Positions 1 through 64,000 are shown, numbered from the stretch's first letter. The stretch is 64,000 nucleotides of DNA from an uncultured Candidatus Binatia bacterium (GCA_965218305.1 OZ244617.1:3522967-3586966); one strand, 5' to 3'. Notes: generated by a model from the letters alone, not told the origin. Translations and numbers: made by a program.

Positions 1-138
1 CGCAAGCACCTGGAGGAGAACGTCAAGGCCGTCGATGTGGAGCTCACGGACGAGGACCTGCACCGGCTCGACGCCATCCTCCCCTACGGCGCCGCCGCCG
101 GCAACCGCACCAGGGACATGAAACGCGTGAACGTATAG
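1..138 (+). CDS. aldo/keto reductase, 3' end (partial)
   Basis: Frame 1 reads RKHLEENVKAVDVELTDEDLHRLDAILP...KRVNV*, a typical AKR C-terminal helix pattern; TAG at 136-138. Confidence 0.7.
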   Translation, partial: RKHLEENVKAVDVELTDEDLHRLDAILPYGAAAGNRTRDMKRVNV

Positions 139-709
139 TCTGGTTGGTCCGAACCGCGGGCGGGCCGAACCAACCGAAGAGCGTCACGTCCGCACCGACG
201 CTCTTCTCAAAAGTGTGCAGTTTTCGATTGCCATTGACACCTCGACGTCCGGCTCCGATTTGATGGTCACGTGCCACCTCGTTTCACCCGATACGTTCGA
301 TGTTCGTGCACGGTCGCCGCGGATTCCAGTTTCGACGATCACATCGGCCTTTCGTTCGCACCTCCTCTCGTGCGCACGTCATTCTTATTCCATTCTTGAT
401 TTGCGACTGCACCGCCGCAATAGCTCCACTCGTAAACCAGGCCTCCTTTTCGCCAAACAACGTCCGCGATTCGCCGCTGGCGCATCCGTGTACGCGAATT
501 CTCCCAGGGCTACCCGGTTCGCCAGTGAGAGGCCCCCGGCAGTGCATCCCCGATGCTGCGTACACGTAGCGCCGCGTCGCAGCACGAATCACTCGCGGCC
601 CCGGCGGCCTTGACTCTGCCCCTTTTGCGCGTTAGCTTTTAGTTAGAATGATGCTTTGACACGAACCTGACATAACGAAGCACGCGCTTCGCAGAAACGG
701 AGGAGAGAA

Positions 710-1699
710 GTGGAACGCGAGGTTAGTTCGGAAAGGACCCCCGACGACCGTACGGAGAACCAGGAACCCCCGCCATTTCAGCCGGCACTCGAATCGCCCA
801 TCGTTCGACGCGCGCTCATATCAGTTGTCGCCTACGTCCTGCTGCTCACGCTAATAGGCTTCATCTACAATGATGAACTTTCGTGGTGGCGCCGGTCAGC
901 CTACCTGGCGGTCTGCGCACTGTTGTGCGTGCCCATCTGTATCTTCTACGGGATACTGACGGACCGTCTTTCACGGCCTCGTGCCCGCGCGGCCGGGGCA
1001 CTCTCGCTGGTGGGGTCGGCGCTCCTCTCGGCGGGATCGGCGACGGTGCTCGTCTACGGCGTGGACCGGCTGTTTCGAGTGGGCTTCATGCCCGACAGAG
1101 TGCGCGACCCTTACGTGCTGGCGCTTGCCGCGTTCCTGGTGTGCGCATCGGTGGCGCTGTACGCCATGGCTCGGCGGCAGAGATGGGAAGACACGCTGCC
1201 GCGCGTAGAGGAGGCCACGTCCGGAGGGGAACCCAAGGCGGGTGAGGGACCCACGGGGCGGGTTGAAGGATTGCAGGAAACGCCGAGGACCAACTTCTTC
1301 AGACGGCTACCCGCTGCGCTGGGTCGAGACGTGGTCTACCTGAAGATGAGCGACCACTACGTGGAGGTCTTCACGACCGTGGGCCACACCGTGCTGCTGA
1401 TGCGCTTCGGTGACGCGGTGGCGGAGCTCGAGGGGCGGGGGATTCAGGTACACCGGTCCTACTGGGTTGGACACGGCCACTTGAAACGACTGGTGCAACG
1501 GGGCCGGCGCAGGTTTCTACGACTCACGAGATGCCATGCCGTTCCTGTAAGCCGTACCTACCTGGCCGCGGCTGAGGCCGCCCTGGAAGCAAACACGAGG
1601 ACGAACGCCACGGCGGTTGCTGATTCGCCGGCGCCGATAGTCGCGGTCAGATCACACAGCACCGCACCGGCTCTTCCGGCAACAGCGCATCGCACATAG
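710..1699 (+). CDS. membrane-anchored LytTR-family DNA-binding protein
   Basis: Four hydrophobic N-terminal segments, then LytTR motifs YLKMSDHYVEVFT...IQVHRSYWV...VPVSRTY. Confidence 0.85.
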   Translation: MEREVSSERTPDDRTENQEPPPFQPALESPIVRRALISVVAYVLLLTLIGFIYNDELSWWRRSAYLAVCALLCVPICIFYGILTDRLSRPRARAAGALSLVGSALLSAGSATVLVYGVDRLFRVGFMPDRVRDPYVLALAAFLVCASVALYAMARRQRWEDTLPRVEEATSGGEPKAGEGPTGRVEGLQETPRTNFFRRLPAALGRDVVYLKMSDHYVEVFTTVGHTVLLMRFGDAVAELEGRGIQVHRSYWVGHGHLKRLVQRGRRRFLRLTRCHAVPVSRTYLAAAEAALEANTRTNATAVADSPAPIVAVRSHSTAPALPATAHRT

Positions 1700-2235
1700 C
1701 GGCATCCAGCCCGCATGCCCGACCCAGGGCGGAAAGGAGGATGTCCGCCACCGTCCGCTCCTCGCCCTCCGGTGCGATCGGCGACGCAGATTGCTTTTAA
1801 CTCATCGAAATAACTTAACTACTGGCGATAGCAACGCAAGCCTGCGTATCGGTGTCGTCGATTGACAGGGAGGTTTGAAACTTGGCCGTGTAGGGTTTAG
1901 TCCTACCGCCAGCCGCCCGTAACTAGCTGAAAATAAAGAAGTAAAACTCTCCCCCTGAAAGATCGGATGATCCGCTCACGAACAATCAACACATGGTCAA
2001 CACCACGTGTCCACCGCCGCTGCGCAAACCCGGCGTCTCCCGGCACCCCATGGCGTCGGTGCGTCGATTCGGTGCGATAGCCGATCTCACAAGGGGACGG
2101 CGAGTTCCATGCCGGGTGTATCTTCGACCACCGCAGGCATCGGGGCCACGCACGCCGCGACAGCGCCCGAATGGCAACCATCGCGCTCTCTATCCTAAGG
2201 CTCAACCGTGCTCCCTTCCCGCCGGCCCAGAGGGC

Positions 2236-2532
2236 CTACTCCGTCATGCGCTTGAGCCCGCTCAGGGGTTGAACCTTCACCGCCCGCGAGGCGGGCTTCG
2301 CCGCCACCGTGATCTCCTGGCCGGTAAAGGGCGAGATCATCTTGCGCGCTTTTGTCGCGGGCTTGCGCACCACCTTGATCTTCAGCAGGCCGGGAAGCGT
2401 GAACGTTCCCACCGCGCGTCTCTTGACGTGACGCTCGATGACCACTCCGAGCTGGGCTAGCACCGAGGCCACGTCCTTCCTTTGGAGCCCGGTCGATTCG
2501 TACAGGGCTTCCAGGAGCTGGCTCTTGGTCAT
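2236..2532 (-). CDS. HU/IHF-family DNA-binding protein
   Basis: MTKSQL...FTLPGLLKIKVVRKPATKARKMISPFTGQEITVAAKPAS; AAGGAGG RBS just upstream of the ATG at 2532. Confidence 0.9.
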   Translation of the reverse strand: MTKSQLLEALYESTGLQRKDVASVLAQLGVVIERHVKRRAVGTFTLPGLLKIKVVRKPATKARKMISPFTGQEITVAAKPASRAVKVQPLSGLKRMTE

Positions 2533-2753
2533 CGCCTCCTTGACTGCCGTGTTCCTGCGGTTTGCGGCTGTCGCCATCTCATTTGTCCTTCCGTCGCTTG
2601 CGGCCACCGTGGATACGGCATCTCAGATTAGCCGACCGGCCGTTGAAAAGCGAATCGTTCCCGATGAGCCAGCGGCCTTGGTCCTGGCAGCAGCGATGTG
2701 CGGATGCACTCCGTTGAAACAGTCGGTCCGACTGGCGGGTCGACTGTGCCGAC

Positions 2754-5700
2754 CTAACCGTTGGACCTCCTCAACACATCGCGCATGACTTCCTTGGCCG
2801 GCCGGATGCGATTGGTGAGAATGTCCAGCGCGAACCGTGGTGGCCCCGATCTCCGACACTCGTCAGCAAGCAACTCTTTTGCCAAGTCCTGGCTTTGCCC
2901 TGTCGACATCGATGCCATCAGGCGGACAGTCGATGCCCGAACACTTGGCTCATCATTGTCCATGGCGAGCTGCAAAAGAGTCCCTTCAACCTCGGGATCT
3001 CGTTCCAATCGGGCACGGAATGCGTCCAACGCATCCTCGGGGAAATCCCATGGACTCGACGTCTGCCTAGTTACGAACCATGCAAGGGCGCTAGCAACCT
3101 GTTCCCGTGTTCCTTGTGCGCTCAGAAGCCAGAGGTCGGCGCAGACAAGCAATCTGGGCCACTGGTGTCCTCCCAGGAGATTTCGGTACTCGCGCACAAT
3201 TACCTCCTGATCCGGCCAGTGGGATGCCAATCCGACCAGTGCGCCTCCCTGCGCCTGGAGACTGTCGCTGGCTACTATGATCGCTGCCACCGCGGAGGAA
3301 TCTTCGGAGAAGTGCTTAGCCACACATTTCGACGCCACGACCGTGGATCGGGCAGCATCGAGGGGAGTCCATCTCTGTGCGTCGAACTCTGCGGTCAAAA
3401 CCCGTTTACAGCAATCCAGCAGCAGCGAACTGCCGGGTCTGAGCCGTGACAGCGCCACCAGCCCGGCCGCCTCCAGCACCACGGCCTCGTCCTCGCAGTA
3501 TTCGAGGAATCTCGTCCTCAAGAGGGATGAGCGGTTTAGGTAGGGTGCGAACGACCGCCAGAAGCCGGCAGGGTGTTCCCCCCATCGGCTAAGGCGACTA
3601 ACCGGAAATTCCCCCGTCGCCGTTTCCAGTTCCTCCCATCGGTCCGCCGCCAATTCAAGAACTGGTGCGTAGTCCTTGAACTGATCTACGAGGTCTATTC
3701 TAAGGAGTTCGTCGTCGCCCTTATCCTTCGCACCTGCGAAGACATCGACGCGCCCTAGCGCCAGTAAGCCCGCGAAAGCCGCAACGCGCCGCTGGTCGAA
3801 GTCAGGCCCGACAGCGTCAACTTGTGCGCGCAGGGCTTTGATCCTCGCTTGGGTCTCGCCGGGCGCTGCGAGCGCTGCATAGGAACGCCCGATCGTCGCC
3901 TGAACCATTGCATATTCGTCCGTCTCCAGCTCGCACGCGTGTAAGACTCGCCTCAACGCCTCGTCATCGAACCGCTGGCTTGCTCTCCTCGCGATGTAAC
4001 GGCGAAACACCGTCGGAAGCGGAGCCGCACGCTGCAGAATCAACGGTGCGATTTCCGTGTCGCTGCCGTAGACGCTTGCGATTGCCGCCAGAGGAGGTGA
4101 TGGCTCCCGCAGCCGTTCCAATGCGAACTCCCTCACCCGCGGATCAGCGTGAAACCGGGCGACTAGCCCGCCTTCACCCCCGAACACGGCTGGAGACTTC
4201 CTGACATGAGGCAGGATCGCGGACACAGCCTCCCCCTCGTCGATCTCGTTGCCGAGGGCGGCGAACCCTCCTATCACGAAGTCCGTTCGCGAGACCTCCG
4301 GGAGGTCGCAGATCTCTATTAGCAGCCGAAAGCCCTCGTCGACCGAACCGATGATCGCCGGAACGTGATGGGCAATGTGTTGTCTTTCTTCGGGAGGAAT
4401 CCGCGGGAGCGGTTCCAGGGCAGCGCTAACCTCGGGATCGTCGATCCCCCAGCCATGTAGCAAGCTCCAGACCGGCCAGAACCGAAATTGCCCTCTTTTG
4501 GCCAACCGGCTTAGCATCTCCCGCTTGGCCGCATCGCTCCTGAGCATTGCCGCCAGCTCCGCCGCCTCGTACTCAACACCCGAGAATTTCTTCTCCTCGA
4601 ACCAGGTCTCGACGGCCGCACGCACGTTCGCATGTTCGGACAGGATCGGCTCCAGCAGCGCGTCCACGGGTCCCCTGAACGGGAAGTGGTCACGCGTTTC
4701 TATTTCCTCCTGTATCCAGCGGGGCACGCGGGGATCTACCCGATGGAGTCTCATGAGCATCGATCGGGCGTCTTCGTGGCGGATGCGGTATTTCGGCGGA
4801 CCCCGCCTGCCTACGCCGGCCCAACAGGCGTCCTGCAATTCGCCGTCGTCCGCCCAGTCCGTGACCAGCGCGTCCATAATCTCCGCGTGGAGTCTGCCCG
4901 TGAACCTACTCCAACCGGTGCCCAAAGCGCCCAGCAGCGAGTCCCTCCCCTCATCACCTCGCCGACCACGCCGGTACAATGCCAAGGCGGTGACCATTCG
5001 AATCTGAACACTCGGCGAACGCTCACCCTCGTGCAACCAGTCGTCCAAACCATCGACGGACGGCCAGCCCCGGCTCAGTGCATCGAGCGCCGCCGCCGTC
5101 ACCCAAGGGTTCACGGACTCGTGAGTGAGTGCGATTAGCCGGCATCCAACCTCGGGGATTCCTCCAAAGACCCTTGCGAGACTCAATGAGGCGGCCAACT
5201 GGTTGCTGTCCCCCTGGAGTACGAGCTGCAGCGTCTGGGCAAGTTCCTCCGTCGGCTGCCACCGACCGAGCTGTGCGTAAAAGTCTGCTTGCCACTCGGT
5301 GACCCCGGGCCACCACCTCGCAAGCCGTGTGACGATCGCCTCGCCGATGGGGCCGGCGCGCGGACCATCCAACGCCAGGCCCAGCAACTCGAGCCCTTCG
5401 GCGTCATCCGTCCCGGTTTCGATCCGACTCAGACTGTCAAGAGCCGCCTGCCGACCGACCGCCCCCGAGACAGACGCCGTTGCGAACGCGCCGTCCGCGA
5501 GCAGCAACCGCCGATCCGTCGAGTCCGGCTCCCCCTCGTGTTCGTCCCGTATCGCTTCGAGCATCCGCTCCACGTCAGCCCTGCGCTTCAGCGATTGGAG
5601 CAGTGCAAGAATGGTACCGCGCCAGCGTGGTTCGCCCGCATGGCCGGACACGAACTCGACCTGGTCTTCCAGCGTCCAGGTGGCGAGTTCCAGCCCTGCA

Positions 5701-7667
5701 AGGTGTTCACGAAACGCGGCATGGCAGAACGCAAGTTCTTCCGGACCACGCTCCACTAGGAGGCCTGACGTATCCGCTTCCAGGTCAGTCAATTCCCGCG
5801 CCCCGAGTCGGGCCTGCTCCTTCGACCATGCGGGTCCGCCGTCCGAATCAGCCAGGAAATCCTCGATGACTCGCCGGGCATCGCTGCGATCGATCCCGGC
5901 GTCCGCGCCCCGTACCTGAACCTCGAAAGCCAGCTTGGCTAGAGCTTCGCTCCGAACGTCGTCGGTCGAGAACATGCGGGTCCGTGGTTTCACCTCGGCG
6001 GCCGCCGTCGCACGCCGATTGGGATGCACCTCCAGGAGGATTTCGATGAGTTTCTCAAACAACTGAAATCGCGTGTTGGGTAGGAGGATCTGGCGTGCCG
6101 CCACCGAGAGCAACCCGTGGAGCAGCAACGGATTACCTGTCAGAGACTGCAGCCGACCGCTATGCTCCAGTTGCTGGAAGAACTGCTCGACCCGAAGCGC
6201 GACGGGAGTCGCCGCGCTATCGTCCTCGCTCAGGAGCTTGGTCGCGAGGTCGCGTTGTTGGCGCGGGTGCAACTCCACCAGTCGCGCAGTGTTCCAGTGC
6301 CCGCTCATGGGGCCCAGGCGGCGCAACCCGGCCGGGCGCGCGGTCGCTATGGTGAATACGTCGTGCGTGCGAACGAAGGTTTCGATCGTGGCAAGCGTCG
6401 TCCGCGCGGCCTGCTCATCGCCGTACTCGTCCAGACCGTCTATCAGCAGCACCAGTCTTTCGTCGGATAGCGCTTCGATGAAGGAGTCCTCCAGTTCGCT
6501 CTGGGGAACGAACGCCCTGAACGCCTCTCGGGTTACCTCCGCCAACCCCACTTCGCGTTGTTCCTTCGCCGTGAGACGGCTCCAGAGTGCAAAAGGGATA
6601 AGCAATGGTATGCGCGTACCGAGCCGGTCATGGACGGCGGGGAACAGTTCCGGAGTGCGCACCAAGTCGAGCGCCAAGCACCGCAGAGCCGTACTCTTGC
6701 CCAATCCGGGTGCGCCCGAGAGCAGCAACGCGCGGGCGCCCTGCAACAGCCAGTCGTCGAACGCAATAGAAGGCGTCTCGGACGATTCACTCGGCGGACT
6801 ACGAAAACGGGTAGGTTTCCCGGGGTCGCTGTACTCGTCGAACTCCCAGGCATCGTCATCCTGTCCGGGCGCTTCGGTGGGCCAGTCCTCTGGCTCAAGC
6901 GACGACTCGAGGAACGCATTGGCTGGATCGACATGGGGGACGACGAAGCGCTTGCGGATATCGCGCGCATCCCTCCGACCCGGGTCGACGTTCAACCCCG
7001 GGTCGAGCTGCTGGATCCGTGCGTTGTAGATTTCCGCCAGACGCCTCCGCAGCGCAATCACGCGTTGTACTTCCAGCGGCCGTTTTAGGCTCGCCGCAAC
7101 CTCCTCGCCAGCAAAGGCAACGAGCCAGTTCCGACCGAAAAAGTCGTCGACGACCTCTGGATGGGACTTTAGCTTCTCGCTAAGCTGGGTACCGTCGACA
7201 CCTTCGAACACGACGCCTTTTTCAAGAAGCCGTGCGGCCTGTGCCTCGATCGTGTCCTGCAGCGCGGTGTCTGTAAGGCTTGCGCGCACGCAAAAGACGA
7301 AGCGCTCCGCCGACGCAGCCCATTTGCCCTTGAGGAAGTCGTCGACAGCCTTCTCGATGTCGGACTTCCCCACGTCCTTCCGATTCCTGGCCTGCCAACA
7401 GATATGTCCACCGCCAGCCAGACGGGCATAAACGTCGATGCCATCCTGAGCTTGACCGGGTCGCCCATACGGCGCACAGTACACCACGTCAGGATTCCGG
7501 CGCGCCAAGCAGAACACAAGCCGTTCGAAGTCTCGCCACGAGAGCTGGTCGTAAGGCAATTGCGCGATTCGGGTCTCTACCGGGGGATCTTTGACGACCG
7601 ATTCCGGAAGCTCCAGGAGATAGACGGGGACCGTCGGGGTCCCTGAAGGCGCGATCGAATCGTGCAA
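2754..7667 (-). CDS. restriction-endonuclease-like N-terminal domain + NACHT/STAND NTPase + long helical C-terminus (Avs/bacterial NLR-like antiphage candidate)
   Basis: N-terminal LSWRDFERL...YGRPGQAQDGIDVY...WQAR; Walker A GAPGLGKST; Walker B LLIDGLDE; 1637-aa uninterrupted ORF. Confidence 0.85.
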   Translation of the reverse strand: MHDSIAPSGTPTVPVYLLELPESVVKDPPVETRIAQLPYDQLSWRDFERLVFCLARRNPDVVYCAPYGRPGQAQDGIDVYARLAGGGHICWQARNRKDVGKSDIEKAVDDFLKGKWAASAERFVFCVRASLTDTALQDTIEAQAARLLEKGVVFEGVDGTQLSEKLKSHPEVVDDFFGRNWLVAFAGEEVAASLKRPLEVQRVIALRRRLAEIYNARIQQLDPGLNVDPGRRDARDIRKRFVVPHVDPANAFLESSLEPEDWPTEAPGQDDDAWEFDEYSDPGKPTRFRSPPSESSETPSIAFDDWLLQGARALLLSGAPGLGKSTALRCLALDLVRTPELFPAVHDRLGTRIPLLIPFALWSRLTAKEQREVGLAEVTREAFRAFVPQSELEDSFIEALSDERLVLLIDGLDEYGDEQAARTTLATIETFVRTHDVFTIATARPAGLRRLGPMSGHWNTARLVELHPRQQRDLATKLLSEDDSAATPVALRVEQFFQQLEHSGRLQSLTGNPLLLHGLLSVAARQILLPNTRFQLFEKLIEILLEVHPNRRATAAAEVKPRTRMFSTDDVRSEALAKLAFEVQVRGADAGIDRSDARRVIEDFLADSDGGPAWSKEQARLGARELTDLEADTSGLLVERGPEELAFCHAAFREHLAGLELATWTLEDQVEFVSGHAGEPRWRGTILALLQSLKRRADVERMLEAIRDEHEGEPDSTDRRLLLADGAFATASVSGAVGRQAALDSLSRIETGTDDAEGLELLGLALDGPRAGPIGEAIVTRLARWWPGVTEWQADFYAQLGRWQPTEELAQTLQLVLQGDSNQLAASLSLARVFGGIPEVGCRLIALTHESVNPWVTAAALDALSRGWPSVDGLDDWLHEGERSPSVQIRMVTALALYRRGRRGDEGRDSLLGALGTGWSRFTGRLHAEIMDALVTDWADDGELQDACWAGVGRRGPPKYRIRHEDARSMLMRLHRVDPRVPRWIQEEIETRDHFPFRGPVDALLEPILSEHANVRAAVETWFEEKKFSGVEYEAAELAAMLRSDAAKREMLSRLAKRGQFRFWPVWSLLHGWGIDDPEVSAALEPLPRIPPEERQHIAHHVPAIIGSVDEGFRLLIEICDLPEVSRTDFVIGGFAALGNEIDEGEAVSAILPHVRKSPAVFGGEGGLVARFHADPRVREFALERLREPSPPLAAIASVYGSDTEIAPLILQRAAPLPTVFRRYIARRASQRFDDEALRRVLHACELETDEYAMVQATIGRSYAALAAPGETQARIKALRAQVDAVGPDFDQRRVAAFAGLLALGRVDVFAGAKDKGDDELLRIDLVDQFKDYAPVLELAADRWEELETATGEFPVSRLSRWGEHPAGFWRSFAPYLNRSSLLRTRFLEYCEDEAVVLEAAGLVALSRLRPGSSLLLDCCKRVLTAEFDAQRWTPLDAARSTVVASKCVAKHFSEDSSAVAAIIVASDSLQAQGGALVGLASHWPDQEVIVREYRNLLGGHQWPRLLVCADLWLLSAQGTREQVASALAWFVTRQTSSPWDFPEDALDAFRARLERDPEVEGTLLQLAMDNDEPSVRASTVRLMASMSTGQSQDLAKELLADECRRSGPPRFALDILTNRIRPAKEVMRDVLRRSNG

Positions 7668-7808
7668 CGCTTAACTACCTTCCAATCACGGCTCGGACGT
7701 ACCCGGCCGCCGAACGCTTACTCCGGCAGTACGGACGAGGGGCCTGAGCCAGATGTCCTTCTTGGGCTTGTCGTACAGCTTGCCCCGGTCATAGCGTCCG
7801 CGTCCATG

Positions 7809-7859
7809 GGTGCCGCCGACGTCCACGCCGACCATGTATCGACCTCGGGAATCACTCAT
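7809..7859 (-). pseudogene. N-terminal stub resembling hydantoinase/oxoprolinase (or another actin-fold enzyme)
   Basis: ATG at 7859 reads MSDSRGRYMVGVDVGGT (phosphate-1 motif), then similarity is lost. Confidence 0.35.
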
Positions 7860-8043
7860 AACTAGTTGATATATTTGTGGTTTATAGGGATCATGAACTA
7901 TGAATCGCTAAGCGGCTCGATCCTTTGCGTAAGCATACTGTAAGCGGATTCACTCCAGTTTGCGCGCATCCTAGCGCGCCTCTGTCCGACAAATCCTCCA
8001 CTACTGATGACCTGCAACACATTGTGCCCACCTCGGTCAGTCG

Positions 8044-9201
8044 TCATCCCTCTATTATCTGGCCGATGTTCTCCCCTTCAAACCAAAGGATTTCATTCTT
8101 GTCCGCTCTCGCGTGCGACAACCGATACAGGATCTCTGGTGGTTTTATATCGCCGGCGTATGGATTGACGTAGAGACGGGTAGTTGCCTCGCGAAGGTTC
8201 CAGGGAACGCAGTCACGGAACATCAAGACAGCGGAAAGCCTAGTATAGCGCGGTTGGTATCCGCCTCGAATCCAAACTCCGTCAGGCTCGCGACCAAGTT
8301 TCGCATATAGATCAGGACGATCATCATAATAGACGATGTGCTCTTTGCCGAACAACGCCTCCATCTCATCCTCCCTACCAAAAAACGGGTCACTCACATT
8401 TGTCGCCACCACAAGCGGCGAGTCGAGTTGACCATACCTTTTGGCCTTCTCCCTTATCGCGTTCCGAACAGAAGTAGAGATGTCGAGTGCTTCCACACGA
8501 GCGGGGCCTATGACAAGAGGTCCGGACCTCCCGCCGTCTCGTTTTTCAGAAGCTATCGGTTTAAGCCATCCTTGCAAGCGCCATGATCCACACCCAATAG
8601 TTCGACAGGGCGCCGCAAATGGGCCTGCCACGTCGATCATTCGTTGGACCTCATCCGGGTCGTGAGCAGCCAGTAGCTCACGGAAGGATTGGACCACCTG
8701 CTCCCGGCTCAGAGCCCGTAATAGCTTCCCCTCTACTTGGGCAAATATGTTGAAATTCCCAGAATTCAGGCTGTTGATTTTCGCCATAACGTCCTCTTCC
8801 AAAGGATGGCGAGCAAATGGGCTCCCACTGGGCTCAATGTACGTCGTTTCGACATAGAAGGAACAATCCCCATGAAGAGCAAGAAAGTCCGGCCGCGATC
8901 CCTTGCCGGGAACACTGGGATGCACCTCTACCGTGCAGCCTAGGTGGGTGAGCAGCTCATGAATGAACAATTCAAAAACTGCTCCTTTATGCGCCCGATC
9001 ATCGTCTTTGCGAAACCTAGCCCGAACATCGTTGCGGGCATCGACTGGGAATCGCCCAAACCACATCTCGAGCCGAGCGCGAATCGCGGTCGCCTCGCGG
9101 TCCGCGGATCGGTTCAGGTATGAAAAAAGGAACTCATTTTGTTGTCTTCCACTTGCATCTGTTCGTTTCTTTTCGTCGAAAAGAGCTGCCCGAATTGTCA
9201 T
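8044..9201 (-). CDS. hypothetical protein with PD-(D/E)XK-like nuclease signature
   Basis: AVFELFIHELL...SRPDFLA...FYVETT has the E...PD...ExK-like spacing with the Lys position degenerate. Confidence 0.6.
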   Translation of the reverse strand: MTIRAALFDEKKRTDASGRQQNEFLFSYLNRSADREATAIRARLEMWFGRFPVDARNDVRARFRKDDDRAHKGAVFELFIHELLTHLGCTVEVHPSVPGKGSRPDFLALHGDCSFYVETTYIEPSGSPFARHPLEEDVMAKINSLNSGNFNIFAQVEGKLLRALSREQVVQSFRELLAAHDPDEVQRMIDVAGPFAAPCRTIGCGSWRLQGWLKPIASEKRDGGRSGPLVIGPARVEALDISTSVRNAIREKAKRYGQLDSPLVVATNVSDPFFGREDEMEALFGKEHIVYYDDRPDLYAKLGREPDGVWIRGGYQPRYTRLSAVLMFRDCVPWNLREATTRLYVNPYAGDIKPPEILYRLSHARADKNEILWFEGENIGQIIEG

Positions 9202-9227
9202 GTTTCGTGGTGTCTCCCGATCAACTG

Positions 9228-9267
9228 TGAGGTGGCCTCACTTTCTTGGACAGTTTGGCGGTCCGAG
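9228..9267. mobile_element. orphan IS3-family terminal inverted repeat
   Basis: TGAGGTGGCCTCACTTTCTTGGACAGTTTGGCGGTCCGAG closely matches the IS3 ends at 41850-41879 (reverse complement) and 47864. Confidence 0.6.
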
Positions 9268-9279
9268 TTGCGGCCTGTG

Positions 9280-9574
9280 CCACCGTTTCAACCCCAACTA
9301 TGCCACAACTGGCCGGCGCGCTGAACAAACTGCAGGACCGCGCAAGGGCCGCCAACTCCAGCCGCGGCTGATCGAACGCATCGTGCTCACGCCCGCCGCG
9401 AACCGGGAGAGATGGACGTCGCGCTACACGGCGACCCCTGGGGACCATACTTGAATAGACTGGAAAAAGGACGGAGTCAGGAAGGCCGACCCGCCCTCAT
9501 CGGGGATGTCAATCTCGGTGGTTGCGGGGGTGCGCAACCACCGAAACCGACATTCGCTCGTAGTCTCGATCTAA
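9280..9574 (+). pseudogene. C-terminal remnant of a large serine recombinase
   Basis: Broken frames read LAGALNK...LIERIVLTPA...DVALHGD...SVVAGVRNHRNRHSLVVSI*, the tail pattern I recognise from recombinase-family proteins. Confidence 0.55.
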
Positions 9575-9846
9575 GCCGATGTAGCCCTCCCACGAGACAG
9601 AAGGGATTGTACCACGGCGCGTTGTTCCCCCCGAGGCCCTCAAACGTTACGCTCCGGCCGACCGAAGCGAAACCCCTCCGGCAGACGGGCGACATCGAAG
9701 TTACCTCGGCATCGCGCCGTCTTCGTCGGCTGCCCATCCTAACGCTTCCACCGCCTGGATCGTCCCCGGGTTGAACGAGCCCGCCTATATGGACAGAGTT
9801 GAAATCCCCCTGTCTACAGGACGGCACTCGATACGCAGGCATGTGT

Positions 9847-10548
9847 TCACATCGCCAGGAGTGGGATCTCCGAGTTCGTCCAGTTTCGGAGAGACTCTGC
9901 AAACCGCTTGCCTATCCTGCCCCGGGTTTCCACGACGCGCGCGAAGGTCTCGAAATCGACGCAGTCCTTGCCATCAATGGCCTTTGGCAGGACATGGATC
10001 ACACTTAGCGAGGGCGCGGGGGAAGCAATGACCGTGCGGTCGATGCATTCGTAGACCACGCGGCGTGGGGATTCGCGGGCTTTGTCTTCGAGGTCTTGAG
10101 GCAGCGTCATGAGGCCGAGGCCACCCATAGCTCGCAGCAGTTGGAAGTATTTCTTCCTGGAACGCGGGTTCGAAGCCTTCGCCATCCCTCGAACGTCGCA
10201 CAGGATCTTGGGCATGCCGCGCTTCACCGCTCTTTCCAGATAGTCTTCTTGGAGTTGCCGGAGAGAGCCCATGTCGGTCTTCAACTCGATGAGGAAGGCG
10301 TGTTTGCGGTCCGTGGAGAGCGCGAAGAAGTCGGCCTTGTCCGACCGCTTGGTGCCGTTCTGGCCGAGCGGAAACTCGGGCATTAGCCGCGGATCGATCC
10401 TGACGCCGCGTGGCGCCAGATGACGGTCGAGGGCTTGCGGCAGGAACAGACCGAAAAAGACGTCGGTGCGCGGCTCGAGCCGATAGGACGGCAGATGCCG
10501 CCAGTTGGCGAGATGATCGAACAATGAATCAATGTCCGGGGCAATCAC
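9847..10548 (-). CDS. PD-(D/E)XK-superfamily nuclease (hypothetical)
   Basis: LMPEFPL...KADFFAL...FLIELKTD motif. Confidence 0.7.
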   Translation of the reverse strand: MIAPDIDSLFDHLANWRHLPSYRLEPRTDVFFGLFLPQALDRHLAPRGVRIDPRLMPEFPLGQNGTKRSDKADFFALSTDRKHAFLIELKTDMGSLRQLQEDYLERAVKRGMPKILCDVRGMAKASNPRSRKKYFQLLRAMGGLGLMTLPQDLEDKARESPRRVVYECIDRTVIASPAPSLSVIHVLPKAIDGKDCVDFETFARVVETRGRIGKRFAESLRNWTNSEIPLLAM

Positions 10549-10597
10549 AAAGAAACCTCCACTTGGCGAACTGCGAGAAAGACCTCTAGTGTTGCTA

Positions 10598-12106
10598 TCA
10601 CCAACGCAGAACCCTCGAACGCTTGGCGTCGTAGGACTTGATGTAATCGCCGAGCGGATGCCCTTCGTCCCTCATCGACCGGGCTGGATCCCATCCAGAA
10701 AGCAGAAGCTCCGAAGCGCCGTAAATGAACTCCAGGGTTTCCGTAAGGAAGAGGACGACCTCGGCCGTATAGTCGATGTCGCGATCGCCAGGCCCGTGCG
10801 TGTAATAGTTGCGGCATTTCACGGCCAGCGCGATGACCTCCTCCAGTTGCTTCAAGCTGTCTCGGCCGAAATAATTCAGTACGATTTCTGCTCGGTATTC
10901 CACAATGTCGCGAAGCCGCTTGTTGCCTCGAATGCGCCCCAGCGCGTTCAGGACATCCTGCCTTTGTGTCCCGGGGGACATGCTGCACTTGGCCTTCCTG
11001 CTCGCATCCGTGAGAATATTCATGACATCTTCCGGCAGCGGCTGCGCCTCGGGCTTGTCTTTGTTCGGCAACAGATCGAAAGTGTTGGCGGCCGATACGA
11101 TGCCGTCTTCAATGGCGCGGCTCGATGTTCCCGGGAAGCAGCTGAAGAACCGCGCGTTGGCGCTCTTCCTTTTCGCATCGCTGTTCCGCTCCAGCCATTT
11201 CTCCATCACCTCCATGAAGTGGGCGGGACACTGTGACGCATCGATCAGGGTTCCGCTTCGCCTCGCGCCTTCGGGCGCCTCGTTCCACTCATTCGGCCCG
11301 AACACTTCGAGATCACCATCTGGGTCCGCGCGGTATCCGTCTTCGTCCGGTGGCGAGACGAATACCAGCACATCCTTCCACCTTGGCGCGTATCCCATCA
11401 TCCACCCGAAGAACTGGCGGATCTCCCGCATTTTCTCCCACGCGCCTTCCAGCGTGGTCGGATCGTCGTCGAAGTCGACCGTAATGCGCGGCGTGTCCGC
11501 AATGCTGCGCCCAGAGAAATCAATCCGCATCGACCGCCCGACATGCACGGTCCCCAGGACTGTCCGGAATCGCGGCAGGAAATACCAATCCCCCGTGAAG
11601 TAGGACACCATCGCCTTCCCCTTCACGAATTTGCCTTTCAAGTGATCGGGCCTCGTCCTTTCGATGGCGTTCAGGATCGATTCATCTGGATCAAGCAATC
11701 GTCCGAATCTCTCAAACCTGTCGTTCATGAATACGCTCGACTCCACTCCCTCCAGCGTGAACTGGATGCCCCGCATGCACTTCTCATCAATGGCAACATG
11801 CCGCTTCCCAAAGAGCGCGTACCGGAAGGCCACGTCGCCGTGATGTATCGTGAAATCACCCAAGCCGGTCGAGCCCAACATCCCGCCCCCGACGCAGTCG
11901 AGTACCGAGACCCTTCCGGCCTCCGAGATGCCGTGCAGGGAACCGCCGTCGGCGACATGGACGAACTTGTCGTCGGCGATGCTGACGACATTGCTGTCGA
12001 ACAGGCTGCCCCTCCTCAGTTTGAGCTGACCGGCGATCCGGTGTCCTGCTTCGGGATCAAACAGCACCCCAATTGGACGCTCGTACTTGTCGTCTCCGCG
12101 CAACAT
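10598..12106 (-). CDS. ApeA-like protein (N-terminal domain + C-terminal HEPN RNase)
   Basis: C-terminal RNYYTH (Rx4H HEPN motif) after a helical region; length and layout match ApeA-type HEPN proteins. Confidence 0.75.
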   Translation of the reverse strand: MLRGDDKYERPIGVLFDPEAGHRIAGQLKLRRGSLFDSNVVSIADDKFVHVADGGSLHGISEAGRVSVLDCVGGGMLGSTGLGDFTIHHGDVAFRYALFGKRHVAIDEKCMRGIQFTLEGVESSVFMNDRFERFGRLLDPDESILNAIERTRPDHLKGKFVKGKAMVSYFTGDWYFLPRFRTVLGTVHVGRSMRIDFSGRSIADTPRITVDFDDDPTTLEGAWEKMREIRQFFGWMMGYAPRWKDVLVFVSPPDEDGYRADPDGDLEVFGPNEWNEAPEGARRSGTLIDASQCPAHFMEVMEKWLERNSDAKRKSANARFFSCFPGTSSRAIEDGIVSAANTFDLLPNKDKPEAQPLPEDVMNILTDASRKAKCSMSPGTQRQDVLNALGRIRGNKRLRDIVEYRAEIVLNYFGRDSLKQLEEVIALAVKCRNYYTHGPGDRDIDYTAEVVLFLTETLEFIYGASELLLSGWDPARSMRDEGHPLGDYIKSYDAKRSRVLRW

Positions 12107-12542
12107 CAGTTCCCTCCCTACTGCCGGCGGGTGTCTACCTCACCGAATGCATGTTCGCCTTTCTCGTACACCCGAGAACCGAAGCGGCTCCCCGAGGAAT
12201 CCGGACGGAGTGTCATCGGGATGGAAAGGAGCCGTCCCCTTACTACCAAACCACACCATCGCCGCGAGTCATCCACGCCCGCGGGATGGATAACTCCGCT
12301 ACCGTCCAGAACCGGTGCTGCCCTCCAGGGAAAGCCGTCTTCCTGGCAGAGCAGGTTCCGAGAAAACTGGGTTGGCGGCGGCATCGCCTTCTCCACCAGT
12401 ACTAGAAACCCTTGGCCGTATAGCGGAGTGCGACGTCGGTTTTCCATCGCGGTGGGCCGACGGAGCTTCCTACTATTGCCACGGTTCGCCACCTCCGCCC
12501 ATCTGAACCACCGCGGCTTCTGGGTCCCCTTGTACACACCGG

Positions 12543-13264
12543 CTACGGCTCTGCGTATCGCGTGGAGCCGAGACTCCACACCATCCTTTCGGTCATCGCC
12601 GTCTCGGGGCGCTGGGCGTTGGCGCGCTCATGTTCGCGCTCGCGACGCAGCAGACTCCAGAACTTCTTCGGACCGAAGACCTTGACCGGCTCTCCGTTCC
12701 AGTCGTGCTCCAGTTCCAGCGAGTCCTTGGAGTGGTCCGCGATAACAAGCGCACCGCGAACGGGGAGAGACGTGCCGAGATGGTGGCGAACCCGGCACAC
12801 ATTCTCGCCCACTTGGCGTAACGCCGCAGGAAACCTCCGCTTGCTCAGCCAGCACGCCTTGGTTTCCACCACCCAGATCCCGGCTGGTGTCATCACCACA
12901 TGATCGACGTTGCCCGCCCGCCCAGCAGTGCTCCCTTGACGTCATGCGCGAATGCGCAGCCGCGCTGTGCTACGGTGTTCGACGAGATCGCCGACCTGAC
13001 GCTCCGCAGCCAGTCCGCGACCCCATGTGGCGACGAGGTGACGGCATATTGAGTACACCGCACCCAGCCCTACAACCATCACACCCAGCGTGACCCACGC
13101 CGTGAGAATTTCAGGTCACCTGTCGAACACGGCAAAGCCTCGGACCATAAATCCCAATCCGAAACCCGCTAAAGCCATGTAAACATGCCGATCGAAGCTG
13201 CACGGGAGAAGAGTTCTCCCCGCAGCCAATCACCGGCCGCATTCTTTCGCCCCGTCTTCTCCAT
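12543..13264 (-). pseudogene. membrane-anchored NERD-domain nuclease, disrupted
   Basis: Pieced across frames: MEKTGRK...two hydrophobic segments...WGRGLAAERQVGDL...AFAHDV...GNVDHVVMTPAGIWVVETK; one in-frame TGA and at least three frameshifts. Confidence 0.7.
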
Positions 13265-13343
13265 GCTCCTCCCCCGTTGACGATCAGCCTGAGCTGCGCG
13301 TCCTAACCGCGACCGTCCCTTCTGCTGGCGGAAACGCAGGTTG

Positions 13344-14366
13344 TCAGGCGTCTGCCTCAAGATATTGGCGGAGTTCACGGGCGAGGCGTTCAGCTTCCTC
13401 CGCTGTGAGATATGGCACCTTGATGGTTCTCGCCCAAAAGAAGGTCCTGCCGGTGACCTCGGAAACCATGCTGGGTGGCATAGCCCTCAAATCGCCGCCC
13501 CGAGCGGGGACAGGGGTCAGGAACTTGACGCGCCGATAGCGCGTTTCAGGATCGCGAGCTTGCACCGGCGCGTTCTCGACCTTGGCTGCCGCGACTACTC
13601 CTGCGCCGACATGGGAGAAGAAAACGGTGTCTCCGGGGTGGAGGTAGTCGATGAACCGCTGGGCATCGCCGTATGCTGCAACGTATTCATTCTCCATCAT
13701 TTCCCAAAGCGCTTCTTCGTTGTAGCTGCGGTTGGTGTCGAACAGCACGCCCTTCGCTTGTCCGGGGTTGCGGTGCTTGTCGTACGGTAGAGCGAAGAAT
13801 TCGAAGTATTGCTCGTCTGCCAACTCGTAGACACGGTAGGGAAGAAACTGGATAGAGATCCCCTGCCGTCGCCAGTAGTCGACCGCATTTATCAGGCTCT
13901 CGTCAGCGGCGTTGCCGATGATCACAAGGTGCTGCCGCGTGTTGATCTCCTTGGCATCCAGGGGCCTGTCGAGAGAGAACGCCTCCTGATGCGCGCAGAG
14001 GAGATCGCTCTTGTCATCGGTATACCGACGATACTTGCCTTCGAGCTGGGCAAAGTTCCATTGGCCGGCATCTTGGGCGTACCGAAGTACCTGGATGAGT
14101 GCATCGTCTCCGGCTGAACCGCGTTTCAGTTCGAAAATGAAGAGATCTCCTCTCTCGTCCAACGCGTAGATGTCTGCCTCCGCTTGGAAGGTACGTTCCC
14201 GGAAGACGGGCATGAGGCGCGCGTCTTCAAACAGCAAGTCGAGGATGTTTGCCGCGATGAGGCTCTCGAGATCCCTTTCCCGCTGGCCGAAGTTCGAGAA
14301 GTCCGTGAAGGGAACAGGCTCGAGGCCGTCGAAGGTCCCTGACGTTACGGTGAGCTTATAGAGCAT
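13344..14366 (-). CDS. NucS/EndoMS-like PD-(D/E)XK endonuclease fused to a C-terminal EVE/PUA-like domain
   Basis: ERDLESLI...ADIYALDERGDLFIFELKRG; C-terminus ...LHPGDTVFFSHVGAGVVAAAKV...RRVKF. Start placed at MLYKL (AGGA RBS). Confidence 0.7.
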   Translation of the reverse strand: MLYKLTVTSGTFDGLEPVPFTDFSNFGQRERDLESLIAANILDLLFEDARLMPVFRERTFQAEADIYALDERGDLFIFELKRGSAGDDALIQVLRYAQDAGQWNFAQLEGKYRRYTDDKSDLLCAHQEAFSLDRPLDAKEINTRQHLVIIGNAADESLINAVDYWRRQGISIQFLPYRVYELADEQYFEFFALPYDKHRNPGQAKGVLFDTNRSYNEEALWEMMENEYVAAYGDAQRFIDYLHPGDTVFFSHVGAGVVAAAKVENAPVQARDPETRYRRVKFLTPVPARGGDLRAMPPSMVSEVTGRTFFWARTIKVPYLTAEEAERLARELRQYLEADA

Positions 14367-14458
14367 TCCGGTTCCTACCTGTACGAATTTGAGCCGTTGG
14401 AAAAAGCTCCACGGCGTGGCCTCCCAATAGTGTGCACAAAAAAGGACCTGATTTCGGG

Positions 14459-14935
14459 TCACTCTGTTCGTGCCGGGCACTTCGGGATCAGGTGGGCATG
14501 CAGGATGGCGTGCACCTCGTTCTTGAGCCGGGTCCTGTGCCGTACCACCTGGTAGCGTCGGGCCACCAGCCGGCGCAGCCGCTCAGTGGCCGCGTCCGGC
14601 GTCCACACCTCGGGCAGATAGCCCGCCGCATAGAGGCTCGCGAGCGTGCCCGCGTCCACCTTGTCGGTCTTGATACGGGCATGGGCGATCGCCTTCACCT
14701 GCAAGGGATTCGCGAACACCACCCGCTTCACCAAGGGTGTCAGCACGCGTGACACCGCCATGCAGTTCCCTGTCGCCTCGATCACGACTTCGTCCGTCGC
14801 CCGAAGGCTCCGGCCGAAACCCTCCAGCCCCGTGCGGGGCATGTCCACCCGGCCCGCCCGATGCAGGGCTCCCTTGTCCCAGATCACCACCTCGCCGAAG
14901 GTCCGATGGATGTCGATGCCGATGACTCGTCTCAT
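14459..14935 (-). pseudogene. IS110-family recombinase, N-terminal RuvC/DEDD half only
   Basis: MRRVIGIDIH...VVIEATG...ANPLQVKAI...KTDKVDA; truncated after IPKCP with no C-terminal serine domain; GGAGGAGG RBS. Confidence 0.9.
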
Positions 14936-15180
14936 GTTCGCCTCCTCCTGTCCAAAGATGACGGGAGCGGCGGGCAACACGACAACTACGGATTCGCGCT
15001 CTCGGCGCAACCGGGCGAGTCGCAAAGGCGGCCAGCTACTAAACACGAGCTCGCAGCTCATCGTATACATCGGCCTGCCCGCACCTTCGTGCTCCCGGTG
15101 CCTCAGTCCCGGATGGTCGCACCATACGCCACGATCACGAAGACCGCAGCTGAACATCGGCACCAGAATCTTCATACCGG
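14936..15180 (-). ncRNA. IS110 left non-coding end, candidate bridge RNA
   Basis: About 245 nt upstream of the recombinase with nested stems: 14962-14968 pairs with 15091-15097, and 14970-14976 pairs with 15076-15082. Confidence 0.5.
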
Positions 15181-15610
15181 TTACTAACTCATGGGTGAGA
15201 CAAAACGGGGAGCAGGTCAGTGTTTATGGACAACCAACCTTTCAGGAGAACACCATGACCACCAAAGACAAGGCCACCCGGCGGAAGCTGAGCTTGCTGG
15301 AGCTGGCCCAAGAGTTGAGTAACGTGTCAAGGGCGTGCCGCATAATGGGCTACTCACGCCAGCAGTCTACGAGATCCGACGCAACTACCAGACCTACGGG
15401 GCGGAAGATCTCATCGACCGGCTGCCGGGTGCCCGGGGGCCGCATCCCAACCGGGTCTCCGAGGAGGTGGAGGCCGCGATCCTCGCCCACGCCCTGGATC
15501 ACCCCACCCACGGCGCCCTGCGGGTCGCCCAGGAGCTCTCGCTTCAGGGCGTGCAGGTTTCGTCCGGAGGGGTCCGCTGCGTCTGTTCCCGTCACAAGCT
15601 CTTGACCAAA
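15180..15610 (+). pseudogene. IS481-family transposase, 5' remnant
   Basis: ATG 15255 MTTKDKATRRKLSLLELAQELSNVSRACRIMGYSRQQ, frameshift near 15366, then YEIRRNYQTYG...PHPNRV...GVR; truncated before the DDE core. Confidence 0.85.
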
Positions 15611-15624
15611 CTGCCCAAATGCGG

Positions 15625-16703
15625 TCGAAGCTAGCACGACTGTCCAGTCCCTTGCTGGCGACGACTGGCCGGACCGATTCTTCCAAGTGACCGTCGACCG
15701 GGTGACCCGACACGCCGCTTCAACCATTCTCAACCAGGATGCCGTTAGGAGCTACATCGGCGAAGTCTGCCCAGTCCCCCTAACCTACTCCTTCCCGCTT
15801 GCATGCGAAATCCGCGACTTCCTCGCCGCCCACACGGACTACTTTGTGCTCGACGTTCGCCTCAACGGAGACCACGCGCCGATCGTTCGGCCTTTCGGAC
15901 AGGCCATCCCCCTAACGGATGACTATTCGGCCGTGTTCGAGCGGTTGGAAACACGCGTCGTTCCTCAGGTCGACCAAGACCACCCTGCCGCTGTTCTGTG
16001 GATAGCCCATACACCGTATATCGGCTCCATACCCGACGATTTGGCATTCGCGGCCTTCGCGCACGTGCCGGGAACATCCAGATAGGCTGGGACAACATAT
16101 TCGAACACCTCTTTCACGAAACACGGTTCAACGGTTGGTGCATCGGTGAAGTCCATATAGTCGACAGTCGCATAGTTCCGAACGGTCGCCGCGACTACTT
16201 CGAGCCGGGCCCCCATCTCCGCAATCTTGAGAACCACATCGGCGCGATCGCCCACGAAATAAACTCCCAGTGTCGTCGCGCGTCATCGCAGCGAAACAAG
16301 CTCCGTGCCGTTAGAACGGCAATTAGTCAGGTAAAACGTGCGCGCGACCTCGCCGCTTCCGGGTACCTCTGCGCAGAGGACGCCGCCGAACTGCTTCTAC
16401 GCCAGCGCGAGCGCCTTCCCCAAATCAGGGAGACCCTCCAACAGTTTCAAGGCGCGACCTCACACCTTGAGTTAGTTAGACGAACTCGACTTCTGCAAGA
16501 GTCAGCTAGACGCGGTCGAGCTCGATGCGAAGCTGTCGCTCAAGGGCGTGCCGCGTCAGGCCGTGGGCACACTTCGATGGGCCTTCGGTGCGCTTGCGAA
16601 ATCCATGCCACCGGATACTGCCCTGGATACGATCGAAACCATCTTAAATAGGCTGACCAACAACCCGTCGACCGCCCTTACTGTCAATAGACCCAAGAAC
16701 TGA
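15625..16703 (+). pseudogene. C-terminal part of an HSP90/MutL(GHKL)-like defence-associated ATPase
   Basis: Joined frames read ...WIAHTPYIGSIP/RRFGIRGLRARAGNIQIG...IGEVHIVDSRIVPNGRRDYFE...; frameshifts near 16033 and 16470; the ATP-binding N-terminus is missing at the IS481 junction. Confidence 0.5.
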
Positions 16704-16973
16704 CGGCCAGTGGCGTGCGCCCGGAAAATGGACAAAATCTGACCATGGCTTGAAGCCGGAATACCACCAAACCGGCTGTTGAATGAGTTCGGAAAGCATC
16801 CTGACCGCTACGTGAACGAGCCGGACGAGGCCACTACCAATGGTCACGCAACACAGCGATTCAGGTAGCCAGCGTTGTGGCGGCTCACCGTTTGATTTAC
16901 AGCGAATCGATTGCGCAAGTGGGGGAGGGACGGACCAGCAGCGGCACTTGTCAGACCTCGCGGCTCTTGATGG

Positions 16974-18491
16974 CTACACTTCGCGTGCTCTTTCTCCCAG
17001 CAAGTAGTCCAATTCTTGGGGTCCTACTTCGTTCATGTTTGAAAGATGCCGTGTCAGCGCGACACGGCTTACCTGAATTCGGTCTGCCAGCCGGCCAATA
17101 CCGTGCTTCAAGTCAGCCAAGCCCGTAGCCGCTGGAGGACGGCTAGCCCGGCTTGGCGGCATCAACAACATTGCCGCGAAAGCATTCGCTCGTTGTTCAA
17201 CCGATGGCGAAGCCCATGGTGTACTGCTATGCGCCAACGAACGTGCACGACTCCGATCGAACAATATATGGCACAGTTCATGAGCCAACGTAAAACGTCT
17301 ACCGCGGTACTTGTTCTTCGAGTCGTCTTCGTTCACAAGAATGGTAGGTTGTAAGTCTCTGCCTGCAAATGCCACCCCACGAGGGCCTTGTTCCCCAAGA
17401 CCTACATTCTTCACCGTCACACCCAGGGCGTCAAGTATAGCGTCTATGTTTGTCGTCGCTGACTTGGGGTTTGGATCGAGGTCGTCCAACACATCTAGTG
17501 CGCACGAGTACCCATTGTGCCACGGAGAGGATGTCGACCAAGCGGGCTCATCGGAGAATCTCTCCGCCAGCGATGCGGACATGCCCCCATTAGTCTTCGC
17601 GTTGAAGTACTCCGCCAACAAGTTCGCCGCCGCTTCCTTTGAGATATCTGGCGCGAGGTCACCGAACATCGCGACTTCTGGGGCGAGGTTGCCCAACCAA
17701 CATCGACCGGACAACTCCGGCAGCTCAGCGTGGGCTCGGATCGCTTTTTTGAACGTCTTAGTAAGCGACCCGGGCTTTGGACTGGAATCAAGGAACCATG
17801 ACAGCGCCGTTTCTGCTGGCAGGGCACGCGTCTCTCTCCATTGTCTTCTCAATTCCGTTTCCCACTCAGATCCGCACACTTGCTCTTGTGCGCAAAACCA
17901 CTCCACTGCATCGTAAAAAGTTCGCGCAACGACGTCTACCGGTGCGCGAGCGATTCCATCCTCCACGATAAACCTTGCGGGGTCCGCGCCCGGTTGAACC
18001 CTGTCGCCCCAAGAGAACTCAATTTCGTCTTCCATTCGCTGAAAAAAGACGTCCGGAAGAATGCCGCCCTCGGAAGCGGCACGAAGGGCGTGGCGTTCGG
18101 CCCATTCTTGCCAACAAAGAAAACGGTCAAGATCGTCCCCCGCGCTCTCCAACATCGCCAAATACGCGGCGCGAGCCGAACGTGGTCGACTATCCCCGAC
18201 ACGTCCCCCAGGCGGAAGCCGTTTTTCATGAAGAAGTGGCATCCAGTTCGCTACAATCCATCGGAACAATGGCGCCAGGAACCATCGAACCCCGTGGACC
18301 TCAGCCAAACCGTCTTTTGTGTCCAATTGAAGCGCACACAAATTGACCTTAGCGACCCAAAGACGCCATTCACCCCAAGAATTGACGCTCCGTTCGGGCG
18401 CAATCCCGCGCACTTCCTCGGACTCCAACCGAACCTGAAGAGCGAAAGAAGAGTGGTCGCCAAAAGTGATAAACTTTTTATCGGCCTCCAA
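16974..18491 (-). CDS. ImmA/IrrE-family Zn metallopeptidase with a large unknown N-terminal domain
   Basis: RRFTLAHELCHILFD (HExxH) and EQRANAFAAMLLMP; TTG start at 18491 with GGAGG 8 nt upstream. Confidence 0.85.
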   Translation of the reverse strand: MEADKKFITFGDHSSFALQVRLESEEVRGIAPERSVNSWGEWRLWVAKVNLCALQLDTKDGLAEVHGVRWFLAPLFRWIVANWMPLLHEKRLPPGGRVGDSRPRSARAAYLAMLESAGDDLDRFLCWQEWAERHALRAASEGGILPDVFFQRMEDEIEFSWGDRVQPGADPARFIVEDGIARAPVDVVARTFYDAVEWFCAQEQVCGSEWETELRRQWRETRALPAETALSWFLDSSPKPGSLTKTFKKAIRAHAELPELSGRCWLGNLAPEVAMFGDLAPDISKEAAANLLAEYFNAKTNGGMSASLAERFSDEPAWSTSSPWHNGYSCALDVLDDLDPNPKSATTNIDAILDALGVTVKNVGLGEQGPRGVAFAGRDLQPTILVNEDDSKNKYRGRRFTLAHELCHILFDRSRARSLAHSSTPWASPSVEQRANAFAAMLLMPPSRASRPPAATGLADLKHGIGRLADRIQVSRVALTRHLSNMNEVGPQELDYLLGERAREV

Positions 18492-18842
18492 CGACCTGTC
18501 CTCCGAAGGAATCTCGGACCTGCCGCCGAGTCCTGTATGTCCGCAAATCCTTGCGAGACACAAGGCCAGCATCAAGCCACCGCTTCTTTAGTTGCGGATC
18601 CATTTTGTCCCATGCCTCAGGGTAGCCGTGCCAAACCTCTTCGTTGTTCGAGTCTTTTGTGCTACGAACCCGATACCGTTTCGCGTGGCCTGCAGTGTTT
18701 TCCCTACAGGCTCCGCCGTTTTGAGAAGCTCCTGTGCGATAGACGCGCTCCACTTGGGACACTTGACTCCGGGATTCTCCGCAGTGATCGGTTCGCAGTG
18801 CCGTGGACTTGCTTCGTATATTCGCGCTAGAGGTTTACCCAT
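18478..18842 (-). pseudogene. small toxin-like protein with WHGYP motif, split by a 1-nt frameshift
   Basis: Frame 1 MGKPLARIYEASPRH...KCP...FVAQK joins frame 2 DSNNEEVWHGYPEAW...GGR* at the A4 run (plus-strand TTTT 18655-18658); the 3' end overlaps the peptidase start. Confidence 0.6.
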
Positions 18843-19256
18843 AGTGCGGAACCATTTGGTTGGCGTGGCCGTCAGTGGTTATCTCTGTCGTCTCTTGTGT
18901 AATCGCGGTCTTCGGGTGACTGTAGGCATCTAGGCTCTTTTCGGTAGTAGGACGCCTACCTGACAACCGTCAGCCTTGGAGAATCGGCTGCCAATCAGCC
19001 TATATCCCACAGAATCGCGTTGACTACCACACATTACGACGTAATTAAATCGCTGATTCAGTCCTACTCGTGATAGACAGCGGTTGCAGTCGCCGTAAAA
19101 TTTCCTTGTGGCCCTTCCGCGGGGTTTCGCCGCGTTTCCTCTTTCCTTCCCGGCGCCAATCCGTGCATTTTTCGCAGCCCTGCCAGGGCCTACCGTGCCG
19201 AGTCGCAGATACGTCCGAGCGAGACCGCCGTTCAAGTTTGAAACCCGCCGGTGTCC

Positions 19257-20042
19257 TCAGTGCATCAACCGCCCCCCGGAGACATTCAAGGCCTCGCCGG
19301 TTGTATGGGAAGAGTCGCTGGAGGCGAGGAACAGTGCGGCGCTGGCCACTTCCTGGTGCTGAGCGTGCTTCCGCAGCGGGGTCTGTGCCAGGACGCTCTT
19401 CTCCAGGTCCTCGAAGGAGACGCCGAGGCCCTTGGCGCGGTCCCGGTACATGTCCCGCAGGTCGGCTTCGTCCATGCCGCCGGGGCAGATGACGTTGGCG
19501 CGCACGCCCGAGGGGCCGGCCTCCTTGGCGATGGTCTGGGTCAGTCCCAGAAGGCCCCATTTGGCGGCGCACAGGGAGCCGCGCAGCGCCATGCCCTCGC
19601 GACCGGCGGTGCCGGAGATGCTGACGATGCTGCCGCCTTTCTGCTCCGTCATGACCGGCAGCGCGGCCTTGCAGCAGAGGAAGATCGCCTTCAGGTTGAC
19701 GTTGAGGACCGCGTCCCATTCTTCCTCGGTGATTTCGTGCACCTGCACCATGGGGCCGCGGAAGCCGACGCTGTTGACCAGGATGTCCAGCCGGCCCCAC
19801 TTGTTCACCACGTCGGCTACCATTTTGTCGACCTGCGCCGAGTCGGTGGCGTCGGCGGTCAGCGCCGCGGCCTCGCCGCTCTTTTGCTGGATGGCCTGGA
19901 CCACGCCGTCGAGCTCGGGTTTCATCTTCTCGAGGTCCACCAGGACGATCTTTGCGCCTTCACCCGCGAAGGTGTGGGCGATGGCCTCGCCGATGCCCCG
20001 GGCGCCGCCGACGATGACTGCGACTTTGTCTGCGAGCTTCAT
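19257..20042 (-). CDS. SDR-family oxidoreductase
   Basis: VIVGGARGIG, DILVNSVG, catalytic position reads LCAAKWG, RANVICPG; AGGAGG RBS. Confidence 0.95.
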   Translation of the reverse strand: MKLADKVAVIVGGARGIGEAIAHTFAGEGAKIVLVDLEKMKPELDGVVQAIQQKSGEAAALTADATDSAQVDKMVADVVNKWGRLDILVNSVGFRGPMVQVHEITEEEWDAVLNVNLKAIFLCCKAALPVMTEQKGGSIVSISGTAGREGMALRGSLCAAKWGLLGLTQTIAKEAGPSGVRANVICPGGMDEADLRDMYRDRAKGLGVSFEDLEKSVLAQTPLRKHAQHQEVASAALFLASSDSSHTTGEALNVSGGRLMH

Positions 20043-20177
20043 ACCGTTCCTCCTGAAAGGCTTTGGTCTCCGTGTTGTGGTGTCAGATTGGGCGACGGCT
20101 CCTCTTTCCGCCATTGGCACGGATATGGGCCGATCCTCCGAATCCGTCTTTATCACGAAAAGACCGCCAATGCCCGG

Positions 20178-20237
20178 AGCGTCATCCCGCACGCCACAGC
20201 GTCATCCCGCACGCCACAGCGTCATCCCGCACGCCAC
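20178..20237. repeat. 20-bp tandem repeat x3
   Basis: AGCGTCATCCCGCACGCCAC repeated three times with no spacers, running into a REP. Confidence 0.95.
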
Positions 20238-20239
20238 AG

Positions 20240-20327
20240 CGTCATCCCGGACTTGATCCGGGATCCAGAGGCGGGGCGGGGGACGGTGGTTCAAATGCCT
20301 GGACCCCGGATCAAGTCCGGGGTGACG
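20240..20327. repeat. REP family A, inverted doublet
   Basis: CGTCATCCCGGACTTGATCCGGGATCCA (20240-20267) and TGGACCCCGGATCAAGTCCGGGGTGACG (20300-20327). Confidence 0.9.
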
Positions 20328-20345
20328 GAGGGGTGGGCAGAGGCG

Positions 20346-21329
20346 TCAAGCCCCACCCAGCGTCGTCACCACGGCAATCACGCCCGCGACGGTGACGCCG
20401 GAGAAGACCGTGGTCCAGAAGACCACGTCGCCGGTGAGCTCGGCATCGCCGTCAAGCTCGAGGGTGAGGATGAGGGTGTTGACGGCGGTGGGGGCGGCGG
20501 CGCCGATGATGAGCTGGGCGCCGGGCCAGGGCCACAGGCCGAAGGCGTAGACCGCGACGCCGATGAGCGCGGGTAGGGCCAGGAGCTTGACGAAGGCGAT
20601 GGGCACCACTTCCCGCCAGCGGCGCCAGCGGGCGCCCCTGGCGAGTTGCGCCCCGAGGGCGACGAGCATCATGGGCACCAGGGCGCCGGACAGCGAGCGC
20701 AGGGGAAAGCCGGCCCAGCCCGGCAGGAAGTCGACGCCGTTGAACGAACGCAGGCGGATCTCCCTCAGCACGAAGGCAGCCACCAGCGCGTAGGGCATGG
20801 GGAGCTTGAAGAAGCTCAGGGCCTCCCGCACGCGGCCGCCCTTGGCCACCGCCAGCACCGTGTAGCCCAGGATCCAGATCAGCAGGTTGCTGAGCATCAC
20901 CACCAGCGCCTGGACGTGCAAGCCCGCCTCCGGATTCGCCTGGCCCCCGAACAGCGTGCCGCCCTCGACGTAGAGCAGGTGGGCCACCGGGATGCCGAAG
21001 TTGCCGGCGTTGGAGACGACGCTGCCGAGGATGGCGGCGGCAACGGTCTCGTTGGGCGCGCCCAGGGCGCGGCCGCCGGCGAACAGCAGCAGGCCCAGGG
21101 CGCCCAGAACGATCAGGAAGACCAGGGCAATGAGCCAGATCTCGCCCCAGGGAATGTCGCTGTCATAGATCTTGATCAGCAGGAACGACGGCACCAGCAG
21201 CCACATGGCGACGCGGGCGAGGGTTCCCACGCTCAGCGGCTGATACCGCTGGATCAGCGTGCCGAGGCCCACCATCAGCAACAGCGGCAACAGGATGTTG
21301 TAGAGGATCTGGCCGGTGTGGTGCAGCAT
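20346..21329 (-). CDS. AEC (auxin efflux carrier/MdcF-like) family transporter
   Basis: About 10 TM segments; SNAGNFGIP and AAPTAVNTLIL motifs. Confidence 0.9.
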   Translation of the reverse strand: MLHHTGQILYNILLPLLLMVGLGTLIQRYQPLSVGTLARVAMWLLVPSFLLIKIYDSDIPWGEIWLIALVFLIVLGALGLLLFAGGRALGAPNETVAAAILGSVVSNAGNFGIPVAHLLYVEGGTLFGGQANPEAGLHVQALVVMLSNLLIWILGYTVLAVAKGGRVREALSFFKLPMPYALVAAFVLREIRLRSFNGVDFLPGWAGFPLRSLSGALVPMMLVALGAQLARGARWRRWREVVPIAFVKLLALPALIGVAVYAFGLWPWPGAQLIIGAAAPTAVNTLILTLELDGDAELTGDVVFWTTVFSGVTVAGVIAVVTTLGGA

Positions 21330-21516
21330 GGCTTGGCGGAGAAGATGCTACCAGCCCGTATCCTGGGCCGCGCTCTGGCTTGCGGGACAGAGTGCCCCCG
21401 CGCGACGGCGGGAGCTTGCAGGCAGGAAGGCTTCAGCGCTTCAAGGCTCCCGCGCGTGCGGGTCCCTGAAGCGCCGGCCGTGGTGACTACGTCACGAAAG
21501 CTTGGCTATGCTGCGG

Positions 21517-22002
21517 CTATCCCGCGGATTCCGCGAAGAACTTGCCGGGCATCTCGATGGGAGCAAGGGTCTTGTTCTCCTCCGAGTTGGACGGCAGCGG
21601 CTTGCCGTCGGGGCGGAGGCGGGCATCTTCACCCCTCTGGGGCTTGGCGTCGATGCCGCATCCGATGCGCAGCATCACGAGATTGCCGTCGCCCGTATTC
21701 AGGTAGCGATAGTAGGCGCCCTTGGGGATCATCACTCCCTGGTACTTCTCGATCATCAACTCGTTGCCCTTCTCGTCGAACACCGACATCCGGCCTTCCA
21801 GCACCACGAACGAATGGTCCTCGTCCAGGTGGCAGTGAACCGCGTTCTCGCCGCCCTCGGAGTTGATCTTCGTGTGGATCCACATGTTGTCGGTCTCGGC
21901 CACGAGCTGCGTGACCCGGCCCTGCTCCATGTAGGGGGTCTTCAGCGAGTACTTGTAAGACCTGGGCCTCTCGACTTCTTGCTTCTCTGCGACTGCTTCC
22001 AT
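21517..22002 (-). CDS. cupin-domain protein
   Basis: GENAVHCHLDEDHSFVVLEG...IPKGAYYRYLN; AAGGAG RBS before MEAVAEK. Confidence 0.85.
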   Translation of the reverse strand: MEAVAEKQEVERPRSYKYSLKTPYMEQGRVTQLVAETDNMWIHTKINSEGGENAVHCHLDEDHSFVVLEGRMSVFDEKGNELMIEKYQGVMIPKGAYYRYLNTGDGNLVMLRIGCGIDAKPQRGEDARLRPDGKPLPSNSEENKTLAPIEMPGKFFAESAG

Positions 22003-22085
22003 GGTGAACTCCTTTCCGAAACTTCGTGTTCTGTCGTCAACGGTGGGAGCCCGCCCGGCGGTCTCCCGTATCTGTATCTCGCTTG

Positions 22086-23147
22086 TTACGCGTTGATGCC
22101 GTCCAACTTGAGGTCGTAGAGCCGCAGCACGTTCTCGCGCACGACCCTGCGGAAGACATCCGTGGGCAGGTGTCCCAGCTCGTCGGCGATGACCTGGCGG
22201 GAATGCGGCCAGGTGGACGCCGCGTGCGGATAGTCGTTGGACCACATGCAGGTCTCGCTGCCCCACCAGTCCAGCAGCCGGCCGCCGGTGGGATCGCTGA
22301 AGAAGGTGGCGTAGAACTGCTCGTTGCAGTACTCGCTGGGGAGCTTCTTCATGTACGGCAACGGCGCCTTGGTGGCGTGGCGCTTGAAGTACTTGTCCCA
22401 TTCGTGGAGGTAGAACGGGATCCACGAGATCTCGTTCTCCACGTAGACGAACTTGAGGTCCGGATAGTTGGCCATGGCGCCGCCGAACACCAGTTCGAAC
22501 AGCGTGTTGGCGGCATCCGCCAGCTTCTGGTTGACGGTCATGCGGTAGACGTCCAGGCCTTCTCTTTCGAAGCGGCTGTAGTTGAACCCCGTCAGGATGT
22601 GGAGATTGACGGGCATCTGGAGATCCTGGGCCGCCTCCCAGAAGGGGTTGTAGTGGTCGCTGGTGAAGGGCAGGTGCGGCGGCGGGACCTGCCAGATCAG
22701 GCAACCCACCAGGCCGGCCTTCTTGCAGCGCTCCAGCTCCTTGATGGCGTTGTCGATGTTGTAGAGCGAGATCGACGGCACGCCCACGAGCTTGTCGGGA
22801 TGCACCTTGCAGTAATCGATGAGCCAGTCGTTGGCGAGCTCGAAGCAGGCTTCCTGAAGCTCGGCGTCCTCCAGGGCGAACAGGCGCAGCCCCAGTGTCG
22901 GGTACAGCACCTCGGCGGACACCCCGTCCACCGCCATCTCCTCGACCCGCGCCTGGGGGTTGTAGCCGCCCGGCTTCTCGCCGATGGCGTTCCGGGGCGG
23001 AAACTCGGGATACTTGCCCTTGAAGCTGGCCGGCAGGTTCTTGGTCCACAGGTCCGTGGGCTCCATGATGTGGGAGTCCGCGGATACGATGATCTCGGTG
23101 GCGAGATCCTTCTCGGCACTCTCTAGGGTTGGCGCACTTATACTCAC
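22086..23147 (-). CDS. amidohydrolase_2-family protein
   Basis: VSADSH, LYPT, ELERC, VNLH, VENE, WSNDYPH motifs. Confidence 0.95.
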   Translation of the reverse strand: MSISAPTLESAEKDLATEIIVSADSHIMEPTDLWTKNLPASFKGKYPEFPPRNAIGEKPGGYNPQARVEEMAVDGVSAEVLYPTLGLRLFALEDAELQEACFELANDWLIDYCKVHPDKLVGVPSISLYNIDNAIKELERCKKAGLVGCLIWQVPPPHLPFTSDHYNPFWEAAQDLQMPVNLHILTGFNYSRFEREGLDVYRMTVNQKLADAANTLFELVFGGAMANYPDLKFVYVENEISWIPFYLHEWDKYFKRHATKAPLPYMKKLPSEYCNEQFYATFFSDPTGGRLLDWWGSETCMWSNDYPHAASTWPHSRQVIADELGHLPTDVFRRVVRENVLRLYDLKLDGINA

Positions 23148-23355
23148 TATTGATCCTCCTCTTTTCCTTTGGTTCAGCTACTTCTTATGCGTGTTTTTGG
23201 CCGCTTTGTCCACCGTGCGGCGGGGCGCACGGCGGGTCCTGCCCCGCACCTCCTTCGCTGGATTCCGACCCCCTACTTGACATGGGGCGGGAACAATGGA
23301 TTCGGGGCATGGAATGACCGACCCCATCTCCCCGTCATCCCGGACCCCACCCCTT

Positions 23356-23383
23356 CGTCACCCCGGACTTGATCCGGGGTCCA
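23356..23383. repeat. REP family A copy
   Basis: CGTCACCCCGGACTTGATCCGGGGTCCA. Confidence 0.9.
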
Positions 23384-23502
23384 GGGGCGGGGGACTGGGA
23401 GGCGCGTCTCACGCCATGCACTCGTGGGTGCATTGTGTTATGAGGACTTCTGCAACGCGGGCGGGACACACCCGCCGCGAAATCCATCCTCGGAGGCACT
23501 TC

Positions 23503-24465
23503 ATGACGACCATGATCACGGGCGCGGGTTTAGTAGGTTCCCAGATCGCGCGCATCCTCGTGCAGCAGGGCGAGAAGCCTGTCCTGTTCGATATCGCACC
23601 CAACCACGCCGCGCTGGCGGATGTGGTGGAGGTGGACAAGGTCACCCTGTTCCGCGGCGACCTGCTGAATCCCTTCGATCTCGGGAAGGTGATCAAGGAA
23701 CAGGGTATCACGCGCATCGTCCACACCGCCGCCTATCCCAATCTCGGCACCGGCGCCCAGGAGAACCCCTACGGTGCCATCCAGGTGAACATCATGGGCA
23801 CCGCCAACGTGTTGGAGGCGGCCCGGCTGCACGGCGTGGAACGGGTGGTGATGATCAGCACCGCGGCGGTGGCCCGGGGCGTGGCCGGCGGCGAGGACAA
23901 CGGCGACCGCAGCAAGGAAGAGGCGCTGCCCCGGCCCAGTTCCTTCTACTCCGCCACCAAGCAGGCCGGCGAGAACCTGGGTTACAACTACGCGCGCTCC
24001 CACGGCGTCGACTTCCGCGCCGTGCGCTTCCCCAACGTGTGCGGCCCCTGGATCCCCGGCGGCGGCGGCCGTCCCAGCGCCATGTTCCGCACCATGGTGG
24101 AGAAGTCGGTGGACGGGGTCGAGCACAAGGTCCCGCCGGGCACCATGGAGTGGCTCTACTCCAAGGACGCGGCCCGGGGCGTGGTCCTGACCCTCCAGGC
24201 CGAGGGCATCAAGAGCCGCGTGTTCAACCTCGGCGTCGGCCAGCCCTACGACAACCAGGAGCTCATCGACATTTTCAAGCAGGTGGTCCCTGGCGCCAAG
24301 CTCAGCATCGACGAGAGCGTGACCACGGCACAGACGTCGTCGGTCTTCCTGGACATCACCCGCGCCCAGACGGAGTTGGGCTTCGACGCCGAATACGACA
24401 TCCCCGCCGCGGTGACGGATTTCGTGGGCTGGTATCGCCGCATCAAGAAGGCAAGAGGGGGCTGA
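23503..24465 (+). CDS. NAD-dependent epimerase/dehydratase (extended SDR)
   Basis: ITGAGLVG, IVHTAA, YSATK (YxxxK), RFPNVCGP; GGAGG RBS. Confidence 0.93.
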   Translation: MTTMITGAGLVGSQIARILVQQGEKPVLFDIAPNHAALADVVEVDKVTLFRGDLLNPFDLGKVIKEQGITRIVHTAAYPNLGTGAQENPYGAIQVNIMGTANVLEAARLHGVERVVMISTAAVARGVAGGEDNGDRSKEEALPRPSSFYSATKQAGENLGYNYARSHGVDFRAVRFPNVCGPWIPGGGGRPSAMFRTMVEKSVDGVEHKVPPGTMEWLYSKDAARGVVLTLQAEGIKSRVFNLGVGQPYDNQELIDIFKQVVPGAKLSIDESVTTAQTSSVFLDITRAQTELGFDAEYDIPAAVTDFVGWYRRIKKARGG

Positions 24466-24475
24466 GGACCACACC

Positions 24476-25351
24476 ATGAGTGATAACGCTGTCTACGAAC
24501 CGCCGAAAGTCTGGAAGTGGGAGCGCGAGAACGGCGGCCGGTTCGCCTCCATCAACCGTCCCGTCTCCGGCGCGACGCACGAAGCCGAGTTGCCGCGCGG
24601 CAAGCATCCGCACCAGCTCTATTCGCTGGCGACGCCCAACGGCGTGAAGGTAACGATCATGCTGGAGGAGTTGCTGGCGGCCGGACACACCGGCGCGGAG
24701 TACGATGCCTACATCATCGACATCCGCGAGGGCGACCAGTTCGGGTCGGGGTTCGTCGCCATCAATCCCAACTCGAAGATCCCCGCGCTGGTGGACTACT
24801 CAACGCCCAAGCCGACGCGGGTGTTCGAGTCGGGCTCGATCCTCCTCTACCTGGCCGACAAGTTCCACGCCTTCGTTCCGGAAGACCCGTCGGAACGTGC
24901 CGAGTGCCTGTCATGGCTGTTCTGGCAGATGGGCTCCGCCCCCTATCTCGGCGGCGGCTTCGGCCATTTCTATGCCTATGCTCCCTACAAGATGGAATAT
25001 CCCATCGACCGCTTCACCATGGAGGTGAAGCGCCAGCTTGACGTCCTCGACAAGCGGCTGGCCGAGATCCACTACGTGGCGGGCGATGCCTACACCATCG
25101 CCGACATGGCGATCTGGCCGTGGTACGGCGTGCTCACCACCGGCCACCTCTACGACGCCGCCGAGTTCCTCGACGTACAGACGTACACGAACCTCTTGCG
25201 CTGGTACGACGAGATCGCCGCGCGCGATGCGGTGAAACGCGGACGGATCGTCAACAAGACCTCCGGCCCGCTCGATCAGCAGCTTCGCGAACGCCACGAT
25301 GCCTCCGACTTCGAGTTGAGGACGCAGGACAAGATCGAGGCGGCCGAGTAG
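24476..25351 (+). CDS. yghU: glutathione-dependent disulfide-bond oxidoreductase (GST-like)
   Basis: PPKVWKW...FASINRP...GKHPHQLYSLATPNGVKV...NPNSKIPAL...FESGSIL. Confidence 0.95.
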   Translation: MSDNAVYEPPKVWKWERENGGRFASINRPVSGATHEAELPRGKHPHQLYSLATPNGVKVTIMLEELLAAGHTGAEYDAYIIDIREGDQFGSGFVAINPNSKIPALVDYSTPKPTRVFESGSILLYLADKFHAFVPEDPSERAECLSWLFWQMGSAPYLGGGFGHFYAYAPYKMEYPIDRFTMEVKRQLDVLDKRLAEIHYVAGDAYTIADMAIWPWYGVLTTGHLYDAAEFLDVQTYTNLLRWYDEIAARDAVKRGRIVNKTSGPLDQQLRERHDASDFELRTQDKIEAAE

Positions 25352-25362
25352 CACCTGGCGAC

Positions 25363-26652
25363 GTGCACCGGGAATCAGGCGTCACTTGGCGCCGGCTGTT
25401 CGCCGTATTCTGGCGCATCGGGATCCTTTCCTTTGGCGGCCCGGCGGCGCAGATTGCGCTCATGCACCGTGTCCTGGTGGAGGAGGAACGGTGGCTCGAC
25501 GAGCCAAGGTTCCTGGGCGCGCTCAGCTTCTGCATGCTGCTGCCCGGCCCCGAGGCCATGCAACTCGCCACCTACTCGGGTTGGCAGCTTCGCGGAGTGC
25601 CCGGCGGGTTGGTGGCAGGCCTCCTGTTCGTGGTCCCGGGCGCGCTGGTGGTGCTCGGGCTGGCGATGCTCTACACGGCGGGGGGCCACCTGCCGGTGGT
25701 GGCCGCGCTGTTTCTGGGGATCAAGGGCGCGGTTCTGGTCATCGTGCTGGAGGCCCTGCTGAGGGTAGCGAAGAGGGCGCTACACTCAGCCGTGCACTGG
25801 ATCATCGCGGGCCTGGCCTTCGTGGCGATTTTCTTCCTGTCGGTCCCGTTCCCCGTCATTATCCTGGTATCCGGCTTGGCCGGATATTTCCTGCTGGGCG
25901 GCCAGAGCGCTGGAGAGACCGGGACCGGGCGAGGCGGCGGGTCGATGGCCGGCACGGCGAGGACGGTAGCGTTGTGGATGGCTGTCTGGTGGACGCCGGT
26001 GCTGCTGCTGATGGCCCTGGGCGGCTATGACATCCTGGTGCACATCGGCAATTTCTTCTCCCGCCTCGCGGTGGTCACGTTCGGCGGAGCCTACGCGGTG
26101 CTGGCCTATCTGGCACAGGACGTGGTGACCCACAAAGGCTGGTTGACGGCCGGTGAAATGATGGACGGCCTGGGGCTGGCGGAAACCACCCCGGGGCCGC
26201 TGATCCTGGTCACGGAGTTCGTCGGCTATATCGCGGGATACCGGGCGGGCGGGGTGAGCATGGGCATCGCCGGCGCGGCGGTCACGCTCTGGGTGACCTT
26301 CGCACCCTGCTTCCTGTGGATATTCGCCGGCGCGCCCTATATCGAGCAACTCACGGCCCAGCCGCGGCTCAAGGGCGCCCTGGAGGCGATCACGGCGGCG
26401 GTGGTGGGTGTCATTCTCAACCTGTCCATCTGGTTCAGCCTGCACGTCCTGTTTGCCCAGCTGTCGTCCCGGCAAAGCGGCCCGGTCAAGCTCCTGGTGC
26501 CGGACTGGTATTCCCTGGACTGGCGTGTTCTGGCGGTCGGCGCCGTGAGCGCGGTCATGCTCCTCTGGCGGCACCAGTCTCTCATGAGCACCCTGGGCGT
26601 CGCGGCGCTGATGGGTATCGGGTTCGGTGCGATGGGTTACCTTGCCGGATGA
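25363..26652 (+). CDS. chrA: chromate efflux transporter
   Basis: SFGGPAAQI...LLPGPEA and TFGGAYA...ETTPGPLI tandem CHR domains; the GTG start at 25363 is an estimate. Confidence 0.92.
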   Translation: MHRESGVTWRRLFAVFWRIGILSFGGPAAQIALMHRVLVEEERWLDEPRFLGALSFCMLLPGPEAMQLATYSGWQLRGVPGGLVAGLLFVVPGALVVLGLAMLYTAGGHLPVVAALFLGIKGAVLVIVLEALLRVAKRALHSAVHWIIAGLAFVAIFFLSVPFPVIILVSGLAGYFLLGGQSAGETGTGRGGGSMAGTARTVALWMAVWWTPVLLLMALGGYDILVHIGNFFSRLAVVTFGGAYAVLAYLAQDVVTHKGWLTAGEMMDGLGLAETTPGPLILVTEFVGYIAGYRAGGVSMGIAGAAVTLWVTFAPCFLWIFAGAPYIEQLTAQPRLKGALEAITAAVVGVILNLSIWFSLHVLFAQLSSRQSGPVKLLVPDWYSLDWRVLAVGAVSAVMLLWRHQSLMSTLGVAALMGIGFGAMGYLAG

Positions 26653-26739
26653 CGGAACAGGGAGGGGGACACCTCACTACTCAAAGGTTGTACAACGCTC
26701 GGGCGTTCTGACGCCACACAAGTAAGCGAGGACCAGCCT

Positions 26740-27225
26740 TCAGCAGCGTACCGCTTGGTTGTCGATCCTGCCCAAGAGTTGCTCGATTATGTCGCTCGCC
26801 TCGCGTTGTCGTCGCAGCCGGTCCTCACGTTGATCAGGATCGTTACCCTCGCCTAGTTCGAAACGAGCGACCGCGACCGGACCGTCTTTTTGGTAGCCCT
26901 CGACTTGCTTGTCCCCCGCGAAGCGATCACGAAGGACCTCCAAGGCGTCCTGAATGACTTTACGGTGCTCGCCGGTGAGGGCTTCGTTGAACATCTCCGC
27001 GACTCGATCCAGACCGTCAGGCGCCCACTCGATGCAGTAAATCAGGTCGTGCGCGTCCTTGCGTTCGATGCGGTCGTCGTAGGCAAATGCCTTCAAGCAA
27101 GTGAAGCTTACCAGGTTGGCGTGTTTGATCTTCTCGGTCGCGATCCCTGCGCCGTCGAGTAGTTCGGCCTGAACTGCGGTGGTTTGGTGAAGGTCGAAGA
27201 CGATGGATGTCCGAGGCTTCGCCAT
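26740..27225 (-). pseudogene. AbiEii-like nucleotidyltransferase toxin, apparently internally deleted
   Basis: Keeps LKAFA...RKDAHDL (C-terminal motif) but MAKPRT runs straight into SIVFDL with no GG...DxD catalytic segment; TGATG overlap with the upstream antitoxin. Confidence 0.65.
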
Positions 27226-28337
27226 CAAAAACCAATCCGCTCACGACGCAGGTGGTCCGCTAGTTCCTTGGTGCGCCCTTCGCCGTGCGCCAAATCGAGA
27301 TAAACCTGGACCGGACTGGCCAGCCAAACTCCGTCCAGTTGATTGCGAAACAATAATTCGTCCAACGACTTGACCTCAATCACCGCCAAGTTCATTCCCT
27401 CGCGGACAACGCGGGCATCGAGTTCGCGGAGGGCTTGTTCTGCGATTTGGCCGGCCAAGAGCCGGCAGCGGACTCGTGAGACGGCCGACAGGAACGGAGC
27501 ATAACGTTGGGCCGCTGCTTCATGAGTGATTGCGTAGTCGGCATCGTGCGCCGCAAAGACATGAGCTATCTTTTCGAACAGTCCCTCTGCGCGAACCGAA
27601 GGTACGAAGAAGCGCCGCATCGGCGGAGCCGGCGACGCCGCATGTTGTTTGACCCACGCGTCCAATAAGGCGGCAGGTTCGACCAAATGGCGCTCCTTGT
27701 TCGGACCCATGCCACGAGAGACCACCCACTCATATCTCTCCAACTCGGACAGCACCTGCGACGCCGTGGCGGGCGAGACCCGCGCGCGATGCGCGAGTTC
27801 TTTGACTTGGTACCATTCGTCGTGGTGGACAAGGAGCGCATGCAGTACCCGCGCCCGCCGTCCTGAGAATAAAGACCTTATGGATCTCGACAAAGGCCTT
27901 GGGAGAGGCCTGTCGACATAGAGATGGACGCCTTCGGCAGGAACGTAGAGGCTGCCACCGCTGTCATAGTAGCCCACTCGCTCGCTCTTCAGTATTTCCC
28001 TGGCTCCCGGGGATATCGACTCAGCGACCAAAACGGGGACCGATTCTCGTCCTTCCGGTACATTTGCCTGCCTGCGGCTGAAATCCTTGATTAGCCATAG
28101 TCTCTGGCGAACATCACGAGGGTAGAGAACCTTCATCACCTCAATCAACAAGGTGATGATCTTGCCCGCTACCCGAAGATTACACTTGACGTCATATTGC
28201 GGAGTTGACGAGACTCCGGGCGACCGAGGTGGCTGCAGGAAGACTTGTACGACCCGGACATCCACCCCGGGCAAATGCCGGAGAGATTCCAGGAACTGGT
28301 CGACCAGTCGTCGTTCTGTGACCGCAGGGGCTGGCAT
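27225..28337 (-). CDS. AbiEi-family (type IV TA) antitoxin / transcriptional regulator
   Basis: wHTH VKELAHRARVSPATASQVL...LLDAW; C-terminal LASPVQVYLDL...GRTKELADHL. Confidence 0.85.
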   Translation of the reverse strand: MPAPAVTERRLVDQFLESLRHLPGVDVRVVQVFLQPPRSPGVSSTPQYDVKCNLRVAGKIITLLIEVMKVLYPRDVRQRLWLIKDFSRRQANVPEGRESVPVLVAESISPGAREILKSERVGYYDSGGSLYVPAEGVHLYVDRPLPRPLSRSIRSLFSGRRARVLHALLVHHDEWYQVKELAHRARVSPATASQVLSELERYEWVVSRGMGPNKERHLVEPAALLDAWVKQHAASPAPPMRRFFVPSVRAEGLFEKIAHVFAAHDADYAITHEAAAQRYAPFLSAVSRVRCRLLAGQIAEQALRELDARVVREGMNLAVIEVKSLDELLFRNQLDGVWLASPVQVYLDLAHGEGRTKELADHLRRERIGF

Positions 28338-28455
28338 TGTTATTGGCAGATACGCTGTACAGCAAATCTACCAAAAAATTAACAATAATGCAAGATGGCA
28401 GTCGAATTGCTGTGCAGCAAATAAGCAGTTTCGCTAAATCATAAAACAGGCTGGT

Positions 28456-28536
28456 TTAAACTGTGAGTTTCTCGCGACTCCTGATGGGCACATATGCTCC
28501 GATGCCGAGATCGGAGAACTCCTTCTTGTCAACCAT
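28456..28536 (-). pseudogene. truncated 5' stub of a gene coupled to the amidohydrolase
   Basis: TGATG overlap with the amidohydrolase stop; MVDKKEFSDLGIGAYVPI then runs into AT-rich island DNA. Confidence 0.4.
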
Positions 28537-29567
28537 CAGAGGTTGTACAGCACCCGCGCGTTCCCCCCGGTGATCTTCGCCGCGACCTCCGGGCTCAGGC
28601 GCGGGTCGTTGGCAACGCCGTCTATGGCCAGCAGCTCGGTGGCGCTGTCCGCGTGGCCGTAGTCGGTGCCCACCACCAGGTGGTCCTCGCCGGCGGTTTC
28701 GATGACGTAGGGAAGGTCGTCGGTGGTCTCGCACCCGACCCAGATCCGGTTCTTTGCCAGCAGCTCGTTCCGTTTGAACCCCTGCTCCTTTATGTACGGG
28801 CGTTTGTACAGGTCGGTCAGCGCGTAGGGCAGCCACTGCGAGCTGACCTCCAGGAACCCCATCTTGAGTTGCGGGAATCGCTCGGGGATCCCGCCCGCGA
28901 CGATGGTGTGGAACGCCCCCACCACTACCAGCTTGAACTTCGAGAAGGCCACGGGCTCGTACTTGTAGTAGTCGAACAGCATGGAGCTGCCGTTGGAGGC
29001 GTGGATGCACACCGGGATGTCCAGCCTGCCGGCGGCGTCGTACACCGGATAGAAGTAGGGATCGTTCAGCAGCCGTTCGCCCTCGGAGCCGCGCATGTAG
29101 ATGCCTACCGCGCCGTTCTCCTTGGCCAGCCGGGCTTCCTCGTACACCTGGTCCGGGCTGAGGAGCGGCACCACCGCCACCCAGCGCAGGCGGTTGTCGG
29201 ACTGTTTCCAGCACTCTCCCATCCAGCGGTTGTAGCTGCGGCACAGCGCCAGCTCGATCTCGGGCCGGGGCGTCAGCGGGATGATGAAAATGGTGGGAAA
29301 GATGACCTGGATGTCCACCTTGAGCTCGTCCATGTGCTTGAGCCGCACCGCCACGTCGCGCAGTTCGCGGGACTCCAGCGGCGTGTCCTTGCCCACGTTG
29401 CGGGTCTTGAGGCGCAGGGTTCCGTCCACCAGCCAGTACTCGTCCCCGGACCCGGAGCCGTTGGTGGAGCCGACGATCTCGGGCCGGTATTTGCGGTCGG
29501 CGCCGTCCATGAACTCCCAGGTCTCCTCGGTTTCGAGAACGTGTGCGTCCGCATCGATTCTGAGCAT
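28536..29567 (-). CDS. amidohydrolase_2-family protein (tandem copy A)
   Basis: IDADAH, IFPT, VCIH, FLE, VGTDYGH motifs. Confidence 0.95.
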   Translation of the reverse strand: MLRIDADAHVLETEETWEFMDGADRKYRPEIVGSTNGSGSGDEYWLVDGTLRLKTRNVGKDTPLESRELRDVAVRLKHMDELKVDIQVIFPTIFIIPLTPRPEIELALCRSYNRWMGECWKQSDNRLRWVAVVPLLSPDQVYEEARLAKENGAVGIYMRGSEGERLLNDPYFYPVYDAAGRLDIPVCIHASNGSSMLFDYYKYEPVAFSKFKLVVVGAFHTIVAGGIPERFPQLKMGFLEVSSQWLPYALTDLYKRPYIKEQGFKRNELLAKNRIWVGCETTDDLPYVIETAGEDHLVVGTDYGHADSATELLAIDGVANDPRLSPEVAAKITGGNARVLYNL

Positions 29568-29655
29568 TTCGGTTTCCTCCGCTTTTGGGATTGCATTGAA
29601 ACAGGCCGGTCCTCGGCCTGATAGCCGTGTGCTCTATCCGAAGTCCGGGAACGAA

Positions 29656-29768
29656 TCAACGCCCCTTCCAAGCCGGCGGGCGCTTCTTGACGAAGGCGCG
29701 CGGCCCTTCCTTGCTGTCCTCGGCGGTAAGCACCAAGGCGGCGAGGTCGGATTCCAGCCGCAGCGCCT
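29656..29768 (-). pseudogene. 3' remnant of enoyl-CoA hydratase
   Basis: ALRLESDLAALVLTAEDSKEGPRAFVKKRPPAWKGR*, nearly identical to the end of the 31537-32352 gene; cut off at the MITE. Confidence 0.9.
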
Positions 29769-29771
29769 ACA

Positions 29772-29958
29772 CTAGTGTCCTGCGTCACAAATACGCTTAT
29801 GAATCTGCGGGTCCTTTTGGCCGTCGGCTGCGTACGTCACCCCGGGCTTGACCCGGGGTCTTCCTCGCGTGGTACCCGCCACTGCTCGTCATCGCGCCTT
29901 GCCGACAACCAAAATGCCCTCGCATCTTCATAAGCGTATTTGTGACGCAGGACCCTAG
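29772..29958. mobile_element. 187-bp MITE bounded by CTAG, with long terminal inverted repeats
   Basis: GTCCTGCGTCACAAATACGCTTATGAA (29777-29803) pairs perfectly with 29927-29953; CTAG at both outer ends; no transposase; REP A palindrome inside at 29835-29860. Confidence 0.85.
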
Positions 29959-29992
29959 CGGCAGGGGGAGCCCCGTTCGCTCCAATCCGATC

Positions 29993-31024
29993 TCAAAGGT
30001 GGTAAAGCGCCCGCGCGTTCCCGCCCGTGATCTTGGCGGCGACCTCCGGGCTCAGGCGCGGGTCGTCGGCGACGCCGTCCAGGGCCAGCAGCTCGGTGGC
30101 GCTGTCGGCGTGGCCGTAGTCGGTGCCCACTACCAGGTGGTCTTCGCCGGCGGTGTCGATGACGTAGGGCAGGTCGTCGTTGGTCTCGCAACCGACCCAG
30201 ATCCGGTTCTGGGCCAGCAACTCCTTCTTGTTGAAGTCCTTGCCCGCCATGTGGTGGCGCTTGTACAGGTCGCTCATCGCGTAGGGCAGCCACTGGGAGC
30301 CCACCTCCAGGAACGCCATCTTGAGATTCGGGAACCGCTCCGGGATCTTGTCCATGATGATGGTGTGGAACGCCCCCACCACCACTAGCTTGAACTTCGA
30401 GAAGCCCACGGTCTCGTACTTGTAGTAGTCGTAAAGCACGGAGCTGCCGTTGGAGGAGTGGATGCACGCCGGGATGTCGAGCCTGCTGGCGGCGTCGTAG
30501 ACCGGATAGAAGTGGGGATCGCTCAGCAGCCGCTCGCCCTCGGAGCCGCGCATGTAGATGCCCACCGCGCCGTTCTCCTTGGCCAGCCGGGCCTCCTCGT
30601 ACACCTGGTCCGTGTCGAGCAGCGGCACCACCGCCACCCAGCGCAGGCGGTTGTCGGACTGTTTCCAGCACTCGCCCATCCAGCGGTTGTAGCTGCGGCA
30701 CAACGCCAGCTCGATCTCGGGCCGGGGCGTCAGCGGGATGATGAAGATGGTGGGAAAGATGACCTGGATGTCCACCTTGAGCTCGTCCATGTGCTTGAGC
30801 CGCACCGCCACGTCCCGGAGCTCGCGTGACTCCAGCGGCGTGTCCTTGCCGACGTTGCGGGACTTGAGCCGCAGCGTCCCGTCCACCAGCCAGTACTCGT
30901 CCATGGCTCCGGAGCCGTTGAGGGTGCCGACGATCTCGGGACGGTACTTGTGGTCGGCGCCGTCCATGAATTCCCAGGTCTCTTCGGTTTCCAGGACGTG
31001 TGCGTCCGCATCAATTCTCAGCAT
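29993..31024 (-). CDS. amidohydrolase_2-family protein (tandem copy B)
   Basis: Same length (343 aa) as copy A, with long identical stretches. Confidence 0.95.
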   Translation of the reverse strand: MLRIDADAHVLETEETWEFMDGADHKYRPEIVGTLNGSGAMDEYWLVDGTLRLKSRNVGKDTPLESRELRDVAVRLKHMDELKVDIQVIFPTIFIIPLTPRPEIELALCRSYNRWMGECWKQSDNRLRWVAVVPLLDTDQVYEEARLAKENGAVGIYMRGSEGERLLSDPHFYPVYDAASRLDIPACIHSSNGSSVLYDYYKYETVGFSKFKLVVVGAFHTIIMDKIPERFPNLKMAFLEVGSQWLPYAMSDLYKRHHMAGKDFNKKELLAQNRIWVGCETNDDLPYVIDTAGEDHLVVGTDYGHADSATELLALDGVADDPRLSPEVAAKITGGNARALYHL

Positions 31025-31133
31025 TTGCCGGCTCCTTTACGGGTAGTACGGGACAGGTGTCCGCTAGCCGTGTGCTGTATCCGAAGTCGGGGTATGAATC
31101 AACGGGTAGTGCGTCAGTTTGGCCACGTGAACG

Positions 31134-31445
31134 TCAACAGTCGTCGCGTGCCTCATCGGCGGTGGTCAGCTCGATAATGGACTTTTCGCTTTCGGTTCTT
31201 TCGGATCTACGAGAGGTCACGCGAAGCGCCACGCAGAGCACCAACCACGCCAAGGCGCAAATGATCAGCGGAAACAGTAAGGGGGGATCAGATGCGACGG
31301 GAGGTTTCAAGCCAAAGGCCGAAGGCCACTCTGAGAGAAGCATGTGGCTCCAGAAATAGAATCCATAGTACGCGACGGTGCCAAGAGTGACGTTCGCAAG
31401 AATCATTCCCAGGGCAACGGCAAGAATCAATTGGGGCATCCGCAT
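31134..31445 (-). CDS. small predicted two-TM membrane protein in a direct-repeat-flanked insert
   Basis: Two hydrophobic segments and an acidic tail; lies between AATCAACGG copies at 31097-31105 and 31535-31543. Confidence 0.55.
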   Translation of the reverse strand: MRMPQLILAVALGMILANVTLGTVAYYGFYFWSHMLLSEWPSAFGLKPPVASDPPLLFPLIICALAWLVLCVALRVTSRRSERTESEKSIIELTTADEARDDC

Positions 31446-31536
31446 GGCCCTTTCCCTATGCGACCGAGTCCATCAGGCCGTAGCGGCTTCTCGTTCCCCG
31501 GCCCCACCGTTGAAACGATGTAGGCAGATCACACAA

Positions 31537-32352
31537 TCAACGGCCCTTCCACACCGGCGGCCGCTTTTCGACGAAGGCCCGCGGCCCTTCCTTGCAGTCT
31601 TCGGTGGTGAGGACCAGGGCGGCGAGATCGGACTCCAAGCGCAGCGCCTGGTCCAGCGGCAGGCCCTCGCCCTTGCGGACGGATTCCTTGATGTACCGGA
31701 GGGCCAGTGGCGCGCCCTTGGCGAAGGACGCCGCCATCTCCTCGCCGGCGCGGGTCAGCTCGTCCGCGGGTACCAGCTTGTTGACGAGCCCGATACGGTA
31801 CGCTTCCTGAGCGTCCACCAGCGCCCCGGACAGGCACATCTCCATAGCCTTGGCAGCGCCCACGAGGCGGGCGAGTCGTTGCGTCCCGCCCGATGCCGGC
31901 ATGAAGCCGAGCCGAACCTCGGTCACGCCCATCCGGGCGTTCTCCGCGGCGATGCGGATGTCGCAGGCCATGGCGATCAACAGGCCGGCTCCGACAACGT
32001 AGCCGTGCAACAGCGCGATGGTAGGCTTCTGCACCAAGGCCGCGGCGTCGATGGGCGAATGGACGCCCGGAGCCTGCTTTGCCTGCCGGGCCTCCAGCGG
32101 AGAGACCGAGACCGCTGCCGGTTCGGTGTTGCGGCTGGCCCGCTCCTTGATGTCGCCGCCCACGGAAAATGCTTTTTCACCGGCGCCCCGAAAGAGAACC
32201 ACCTGGACGTCCTTGTCTGCTTGCGCCCGGTTGCAGAGATCCATCATGCGCTGCCGCATGTCCTCGTTGATGGCGTTCATCGCCTCGGGCCGGTTCAGCG
32301 TGATCCACGCCGTCTGCTCTCTGACCTCGTACAGGACAGTGTCGTTGTTCAT
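31537..32352 (-). CDS. enoyl-CoA hydratase/isomerase family protein
   Basis: ITLNRPEAMNA, AFSVGGDI, MACDIRIAA, EVRLGFMPASGG. Confidence 0.95.
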   Translation of the reverse strand: MNNDTVLYEVREQTAWITLNRPEAMNAINEDMRQRMMDLCNRAQADKDVQVVLFRGAGEKAFSVGGDIKERASRNTEPAAVSVSPLEARQAKQAPGVHSPIDAAALVQKPTIALLHGYVVGAGLLIAMACDIRIAAENARMGVTEVRLGFMPASGGTQRLARLVGAAKAMEMCLSGALVDAQEAYRIGLVNKLVPADELTRAGEEMAASFAKGAPLALRYIKESVRKGEGLPLDQALRLESDLAALVLTTEDCKEGPRAFVEKRPPVWKGR

Positions 32353-32378
32353 CAGCTTAGCCTCCACCCCGCCTCCCC

Positions 32379-32406
32379 TGGATCCCGGGTCAAGCCCGGG
32401 ATGACG
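32379..32406. repeat. REP family A copy
   Basis: TGGATCCCGGGTCAAGCCCGGGATGACG. Confidence 0.85.
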
Positions 32407-32420
32407 GAAGGCTCTAGACA

Positions 32421-33410
32421 CTACACGAGCCGGTAAACCTGTGCGGCGGTGTCGTGGAACAGCGCCGCGCGTTCCGTGTCGGAGTAGCCCCGGGACATGA
32501 TCTTGAAGGCGTTCCACACCGACACATAGGAATAGGATACCCGGTCCACCGGGAAATTGCTTTCGAACATACAGCGGCCGGCGCCGAACTTCTCGATGCA
32601 GAATTCGAAGTAGGGCCGCATGGCCTCGGCCAGCTCGGCGGAGCCGGGCTTCGGCTCGCGCGTGTGCCAGTCGTAACCCGAGCGCAGCGAGCCGACGCCG
32701 CCCAGCTTCAACACCACGTTGGGGCACGAGGACAGCGCGGTGATGTCGGCGCTCCAGGCCTGGAACACCTCGTTGCGCCGGCCCTCGTAGGGTCCCAGCC
32801 CCAGGGGTCCGCCGATGTGATCGAGAATGATGGGCACGTCGGGGAAAGCCCGCGCCAGCTCCACCAGCTCCGGTATCTGGGGGTGATAGAGCCAGGCATC
32901 GAAGCTCAGCCCGAGGGGTTGCAGGCATGCGAAGCCCTTGCGGACGGCGTTGTCCCGGAGCAGGCCGGGCCGTGGCACGCTGCGGAACGAGTCCGAGGCG
33001 TCCCACATGGTGGAATAGCGGATGCCGCGCAAGCGGGTGGGGCTCGCCTCCAGGTGTGCTTCCAGGACCGCGGCCACGGCGTCGGCGAGGGTCAGGTCGG
33101 CATAGGCCACGATGGCGGCCGCCACCGCGGTGTCGTTGCCTGCCCGCGAATTCTCGGCCGCGATACTCTCCAGAAACTCCGTTTCTCCAACCGGCCGCAA
33201 CTCCGGCGGCCCGCCGTCCCGGTACATGGCCCCGCATTCCACGGCCACGCTCGATACGATGCGATAGCCGCCCGAGGCGTCGCGCAGGAAGTCGTCCAGC
33301 AGGTAAGGGTTGTTGGGACGCCGCCACAGGTGGTGGTGCGGGTCGCAGATGGCGAGGCCGGGTTCCAGTGGATCCTCGTCAGTCGTGGTCGGATCGGTCA
33401 CCGTCGCCAC
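32421..33410 (-). CDS. amidohydrolase-family protein (lactonase-like group)
   Basis: ICDPHHHLW, GIRY, SFDAWLYHPQ, ILDHIG, MFESNFP. Confidence 0.93.
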   Translation of the reverse strand: MATVTDPTTTDEDPLEPGLAICDPHHHLWRRPNNPYLLDDFLRDASGGYRIVSSVAVECGAMYRDGGPPELRPVGETEFLESIAAENSRAGNDTAVAAAIVAYADLTLADAVAAVLEAHLEASPTRLRGIRYSTMWDASDSFRSVPRPGLLRDNAVRKGFACLQPLGLSFDAWLYHPQIPELVELARAFPDVPIILDHIGGPLGLGPYEGRRNEVFQAWSADITALSSCPNVVLKLGGVGSLRSGYDWHTREPKPGSAELAEAMRPYFEFCIEKFGAGRCMFESNFPVDRVSYSYVSVWNAFKIMSRGYSDTERAALFHDTAAQVYRLV

Positions 33411-33456
33411 CCGCCGCTCACACCTGTTCTCATGACCCCTCCAAGTTCCGTGTTTC

Positions 33457-33561
33457 CGTAGGTCGGATTAGCGAAGCGTAATCCGACAACTCGTCGTTCT
33501 TGCGGTCCCGGCATGCCGGATTGTTTTGATGTCGGATTACGCTTCGCTAATCCGACCTACG
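33457..33561. repeat. REP family B (GTAG-type) inverted doublet / REPIN
   Basis: CGTAGGTCGGATTAGCGAAGCGTAATCCGACA (33457-33488) and its exact reverse complement (33530-33561). Confidence 0.92.
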
Positions 33562-33655
33562 GTCTCTGCCGTGCCGGTGCTCGCACTGCACCGCCGGGTT
33601 TGGTACACAGGGTTTTGCCTTCGACGGACGAGCCGATTCCGGCTGAGGAGGTCGT

Positions 33656-34912
33656 GTGGATTTCGAGCTGGCCCATTACCCTGTCCGGTCCCTTTCCTGG
33701 GGCGCCAACACCGAATATCGGGAGGGCGAACTCATTGTCAACCGCGAAGCGCTACGCGCCGAGTTGCTGACGGAACCGCTCATCGACGATGTGGAGCTGA
33801 GCATCGTGCGGCCCGGGGAGCGTACTCGGGTCCTCCACGTGGCGGACATCGTCGAGCCGCGCTGGAAGGACCCGGAGCGCGGCGGCGCGTTCCCCGGCAG
33901 CCTGGGACCCTTGTACCAGTGCGGCCTCGGCCGAACTCATGCGCTGGACGGCGTGGCCGTGGTTACGTCCGGCTCCCTCCCGAGATCCGAGGAGGCCATC
34001 ATCGACATGTGCGGCCGCGGCAGCGAGTTGAGCCGGTTCGGCCGCATGCCCGGTCTGGTGGTCCTGCCCATCCCGCGGGAGGGATCCGACCCCGGTCAAT
34101 TCGGCCTTGCCCTCATGCGCGCGGGGCTTCGGACGGCGGTGTTCCTGGCCGAGACGACGAAGTCGGTCGAGCCGGCCCGCACCGAAGCTTTCTCCCTGGA
34201 CCTGGGACGGGGCGCGTCGCGGGACCTGCCGCGTATCGGATACCTCACCTTCGCGTATTCCCACGGGATCGGCCGCCAGAAGCTGTTCTACGGCAAGAGC
34301 ACCAAGGACATCGTGTCCAGCGTGGTGCATCCCAACGAGCTGCTGGACGGGGCGCTGGTGAACGACGGCTATACCAAGCCCACCAAGAACGCCACCCACG
34401 ACATCCTGAACCATCCGATGATCCGCGAGCTTCACCGCCGGCACAACGACGACCTCGTGTTCGCGGGCATGGTGTTGGCCAACCACCACGCCACCTACGA
34501 GGAGAAGGCGGACACGGCCTTTCACGCGGCGCGGCTGCTGAGGCACGTGGTGGGGGCCGAGGCCGTGGTCATCACCAAGGACGGCGGCGGCCAGGCGGAC
34601 GTGGACCTGATGCTGGCCTGCAGGGCCTGCGAGGAGGTGGGCCTGCGCACGGTGCTGGTGGCCAAGGAGGAGTCCGGCGACGACGGCCCGGGGATGGTGG
34701 ACGTTGCGCCCCAGGCGGACGCCATGGTCAGCGTCGGCAACTGCCCCGAGAAGGTCCGTCTCGACGAGTCCATGGACCAGGTCATCGGCGGCGACGCCTT
34801 TCTCGGCGCCATCGAGGGGGACGTGGCCGGCACGGTGGAGATCCCGGTGCAGAACATCATCGGCGCCATCGATCCCATCGGCGGGTCCACGCTGATGGCC
34901 CGCGCGGGGTAG
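33656..34912 (+). CDS. glycine/sarcosine/betaine reductase component B proprotein-like subunit (GrdE/GrdG/GrdI family)
   Basis: IVRPGERTRVLHVADIVEPRWK, GRTHALDGVAVV, HPNELLDGA, DAMVSVGN; directly upstream of the selenoprotein B gene. Confidence 0.88.
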   Translation: MDFELAHYPVRSLSWGANTEYREGELIVNREALRAELLTEPLIDDVELSIVRPGERTRVLHVADIVEPRWKDPERGGAFPGSLGPLYQCGLGRTHALDGVAVVTSGSLPRSEEAIIDMCGRGSELSRFGRMPGLVVLPIPREGSDPGQFGLALMRAGLRTAVFLAETTKSVEPARTEAFSLDLGRGASRDLPRIGYLTFAYSHGIGRQKLFYGKSTKDIVSSVVHPNELLDGALVNDGYTKPTKNATHDILNHPMIRELHRRHNDDLVFAGMVLANHHATYEEKADTAFHAARLLRHVVGAEAVVITKDGGGQADVDLMLACRACEEVGLRTVLVAKEESGDDGPGMVDVAPQADAMVSVGNCPEKVRLDESMDQVIGGDAFLGAIEGDVAGTVEIPVQNIIGAIDPIGGSTLMARAG

Positions 34913-34921
34913 GGAGGCAAG

Positions 34922-36208
34922 ATGAAACGAATCGTCCACTACGTGAACCAGTTCTTCGCCGGCCTCGGCGGCGAGGAAAGCGCCGGTCTCGCGCCCGGCC
35001 ATCTGGAAGGCGCGACCGGGCCGGGCAGGCTGTTGCAAACGTTACTGGGGGAGAGTGCCGGCATTGTCACGACGGTCTACTGCGGCGACGATCACTTCTC
35101 CGAGAACGAGGATGAGGCGACAGCCCGGCTGCTGGAGCTGATGACGGCGGCCAAGCCCGACCTGCTGTTCGCCGGCCCGGCCTTTGGCTCGGGCCGCTAC
35201 GGCCTAGCCTGCGCGGCGGTGTGCCGGGCGGCGAGTGCCGAGCTCGGCGTCCCGGTCCTGACCGCCATGGCGCTGTCCAACCCCGGCGCCGACTTGATCC
35301 GGCGCGAGCTTCCGGTGGTCCGCACCGGAGAGTCGTCGGGCGACATGCGCGCCGCCCTCGAGTGCTCGGCCGGTCTGATCGCGAGGATCCTGACCGGCGA
35401 GGCCGTGGCGCCAGGCAGCGAGGAGGGCCTGATCCGCGGCGGCCGTTGGAACACGCGCGCGTCCAGGCGGGCCGCCGAGCGGGCCGTGGACCTGCTTCTG
35501 GCCAAGCTCGCCGGTGGTCCCATGGAAACGGAGATCCCGCTGCCGGCCCTCGAGGAGGTCGCGCCGGCGCCCGGGATCTGCGACCTCAGGTACGCCAAGG
35601 TGGCGCTGGTCACCACCGGCGGTCTCGTGCCACGGGGCAATCCGGATGGGATCAAGTCGTACCTGTCCACTCACTTCGGGGTCTACGGGCTGGAGAGCAA
35701 GGAGCACCTCACCGCGGACGAGTTCGAGTCGGTGCACGGCGGCTTTTTCACCGCCGCGGTGAACGACGACCCCAACCGGCTCATTCCCCTGGACGTGCTG
35801 CGGGAGGCGGTTCGGGAAGGATTCCTGGGGGCGCTGCACGAACGCTTCTATTCCACCACGGGCAACGGCACGCCCATCGAGACCGCGGCCAGCATGGCCC
35901 GGGACATCGCGGCATCGCTGGAGGAGGACGGCGTCGACGGCGTCATCCTCACCTCTGCCTGAGGCACCTGCACTCGCTGCGGCGCAGCGATGGCAAAGGA
36001 ACTGGAAAGAGGCGGCATCCCGACGGTGCACGTGACCAATCTCGTTTCGGTGTCGGAGAACACCGGGGCCAAGCGGATCCTGTCCGGACGGGCGATTCCG
36101 CACGTGTTCGGCGATCCCTCACTTGGCGCGGACGAGGAGCGTCAGCTCCGGCGGCGGTTGGTGGAGCAGGCACTGGAGATGTTGAAGGAGGAGGAGGGGG
36201 CGGCGTGA
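34922..36208 (+). CDS. glycine/sarcosine/betaine reductase selenoprotein B (GrdB/GrdF/GrdH family), Sec at TGA 35960-35962
   Basis: VHYVNQFFAGLGGEE N-terminus; GVILTSA-TGA-GTCTRCGA (UxxCxxC) continues in frame as MAKELERGGIPTVH...IPHVFGDP. Confidence 0.92.
35963..35992 (+). promoter_or_regulatory. bacterial SECIS element
   Basis: 11 nt after the UGA comes a 17-nt hairpin TCGCTGC-GGC-GCAGCGA (35974-35990), the same geometry as the E. coli fdhF SECIS. Confidence 0.75.
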
Positions 36209-36244
36209 TCGTCCGGATTGTCCGGTGTTTTTTCCGGGGGGTCC

Positions 36245-36277
36245 TTGACATGCTGGCCGTAAAGTCGGTTAATCGCA
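36245..36277 (+). promoter_or_regulatory. putative sigma70 promoter of tctC1
   Basis: TTGACA-N17-GTTAAT; AGTCGGTTAATCGCAC is shared with the tctC2 upstream region. Confidence 0.55.
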
Positions 36278-36303
36278 CGATCAAAAGCGAGAGGAGGCAT
36301 CGC

Positions 36304-37350
36304 ATGGTTAAACGAGTTCTCGTTCTGACGGCAGGGTTGCTGCTCCTGGCGGGCCCGGTATGGGCTGACGCGGTGGCGGACTTCTACAAGGGCAAGACCA
36401 TCCGCATTGTGGTCGGCTATGGTCCGGGCGGCACCACCGACCTCACCACTCGGCTGATCGCGCCGGTTCTGCACAAGTATATTCCCGGGGGACCGCGGAT
36501 CGTGGTCCAGAACAAGTCGGGCGGCGGCAGCATGCTGGCGGCCAATACGGTGTTCAACAACGAGCGCAGGGACGGCACGGTGATGGCGGCCATCAGCAGC
36601 AGCCTCGTGATGAAGCAGGCTCGCGGCGTGGAGGGGATCAGGTTCGATGGCAGAAAGTTCAATTGGGTCTCCAGCGCGTTCCGGGCCAATTCCATGTGCG
36701 CGATCCGGATGGATGCGGGCGTGAGCAGCTTTAGCGAGGCGGTGAAGACCAAGAAGCAGCTCATCATGTCGAGCTTCGACAAGGGCGGCCTTTCCCATCT
36801 CGAGCCGATCATCTTCAACGCCGTGTTCGGCAGCAACTTCAAGGCCGTTACCGGATACCCCAGCGGCGGCGCCCAGCGTCTGGCGGTGAAGAACGGTGAA
36901 GTCAACGGTTTCTGCACGACTTTCCAGACGGCCAAGAGCACCGAGATCGCCATGTTCGAGGGTACGGCGAAGTGTTGCCGGGTCCTCATCATCGCGGGCG
37001 CGACCAAGGAGGATCACCGTCTGCTGAAGGGTGTCCCCGCGGCCGAGGCGTTGGCCAAGGAGCAGGGCAAGAGCGCTGAAGAGCTGGCCATGCTGAGGGC
37101 GATGAACGCCACCAACCAGATCAGCATCGTCCACACGCTCCCGCCCGGAGTGCCGAAGGACCGTGTCGAGGCCATGCGCGATGCATTCGCCAAGGCGTAC
37201 ACCGATCCGCAGGTCAAGGCGCTGGCGGAGAAGCAGAAACGCGATCTGCAGCCCAGGCGGGGCGACAACGTGGCCCAGATCGTCGACGAGTTGCTCAACA
37301 CTCCCAAGTCCATCATGGACAGGTTGAAGGCGCTTATCGCGAAGGGCTGA
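36304..37350 (+). CDS. tctC: tripartite tricarboxylate transporter substrate-binding protein (Bug/TctC)
   Basis: Signal peptide, FYKGKTIRIVVGYGPGGTTD, VQNKSGGG, VTGYPSGG, GEVNG. Confidence 0.92.
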   Translation: MVKRVLVLTAGLLLLAGPVWADAVADFYKGKTIRIVVGYGPGGTTDLTTRLIAPVLHKYIPGGPRIVVQNKSGGGSMLAANTVFNNERRDGTVMAAISSSLVMKQARGVEGIRFDGRKFNWVSSAFRANSMCAIRMDAGVSSFSEAVKTKKQLIMSSFDKGGLSHLEPIIFNAVFGSNFKAVTGYPSGGAQRLAVKNGEVNGFCTTFQTAKSTEIAMFEGTAKCCRVLIIAGATKEDHRLLKGVPAAEALAKEQGKSAEELAMLRAMNATNQISIVHTLPPGVPKDRVEAMRDAFAKAYTDPQVKALAEKQKRDLQPRRGDNVAQIVDELLNTPKSIMDRLKALIAKG

Positions 37351-37493
37351 AGACCGGCGGCGTACCGTCGCGTCAAATCAACCGTGGGTGGTTCCGGGGA
37401 CCGGTTCGCGTCCGCCGCAGGGCGGTCGCGGGCCGGGCTCCCCGGACTCAAACCTGAAGACACAAAACCAACCGTTCTCGTTACCGTAGCGCC

Positions 37494-38999
37494 ATGTTTG
37501 AAGCCTTCGTCACGGGTCTCATCCAGGTATTCGATCAGACCACGTTCCTGCTGATGATGGTGGGTATTGTCCTGGGGTTCATCGTCGGGATCCTGCCCGG
37601 CATCGGCAGCCCCGGCGCGGTGGCCCTCATGCTGCCGTTCATCTTCAGCATGGACCCGGTGCAGGCGTTCGCCTTCCTGCTCGGGATGTACGCGGTCACC
37701 GGCACCACCGGTGACATCACCTCGATCCTGTTCGGCGTGCCCGGGGAGGTGGTGTCCACCGCCACCATCATCGACGGGCATCCCATGGCAAAGAAGGGCG
37801 AGGCCGGCCGCGCGCTGGGCGCGGCGCTCATGAGCTCTCTCGTGGGCGCCATCGTCGGTGCATTCTCCCTGGCCGCCGCCATTCCCATCGTCACCCCGCT
37901 GGTACTGTCCTTCAAGTCACCGGAGTTCTTCTCGCTGGCGATCCTGGGGATCTGCTTTCTCGCGGCGCTGAGCGGCAACAACAGGCTCAAGGGGGTGCTG
38001 GCCGGGGGACTGGGGCTGGTGCTTTCCACCGTCGGCCTGGACTACCAGGAGAACATCGAGCGCTACACCTTTGGCCTGATAAACCTCTGGGAGGGGCTCG
38101 GCCTCATCGCCGCGGCCGTGGGGCTGTTCGCCGTGCCGGAGATCGTGGAGTTGTGGGTCAAGGGCTCCAGCATCGCCGAAGCCAAGGTGGGCAAGCTGGG
38201 GGGCGTGTGGCAGGGGATCAAGGACACCTTCATCCACATCGGCATTACCGTGCGCTGCAGCATGATCGGCACCTTTTTCGGCCTGGTCCCGGGTGTGAGC
38301 GCGGCGCTGTCCCAATGGGTGTCTTACGCCCACGCGGTCCAGAGCTCCAGGGACCGCAGCGGCTTCGGCAAGGGCGACGTCCGCGGCGTCCTGGGACCGG
38401 GGGCGGCCAACAACTCGGGCATCGGCGCGGCCATGATCCCCACCGTGGCCTTCGGCGTGCCCGGCAGTGCCACCACCGCCATCCTGCTGGGCGCCTTCAT
38501 CATCCAGGGGCTGCAACCCGGACCGAAGATGCTGACCGAGCATCTGGCCCTGACCTTCTCGTTCGTCTGGCTCATCGTCATCTCGAATATCATCACCGTC
38601 GCGTTTTGCCTGCTGTTCCTGAACCAGTTGGCGAAGATCACCCAGATACGCGGGTCGCTGCTGATTCCCGCGCTGTTCATGCTCATCTACCTGGCGGGTT
38701 TCGCCAACACCAACTCCTACTTCGCCATGACCACCACCCTGGCGTTCGGGGTTGCCGGCGTGATCATGGTGAGCCACGGCTGGCCCCGTCCGCCGCTGGT
38801 GCTGGGTCTGGTGCTCGGGCCCCTGGTGGAGCGGAACCTGTTCATCTCGTACGAGATCTACGGGCTCTGGTTCTTTTTCAGGCCCATCGTCATGGTGACC
38901 TTCGGGATTGCCCTTGTCGTGATCTTCCTGCCCGGGCTGCAGGACTGGATGGCGAAGCGGGCTCAGCCCAAGGAGGTGGCGGGTGCGGAACCGGACTGA
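37494..38999 (+). CDS. tctA: tripartite tricarboxylate transporter large membrane subunit
   Basis: GILPGIG, ILFGVPG...TIIDGHPMAKKG, AANN, FGVPGS, GLQPGP. Confidence 0.95.
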   Translation: MFEAFVTGLIQVFDQTTFLLMMVGIVLGFIVGILPGIGSPGAVALMLPFIFSMDPVQAFAFLLGMYAVTGTTGDITSILFGVPGEVVSTATIIDGHPMAKKGEAGRALGAALMSSLVGAIVGAFSLAAAIPIVTPLVLSFKSPEFFSLAILGICFLAALSGNNRLKGVLAGGLGLVLSTVGLDYQENIERYTFGLINLWEGLGLIAAAVGLFAVPEIVELWVKGSSIAEAKVGKLGGVWQGIKDTFIHIGITVRCSMIGTFFGLVPGVSAALSQWVSYAHAVQSSRDRSGFGKGDVRGVLGPGAANNSGIGAAMIPTVAFGVPGSATTAILLGAFIIQGLQPGPKMLTEHLALTFSFVWLIVISNIITVAFCLLFLNQLAKITQIRGSLLIPALFMLIYLAGFANTNSYFAMTTTLAFGVAGVIMVSHGWPRPPLVLGLVLGPLVERNLFISYEIYGLWFFFRPIVMVTFGIALVVIFLPGLQDWMAKRAQPKEVAGAEPD

Positions 39000-39540
39000 C
39001 ATCGTCATCGGCGTGTTGCTGGTGGTGCTCCTCGCCTGGGCGGTGTGGGAAGCGCAGGACTGGCCGGTCCGCACGCGGTTCTTCCCTCTCGCCATCGGTT
39101 ATCCGATGCTGGCCCTGGCGGTGATCTTTCTCGTCTACAGCCTGTGGCTCGGACTCCGGCCGGCCGGACCCGGGCAGGGTCTGGAAGAACCCGAGCCCGC
39201 GGCGGAGGCCGGACCCCCTCTCGAACCAGCCGTGGTGCGCCGGCGCACGCTTGAGATCGCCGTCTGGGCCGTGGCCTTCGCGATGGGCCTGTGGCTCCTG
39301 GGATTCAAGGTGGGCGGGCTGGTCATCCCCCTGGTCTTCCTCCGGTTCCAGGCCCACGAGCCCTGGGGCACCAGCATCCTGTACAGCCTTGGCGTTTACC
39401 TGTTCTTCTGGGGCGGCCTGGAGCGGGCCCTCTCGTTTCCCCTGCCCGGCGGCCGCATCGCCTACGGCCTCGGCCTCTATTCCTTCGACTCCTACCTGAC
39501 GGACCCGATTCTGGACGCGATTCTGAACCTGTTTGAGTGA
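38983..39540 (+). CDS. tctB: tripartite tricarboxylate transporter small membrane subunit
   Basis: Four-TM protein overlapping tctA; FFPLAIG...LGF...F..LPGG. Confidence 0.88.
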   Translation: MRNRTDIVIGVLLVVLLAWAVWEAQDWPVRTRFFPLAIGYPMLALAVIFLVYSLWLGLRPAGPGQGLEEPEPAAEAGPPLEPAVVRRRTLEIAVWAVAFAMGLWLLGFKVGGLVIPLVFLRFQAHEPWGTSILYSLGVYLFFWGGLERALSFPLPGGRIAYGLGLYSFDSYLTDPILDAILNLFE

Positions 39541-39614
39541 GGATTCCCGTTTGGGACACACGGGTAGCCGTTGTCTGGCCTACTACTGACACGTGCGCCT
39601 TGGCTCACCACGTC

Positions 39615-39649
39615 TTGACAAGCGAGCGAGAATAGTCGGTTAATCGCAC
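39615..39649 (+). promoter_or_regulatory. putative sigma70 promoter of tctC2
   Basis: TTGACA-N18-GTTAAT with the same AGTCGGTTAATCGCAC core. Confidence 0.55.
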
Positions 39650-39669
39650 CACCGAAAAGGAGGTGCCTT

Positions 39670-40716
39670 ATGTGTCAGCGAGTTCTCGTTCTGATAGCGG
39701 GTTTCGTGCTGTTTGCGGGGCCGGTGTGGGGTGAATCGGTGGCCGAGTTCTACAAGGGCAAGACCTTCCGCATTGTCGTCGGGCTGGGTCCGGGGGGCGC
39801 CACGGATACCAACGCCCGGCTGATTTCGCACGTGTTGTCGCGCCACATCCCCGGACATCCCCGGATCATCGTGCAGAACAAGCCCGGCGGCGGTAGCATG
39901 CTGGCGGCCAACACCGTTTACAACAATGAGCCGCAGGACGGCACCGTGCTCGCGGCCATCAGCAGCGCGCTCGTGGCCCAGCAAGCCCGTGGCGAACGGG
40001 GTGTGCGTTTCGACGCCCGAAAGTTCCAGTGGGTCGCCAGCGCGTTCGACTCGTCGGCCATGTGCGCCATACGGACCGACGCGGGAGTGAACAATTTCAG
40101 CGAAGCGGTGAAGACGAAGAAGCGGCTCACGTTTTCAGCCTTCAGCAAGGGCGGCCTTTCCCACCTTGAGCCGGTGATCTTCAATGCGGTCTTCGGCTCC
40201 AACTTAAAGGCCGTCACGGGGTATCCGAGCGGCGGGGCCCAGCGTCTGGCGGTCAAGAATGGTGAGGTCAACGGTTTCTGCACGACTTTCCAGACGGTCA
40301 AGAGCACCGAGATTGGCATGTTCGAAGGCGACGCGAAGTGCTGCAAGGTAATGATCATCGCGGGCAACCAGAAGATCGATCACCGCCTCGCCAAGGGGGT
40401 GCCGATCGCCGAACTGTTGGCCAAGGAGTTGGGCAAGAGCGAGAGTGACATCGCCATGCTGCGGGTGCTGAACGCGACGAACCGCATCAGCATCGTGCAG
40501 ACGTTCGGGCCGGGAGTGCCCAAGGACCGCGTTCAGGCGCTCCGCGACGCCTACGAGAAGTCGTACAAGGATCCGGACCTGGTGAAGCTGGCAAAGAAGG
40601 CGGGGATGGATCTCAAGCCGAAGCGTGGTGAGCAGGTGCAGGAGATCGTCAACGAACTGCTCAGCATGCCCAAGTCGGTGCTGATGAAAATGAAAGAACT
40701 GATCAGCAAGAGCTGA
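39670..40716 (+). CDS. tctC: second Bug/TctC paralogue
   Basis: Colinear with tctC1 and shares long identical blocks (e.g. KAVTGYPSGGAQRLAVKNGEVNGFCTTFQT). Confidence 0.92.
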   Translation: MCQRVLVLIAGFVLFAGPVWGESVAEFYKGKTFRIVVGLGPGGATDTNARLISHVLSRHIPGHPRIIVQNKPGGGSMLAANTVYNNEPQDGTVLAAISSALVAQQARGERGVRFDARKFQWVASAFDSSAMCAIRTDAGVNNFSEAVKTKKRLTFSAFSKGGLSHLEPVIFNAVFGSNLKAVTGYPSGGAQRLAVKNGEVNGFCTTFQTVKSTEIGMFEGDAKCCKVMIIAGNQKIDHRLAKGVPIAELLAKELGKSESDIAMLRVLNATNRISIVQTFGPGVPKDRVQALRDAYEKSYKDPDLVKLAKKAGMDLKPKRGEQVQEIVNELLSMPKSVLMKMKELISKS

Positions 40717-40808
40717 CAGGCTACCGAGTGCCGCGGAGACCACCCGCCCATGGTTCCCGGCCCGCGTCGCCCGCAGGTGATCGCGGGCCGGGAATTGCCG
40801 GAGCATTC

Positions 40809-41615
40809 ATGATGCAGGTTCTCGATCTCGATCGCTGGCCGCTGGACGTGCTCGGGGAGGCGCGGGGACAGGCCCTGGTTGACCGCTGTCGGAACGAGCT
40901 GCGCGAAGCCGGCATGTTCAGCCTCACCGGGCTGATACGGCTGGAGGCCCTTTGTGCCAGCGTTGCAGAGTTGGAGCCGCTGTTCGACTCCGGCGCCTTT
41001 GTTCACGCGCGCGAACACAACATCTACTTCGATGACGAGATCGGGGATTTGGAGCCGGTCCACCCGGCGTTCAGCCGGTTCACGACGATCAACCGCACGA
41101 TTTGCGGCGACCAGGTTCCCGGGAGTCTGATCACGCGGATTTACGAATGGCAGCCGCTCATCGACTTCCTGGCCGCGGCTATGGACAAGCCTGGGCTATA
41201 CCCGATGGCGGATCCCCTGGGCCGGATCAATGTCATGTGTTATCGGGCCGGGGAGCGCCTCAATTGGCATTTCGACCGGGCCGAATTCACCACGACCATG
41301 CTCTTGCAGGCCCCGGTGTCGGGCGGCGAATTCCAGTACCGCAGCGGGCTTCGGAGCGACACTGACCCGAACTACGAGGGGGTCGCGCGCCTTCTGGTCG
41401 GCGAAGACCAACACGCGCGGACGCTGTCGCTGTCGTCCGGCACGCTCAATGTCTTCAGGGGCAAGAATACGGCGCATCGCGTGACGACGGTCGAAGGAGG
41501 CCGCGCGCGCATCATCGCGGTGTTCTCGTACTACGAGACAGCAGACGTCGCATTCAGCGATGCTGAGCGGCTCGGATTCTACGGTCGGACCGGTCCCGTG
41601 AAAGTCGACACCTAA
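40809..41615 (+). CDS. 2-oxoglutarate/Fe(II)-dependent oxygenase
   Basis: WHFD...LQAPVSGGEF...FRGKNTAHRVTTVEG..AR (HxD...H...R). Confidence 0.85.
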   Translation: MMQVLDLDRWPLDVLGEARGQALVDRCRNELREAGMFSLTGLIRLEALCASVAELEPLFDSGAFVHAREHNIYFDDEIGDLEPVHPAFSRFTTINRTICGDQVPGSLITRIYEWQPLIDFLAAAMDKPGLYPMADPLGRINVMCYRAGERLNWHFDRAEFTTTMLLQAPVSGGEFQYRSGLRSDTDPNYEGVARLLVGEDQHARTLSLSSGTLNVFRGKNTAHRVTTVEGGRARIIAVFSYYETADVAFSDAERLGFYGRTGPVKVDT

Positions 41616-41777
41616 CCGCTTGCGGCTCGGTCCGGGGCTCTGGGCAAGCAGCGCGAAGCGTCGAATTCCTCCGGCCGGTTGTCGGCGGGAGAGAGAGCCC
41701 GAGTTGGCGGAGTGACACTGGTCAGGCTGTTGTTCGGCGAGTGGGTTCGGTGTCGATCGGCGCGGTAACGCATTGAT

Positions 41778-41879
41778 TGAGGTGGTCCTGGTTTGTTGGA
41801 CAGGGTGCTGGCATGATCGATGACTCGGAATACACCTTATCTCGGCCGCCATCCTGTCCAAGAAACCAGGACCACCTCA
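41778..41879 (+). mobile_element. 102-bp IS3-derived MITE (two ends, interior deleted)
   Basis: 30-bp inverted repeats with 2 mismatches (41778-41807 / 41850-41879, TG...CA); the inner part matches the right-end sequence of the IS3 copy at 47864. Confidence 0.8.
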
Positions 41880-43302
41880 GTCCTGCCGTTCCGGTTGAGC
41901 CGGCGGAGGGGCGGGCGAGCGGTGGGGCTCAGCCTGCATCTCCATCAGCATTCCTTTGTCGTAGGCCTCGGCCGGGGTGGAGTCGGCCAGGGCGGAGTGA
42001 GGCCTTTGGGTGTTGTAGAACCCTATCCAACGGGCGATGACCCGTTGGGCCTGGAAGCCGTCGGAGAGTTCGTGCAGGTAGACGGCTTCGTACTTGAGCG
42101 AACGCCAGAGGCGCTCGATGAAGATGTTGTCCATACACCGGCCCCTGCCGTCCATGGAGATGGCCACACCGGCGTCTTTGAGGGTGGCGGTGAACTCCAG
42201 GCTGGTGAACTGGCTGCCCTGGTCGGTGTTGAAGATCTGAGGCCGGCCGTAGCGTTCCAGAGCTTCGGTCAGGGCCTCCGTGCAGAACCGGGCATCGAGG
42301 GTGTTGCTAAGCCGCCAGGAGAGCACCCGGCGGGTGGCCCAGTCCATGACCGCCACCAGGTACAGGAAGCCCTTCTGGACAGGGATGTAGGTGTAGGGGT
42401 CGGACCGGAGCGCCCTGTCGTCTTTCGAGCGATGGGTTTCTCCGGCCCGCCCTCCGAACCGGACGTGCGACTCTCACCGCATCCGGCTCTCCATGTGCTC
42501 ATACCGTCAGGTTCAGCTTCGTCTGCATCGCGAGTACTCGTGACTCCGCCTCGATCGGACCAAGCCATGAAGCACCGGTATTCACCAGCGTCCTCCTCGT
42601 TGGGCATTGAAGCCGGGAGCACACTGGACCCCTTCGCCATGTACACGGCTTTCCCGTGCTCGGACTACTACGGGTCCTCCGCCCCACTCCGCCGGCATCA
42701 ACCGGCGACAGGTCTTCCCCGCCATGCTGGCAGGGACCGACGAAGTGGTTCCCACGTTCACTCTCGAACCCTTCAACGGGGTCGGTGCCCAGCTATGCCC
42801 CTGCAACCTCGCCACGGCTACGCCGCAGTCCTTCACCGTGGCCTCCCTGCCGGCGACATAAACCGGCCCAGGAGTTCCCCAACTGGCCAGACCAGTCGGG
42901 TGCGCGTTGCAACCCAGCCCTTATCTGTCAGGTTCGAGCTGGTGGTGCTTGAGGGGCTTTCCGCCGCTGGTTCCTTGCGTACACCTCTCCGTCTCGCTTG
43001 CCGGACCCACGCCATCTGACAGTGCTGGCGCGTCCCGTCGTTGTCAGGACTGCTTCCACCTTCACCGATGTCCCTCGGGTCGGGCTGCCCTCAGCTTCTT
43101 TCAGCCTGCTGCGACAGGCTGTCGGCGGTGGTCTCTCACCACCGCAAGGTTCGAGAACGCCTCGTGGCGCTCGATGTCCGCCGTCCAGACCTGATTGGGC
43201 CGTTCGATGGCGAGGCCCTTGAGAAGATAGGGATACACCCGGTGCTGGGGGGATGCCGTGTGGTGGTCCGGGGCGCCTGGTAGATGGCCTGTAGCCACCT
43301 CA
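41880..43302 (-). pseudogene. IS3-family transposase OrfB fragment interrupted by a group II intron
   Basis: HRVYPYLL...NQVWTADI [intron] TYIPVQKGFLYLVAVMDW...NTDQGSQFTS...DNIFIERLWRSLKYE; only 8 bp of the left end remain (CCACCTCA 43295-43302). Confidence 0.92.
42393..43172 (-). ncRNA. ORF-less group II intron (780 nt) with internally deleted RT/maturase
   Basis: 5' GAGCG (consensus GUGYG); domain V GAGAGCCGGAUGCGGUGAGAGUCGCACGUCCGGUUC (42456-42491); 3' end CCCUAC; 28-aa IEP stub at 42499-42585; removal rejoins the D-I/T-Y codons. Confidence 0.9.
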
Positions 43303-43346
43303 GTCAGCATCAACGCCAACATATCTGCAAACTTGGACCTCTAGTT

Positions 43347-44672
43347 CTACCTATGAACCCAGCGTTCAAGCTTGCGAATGGCATCATCTAGACCCTTCCG
43401 TACTTCCTTGAGGTCGGTGACCACTCCACCTATCTCGTTTGACCGGCTTGCAAACAGTTCTCCCTGCCTACGTGCTTCCCTTGCCATATCGTGCGCCGGC
43501 CAACGTACTACTGCATTTACACACGGGTGCAATTCCACGACCAATCTGCCAGGTGTTACTGTCCTGAATTGAGCCCCAAACATCCCACCTTCAAACAAGA
43601 CACGCAGCTCCCTGATTCCAATATCGCAGCGTGGCCGGGACAAAATCGAGTCTTCCTCCGTTAACGCTCTCCAAACGTGCCGCCCAAGGCTACTGAGACA
43701 TAATTCGCGCTTCCCGTGTAGTCCGGCAAACAACCCGAGCCAAACAACCGCGCTAGGGTACCGTTCCAGATGTTTCAATATCAAACCGGCATGTTTGATA
43801 GTGCCGGGGAAAATTCTGCTCCCCAAATAACCGGCGACAAACGAGTACTCTTCCTTGTATCGGTATCCCCAGTTCCCTCGGTCCCCAAGTACGTGTTCCA
43901 GAACAGTCACCCGGTCCTCTTGCGTACCCTTCATTGGCTCAATTGCCTGCCGCGCATTTGGGAAACCCGATGTCAACCGCTTCCACGTCGCTTCTCCGAT
44001 TTCGCCCTTGTCAACTACCTCCCTAAGGCCGGCAACAAGCGACCGATTCCCGCCGCGCTTCGACCTGCGATCCGACTCCTCCGCGGGACCGTTTATCATA
44101 TCCATTACGGTCTCCCACGGGACCAACAAACTCTCAACCTCAATTCGCAGCGGAGCCTGTCCGGTAATACTTCTGCAATTCGACCATCCCCGCGCCAGCT
44201 GCGTCATATCGACCTTGCGCCGTATCCCTTGGGAAGCTGCATACGAAAAAGTCGCGATACACGCAGACATAGAAACACGGTCCACATCATACCCCTCACT
44301 CGACTGTGCCATTGCCTCTGTTACAACCAAGCCAATGGACGCCGCTTCCAGAAGTCTTTCTCCTTCGCGGCTGATTCGGTCATCGTTCCCAATCACTTCC
44401 TCATCGGAAAACACTCTGAAGTATGCCGAAATCGGACTCCAGTTTGGCACGTACGTGTTCGTCCACGCAAAGAAGTCGTCGACGTCTGCGTCGCGCACCA
44501 TCAACGCTACCGGCAACTCTCCGTTTCTTGGCTCCTTTGCCCAGATGAGCAGGACATCCCCCATCTTCAAGCCATCCCGGTCTCCACCTTCGCGAGCGCG
44601 AAGGGACTCCGCGGGCGACCCCCGCTGAAGCAGCTCCGTGAACTGCTGTCTCCCGACCTTAGCGTTCCACAT
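43347..44672 (-). CDS. hypothetical protein (441 aa), third gene of the kinase-helicase operon
   Basis: Intact ORF starting 2 nt after the helicase stop; no motif recognised; coiled-coil-like C-terminus. Confidence 0.8.
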   Translation of the reverse strand: MWNAKVGRQQFTELLQRGSPAESLRAREGGDRDGLKMGDVLLIWAKEPRNGELPVALMVRDADVDDFFAWTNTYVPNWSPISAYFRVFSDEEVIGNDDRISREGERLLEAASIGLVVTEAMAQSSEGYDVDRVSMSACIATFSYAASQGIRRKVDMTQLARGWSNCRSITGQAPLRIEVESLLVPWETVMDMINGPAEESDRRSKRGGNRSLVAGLREVVDKGEIGEATWKRLTSGFPNARQAIEPMKGTQEDRVTVLEHVLGDRGNWGYRYKEEYSFVAGYLGSRIFPGTIKHAGLILKHLERYPSAVVWLGLFAGLHGKRELCLSSLGRHVWRALTEEDSILSRPRCDIGIRELRVLFEGGMFGAQFRTVTPGRLVVELHPCVNAVVRWPAHDMAREARRQGELFASRSNEIGGVVTDLKEVRKGLDDAIRKLERWVHR

Positions 44673-44674
44673 TT

Positions 44675-45832
44675 CTATCCACCGTCTCCAAACAGCTCGT
44701 CAATCGACGGCAACGCTGATTTTGGCTCCAAAGACGCAATCGCCTGATCCAGAAAACCCAACAGCTCGCCCGAATAATACATGTACAATGCCGTTTTGGC
44801 CCGCGTGACCGCAGTAAACGCCAGAAATCGAGGCAGGGGTCGGCGCGCGAAATTCTCACAACTTAATACGTGGAGTACCCGGTATTCCAAACCTTTCGCT
44901 GCGTGCAGGGAGGACACGCAAATTCTAACATCGTCCGCGAACCGAACAATTTCACTCTCTCCATGGAAGCTCGCTGCGGCACCGAATTCCGTCTGTTCTA
45001 TCGCGGCCCATACTCGCATGGCCGCATCGCGGCTGGGAGAAATAACTCCTATTCGCTCATCAGGGTATGCGGCTATCTGCGCACTCAATTTCGAAATAAC
45101 GGACTCGATTTCCTCATCCAACGATCCACACCGTTCAAAGCGTACACTAGAAGGTCTGTCCTCCTCGTTATAGTTGCAACCCGCCTCAATTGGGTGAAAA
45201 TCCTCTCGGTCGCGACCAATGACATCAGCAAACCTGCAGATGCCTAGACCGTTTCGGTAATGGTGTGTCAATTCCACCTTTCCTTCAACGATCCTTTCCA
45301 GTACGCCGAAGGGCTCCTCGCCGCTGTATATTTTTTGGCGTCCGTCTGCTACGGCAAACAAGGTCTTACTCAGTCGCGCAAACAGCTCGACCTCCTCTGG
45401 AAGGTAATCATGTGCCTCGTCCAGTAATATTGCGTCATAGAGGTTTTGCAAACCATGTTTGTGAACAATACCAGTTACTTGCTGAACCAACCGCATCCGT
45501 TGTTCGGCGAAATCCTCCGCAGAATCGACCGTTACGCCATACTGTCGCAGAACATCTCTGAAAAATTGGTGAGATGTGACGATCTTCTCCTGCGGCACAC
45601 CGTACGCGTCGGCCCCTGCCACAATGAACTCGCGAAGCGCTCGTGTGAACACCACAATCTGAAAATTCGTTCTCTTTACCAAGGTCAGATATTTGGCCCT
45701 AAGAACCAACAAGTTAGTTTTTCCTGAACCGGGTGGACCCACGACGAGGTGCCCCTTGTCGAGAGGAAGAGCCACGACCCGCTGTTGGTCATCGTCCAAC
45801 TGACCTTCGGCCACCCACCACGTATCGTTCAT
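44675..45832 (-). CDS. compact superfamily-1 (UvrD-like) helicase/ATPase
   Basis: Q-motif LDDDQ, GPPGSGKT, LLDEAHD, AVADGRQKIY, HYRN, SLHAAKGLEY, FTAVTRAK. Confidence 0.9.
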   Translation of the reverse strand: MNDTWWVAEGQLDDDQQRVVALPLDKGHLVVGPPGSGKTNLLVLRAKYLTLVKRTNFQIVVFTRALREFIVAGADAYGVPQEKIVTSHQFFRDVLRQYGVTVDSAEDFAEQRMRLVQQVTGIVHKHGLQNLYDAILLDEAHDYLPEEVELFARLSKTLFAVADGRQKIYSGEEPFGVLERIVEGKVELTHHYRNGLGICRFADVIGRDREDFHPIEAGCNYNEEDRPSSVRFERCGSLDEEIESVISKLSAQIAAYPDERIGVISPSRDAAMRVWAAIEQTEFGAAASFHGESEIVRFADDVRICVSSLHAAKGLEYRVLHVLSCENFARRPLPRFLAFTAVTRAKTALYMYYSGELLGFLDQAIASLEPKSALPSIDELFGDGG

Positions 45833-47229
45833 GTTTCCCGCTCCTCCAGTCCGGACGTGAGGCGAACTGGACTCTGGTCTTGAGCAGCAGTGGCTTGCAA
45901 CGTAAGTGCCCTGTCGTACGCCGGAAGAATGAAATTGAGAATTGTAGTGCCAATGGTGGCCGGTTGGACGAAACCTGCAAAAACCCTCTCGAGGGGGGTC
46001 TGGCTATCGGTCGGCTCGGGCGGTCTTACGTCTAGCCACGCGGTTGCGTCTACCACTACGGCGCGAGGCTCCTGATCGACGAGTACTATCTTGAAGTCTA
46101 AAGCAAAGTAGACGTCGAGTCCGAACCGGTGGCTTGGCGAGAACGTGATGGCAAAGTGCGCTGCGGTATCTTGCATGCGCAACTCCTGGACCCTGAGGGG
46201 CGGGAGAAGGGCTTCAGACACACAAACGCCACGGATAATGTCTCTTACCTCCTCCGCCGTCGTACGTAGCATTCTTAAGCGCTCGTACTGGGCGTCCGGC
46301 TGCGAAGGTGGAGCCGCTCTCGTACCCAACCTCTGAAGTATCTTTTCCCTCGCTGACTCACTTGGCAATGACTGTAAAGGAATGCTTTCGAAGTCGCCCC
46401 AGGAAACGAGGTCAAGTCGGGCGGCGGGGTTTTTTACGAGGCACCTTTGGGCTAAAGAAATCAGGTCGGGCGGGACATCGGTAGCGGTCAAGTTAGGGGT
46501 GTCCTGTTGTACTGCATTGACTAGACGTGCATAGGGATCTAATGCGTAAGAGAAGATTGTGTTTCGTTCTATCAAGTCGTGAAGAACGGCTCCCAATTGG
46601 TAGAAGGTGACCGCACGCCAGCCATCAATGGAATCTTCTTCAGTACGTAGAAGAAACTCGGGAGGGCTGTATTGAAGCGTACCGAGAAAAATCTTTGCGT
46701 CCCCATGGTCGGTTCCGCCGGGATTGGCGATGGCTCTAATAACTCCTAGATCGAGCAAGACTGCTTTATCGGGTGTCGCTGCGATATTTGCCGGCTTTAT
46801 ATCTCTATGGGCAATGTTTAACGTCTCTAGAAATCGTGCTGCTTGCGCTACGTTACGTATTATTCTGCGGATGCAGTTGCGAGGAATATTCTCAAGAACG
46901 CGGTCGAGGGAGGGCGCGTCAACTCTCTCCATTGCCACATAGAGGAGTCCAGTTCTTGAGCATTCGCCGCCATCGTATATTTCGACCAAATTAGGATGTT
47001 TATGGTCGGCGGTGGAGACCTCTCGCGCAATTCTGTGGAGCTGTGTCAGTCTTCCATAGCGTTCAACAAGTTCGACGTCGAATATCTTGAGCGCTGCGGG
47101 CTGTCCGTCGTAACTGGCGGCGAACACAGCGGCCGACTTTCCAAAATCAATTAATTCGCAGACTGTCCATTTGTCCACTAACGTGTCTTTCAGATCCGCG
47201 CCCAATTTATTTGCTCGCTGTTCGTTCAA
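45829..47229 (-). CDS. Hanks-type Ser/Thr protein kinase with unknown C-terminal domain
   Basis: FGKSAAVF, AALK, HPNLVEIYDGG, HRDIKPANI, LDLG, GTLQYSPPE; TTG start; ATGA overlap with the helicase. Confidence 0.92.
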   Translation of the reverse strand: MNEQRANKLGADLKDTLVDKWTVCELIDFGKSAAVFAASYDGQPAALKIFDVELVERYGRLTQLHRIAREVSTADHKHPNLVEIYDGGECSRTGLLYVAMERVDAPSLDRVLENIPRNCIRRIIRNVAQAARFLETLNIAHRDIKPANIAATPDKAVLLDLGVIRAIANPGGTDHGDAKIFLGTLQYSPPEFLLRTEEDSIDGWRAVTFYQLGAVLHDLIERNTIFSYALDPYARLVNAVQQDTPNLTATDVPPDLISLAQRCLVKNPAARLDLVSWGDFESIPLQSLPSESAREKILQRLGTRAAPPSQPDAQYERLRMLRTTAEEVRDIIRGVCVSEALLPPLRVQELRMQDTAAHFAITFSPSHRFGLDVYFALDFKIVLVDQEPRAVVVDATAWLDVRPPEPTDSQTPLERVFAGFVQPATIGTTILNFILPAYDRALTLQATAAQDQSPVRLTSGLEERET

Positions 47230-47399
47230 GGCGTGCGGTCCCCGAATAGATGGTGGGCGTTGACTCGATGTGAGAAATGTTTACTTTCGGATTGTTTATG
47301 TTCGTGCGGCCATAACCGTGGAAAAACGTTCCCAATGAGCGGGTGGAGTACGGCATGAACGGTGGACGTGCCGGAACCCGAAAGATGAACATCGCGCAG

Positions 47400-47681
47400 G
47401 GCATTGTCGTCTTTCACCGCGTGCTTGCGCCGCTTGAATGGCCTGAATTGCGACAGGCGCGACGCCGCGACCGGCAGGCTTGTGCCGCCAGGTGGGCTGC
47501 GACGGGGACGGGCAGGTCGGTACCTAGAAGTAAGGGGCGACAACTGTGGCATCCAAAGTTCGTCGCCCGTCATGGTGACATCGCCGCTGGTCTTGAGGAG
47601 GGCGTCGACGGGGTCCTTGGGTGGTGCTTTGCTCACAACTAACCGTTCCGGTATCCGCTCGGCAATGTCGGACTTGTTCAT
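47400..47681 (-). pseudogene. degenerate HU-family gene
   Basis: MNKSDIAERI...VSK...KDPVDALL..GD...RPAR..RSP..G..LPVAASRL.QFRP aligns by eye with HU, but conserved GFGTF/GRNP residues are replaced; end coordinate approximate. Confidence 0.65.
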
Positions 47682-47863
47682 TGGTGTCCCCTCGACCAAA
47701 CCCGATTGCGTGATCCCCTGGTCCCCTGTTGAAGGTCCGCTGCGGCACTGTATCTGCCTACCACAAACTCTGTGCCCTGGCGATCGCCGTGTGGACGGGC
47801 TTCCCCCGTGTTTGCCTGACCGCCTCGGTCGCTACCCGCGTAGCGCTGCGACAACGGGATGTC

Positions 47864-48660
47864 TGAGGTGGTCGCATGTTCTTGGACAGATGGGCGGCTG
47901 AGTTATGGTGCATTCGGGGGTAATCGGTCATGCCGCCAGAGTTCCGTGTAGCACGTCTTCGTGTTCCGGTTGAAGTCGGCAGTGGGGTGGGCGAGGGGCG
48001 GGGCTCGGCTTGCAACTCCATCAGCATTTCGTTGTCGTAGGCCTCGGCCGGGGTAGAACCATCCAGGGCGGAGTGAGGCCTTTGGGTGTTGTAGGACTCT
48101 ATCCACCGGACGATGAACAGTTGGGCATGGAAGCCGTCCGAGAGTTCGCGCAGGTAGACGGCCTCGTGCTTGAGCGAGCGCCAGAGGCGCTCGATGGAGA
48201 TGTTGTCCATGCACCGGCCCCTGCCGTCCATGGAGATGGCAACACCGGCGTTTTTGAGGGTGGCGGTGAACTCGAGGCTGGTGAACTGGCTGCCGTGGTC
48301 GGTGTTGAAGATCTGAGGCCGGCCGTAGCGCTCCAGGGCTTCGGTGAGGGCCTCTGTGCAGAACCGGGCATCGAGGGTGTTGCTAAGCCACCAAGAGAGC
48401 ACCCGGCGGGTAGCCCAGGCCATGACCGCCACCAAGTACAGGAAGCCTTTCTGGACAGGGATGTAGGTCAGGCCCGCGGTCCAGACCTGATTGGGCCGCT
48501 CGATGGCGAGCCCCTTGAGAAGATAGGGGTACACCTGGTGCTGGGGATGCCGAGCGGTGGTCCGCGGCGCCTGGTAGAACCCCTGTAGGCCCATCACCCG
48601 CATCAGACGCCGCACGCGGTAGCGGCCGACACAGACTCCGTCCCGTCACAGATGACGGAC
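47864..48660 (-). pseudogene. IS3-family OrfB fragment with right end (intron-free allele)
   Basis: RVRRLMRVMGLQ...WTAGLTYIP...MAWATRR...IERLWRSLKHE; terminal repeat TGAGGTGG at 47864; 5' truncated. Confidence 0.9.
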
Positions 48661-48698
48661 CGCCTCCTCGCGTGTATGAGGCAGAGTCATGAGATACA

Positions 48699-49098
48699 AT
48701 GATTACTAGTTTGGACACGAACGTCGTCGTGTCGGGTCTGAACTTCCCCGGGAACGAGCGATTGGTCCGAGAACTGGCCCTCCGCCGACAATTCGAGCTA
48801 TACTCTTCTTTCTTCATCCTGGAAGAGGTCACAGGGGTTTTGGGCGGCAAGTATGACCGGGCCGAAGACCGCGTATCCGAGGCTTACGTTGGAACAGGCC
48901 GCCACCGTCATTGAACGAGGGCACCTCCCGGATGTGATCGAGGTCAACGAGGTGGACAACCGTATCCTGGAGTGTGCGGCGAAGGCCTCCGCCGATTACC
49001 TGATAATTCGAGACCGAGGGCGTTTGTTGCCTCCTGAGCAACACCGGTGCATCAGGATACTCAATGCTCACCGGTTTCTGTCTTTCTTGGGCCAATAA
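48699..49098 (+). pseudogene. PIN-domain toxin, frameshifted
   Basis: LDTNVVVSG...ILEEV in frame 1 and DNRILECA...ADYLI in frame 2; shift near 48883. Confidence 0.8.
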
Positions 49099-49140
49099 AT
49101 CGAGATCCTGGTCAACTGGATATCAAGCAAGGAGGGAAGG

Positions 49141-50757
49141 GTGCCGTCACTATACTTGAGTCGTCTACCGAACGAACAACGGAACATTTTGCGCGAAAGG
49201 CTGCACGAATCCCAGAACGGGAAATGCTTTATCTGTGGATTGCCCATTGATTTGGACCTACAGGCCAGCAGCCTCGACATCGACCACATCGAACCAATTA
49301 GCGCCGGTGGAAGAGACGGGCCAGACAACTTCGCCCTGACCCACCATTCCTGTAATCGGTCAAAGCAGGCCAGCGATCTGCGGGTGGCCCGGTTGCTGGC
49401 TTCTTTCGATTCCTTGGCACAGCAGATAGCAGAGGAAAATCGGTCGCCAAATCTGGGCGACGTCTTGTTGCTGCGCGGAGGGAGCAAATACCAACTGTCG
49501 GTAACGGTAAACGGGGTACTTTTTGAAACGACCTTTGCCGAAATGGGCCAGAATGCAGTGAAGACTTTTCCGGTATACGAAGATCACATATCGGGCTTTC
49601 GTTCCACGTTCGTCAACTTACCAATCGAGTACTTGCACCACGATGACTATATCAATCCAAGGGCAATCGGCAGCAATTTGAGGAAACTGCTAGAGGAGTT
49701 TCACAAGAAACTCCCACAACTCCATATTTCTTTGGGGTGGATCGACACGTCTCAGGGAAGCCGGGTAAGGGTTAAAATCTTCGACGGCCAACACAAGGCT
49801 GCCGCTCAAGTCCTGCTGGGCGCCCGCAGCCTTCCCGTGAGGATTTTTATCGATCCCGACATTGATGTACTTCTAACAGCCAATACCAATGCCGGAACCA
49901 CGTTGCGTCAGGTGGCTTTCGACAAATCGGTGCAACGGAGTCTGGGCAGTTCAATACTCAGCAACAGGATCGACCGCTACCGTACAGATAAGGGGCTTGA
50001 CCAGGACGACGAAAATTTCTCTGAGTTGGACCTGATTAACCACTTCAAAGGGGAGAGTCGCCAGATGAAGCGATACGTGCTCGACCGGGTGCGTAATGCC
50101 ATAACCACTCACCCCGACAATAAGCTCAGAGACTATATTGAATACGGCGGCCGAAGCACAGAGAAACCGTTGAGCTACAGCACCATAGAGAAGACCTTCT
50201 ACCAGATGTTCGTCTCTGGCGACGTACTAAGAACGCCGTTTAACTACAGATTTCAGGAAGGTGCAAATCCACGGCAGTTGGAGATCGAGCAGACGGTGAG
50301 GCTAATGAACATTCTTGCCGATGGAATTTACATTGAACAGTTCGACCCCACTCGAGGCACGCGCCACATAGAGAACGATGTCCAGAAAGGGAAGTACATT
50401 GCGGAACCGCACCTCCGCGCCTTCCGTATGTCAAAGGAAGAGGTAGTCCATAATTGGGTACGTCTTATTCAACAAATTGTGTACAATTACTTTGTTATGA
50501 CCGGGAAACCAATTGACCAGAAGACACTTTTTCAACGTGAGATTCCTGAAGCTTGCTGGATGAACGTCACGAATTTTGTTGACGCCCTGAAAAGCCTTTC
50601 ACTCTGGTTAAACAAGGACCTCTCCCTTTCCGCCTTCGGTACCAAACGAACCAATGAATACTGGTACTCGATTTTCGAGAGCGGGAGCACACCGGATGGC
50701 ATGCCGGTTATGCCCTCAGGTCTAAACCTCCTGGAAATGATAAAAAGCGAAGACTGA
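49141..50757 (+). CDS. N-terminal HNH endonuclease fused to a ParB/DndB-like (DGQHK) domain
   Basis: CFICG...DIDHIEP..AGG.D...NFALTHHSCNRSK; central KIFDGQHKAAA. Confidence 0.8.
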   Translation: MPSLYLSRLPNEQRNILRERLHESQNGKCFICGLPIDLDLQASSLDIDHIEPISAGGRDGPDNFALTHHSCNRSKQASDLRVARLLASFDSLAQQIAEENRSPNLGDVLLLRGGSKYQLSVTVNGVLFETTFAEMGQNAVKTFPVYEDHISGFRSTFVNLPIEYLHHDDYINPRAIGSNLRKLLEEFHKKLPQLHISLGWIDTSQGSRVRVKIFDGQHKAAAQVLLGARSLPVRIFIDPDIDVLLTANTNAGTTLRQVAFDKSVQRSLGSSILSNRIDRYRTDKGLDQDDENFSELDLINHFKGESRQMKRYVLDRVRNAITTHPDNKLRDYIEYGGRSTEKPLSYSTIEKTFYQMFVSGDVLRTPFNYRFQEGANPRQLEIEQTVRLMNILADGIYIEQFDPTRGTRHIENDVQKGKYIAEPHLRAFRMSKEEVVHNWVRLIQQIVYNYFVMTGKPIDQKTLFQREIPEACWMNVTNFVDALKSLSLWLNKDLSLSAFGTKRTNEYWYSIFESGSTPDGMPVMPSGLNLLEMIKSED

Positions 50758-51505
50758 CCCACATCGTATGGATATCAGTAGGGGGTTGCTCTGCTGGGGT
50801 GTGAAGTCTGCGTAAATCGCAGAAACACCGACGTAGCAGGAGCGAGTCGGTCCGAGGAGGCCTGTCGCCGTTGCCGTGAGGAGTGTGAGTGATGACAGCA
50901 AGTGCGCGGCGGGCGCTGCGGCTCAAGCGCCGGTCCGGCTAGGTGCGGGATACGAAACGGTTTGTTTCGCCCGAGCAATTGAGCGGTTAGGAAGAGGGTT
51001 GAGGACGCCCTTCGGCGCTTTGGTTCTCACACTCCACGCATCCCTGATCCTGGCTCTGCCATGATCGCCAATGCCCGCGATAGGCTGATCAGCGCGTTGA
51101 ACTTGCGCAGTTCAGCGCGCTCCTGGCGTGCCGGAGATACTGGCCACCGATAGGTGCTCCAAAAGCGCCCCTTCGACGGCTATCCGCGGCTGCACTGTCG
51201 TCGCGGCGCAGCATCGGGCACCTATTGTGTGCCCTCCGTAATTCGGCCCCATCTATGGACTTTCCTGCGGAACACCTATAAGTGCTCGCGACAGTGGCGG
51301 CATACGGCGACAGTGACCGGCCGGGACGCCCGGATCCGGGCACGCACTTGCGGCTGAGCGGGCCACCGAGCGCGTCTTGCTGCCCCTCGAATTAGCGCGC
51401 CCGGTCCACCGGACGGCGAGATTCTTGCTCCGGTTTGCGACACGAAACAGGACGGAGTTCGACACGAAGACGATGGCAGATTCCAAGGAAAGGCCCTGGC
51501 ACAAG

Positions 51506-51743
51506 TTGGACACCAGTGTCCTGGTCGCGATCTTCGCCACCCGCGGATTCTGTCATGACATCCTGACTCGTGCTCGCGCAGCACTAGCTTCTCGTTGCCG
51601 AAACGGTTCTCGAAGAACTCCAGCGGGTTCTCGCTGAGAAGCTCGGCATAAAGGACGTTCTCGAAGCCGCCCCGGTGGTGGGTCTACGGATCGTGAGCCC
51701 CAGGGGGTTGTGGGGGTTGCTCCGCGCGACCCGGCCTAAATGA
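51506..51743 (+). pseudogene. PIN toxin remnant with internal deletion
   Basis: LDTSVLVAIFATRGFCHDIL (18/20 identical to the 57266 gene)...LLVAETVLEELQRVLAEKL|KDVLEAAP...RIVSPQGLWGLLR. Confidence 0.75.
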
Positions 51744-51785
51744 TGACGGTGGGTCGGGACCTGCCTGCCGTCGCGGCGGCACAGG

Positions 51786-52584
51786 CTAGTTCCGCCACGG
51801 TGCGACTCTGCGTTCGAAGCGGGCCAGGCTTGCCATCAAGATGATCGACGTACCGGCAAGCAGGAACACGCCGGTGAATAGCTTCGGCATGTTGTACTCT
51901 TCGGCCGAGAACCAGATCATATTGCCGACGCCCGCCTCGGACCCGAAGATCTCTGAAATCAGCACGCCGGCGAGGCCGCGCGCGACTGCAATGCGCATTC
52001 CGGCGATAATGAATGGATAGGCATTCGGCAGCAAACGGTACGGATGACCTGGCTGGGGGTGGCCCCGAACGACTCCGCGGCATCGATCAGATCTCGTTCG
52101 GTTGATCGAATTCCGAGGGAGGTGTTAATCGTGATCGGGAAGAAGGCCTCGATAAAGATAATGGTGATCTTGGAGTAAATGCCGATTCCCAGCAGGACAA
52201 TGAAGATCGGTGCAAGAGCGATCATCGGAGTCGCGTAGAGCGCACCCAGCCAAGGTTCGATATACTGAGCCGAAGATCGGTGGAGTGCGAGCAGAATGCC
52301 GAGTAAAACTCCGAGGATCGCCGCGGTACTATACCCGAGTACGAATTCGATGGCGCTGATCCGGACATGCTTCCAGAGCTCCCCGCTCTGGCCCATTTCA
52401 TAAGAGTTCAAAGCGATATCGGTCAGCGAAGCGAAGATGAGATCGCTTTGGATGACAATCTTGCCATCACCTCCCACACGATCATCACGAACAGGATGGA
52501 AATCAGCATCCGGCGGCGCTCTGGCGTCATGAAGTGAGCCAGACGACTCGGAGCCATGACCTTCCCGGTGTCAGGTTGGTTCAT
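51786..52584 (-). pseudogene. NitT/TauT-family ABC permease, two frameshifts
   Basis: Three frames join into one permease (ATPMIALAP, DLIDAAESFGA, LPNAYPFIIAGMR, EIFGSEAGVG); shifts near 52456 and 52034. Confidence 0.85.
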
Positions 52585-53790
52585 GCTTGTTTCCCTCATC
52601 GCTTTCAAGAACGATCTTCGAATCCAGTGCCCACACTCTTTTTGATTCCAGATCGACGCCGAGCGGGTTGATATCGAACTCCACAAGATCGCCGCCCAGG
52701 ACCTGGCACAGGCCATCGAAGGCCAGGATCAGGCGTTTGAGCTCCTGGATCAAGGGTGCGGCCGAGTCGCCCGCGAGACGCTCCAGCGCGGACGCGACGT
52801 GTGACTCGCGGACCAGTGCCTCGGCATCGCGCGCCCCGAGCGGGCTGAGGCGCAGTGCTGTCGCACCGACATCCTCGACAACAGTGCCGCCAAGTCCGAA
52901 GACGATGCCGAGACCGCTGACGGGGTCACGCCGCGCCCCGAGAAAGACCTCGATGTCCTTTGCGACCATCGTCTCGACGACAACCGCGCGTGCGTCGTCA
53001 CCAAAATCGGCAAAGAAGCGCGCCACCACCGGCGGGATCTCCTCGGCCGAGCGAACGTCGGCGATGACCCCTCCGGCGCGCCGCCGGTGCAGGATCCGGT
53101 CCGACGAAAGCTTGACGATGTAGGGTGGCGGCAATGCTTGTGCGGCAGAGAGCGCATCGTCTCCGCGGTTGAGAACCTTCAGGGGTGGGGTGTCAAACCC
53201 GCACGCCGCGAGGACGGAGAAGACCCGTTCCTCCGTGAGAACCCGGGTTGCCGACGCCGTCAGTATCCGCGCATGGTCCTTCATCCTCTCCGGCAGCTCG
53301 GGCAGAGCGGCGGAATCCTCGGCGGCAGTCCTCGCTCACTATAAAATCGGGCAAGCTTGCCGAGTACCGCAAAGGCGTGCTCCGCGTCGGGCAAGATCGG
53401 AATAGCCTCGAGGAAACTATCTTGCTGCATGGCAAGGGTGTCAAAGCCGGTCCTTGTGTAGAGTACGAGGCGGCCATCCGACTCTTCAAAAAGTCGGAGG
53501 TAACCCTTGAATATGCCCGCCCGGGGCAAATAGCGGGCAAGCACGAAGTCGGCTCCGCTTTGTAACGCCAGCAGGCTCACCAGTTCGGTTAGATTCTCGA
53601 CCCGTATGGCGCCCGACTGGCGTAACGCCGCGTCGATCAGCGCGTCGTCGCCGGCCAGGCTGCCCGAATGTGCGAGCGCGGCGCGGGCGCCCACTTCACT
53701 CCGTCCCGTCTTGAGGACGACGATAGGAACTCCGAGCGAACGAGCGCGTTCACATGCACTATCCGAGGTCATTGACTGCCGATCTTCCCC
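52571..53790 (-). pseudogene. NDP-forming acyl-CoA synthetase (acetate-CoA ligase family) remnant; C-terminal ATP-grasp part open at 52571-53284
   Basis: PIVVLKTGRS..GARAALAHSGSLAGDD (ligase domain) and PYIVKL...HR...GGV, EVFLG..RDP, EFDINPL (ATP-grasp); the CoA-binding N-terminus is absent; frameshift near 53333. Confidence 0.75.
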
Positions 53791-53875
53791 GCCCGTATAG
53801 TGGCCGGGCGATGGTCCAGCCAGAGCGTGAGTAACAGGAAGGCCGCAGCGCACCCGAAAGTTTGGCGGAAGGATC

Positions 53876-55069
53876 ATGTCGGACGCTCTCAAGGATAAGT
53901 TTGCCATTGTGGGTCTCGGGCTGCTGGCGGGCCGGTTCGAGGATCGAAGCTTTCGGACGCTCCAGACGGAGGCCGCCAGGCTCGCGATCGAGGACGCCGG
54001 CCTTACGGTAAACGACGTCGACGGCGCGATTGATCTCAAGATCGCACCCGGCGCGGGAGACGTTCCGTCCCCCACCGATGCCTTCCCACGCGTTCTCGGC
54101 CTGCCGTGCCGTATGTTCTTCCAGGTTGCCCGTGGCGGCACCGCGAGCATCGTCGGCGTTCTGGCGGCTACCAAGTTTCTCGAACTCGGCATGGCCAACT
54201 ATGTCGTACTCGCGTCGGGAACGAAAGATTACTCGCGGAGCCGAGTTGCACGGCGAACGGGCAATACCAGCATCGGAGTCATCGAAAGGGCGGGCTATTG
54301 GGGGAAGCCATTCGGCGATTTGGCGGCGATGAGTCACCACACTTTTTTTGCCGCGCGCCACATGCATGAGTTCGGCACGAAAAAGGAGCAGTTCGGCGAG
54401 ATTTCCGTGGCGATCCGCGGTTGGGCCCAATCCAACCCATTGGCGCAGTTCCATGATCGGCCGCTGACGCTGTCCGAATACATGGACGCGCCACCGCTCG
54501 TCTGGCCCTACAACATCTTCGACTCTTGCGTCGTGAGCGACGGTGGTTTTGCCATCGTCCTGACAACTGCTGAGCGGGCCAAGGACCTGGCACGCAAACC
54601 CATCCATGTTTCGGGCGCGGGGGTGGGAGAGGCCATGGGGCAGCTCTGGTGGGACAAAGCCAACTACACGTGTCTTGCCGTACAGACCGCCAAGGAGACC
54701 GCCTTCCGTGAAGCGGAGATCGACCTCAAGGATCTCGATTTCGCGGGGCTCTATGATTGTTTTACCGCCGAGGTGCTATTCCAGCTAGAGGACTACGGAT
54801 GGTGCAAGAAGGGCGAGGGTGGTGCTTTTGTCGAGGGGGGGCGCATCGGTCCGGGGGGCGAGGTCGCAATCAATACAAGCGGTGGACTCCTGTCCGCATA
54901 TCATCTGGGCGAGCAAACTCATGTCGCGGAGGCCATCATGCAGCTCCGCGGCGAAGCAGGAGAGCGGCAGGTAGAAAACGCAAGAATCGGGATGGTGACG
55001 GGACACGGTGGCGAGATCCTTTCGCCCGGGATGTGCTCGACCCATGCCTGCATGATCCTGAGCAACTGA
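53876..55069 (+). CDS. thiolase-like (SCP-x/Ltp2-type) protein
   Basis: AIEDAGL, VSDGGFAIVL, LYDCFT, NTSGGLLS, QLRGEAGERQV. Confidence 0.92.
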   Translation: MSDALKDKFAIVGLGLLAGRFEDRSFRTLQTEAARLAIEDAGLTVNDVDGAIDLKIAPGAGDVPSPTDAFPRVLGLPCRMFFQVARGGTASIVGVLAATKFLELGMANYVVLASGTKDYSRSRVARRTGNTSIGVIERAGYWGKPFGDLAAMSHHTFFAARHMHEFGTKKEQFGEISVAIRGWAQSNPLAQFHDRPLTLSEYMDAPPLVWPYNIFDSCVVSDGGFAIVLTTAERAKDLARKPIHVSGAGVGEAMGQLWWDKANYTCLAVQTAKETAFREAEIDLKDLDFAGLYDCFTAEVLFQLEDYGWCKKGEGGAFVEGGRIGPGGEVAINTSGGLLSAYHLGEQTHVAEAIMQLRGEAGERQVENARIGMVTGHGGEILSPGMCSTHACMILSN

Positions 55070-55090
55070 GACTTGCATCGAGTGGAGCCG

Positions 55091-55510
55091 ATGATCATGT
55101 CTGCGTCCTACCCAAAGCCCGATATCGATGAGGACAACAAGCCATTCTGGGACGCGGTCCAGAATCGACAGTTTGTACTGATGCAATGCCGTGAGTGCGG
55201 CACCTGGTATTGGCCGGCGGCCTACTGTCGCAATCACGCCAACCAACCTTTTTACGGCAGCCTCGAATGGCGCGAGGCGTCGGGCCGCGGCAAGGTTTTC
55301 GCATACAACGTGCATCATCGGGCCTTCGATCCGGCTTTCAAAACCGATCTACCCTATGTTTATGCCTTGATTGAGCTTGAGGAAGGCCCGATGTTTGGCA
55401 CGAACATCGTGGGCTGTGCGCCGGATGATGTTTCGATCGGCATGGACGTAGAGGTTCGTTTTATCGAAAGGGGCGGTGCCTTGTTGCCGGTCTTCGGGCC
55501 TAAGGGCTGA
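55091..55510 (+). CDS. Zn-ribbon/OB-fold (DUF35) partner of the thiolase
   Basis: PFWDA...QCRECG..YWP...C...GRGKV...PYV.ALIELEEGP; ATG 55091 chosen by GGAG RBS. Confidence 0.92.
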   Translation: MIMSASYPKPDIDEDNKPFWDAVQNRQFVLMQCRECGTWYWPAAYCRNHANQPFYGSLEWREASGRGKVFAYNVHHRAFDPAFKTDLPYVYALIELEEGPMFGTNIVGCAPDDVSIGMDVEVRFIERGGALLPVFGPKG

Positions 55511-55588
55511 GGCGGCGGTGCCGGGCGGCAGACATCAGTTCGTGTCTTCGACCATTAGCGACTCGTGTGCCCCCCTGTCGGTCCGAGC

Positions 55589-56788
55589 CTATTCTTGGCG
55601 CCGGGCCGCCGCCTCCACCGCCTCCATCACCCTCAGCAGGTTGCCGCCCCACAGTTGCGCGATCTGTTCCTCGCTGTAGCCCCGGCGCACCAGCTCGATG
55701 GTGACGTTGAGGGTGTCGCGGGCGTTGTCCCAGCCGGCGATTCCGCCGCCGCCGTTGAAGTCCGACGCCATGCCCACGTGGTCGATGCCGATGAGCTTGA
55801 CCGCGTAGTCGATGTGGTCGGCGAAATCCTTGACCGAGGCCTTGGGCCACTTGAGGTCGATCTCTTGCCGGCGGGCGTGGTAGGCGTCGCGCTTCTCGTC
55901 GCTCAGCCCCTCAAAGTCGGCGAAACCCTTGATCCCCATCTCCGTCCTGAGGGCGCGAAATGCCGCCTGCCTATCGCCGGACACCGGCCGCAGGTAGTAA
56001 TCAAAGGCCACCATCTGAGCCACCCCGCCGTTGTCCCTTAGCGCCGTCAGCGCCTCGTCGGACAGGTTACGCGGGTGGTTGTAGACCCCCTTTACGCTGG
56101 AGTGGGACGCGATCACCGGTGCCCGGGATGCGTGGATGGCATCCATCGCGGTGGTCATGGCCGCGTGGGAGATGTCCACCATGATGCCCAGGTCGTTGGC
56201 GCGCTCGACCGCGGCGCGCCCGAAGTCGGTGAGGCCGCCGTGCTCCGTCGCCGGGTCCTTCAGGCGGGACATGGGCACCGCGGAGTCGCCCAGGTCGTTG
56301 TGGCCGTTGTGGGTCAACCCCAGGTAGCGCGCGCCGAAGTCGTAGTAGGTCTTGAGGATGTCCAGGTCCCGGCCCAGGGCATGGCCGTTCTCGATCCCGA
56401 TGAGCGCCGCGCGCCGCCCTTCGCCGTGGATGCGCCGCACGTCCGCGACCGTGCGCGCCAGCGCGATGGTCTCCGGATACTGCACGTCGGTCATGCGCCG
56501 GATGGCGGCGAACTTGTCAAAGGCGTCGGCCATGGCCCGGGCATACCCCGCCGCGTTGCGCTCGCCTTGTCCCACGTAGACGATGAAGAACACCGCATCC
56601 AGCCCGCCACGCTCCATACCCACGAGATCGATCTGCCCGCGGCCCGCCTTGGCCTCCCTGGCATCGTAGGTCTCCGTGCCGAAATCCGGCGGAATGTCCA
56701 CGTGGGTGTCCACGGTCAGGACACGCGCGTGAATGGCCGCGGCGCGGGTCACAAGGTCGGGACCGGTGTCTACGGGTAGGGAATTCAC
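55589..56788 (-). CDS. membrane dipeptidase (peptidase M19)
   Basis: VDTHVD, IGIENG, LTHNGHN, DISHA, ASHSS, DHIDY, GMASDFNGG. Confidence 0.95.
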   Translation of the reverse strand: MNSLPVDTGPDLVTRAAAIHARVLTVDTHVDIPPDFGTETYDAREAKAGRGQIDLVGMERGGLDAVFFIVYVGQGERNAAGYARAMADAFDKFAAIRRMTDVQYPETIALARTVADVRRIHGEGRRAALIGIENGHALGRDLDILKTYYDFGARYLGLTHNGHNDLGDSAVPMSRLKDPATEHGGLTDFGRAAVERANDLGIMVDISHAAMTTAMDAIHASRAPVIASHSSVKGVYNHPRNLSDEALTALRDNGGVAQMVAFDYYLRPVSGDRQAAFRALRTEMGIKGFADFEGLSDEKRDAYHARRQEIDLKWPKASVKDFADHIDYAVKLIGIDHVGMASDFNGGGGIAGWDNARDTLNVTIELVRRGYSEEQIAQLWGGNLLRVMEAVEAAARRQE

Positions 56789-56791
56789 AGG

Positions 56792-56938
56792 TCAGAAGTC
56801 TTCAGCCGCGAGCAACGCGTCGGCCTCTGCCAGCACCGTTTCCAGGTCGACACCCTTCCCCTCGGCAATCTCCTTCTCGCCCTGCGCTAGCATCCGGAGC
56901 GTCGGCCGTTCGGACTTGATACGAGGACGTTTCGCCAT
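56792..56938 (-). pseudogene. 48-aa ORF resembling the C-terminus of a Phd/YefM antitoxin
   Basis: AGGAG RBS; MAKRPRIKSERPTLRMLAQGEKEIAEGKGVDLETVLAEADALLAAEDF*. Confidence 0.45.
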
Positions 56939-57053
56939 GAGATCTCCTTGGGCCGTTCAATTTTGTCAGCGTATCGTTGGAAGAGTCCCCGCGCAACGGG
57001 GTTCACCCTGCACGGGCTGTTATCGAGGCTACCTTTGTAGTACGTTGTAGTAC

Positions 57054-57269
57054 ATGGCGACTTTGACCATCCGTATAGACGATCGGCTGGACGCCGAGTT
57101 GCGCGAGGTAGCGGCACGAACGGGAACGGGCAAGAGCGCCTTCGTGCGCGACGCCGTGCGCCGGCAACTCGCGATCGCACGGCTTGAACAATTGCGCCGC
57201 CGTGTCGCGCCGTTCGCCGAGGCCCACGGCTGGCTGACCGACGAGGATGTCTTCAAAGAAGTCTCGTGA
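57054..57269 (+). CDS. CopG/RHH antitoxin
   Basis: MATLTIRIDD.LDAEL...KSAFVRDAVRR; GTGA overlap with the PIN gene. Confidence 0.9.
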   Translation: MATLTIRIDDRLDAELREVAARTGTGKSAFVRDAVRRQLAIARLEQLRRRVAPFAEAHGWLTDEDVFKEVS

Positions 57270-57676
57270 GGATCCTGCTGGACACCAACGTCCTGGTGGC
57301 GGCCTTCGCCACGCGCGGGTTCTGCCATGACATCCTGCAAATTGTGCTTGCCGAACACCGACTTCTCGTCGGGGAGACGGTTCTCCAGGAACTTGAACGG
57401 ATTCTTGCCGGCAAGCTTGCCATGCCGGAGACGCACGTGAGCGAAGTGATCGGTTTCGTTCGCGAGCATGCAGATGTTGTGGCGCCGGTCGAACCGGCGC
57501 CATGGCCCGCCACGGATCCCGCCGATCGCTGGATAGCCGCCGCGGCCGTCAGCGGAAGGGCGGACGTACTCGTGACTGGAGACAAGGACCTTCTGGAAGC
57601 CGCACCGGGCGAGGACTTGCGAATTGTCAGCCCCAGAGGCTTGTGGGAGTTGCTTCGCGTGACGAGGAGGGATTGA
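57266..57676 (+). CDS. PIN-domain (VapC-like) toxin
   Basis: LLDTNVLV, VLQEL, DPADR, VTGDKDLL. Confidence 0.92.
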   Translation: MRILLDTNVLVAAFATRGFCHDILQIVLAEHRLLVGETVLQELERILAGKLAMPETHVSEVIGFVREHADVVAPVEPAPWPATDPADRWIAAAAVSGRADVLVTGDKDLLEAAPGEDLRIVSPRGLWELLRVTRRD

Positions 57677-57680
57677 CTCA

Positions 57681-58871
57681 TTGAGTACGCCACAGTCTCC
57701 GGACTACCTATACGTCTGCAATTCCGCCACCCTGGAGAAACTGATCCGGAGCATCGGGGACGGCGAGTCGGTCGCGGTGGACATGGAGGCCGACAGCCTC
57801 CACAGCTACTTCGAGAAGGTCTGCCTGATCCAGCTCTCGGTCGGAGACGAGCATTTCGTCGTCGATCCGTTCGTTGATTTGGACTTCGGGGGACTCGTCG
57901 AGGTGTTGGCCCCGAAGCGGCTGATCCTGCACGGCGCCGACTATGACCTGCGCCTGATGCGCGCCTGGCAGGACTTCAGGCCGCGTGGTGAGGTTTTCGA
58001 CACCATGATCGCGGCCCAATTGCTCGGCATCGAGCAGATCGGGCTTGCGGCCCTCATCCAGCAGTTCCTTGAGGTAACCATCGAAAAGGGCTCGCAGAAG
58101 TCCGACTGGTCGCGCCGGCCGCTCAGCCAGACGCAGTTGCGCTACGCGGTCAACGACACGCGCTATCTGGAGGAGCTCTCCGACTGCCTGAACGGCGAGC
58201 TGCGTGAGCGGGGACGGGTGGAGTGGCACCGGGAGAGTTGCCGCGCGATGGTGGAGGCCACCGGGCGCGATCGTGAACGCGATCCCGAGGAGGCCTGGCG
58301 AATCAAAGGGGCGGGCCGGCTGACACACCGCCGACTGGCCTATCTTCGGGAGCTCTGGATCTGGCGCGACATGCTCGCCCGCCGCGCCGACCGTCCGCCC
58401 TTCAAGGTTCTCCAAAACCAGAAGATGGTGGAACTGATCGAATGGGCCGAGTCCCATCCCGGTGAACCCTTGGACCAGGGACCGAAACTGCCCCGCGACA
58501 TCGTCGGCTCACGCCGGAGAGCGCTCAAGCACGCGCTTGACCGGGCCGCGGCCATGACGCCCGCGGAGTGGCCCGAGTTTCGCCTGAGGGTGGACGCCAA
58601 ACTGCCGCCCTTCGACCCGCGGGAGCTCGACGCGCTGCGCGGCGCGTGCACGAAGGTCGCCGAGGAGTTGGATATAGCCCCGTCGACCCTGGCGCCCAGG
58701 GCCGCCCTCGAGGGCATCGTCCGGCAGCGGCCTCGGACCCGGGACGAGATCATGGCGAGTGGCGGCCTGTTGCACTGGCAGGCGGAGCTCGTGCGCGTCG
58801 CGGTGGACGGGACGCTGCACGCGACGCGGGACGAGTCCGTCACGGGACCGAAGACCGCGACCATACCCTGA
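57681..58871 (+). CDS. rnd: ribonuclease D (DEDDy exonuclease + HRDC)
   Basis: VDMEADS, CLIQL, LHGADYD, FDTMIAA, SDWSRRPL, YAVND; HRDC WR...AR..D.PPF.VL. Confidence 0.93.
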   Translation: MSTPQSPDYLYVCNSATLEKLIRSIGDGESVAVDMEADSLHSYFEKVCLIQLSVGDEHFVVDPFVDLDFGGLVEVLAPKRLILHGADYDLRLMRAWQDFRPRGEVFDTMIAAQLLGIEQIGLAALIQQFLEVTIEKGSQKSDWSRRPLSQTQLRYAVNDTRYLEELSDCLNGELRERGRVEWHRESCRAMVEATGRDRERDPEEAWRIKGAGRLTHRRLAYLRELWIWRDMLARRADRPPFKVLQNQKMVELIEWAESHPGEPLDQGPKLPRDIVGSRRRALKHALDRAAAMTPAEWPEFRLRVDAKLPPFDPRELDALRGACTKVAEELDIAPSTLAPRAALEGIVRQRPRTRDEIMASGGLLHWQAELVRVAVDGTLHATRDESVTGPKTATIP

Positions 58872-58944
58872 GCCGGCAAGAGGTGATAGGTTTATCCATT
58901 GAACGACATGGCAGGGGAAACTCCCTGCGACAGGAGCGGCGACC

Positions 58945-60423
58945 ATGGAGAATCGAGCAGCACGGATACATGATGGGCTGAAGCACCCGGTGATCGACGG
59001 CGACGGCCATTGGATCGAGCCGGTTCCGGTCTTTCTTGAATACCTGAGCGAGGCGGGCGGACCTGGAGCGGTCGATCAGATTCGCGCAATGTGGCGCCGG
59101 AATCAGGGGTGGTACCGGGCCACCGCGGAGGAGCGCCAGCACGATCGCATGCGCCGCACGATCTGGTGGGGCGTCACCGCGGATACGCTCGACAAGGCCA
59201 CGGGGCTGTTGCCGGCGCTGCTGAACGAGCGGCTGCCCGAGTTGGGCATCGACTTCGCGATGATCTATCCAAGCTTCGGGCTGAGCGTCAACGGCATTCA
59301 GGACGATGACCTGCACCGGGCCGGAGTCCGGGCCTACAACATGATGACGGCCGAAATGTTCGGGCCCTATAGCGAGAGGTTCGCACCCGTGGCCATCATC
59401 CCCGCGCACAACCCCGACGAGGCCCTGGAGGAGCTGGAGTACGCGGTGGTGCAGCGCGGTTTCAGGGCGGTCATGTTGCGGGGCAACCAGGAGCGGAAGA
59501 TCCCGGGTGCGGCGGAGGGCATCGATCCGCGCAAGGCCGCCTGGTACTGCGACAACATCGCCCTCGACAGCCCGTATGACTACGAGCCCGTCTGGAAGAG
59601 GTGTGTCGAGCTGGGCGTGGCCGTGACCCAGCACTCGGGCAGCGGCCGCTGGCATGATCGCGCCTCCATCAGCAACTTCACCTACAACCATGTCGGCCAC
59701 TTCGCCGAGTCGAACCACGCCTTCGCTCGCGGCGTGTTCCTGGGCGGTCTCGTGGCGCGCTACCCGAGCCTCAACTTCGGGTTCATGGAAGGCGGCATAA
59801 GCTGGGCCTGCCAGATGTGCTTCGACCTGATCGAGCACTGGGAAAAGCGCCGCCGCGCCGGGCTGCAGTACCCGGGCACGACCGATGTCGAGGAGTTGAA
59901 GGGGTTCATCCACCGGTACGGCGACGAACGGCTCAAGGCCAACGCCGACGCCATCATGGACAACCTGGACGCGTTCCGGCCGAACTGCAGCCTCGACGAG
60001 CTTGCGAACCCCGAGCACGTGGTGGACGACTTCGAGGCCGCGGGCATCGACTCCGTGGACGACGTCCGGGCGGTTTTCTCCGGCAACTTCTTCTTCGGCT
60101 GCGAAGCGGACGACCGCGCCACCATGTGGGCGTTCGATTCCCGGATGGGCGTCCGGTTACAGCCGATCTTCAGTTCCGACTTCACGCATTTCGACGTGCC
60201 CGACTTCAAGGACGTCATTCCCGAAGCGCATGAGATGGTGGAGAAGGGCTTCGTCACCGACCAGGATTTCAAGGAGTTCACCTTCACCAACGCCGCCCGC
60301 CTGCACACCCGCAACAACCCGGAGTTCTTCAAGGGCACGGTTGTCGAGAAGGCGGTGGCGGATGAGCTTGGGCTGGAAGCGCCGGCGCGCTCGCCGCGTG
60401 GGCCGTATACTCGCTCCGGTTGA
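58945..60423 (+). CDS. amidohydrolase-family protein (long form)
   Basis: IDGDGH, IYPS, TQHSG, FMEGG, FGCEADD, FSSDFTH. Confidence 0.93.
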   Translation: MENRAARIHDGLKHPVIDGDGHWIEPVPVFLEYLSEAGGPGAVDQIRAMWRRNQGWYRATAEERQHDRMRRTIWWGVTADTLDKATGLLPALLNERLPELGIDFAMIYPSFGLSVNGIQDDDLHRAGVRAYNMMTAEMFGPYSERFAPVAIIPAHNPDEALEELEYAVVQRGFRAVMLRGNQERKIPGAAEGIDPRKAAWYCDNIALDSPYDYEPVWKRCVELGVAVTQHSGSGRWHDRASISNFTYNHVGHFAESNHAFARGVFLGGLVARYPSLNFGFMEGGISWACQMCFDLIEHWEKRRRAGLQYPGTTDVEELKGFIHRYGDERLKANADAIMDNLDAFRPNCSLDELANPEHVVDDFEAAGIDSVDDVRAVFSGNFFFGCEADDRATMWAFDSRMGVRLQPIFSSDFTHFDVPDFKDVIPEAHEMVEKGFVTDQDFKEFTFTNAARLHTRNNPEFFKGTVVEKAVADELGLEAPARSPRGPYTRSG

Positions 60424-60506
60424 AGCGGCAGCGCAGGGATCGTGATCGGGGGACGGTGAAGTGATGAAGGAAACCGTCTGTTGCTGGTGGTTCTGCCGCG
60501 CCGGCC

Positions 60507-60962
60507 TCACATGGAGAGCTTCGTTTCCGGAATCTCCCTTTGTGCGGTGACCTTGTTTACCAACGAGAGCTCGTTGACACGCACGACGCTGCCGCCCCCG
60601 ACGTGCCGCTTACGGGCTTCAAACCTCACGTAGAGGACTGAACCCGCTTCAACACTTACGTCGACTTTGGTCGTATCGGTTGTAATGGGGACACTACCCA
60701 TTGCCGCTGCGATCGTGTGCACGCCCGGCGGCAGTTCGTGAACCTGGTAGCCACCGTTCTTGAGATCCGGTTTCTGCCTGCCGTCCACCTGAACGCGCGT
60801 TGTGAGAATACCGCCGACCATGGACCACGGCCGATAGAGGTAGACGACGCCACGACCCGCCTTGGGGCTCTTCCACCCCTCGAAGTCGGGTCCCTTGGCG
60901 GTGGCGCAGCCGCTCAGTAGCAATACGATCGCGATGACAATCGATCTCTTGGTCGCGTTCAA
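60507..60962 (-). CDS. DUF2846-like lipoprotein
   Basis: Lipobox LSGC; GVVYLYRP...LKNGGY...PGVHTI; TTG start with GAGGAG RBS. Confidence 0.8.
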   Translation of the reverse strand: MNATKRSIVIAIVLLLSGCATAKGPDFEGWKSPKAGRGVVYLYRPWSMVGGILTTRVQVDGRQKPDLKNGGYQVHELPPGVHTIAAAMGSVPITTDTTKVDVSVEAGSVLYVRFEARKRHVGGGSVVRVNELSLVNKVTAQREIPETKLSM

Positions 60963-61052
60963 GCCTTGCTCCTCGCCGTGGGCCTGCACGGTGCAAGCCG
61001 ATAGCGATCTGTCCGTCCCGTCAGTTCCTTCCGTTGCGGGCCGCCGGCGTGT

Positions 61053-62066
61053 CTACGCCTCCAGCCCCAGCCCGTAGAACCGGTTGCAATTGTCGAAGAA
61101 GACCTTCCGCTTCTGGTCCTCGGAGATGTCGGTCCGTTTCCGGACTTCCTTGGTGGCGTTGGGCCAGATGGTGTCCCAGTGCGGGTAGTCGGCGGCGAAC
61201 AGCCACATGTCGTCGCCGTAGCGGTCCATGCAGTAGGGCAGCATGGGGTCATCGGGGTCGAAGCTCACGTACACCCGGCCGCTGGCGACGTAGTCGCTGG
61301 GCTTTGCCTTGAGCAGCGGCGCTTCCTCGCTGCGCCTCTCGTAGTGCTCGTCGATCCGGTCGAGCCAGTAGGGAAGCCAGCCGCACCCGGCCTCGAAGAA
61401 CCCCACCTTCAGGTTTTGGAAACGCTCCATCAGCCCCGAGGTGACGACGCCGAGAAACGCCTGCATGATCTCGAAGGAAAAACTCACGGTGTGGGCCTGG
61501 AGAAAGGTTTCCCAGCGCTCCTGCCCCTCGGCGCCCCAGGAGTTGCCGTGGAAGCAGACCGGGATGCCCAGGCGCTCGGCCTCGGCGTAGATCGGCCAGA
61601 ACTCCTCGGCGCCGAGATTCTTCTTGTGGCCGTGGGTGTGGATCATCACGCCCGGGTGGTGCCACTTGGTGACCGCGCGGTTGAGCTCCTCCACCGCCGC
61701 GGGCACGTCCTTCAAGGACACGGTGGCGATTCCCTTCATGCGCGGGTTCTGCTGCTGTATCTCACCGATGTAGTCGTTCCAGGCCCGCGCCAGCGCTTTC
61801 TGGAGATTGGTCTGGGGCACGAGGCAGAGGCTCAGGGCCATGGTCGGATAGGTGACGCTGAGGTTGATCCCCTCGACGTCCATGTCCTCGACGTAGCCGT
61901 CGGTGCCGATGGTCTGCTTGCCCATGCGTCCGAGAAAGCGGTCCCAGGTGTCGCTGGGAAAGAGCCCCTGGCGGATACGGCGGAACTCCTCCGGTACGCG
62001 CGAGCGGTAATCATCGATGGTTTCGCGGATGTGCGAGTCGGCATCAAGGATGGGATAGGCTGCCAT
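61053..62066 (-). CDS. amidohydrolase_2-family protein
   Basis: LDADSH, TYPT, VCFH, FFEAGCGW, FAADYPH. Confidence 0.95.
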   Translation of the reverse strand: MAAYPILDADSHIRETIDDYRSRVPEEFRRIRQGLFPSDTWDRFLGRMGKQTIGTDGYVEDMDVEGINLSVTYPTMALSLCLVPQTNLQKALARAWNDYIGEIQQQNPRMKGIATVSLKDVPAAVEELNRAVTKWHHPGVMIHTHGHKKNLGAEEFWPIYAEAERLGIPVCFHGNSWGAEGQERWETFLQAHTVSFSFEIMQAFLGVVTSGLMERFQNLKVGFFEAGCGWLPYWLDRIDEHYERRSEEAPLLKAKPSDYVASGRVYVSFDPDDPMLPYCMDRYGDDMWLFAADYPHWDTIWPNATKEVRKRTDISEDQKRKVFFDNCNRFYGLGLEA

Positions 62067-62150
62067 ATGAGTATACCTCCACGGAATAGGCGTTCGTAGC
62101 CATGTGAATACGGCAAGATGTCGTCGCGTGTCAATCAGAGGGAAGTCTCT

Positions 62151-62249
62151 CCGGCTCCACGTAGGTCGGATTAGCGAAGCGTAATCCGACACACGGCGGG
62201 GCGCGGTGTCGGGTTACGCCTTCGGCTAACCCGACCTACGCGGAGCCGG
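62151..62249. repeat. REP family B inverted doublet / REPIN
   Basis: CGTAGGTCGGATTAGCGAAGCGTAATCCGACA (from 62160) paired with the variant TGTCGGGTTACGCCTTCGGCTAACCCGACCTACG; stem extended by CCGGCTCC/GGAGCCGG. Confidence 0.9.
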
Positions 62250-62256
62250 GCATCCG

Positions 62257-62604
62257 TCACCGGGCCTCGCCGTGGGCCCGGTCGGTCTTGGCGGCCATGA
62301 TGAAGTCGTTGCGGTGGAGGTTGCGGATCTTGTGGGTCCACCAGGTGACGCGGACACGGCCCCATTCGGTGACGATCCTCGGGTGGTGACCCTCCGCCTC
62401 GGCCATGTCTCCGACGGCGGCGGTGAAGGCCAGCGCCTGAGCGAAGTTTTTGAACTTGAAGAGCCGGTCCAGCCTGGGGATGCCGTCCTCGTCGATCATG
62501 GCCCACTCCGGCATCTGCGGCTTGAGCTCGCGCACTTCCTCGTCGGTGACCACCGGGGCATCCGCCCGGCACGCCACGCATTTCTCTTCGGTCAACTCGC
62601 TCAT
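62257..62604 (-). CDS. phhB: pterin-4-alpha-carbinolamine dehydratase
   Basis: [33 protein letters not shown]. Confidence 0.95.
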
Positions 62605-62664
62605 GGAATCCCTCCGGGATTGGTGTTGGAGACAAAGTCTTGCCCCAGCCCCCTCCTGGACTCC

Positions 62665-62725
62665 GGACCCCGGATCAAGTCCGGGGTGACGGGGAAGGGA
62701 CCCCTGGATCAAGTCCGTGATGACG
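62665..62725. repeat. two tandem REP family A copies
   Basis: GGACCCCGGATCAAGTCCGGGGTGACG and the degenerate GGACCCCTGGATCAAGTCCGTGATGACG. Confidence 0.85.
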
Positions 62726-62810
62726 GAAAGGCGAGGCATCAGCCTGATTAGCTTATCGGGAATAATGACGGTAGGAAATGGGATCGGATTGCTCCGGGAC
62801 GGGAGGTGTC

Positions 62811-63791
62811 ATGTCGGAGGATCGTTTTCGCGTGGTGGTGCTGGACGACTACGAGGGGTTCTGTGCGGGTGTGCCGGCTTACGACGAGGCCGCCGGGATG
62901 GCGGACATCAAGGTGGTGGAGCGCAAGCTCACCACCGATGAGGAGTGGTCGGCGGCCGTGGGCGAGGCCCATGCGGTGGTGCTCATGCGCGAGCGCTCAC
63001 CGTTCAGGGAGCGGGAGCTCGCGCTGGCGCCGTCGCTGCGCTTCATCTCGCAGATCGGCCGCGGCGTACCGCACCTGGATCTGACGGAGGCCACGCGCCG
63101 CGGCATCGTCGTGTCGTGCACTCCCAACGACTCCGGCGCCTCCACGGTGGAGCTGACTTTCGCGTTGCTGCTGGCCCTGGCAAGACAGATCCCTTCGGTG
63201 GCCCAAGGCATGCGGGAGGGCGCCTGGCCGCCGGCGGTGGGCATGCTGCTGGAGGGGAGGACCCTAGGCGTTATCGGCCTTGGCCGCATCGGCAGCAAGG
63301 TGGCCCGCATCGGACGGGCTTTCGACATGGACATCCTGGCCACGGGCAAGACCCTCACAGACGAGCGGGCCGATGAGGCAGGCGCGCGGCGGGTTTCCCT
63401 CGGCACGCTGCTCGAAGAGTCGGACATCGTCTCGGTGAACTGCCGGCTGAACGTCGAGACCACCGGGCTCATCGGCGGTCCCGAGCTCCGACGCATGAAA
63501 CCCGGCGCGTTGCTCATCAACACCGCGCGCGGCCCGATCATCTCCGAGGAAGCGCTGGTCGAGTCGCTCAGGCAGGGGCATCCGGGCGGGGTCGGTCTCG
63601 ACGTCTACGATGAGGAGCCGCTGCCGCCGGACCATCCGCTACGCGGCCTCGACAACGTCGTGCTGGCCTCCCATCGGGGCTACGCCGTGGACCGGATCCT
63701 CCACCAGCGCTACCAGAGCGCCTTCACCAACATCATCCGATTCATCGAGGGCGCACCCGTGAACGTGATCAATCCGGACGCCGCAACGTGA
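62811..63791 (+). CDS. D-isomer-specific 2-hydroxyacid dehydrogenase
   Basis: MRER, GVIGLGRIG, LINTARG, LDVYDEEP; the catalytic His region reads ASHRG. Confidence 0.93.
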   Translation: MSEDRFRVVVLDDYEGFCAGVPAYDEAAGMADIKVVERKLTTDEEWSAAVGEAHAVVLMRERSPFRERELALAPSLRFISQIGRGVPHLDLTEATRRGIVVSCTPNDSGASTVELTFALLLALARQIPSVAQGMREGAWPPAVGMLLEGRTLGVIGLGRIGSKVARIGRAFDMDILATGKTLTDERADEAGARRVSLGTLLEESDIVSVNCRLNVETTGLIGGPELRRMKPGALLINTARGPIISEEALVESLRQGHPGGVGLDVYDEEPLPPDHPLRGLDNVVLASHRGYAVDRILHQRYQSAFTNIIRFIEGAPVNVINPDAAT

Positions 63792-63815
63792 TCCCGGGTC
63801 AAGCCCGGGATCACG
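63787..63815. repeat. REP family A perfect hairpin overlapping the dehydrogenase stop
   Basis: CGTGATCCCGGG-TCAAG-CCCGGGATCACG (12-bp stem). Confidence 0.85.
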
Positions 63816-63840
63816 GAGAGCGAGGCTACACCGCCGCCTC

Positions 63841-64000
63841 CTACGACTCCGCCAGCGCCTTGCGGAAGCGGTCCCGGTACTCGGGGCTGTACAGGCGGGG
63901 AAAATTCTCCGGGTAGTCTTCCCCCGGCTCCACCTTGAGGTCCACCATGATGGGGCCGTCCTCCTTGAGGAGGGTATCGAGGTTCCGGTCCCAGTCCTCC
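63841..64000 (-). CDS. 3' end of a gene, possibly a thiamine-diphosphate enzyme C-terminal domain (partial)
   Basis: EDWDRNLDTLLKEDGPIMVDLKVEPGEDY...RFRKALAES*. Confidence 0.45.
   Translation of the reverse strand, partial: EDWDRNLDTLLKEDGPIMVDLKVEPGEDYPENFPRLYSPEYRDRFRKALAES

Follow-up and report, generated by a model that had tools for sequence, protein, structure and literature searches.

The window, the whole 64,000-nucleotide stretch of DNA from an uncultured Candidatus Binatia bacterium that was analyzed here (GCA_965218305.1 OZ244617.1:3522967-3586966), carries on its minus strand, from 47229 to 43347, three intact genes coding for a Ser/Thr kinase, an SF1 ATPase and a protein that we call ORF3. 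ORF calling returned exactly the coordinates, and the three uninterrupted frames, that a preliminary description of this DNA had given. The features of the locus are:

45829..47229, minus strand: gene 1, Hanks-type (RD) Ser/Thr protein kinase, 466 aa, TTG start (ORF and Pfam Pkinase)
46408..47190, minus strand: kinase catalytic domain, residues ~14–274 (extent of the Pfam and PADLOC matches)
45832..46374, minus strand: kinase C-terminal domain, residues 286–466, of no known family (no Pfam, NCBIfam or PADLOC match)
44675..45832, minus strand: gene 2, compact UvrD-like SF1A helicase/ATPase, 385 aa (UvrD-helicase, UvrD_C_2 and AAA_19 in Pfam)
43347..44672, minus strand: gene 3 (ORF3), predicted soluble, mostly helical protein of an unannotated family, 441 aa (ORF; starts 2 nt past the helicase stop)
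41776..43322, minus strand: left IS3-family remnant, consisting of OrfB alone and split by a ~780-bp insertion (direct repeats shared with the right copy, OrfB-like translations)
42393..42491, minus strand: group II intron domain V-VI in the insertion of the left IS3 remnant (Rfam RF00029, 60.8 bits against a gathering score of 40)
47758..48615, minus strand: right IS3-family remnant, OrfB with rve domains, no OrfA, degenerate end (rve 1e-19, rve_3 3.5e-16)
47226..47699, minus strand: degenerate 157-aa ORF resembling HU/IHF, with its TGA overlapping the TTG of the kinase (Bac_DNA_binding, 30.6 bits only)

The module measures 3.9 kb. At its first junction (...GAA ACA TGA) the helicase ATG overlaps the kinase stop codon (ATGA), and at the second a gap of 2 nt separates the helicase from ORF3 (TAG-AA-ATG); both couplings had been described before and were read directly here. 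GGAG-type ribosome-binding sequences precede the helicase and ORF3 starts, and, judged from this operon anatomy, the genes are co-transcribed and translationally coupled. A σ70 promoter scan, which is uninformative for this organism, found none, and no tRNA or rRNA was found within the window. The GC content was 0.49–0.57 over 43.5–47.5 kb compared to 0.60–0.69 in the flanks, in keeping with the AT-richness reported for the trio.

The two dead IS3 copies said to enclose the trio are indeed there, as OrfB-only remnants that are 89% identical over 300 nt, both lacking OrfA and both 5'-truncated. The terminal IR TGAGGTGGTCCTGGTTT was found at 41778 and 41879 only, which is the outer end of the left copy. 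A composite IS3-flanked transposon is not supported, as OrfA is missing from both copies, their identity is 89%, the IR is present at one end and the right end is degenerate; none of the other trio loci shares these IS3 flanks, and the proposal that the trio had moved as a composite unit thus finds no support. The statement that nearly all neighbors are decayed applies to the IS3 copies, the HU-like ORF, a PIN_3 gene and an acyl-CoA synthetase-like gene, which are broken or degenerate, but not to TctA, TctC, a 2OG-oxygenase-like gene and a 538-aa HNH protein, which are intact. The HU-like ORF upstream of the kinase lies outside the conserved module, and a similar degenerate stretch was seen only in one other locus (L018).

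Kinase, helicase and ORF3 families

Gene 1 matched Pkinase (Pfam) at residues 26–273 (5e-23), and its closest solved structure was PknB (7e-21). The best PADLOC model was PD-T4-6, which matched the kinase domain only (profile positions 4–259 of 292); these defense-kinase models (9e-33) scored better than PknB-type models (6e-21). Conserved in 17 sequences were K48, E70, H141-R142-D143, N148, D160-L-G, T173, T184 and an SPPE motif. Among loci the catalytic domain is 47–77% identical, and where kinase domains share ~50% identity, the C-terminal domains share 22–30% or none that is detectable, making this domain the fastest-evolving part of the module. It matched no family in Pfam, NCBIfam or PADLOC, alignment of the ORF3 profile to it with hhalign was null, and a word-based search with it returned four close relatives only, a result that says nothing on other architectures. 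In the public annotation of the source contig the kinase is called from M352 onward, which leaves 115 aa, and the protein collection lacks the 466-aa product; in support of the full frame, homologues from more than 13 loci align with it starting at residue 1. The kinase of at least one close relative (L022) is N-terminally truncated, and some module copies are therefore dead.

Gene 2 consists of RecA-like 1A and 2A cores with little space for 1B/2B inserts. Its compactness at 385 aa, pointed out earlier, is a property of the family, as relatives down to 44% identity are likewise 381–391 aa long; at least 890 matching helicases were found. The best PADLOC model was C3a187 'NERD+UvrD' (helicase part only, 4e-25), and the closest solved structure was the 2A domain of HelD (1e-5). 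K38, D138-E139, R165-Q166, R193, K313-G-L-E and T343-R344 are conserved. All the catalytic motifs that the preliminary description had called complete are thus present in the kinase and the helicase and conserved in 17 family members, and the active sites of both enzymes are under conservation.

ORF3 and 85 diverse relatives gave no match in Pfam, NCBIfam, PADLOC or PHROG, and the family comprises 1239 clusters at 50% identity (E ≤ 1e-3, among 1.84 billion representatives). An AF2 model built from 149 sequences (pLDDT 91.1, pTM 0.87) was used instead of an early model from 18 sequences (pLDDT 61), whose Foldseek matches were meaningless. With the pLDDT-91 model, Foldseek found nothing below E = 0.1 in PDB and BFVD, and a profile search of PDB gave no nuclease signal. 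The third protein, unknown to the preliminary description, is thus a predicted soluble member of an unannotated family, and its confident model matches no solved structure. W44, E252, G290, D350 and E355 are invariant in 85 sequences; in 149 sequences the last four remain invariant and W44 is present in at least 90%. Thr141, Ser143 and E380 are near-invariant. A role as membrane effector was dropped, since no TM or hydrophobic segment was found in ORF3. An ADP-ribosylglycohydrolase-like fold was also unsupported: matches were at noise level (ARH3 and Tri1 with the poor model, E 0.5–1; a giant-virus ARH in BFVD, E 0.19, TM 0.23), Pfam gave no support even at E ≤ 10, and such structures were absent from the best 50 PDB matches of the good model. 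Since ORF3 has no recognizable catalytic fold, 'effector' is a guess, and a sensor or a scaffold is equally possible.

Conservation and genomic context

Of 23 informative loci, which come from at least nine phyla, 22 have the same three genes in the same order, a strongly positive answer to the question of co-occurrence across genomes raised in the preliminary description. Order and strand are kept in L001–L015 and L017–L024 (tblastn), with intergenic distances of mostly −4 to +14 nt. Hosts include Gemmatimonadota, Acidobacteriota, Bacillota, Deltaproteobacteria, Dehalococcoidia, Verrucomicrobia, Bacteroidales and Planctomycetes, as well as plasmids of Alpha- and Betaproteobacteria; Gimesia alba carries the module, as do plasmids from Rhizobium, Ralstonia and Cupriavidus, and R. 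leguminosarum Vaf10 and Cupriavidus sp. P-10 are among the strains with a trio. A pattern-limited scan of 185,579 species genomes gave 13 loci. With the trio retained at over 20 independent loci, chance is excluded. A fourth gene was sought by comparing 205 flank ORFs all-vs-all and by running tblastx on the 600-nt flanks, and nothing recurred. Across distant phyla the three genes move as a unit, unaccompanied by any other gene. No phage-borne or IMG/VR copies of the module were found. Conservation decreases in the order helicase ≥ kinase domain > ORF3 > kinase C-terminal domain, as expected if ORF3 and the kinase C-terminal domain are the specificity parts. The sole locus with helicase and ORF3 but no kinase, L025, where an OLD-like ATPase (AAA_15/AAA_21) adjoins the pair, suggests that the kinase is not the indispensable core; it may, however, have arisen by decay and not be a functional variant.

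The flanks differ between loci, and frequent in them are transposases, integrases, toxin-antitoxin genes and genes of Hachiman or MADS; on a conjugative Rhizobium plasmid, Hachiman adjoins the trio. The window itself contributes its IS3 remnants, the PIN_3 fragment and the HNH protein to these defense or mobile genes. Among 139 neighbor ORFs, surveyed descriptively and not as a statistical enrichment test, we found matches to HamB, RmrA, mad3/mad8, PDC-M23B, rve, TrwC and TraH. Other genes near trios were AbiJ_NTD4, NACHT-like, AAA+S8 peptidase, PIN_4 and integrases, as well as ParE, N6_Mtase, IS21 and transposases together with an integrase. Housekeeping genes flank some loci (L001, and L025 on the upstream side), and many copies of the module are chromosomal and not visibly inside an element.

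Candidate function and known systems

No named system corresponded to the trio in PADLOC 2.0, NCBIfam 2026, Pfam 2025 or PHROGs, and a full-text literature search found no description of it, so that the earlier opinion that this is not a named system still holds. In BREX type 2/Pgl the PglW kinase is accompanied by the PglX methyltransferase, the PglY ATPase and the PglZ phosphatase; these three are absent from the trio and its conserved flanks, and the PglW model matches the kinase domain in part only (8e-8; NCBIfam 28.6 bits, cutoff 990). The trio also differs from MADS, in which the MAD6 kinase belongs to a mad1-8 gene set that includes a methyltransferase: the mad6 HMM matched nothing beyond the kinase domain (6e-27; NCBIfam 47.6 bits, cutoff 460) and other mad genes are absent from the module, mad3/mad8 matches being confined to neighbors of a few loci. 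Unlike TerY-P, which combines TerY (vWA) and a PP2C phosphatase with a kinase, it shows neither vWA nor PP2C in its helicase and ORF3, and it has no recurrent neighbor. A Hanks-type kinase domain with no partner phosphatase is shared with PD-T4-6 (Vassallo et al., 2022) and Stk2 (Depardieu et al., 2016). Those two act alone, whereas the trio kinase has a different, unannotated C-terminal domain and in 22 of 23 loci shares an operon with the other two genes. Stk2 reportedly works by abortive signaling, and the absence of a partner phosphatase from the trio fits this.

Since the module is mobile, spans many phyla, usually lies beside mobile or immune genes and matches no described system, it is a good candidate for an anti-phage or anti-plasmid system. 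The patchy distribution, the plasmid and island contexts, the variable flanks, the low GC content and a kinase closest to PD-T4-6 models make a role in defense or against plasmids plausible. We therefore favor, at slightly better than even chances, the reading that the trio is a self-contained, horizontally mobile conflict module and most likely an undescribed defense system against phages or mobile elements. In such a system the helicase-like SF1A ATPase and ORF3 would form the core, a pair that persists where the kinase is missing, and the ATPase would engage invader nucleic acid or a nucleoprotein complex. The RD-type Hanks kinase, with its conserved activation-loop Thr and no partner phosphatase, would be switched on via its fast-evolving C-terminal domain and would phosphorylate ORF3 (in which Thr141 and Ser143 are near-invariant), the helicase or cellular targets. 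ORF3, with an acidic set of E252, D350 and E355 (invariant) and E380 (near-invariant), would serve as effector or adaptor, and the outcome may be growth arrest or interference with the invader. The phosphorylation-gated, nucleic-acid-sensing character proposed for such a module is an inference.

A rather unlikely alternative is that the helicase and ORF3 sense and kill in the style of Gabija, Hachiman or Nhi, with ORF3 a cryptic metal-dependent nuclease or hydrolase and the kinase a modulator or an independent second effector. The kinase-less L025 beside its OLD-like ATPase is consistent with this, as are the acidic residues of ORF3, and operons of an NTPase plus a nuclease are reported in a preprint to be a recurrent defense theme. 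Like GajB of Gabija, gene 2 is a UvrD-like motor, with partial matches to GajB-type HMMs (stretches of 40–100 residues only, best 2e-11); unlike in Gabija, no GajA (OLD/TOPRIM) match was found in the trio. The helicase also has the compact UvrD-like core of the NERD-UvrD fusion helicase C3a187 (model positions 197–540, 4e-25), but not its NERD nuclease domain (Shah et al., 2018, PMC6546367). We considered C3a187 and the kinase family C3a189 as a known CRISPR-accessory pair; the two come from different organisms (Shah et al., 2018, PMC6546367) and are therefore not a known pair. Against a cryptic nuclease stands the lack of any nuclease, PLD, TOPRIM or PD-(D/E)xK signal in ORF3 (Pfam/PADLOC on 85 members, PDB profile, Foldseek) and a null hhalign result between the ORF3 profile and neighboring HamA (DUF1837), and a subordinate kinase sits poorly with its presence and catalytic conservation in 22 of 23 informative loci.

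It is improbable that the module is non-immune, that is, a kinase-regulated HelD/UvrD-like factor in transcription recycling, repair or stress, with ORF3 as adaptor, found on mobile DNA by happenstance. The closest solved relative of the helicase is the RNA polymerase recycling motor HelD (PDB 6wvk), with a match in the 2A domain and the classical 2B domain absent from both; the kinase is PknB-like, and L001 has housekeeping flanks. However, the HelD model NF041464 reached only 35.7 bits against a cutoff of 419, in the C-terminal 2A part alone, and at 385 aa, as opposed to ~775 aa, the helicase lacks both the RNAP-binding N-terminal (secondary-channel) arm and the clamp-opening domain of HelD. 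The sparse distribution (the 13 loci of the pattern-limited scan), the absence of vertical conservation and of synteny with housekeeping genes, the occurrence on plasmids and islands and the foreign GC content in the window also argue against such a factor.

Still less probable is an addiction or maintenance module akin to toxin-antitoxin systems, in which the kinase or ORF3 would be a toxin checked by its partners, stabilizing plasmids or islands. The module does occur on plasmids and beside toxin-antitoxin genes and transposases, no phosphatase accompanies the kinase, and there are known toxins that are kinases (HipA-type, for example); yet toxin-antitoxin systems do not typically consist of three large enzymes, one of them an ATPase motor, and many copies are chromosomal outside any visible element. 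As addiction overlaps with abortive-infection defense, this reading is not cleanly separable from the defensive one.

Mokosh, a validated anti-phage system with an essential helicase ATP site, consists in type I of MkoA, an STK domain with an Upf1-like SF1 helicase, and MkoB, a PLD nuclease (Millman et al., 2022, bioRxiv 10.1101/2022.05.11.491447), and provides by analogy a validated precedent for a kinase coupled to an SF1 helicase. The trio resembles it in this coupling, in the N-terminal or upstream position of the kinase and in having one further protein. Unlike in Mokosh type I, kinase and helicase are on separate genes, the helicase is a minimal UvrD-like SF1A and not a COG1112/Upf1-like SF1B enzyme, and ORF3, of no known fold and with 85 relatives outside any Pfam/PADLOC family, is not a PLD nuclease. 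The resemblance is analogy, not homology, and a split type I variant with ORF3 in place of MkoB is very improbable: type I is defined as STK and helicase plus PLD nuclease, and the MkoA HMM matches the kinase N-terminal part (1e-16) and then, collinear with gene order, the helicase, but there only at the P-loop (Walker A, residues 9–41, E = 0.0028).

Returning to the trio as a defense system, we put forward only tentatively that it represents a new class of immune pathway, in which the SF1 motor and an ORF3 of new fold would sense the invader and the Hanks kinase would pass the signal on through phosphorylation of proteins, without using a nucleotide second messenger, and so switch on an ORF3 effector activity unlike that of known nuclease, NADase or pore effectors. 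Kinase-based bacterial immunity is known from few systems and its logic is poorly understood. Two of the trio proteins are enzymes that are well understood, and the third belongs to a large family that none of the curated libraries searched contains. The module is widespread (more than 1200 ORF3 clusters and at least 890 helicases) and found in cultured, tractable bacteria. If defensive, it would be a new system with a new effector or sensor fold and a clean setting in which to study how phosphorylation gates an immune motor; if not, three uncharacterized families would still have been defined and linked for annotation.

Structure and conservation of the three-gene operon

ORF calling in the window identified three uninterrupted ORFs on the minus strand, spanning positions 43347-47229.

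Genes of the operon
47229..45829, minus strand: gene 1, kinase, 466 aa, TTG start
45832..44675, minus strand: gene 2, helicase, 385 aa
44672..43347, minus strand: gene 3, ORF3, 441 aa

The kinase stop codon and the helicase start codon overlap as ATGA, the helicase stop codon (TAG) is followed by AA and then by the ORF3 ATG, and GGAG-type ribosome-binding sequences precede both the helicase and the ORF3 start. GC content is 0.49-0.57 across the trio compared to 0.60-0.69 in both flanks. These results confirm the preliminary description of an intact, visibly AT-richer operon that is tightly coupled through an ATGA overlap and a 2-nt gap. In the public annotation of the source contig, the kinase is represented only by a 115-aa product (from M352; the last 115 residues), and the 466-aa TTG-initiated product was absent from the protein collection that we searched. 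Alignments with kinase homologues from more than 13 loci begin at residue 1 of the TTG-initiated frame, and we therefore take the long frame to be the kinase gene and the short call to be an annotation error in a gene of foreign composition. Two related metagenome contigs likewise have short kinase products, of 310 and 241 aa; for the 310-aa product (locus L022), tblastn revealed that the DNA itself lacks the first ~153 kinase residues.

Loci from other genomes (L001-L025) were gathered via ORF3 relatives, plasmid records and helicase relatives, and all were then checked by tblastn with the three window proteins; L016, which ends at a contig edge, was left out of the trio list. The order kinase-helicase-ORF3 on one strand is found in L001-L015 and L017-L024, with intergenic spacers mostly between -4 and +14 nt, so the three genes co-occur in other genomes, a point that the preliminary description had proposed as a check. 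The hosts comprise metagenome-assembled genomes of Gemmatimonadota, Acidobacteriota, Bacillota, Deltaproteobacteria, Dehalococcoidia, Verrucomicrobia and Bacteroidales, plasmids of Rhizobium leguminosarum, Ralstonia solanacearum and Cupriavidus, and the cultured planctomycete Gimesia alba. Among these copies are those of R. leguminosarum Vaf10 on plasmid NZ_CP016292 at record positions 62084-66013, of Cupriavidus sp. P-10 on pMTS3, and of Gimesia alba in record CP036269. Because no further gene recurs among 205 flanking ORFs and no conservation was found in the 600 nt on each side of the trio, the conserved unit is exactly these three genes. Across loci, identity ranks as helicase ≥ kinase domain > ORF3 > kinase C-terminal domain (CTD, residues 286-466); for L001, the corresponding identities to the window proteins are 64, 61, 38 and 30%. 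At L025 (7001-9541), helicase and ORF3 are present with no kinase within 7 kb. This pair, which directly follows a 2-oxoacid dehydrogenase E2 gene and precedes an OLD-like AAA_15/AAA_21 ATPase, represents a two-gene variant or else the outcome of decay.

Predicted activities of the three proteins

By its sequence, gene 1 encodes a Hanks-type kinase (Pfam Pkinase, 5e-23, residues 26-273) whose nearest solved structure is PknB (7e-21). Alignment of 17 family members revealed that the VAIK lysine K48, αC glutamate E70, H141-R142-D143, N148, the DFG-equivalent D160-L-G, activation-loop residues T173 and T184, and the SPPE motif are kept, consistent with the complete catalytic motifs described earlier. 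Because these catalytic and activation-loop residues are kept in the 17 members, the protein is an RD kinase, one for which activation through phosphorylation of the loop is predicted. The top PADLOC models are PD-T4-6 defence kinases (9e-33), which cover the kinase domain alone, and the ~190 C-terminal residues matched no family. PD-T4-6 and Stk2 are reportedly single-gene kinases that provide validated precedents in defence.

Gene 2 encodes a UvrD-like SF1A ATPase (Pfam UvrD-helicase, UvrD_C_2 and AAA_19), and the family alignment revealed that its motifs are kept: Walker A K38, Walker B D138-E139, motif III R165-Q166, motif IV R193, motif V K313-G-L-E and motif VI T343-R344. Among the 120 relatives listed of 890 matches (E ≤ 1e-10), down to 44% identity, lengths are 381-391 aa, with few exceptions that are shorter and apparently truncated gene calls. 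As judged from these lengths, the helicase is minimal in size, and the earlier view of a compact protein (385 aa) with complete SF1 motifs stands. Its nearest solved relative is the HelD 2A domain (1e-5, far under the HelD family cutoff), and its top PADLOC model is the helicase half of the NERD+UvrD fusion C3a187 (4e-25; Shah et al., 2018, PMC6546367). A reading of C3a187 and C3a189, another model from that study, as a known pair was rejected, as the two models stem from different organisms.

ORF3, which had been put forward as a protein of no recognised family, indeed matched nothing in Pfam, NCBIfam, PADLOC or PHROGs, and 85 diverse relatives matched nothing in Pfam, PADLOC or NCBIfam. When 1.84 billion cluster representatives were searched with an ORF3 profile, 1239 clusters passed E ≤ 1e-3, of which 544 also passed E ≤ 1e-30; almost all are 440-490 aa in length. 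In the AlphaFold2 model built from a 149-sequence alignment (pLDDT 91.1, pTM 0.87), the N-terminal domain is small and α/β, the body is large and helical, and a β-hairpin leads into a long C-terminal helix. Foldseek searches of the PDB and BFVD with this model returned no match better than E = 0.1 (TM about 0.1-0.25), and a sequence-profile search of the PDB was empty. Among the 85 aligned sequences, residues W44, E252, G290, D350 and E355 never vary; with 149 sequences aligned, this still holds for E252, G290, D350 and E355, and W44 is near-invariant. Further near-invariant residues include R86, E119, T141, S143, R254, R335 and E380.

Genomic setting in the window and at other loci

Within the window, two minus-strand IS3-family OrfB remnants, 89% identical to each other, bracket the trio, and several decayed features surround it.

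Features flanking the operon
42393-42491, minus strand: group II intron domain V-VI (RF00029, 60.8 bits)
47226-47699, minus strand: degenerate HU/IHF-like ORF (Bac_DNA_binding 30.6 bits, runs on to 157 aa)
48699-49098, plus strand: PIN_3 toxin-like gene, frameshifted into two ORFs (71 aa and 81 aa)
49141-50757, plus strand: intact HNH protein, 538 aa (N-terminal HNH, Pfam 3e-9)

The preliminary description took the IS3 flanks as a sign that the trio moved as a composite unit. This idea is unsupported, because both remnants lack OrfA, the terminal repeat TGAGGTGGTCCTGGTTT is present only at the outer end of the left copy while the end of the right copy is degenerate, and IS3 flanks of this kind were not found at the other loci. 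An old IS-mediated event is possible. The group II intron piece lies within about 42198-43177, in a ~780-bp insertion that interrupts the left OrfB; this intron, truncated or lacking an ORF, is contained in a dead IS. Since the low-GC stretch continues past the right IS3 copy to about 50.8 kb, with the frameshifted PIN_3 gene (its pieces lying between that remnant and the HNH gene) and the intact HNH protein, the trio sits within a small decayed island.

The HNH gene shares the low GC of the trio, and its HNH domain is of the Cas9/IscB/group II maturase type; the ~450 C-terminal residues matched no family and no plasmid homologue was found. This protein may represent another defence candidate of the island, separate from the trio and consisting of a single gene. 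The HU-like ORF, whose TGA overlaps the kinase TTG, falls outside the conserved module. L018 has a comparable degenerate HU-like stretch immediately upstream of its kinase (6648-7307), along with an intact HU gene 6.5 kb upstream, and the two degenerate stretches may be left over from an ancestral island that both loci shared.

Elsewhere in the window, a SECIS_4 element (35963-36000, plus strand; 48.9 bits vs. a gathering score of 38) directly follows the stop codon ending the ORF at 34922-35962, a position that suggests a selenocysteine read-through gene, perhaps formate-dehydrogenase-like. An ADP-forming acyl-CoA synthetase-like gene (52571-54198, minus strand) is split into pieces of 305 aa (Succ_CoA_lig) and 237 aa (ATP-grasp_5); relatives at 90% identity are 713 aa. 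This pseudogene fits with gene decay in the genome.

At other loci, the annotated flanks are variable and often mobile or immune. A conjugative Rhizobium plasmid carries Hachiman (DUF1837 and a DEAD/DEAH helicase), a RelA/SpoT-domain gene, IS481 and IS3 beside the trio; the Ralstonia flanks hold a toxin/regulator pair and a second UvrD-type helicase; and those of Gimesia alba hold ParE, NYN, N6_Mtase and IS21. AbiJ_NTD4 adjoins the trio at one locus, and further loci have a NACHT-like ATPase, AAA+S8 peptidase, PIN_4 and two integrases; four transposases; or an integrase, a DDE transposase and a TrwC fragment. Housekeeping genes flank L001. Pooling 139 neighbour ORFs gave matches to HamB, RmrA, mad3/mad8, PDC-M23B, rve, TrwC and TraH, and no copies of the trio were found in 50,697 phage records or IMG/VR. 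In this descriptive survey, the make-up of the flanks is as one would expect for a defence or conflict module.

Relation to known systems and proposed mechanism

Mokosh type I, a validated precedent, fuses an STK domain to an SF1 helicase, with an essential ATP site (bioRxiv 10.1101/2022.05.11.491447). In contrast, the trio helicase is of the wrong clade and the trio has no PLD nuclease. The trio also lacks GajA of Gabija and the partner genes of BREX type 2/Pgl, TerY-P and MADS, and its helicase scores 35.7 bits against a HelD cutoff of 419. Judged by sequence, the trio fails the defining features of all six. RefSeq product names are 'protein kinase', 'ATP-binding domain-containing protein' and 'hypothetical protein', and no description of the trio was found in full-text searches of papers available without subscription. 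Within this coverage, the claim that the trio resembles no named system is borne out; the trio is real and conserved and, as far as can be told, undescribed.

Comparison of the loci shows that the three genes are strictly co-inherited in a coupled operon with conserved kinase and ATPase active sites, and all three proteins are soluble, with no hydrophobic segment long enough to span a membrane. No partner phosphatase accompanies the trio. Because helicase and ORF3 persist in L025 without the kinase, we infer that this pair would form the core. The ATPase would engage invader nucleic acid or a nucleoprotein complex, and the rapidly diverging CTD may be the route by which the RD kinase gets activated. 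Substrates of the kinase would then be ORF3 (with T141 and S143, both near-invariant, as possible sites), the helicase or targets in the cell, and ORF3, with its invariant acidic residues, may act as effector or adaptor. We lean slightly towards a defence or conflict module working roughly in this manner. Most of the remaining probability is shared by a helicase-effector system with an accessory kinase, a cellular repair or transcription role, and an addiction module. The trio probably belongs among defence operons built on a kinase and a helicase; no solved structure matches the predicted fold of its third component. It is a good candidate for experiments, for which cultured hosts exist.
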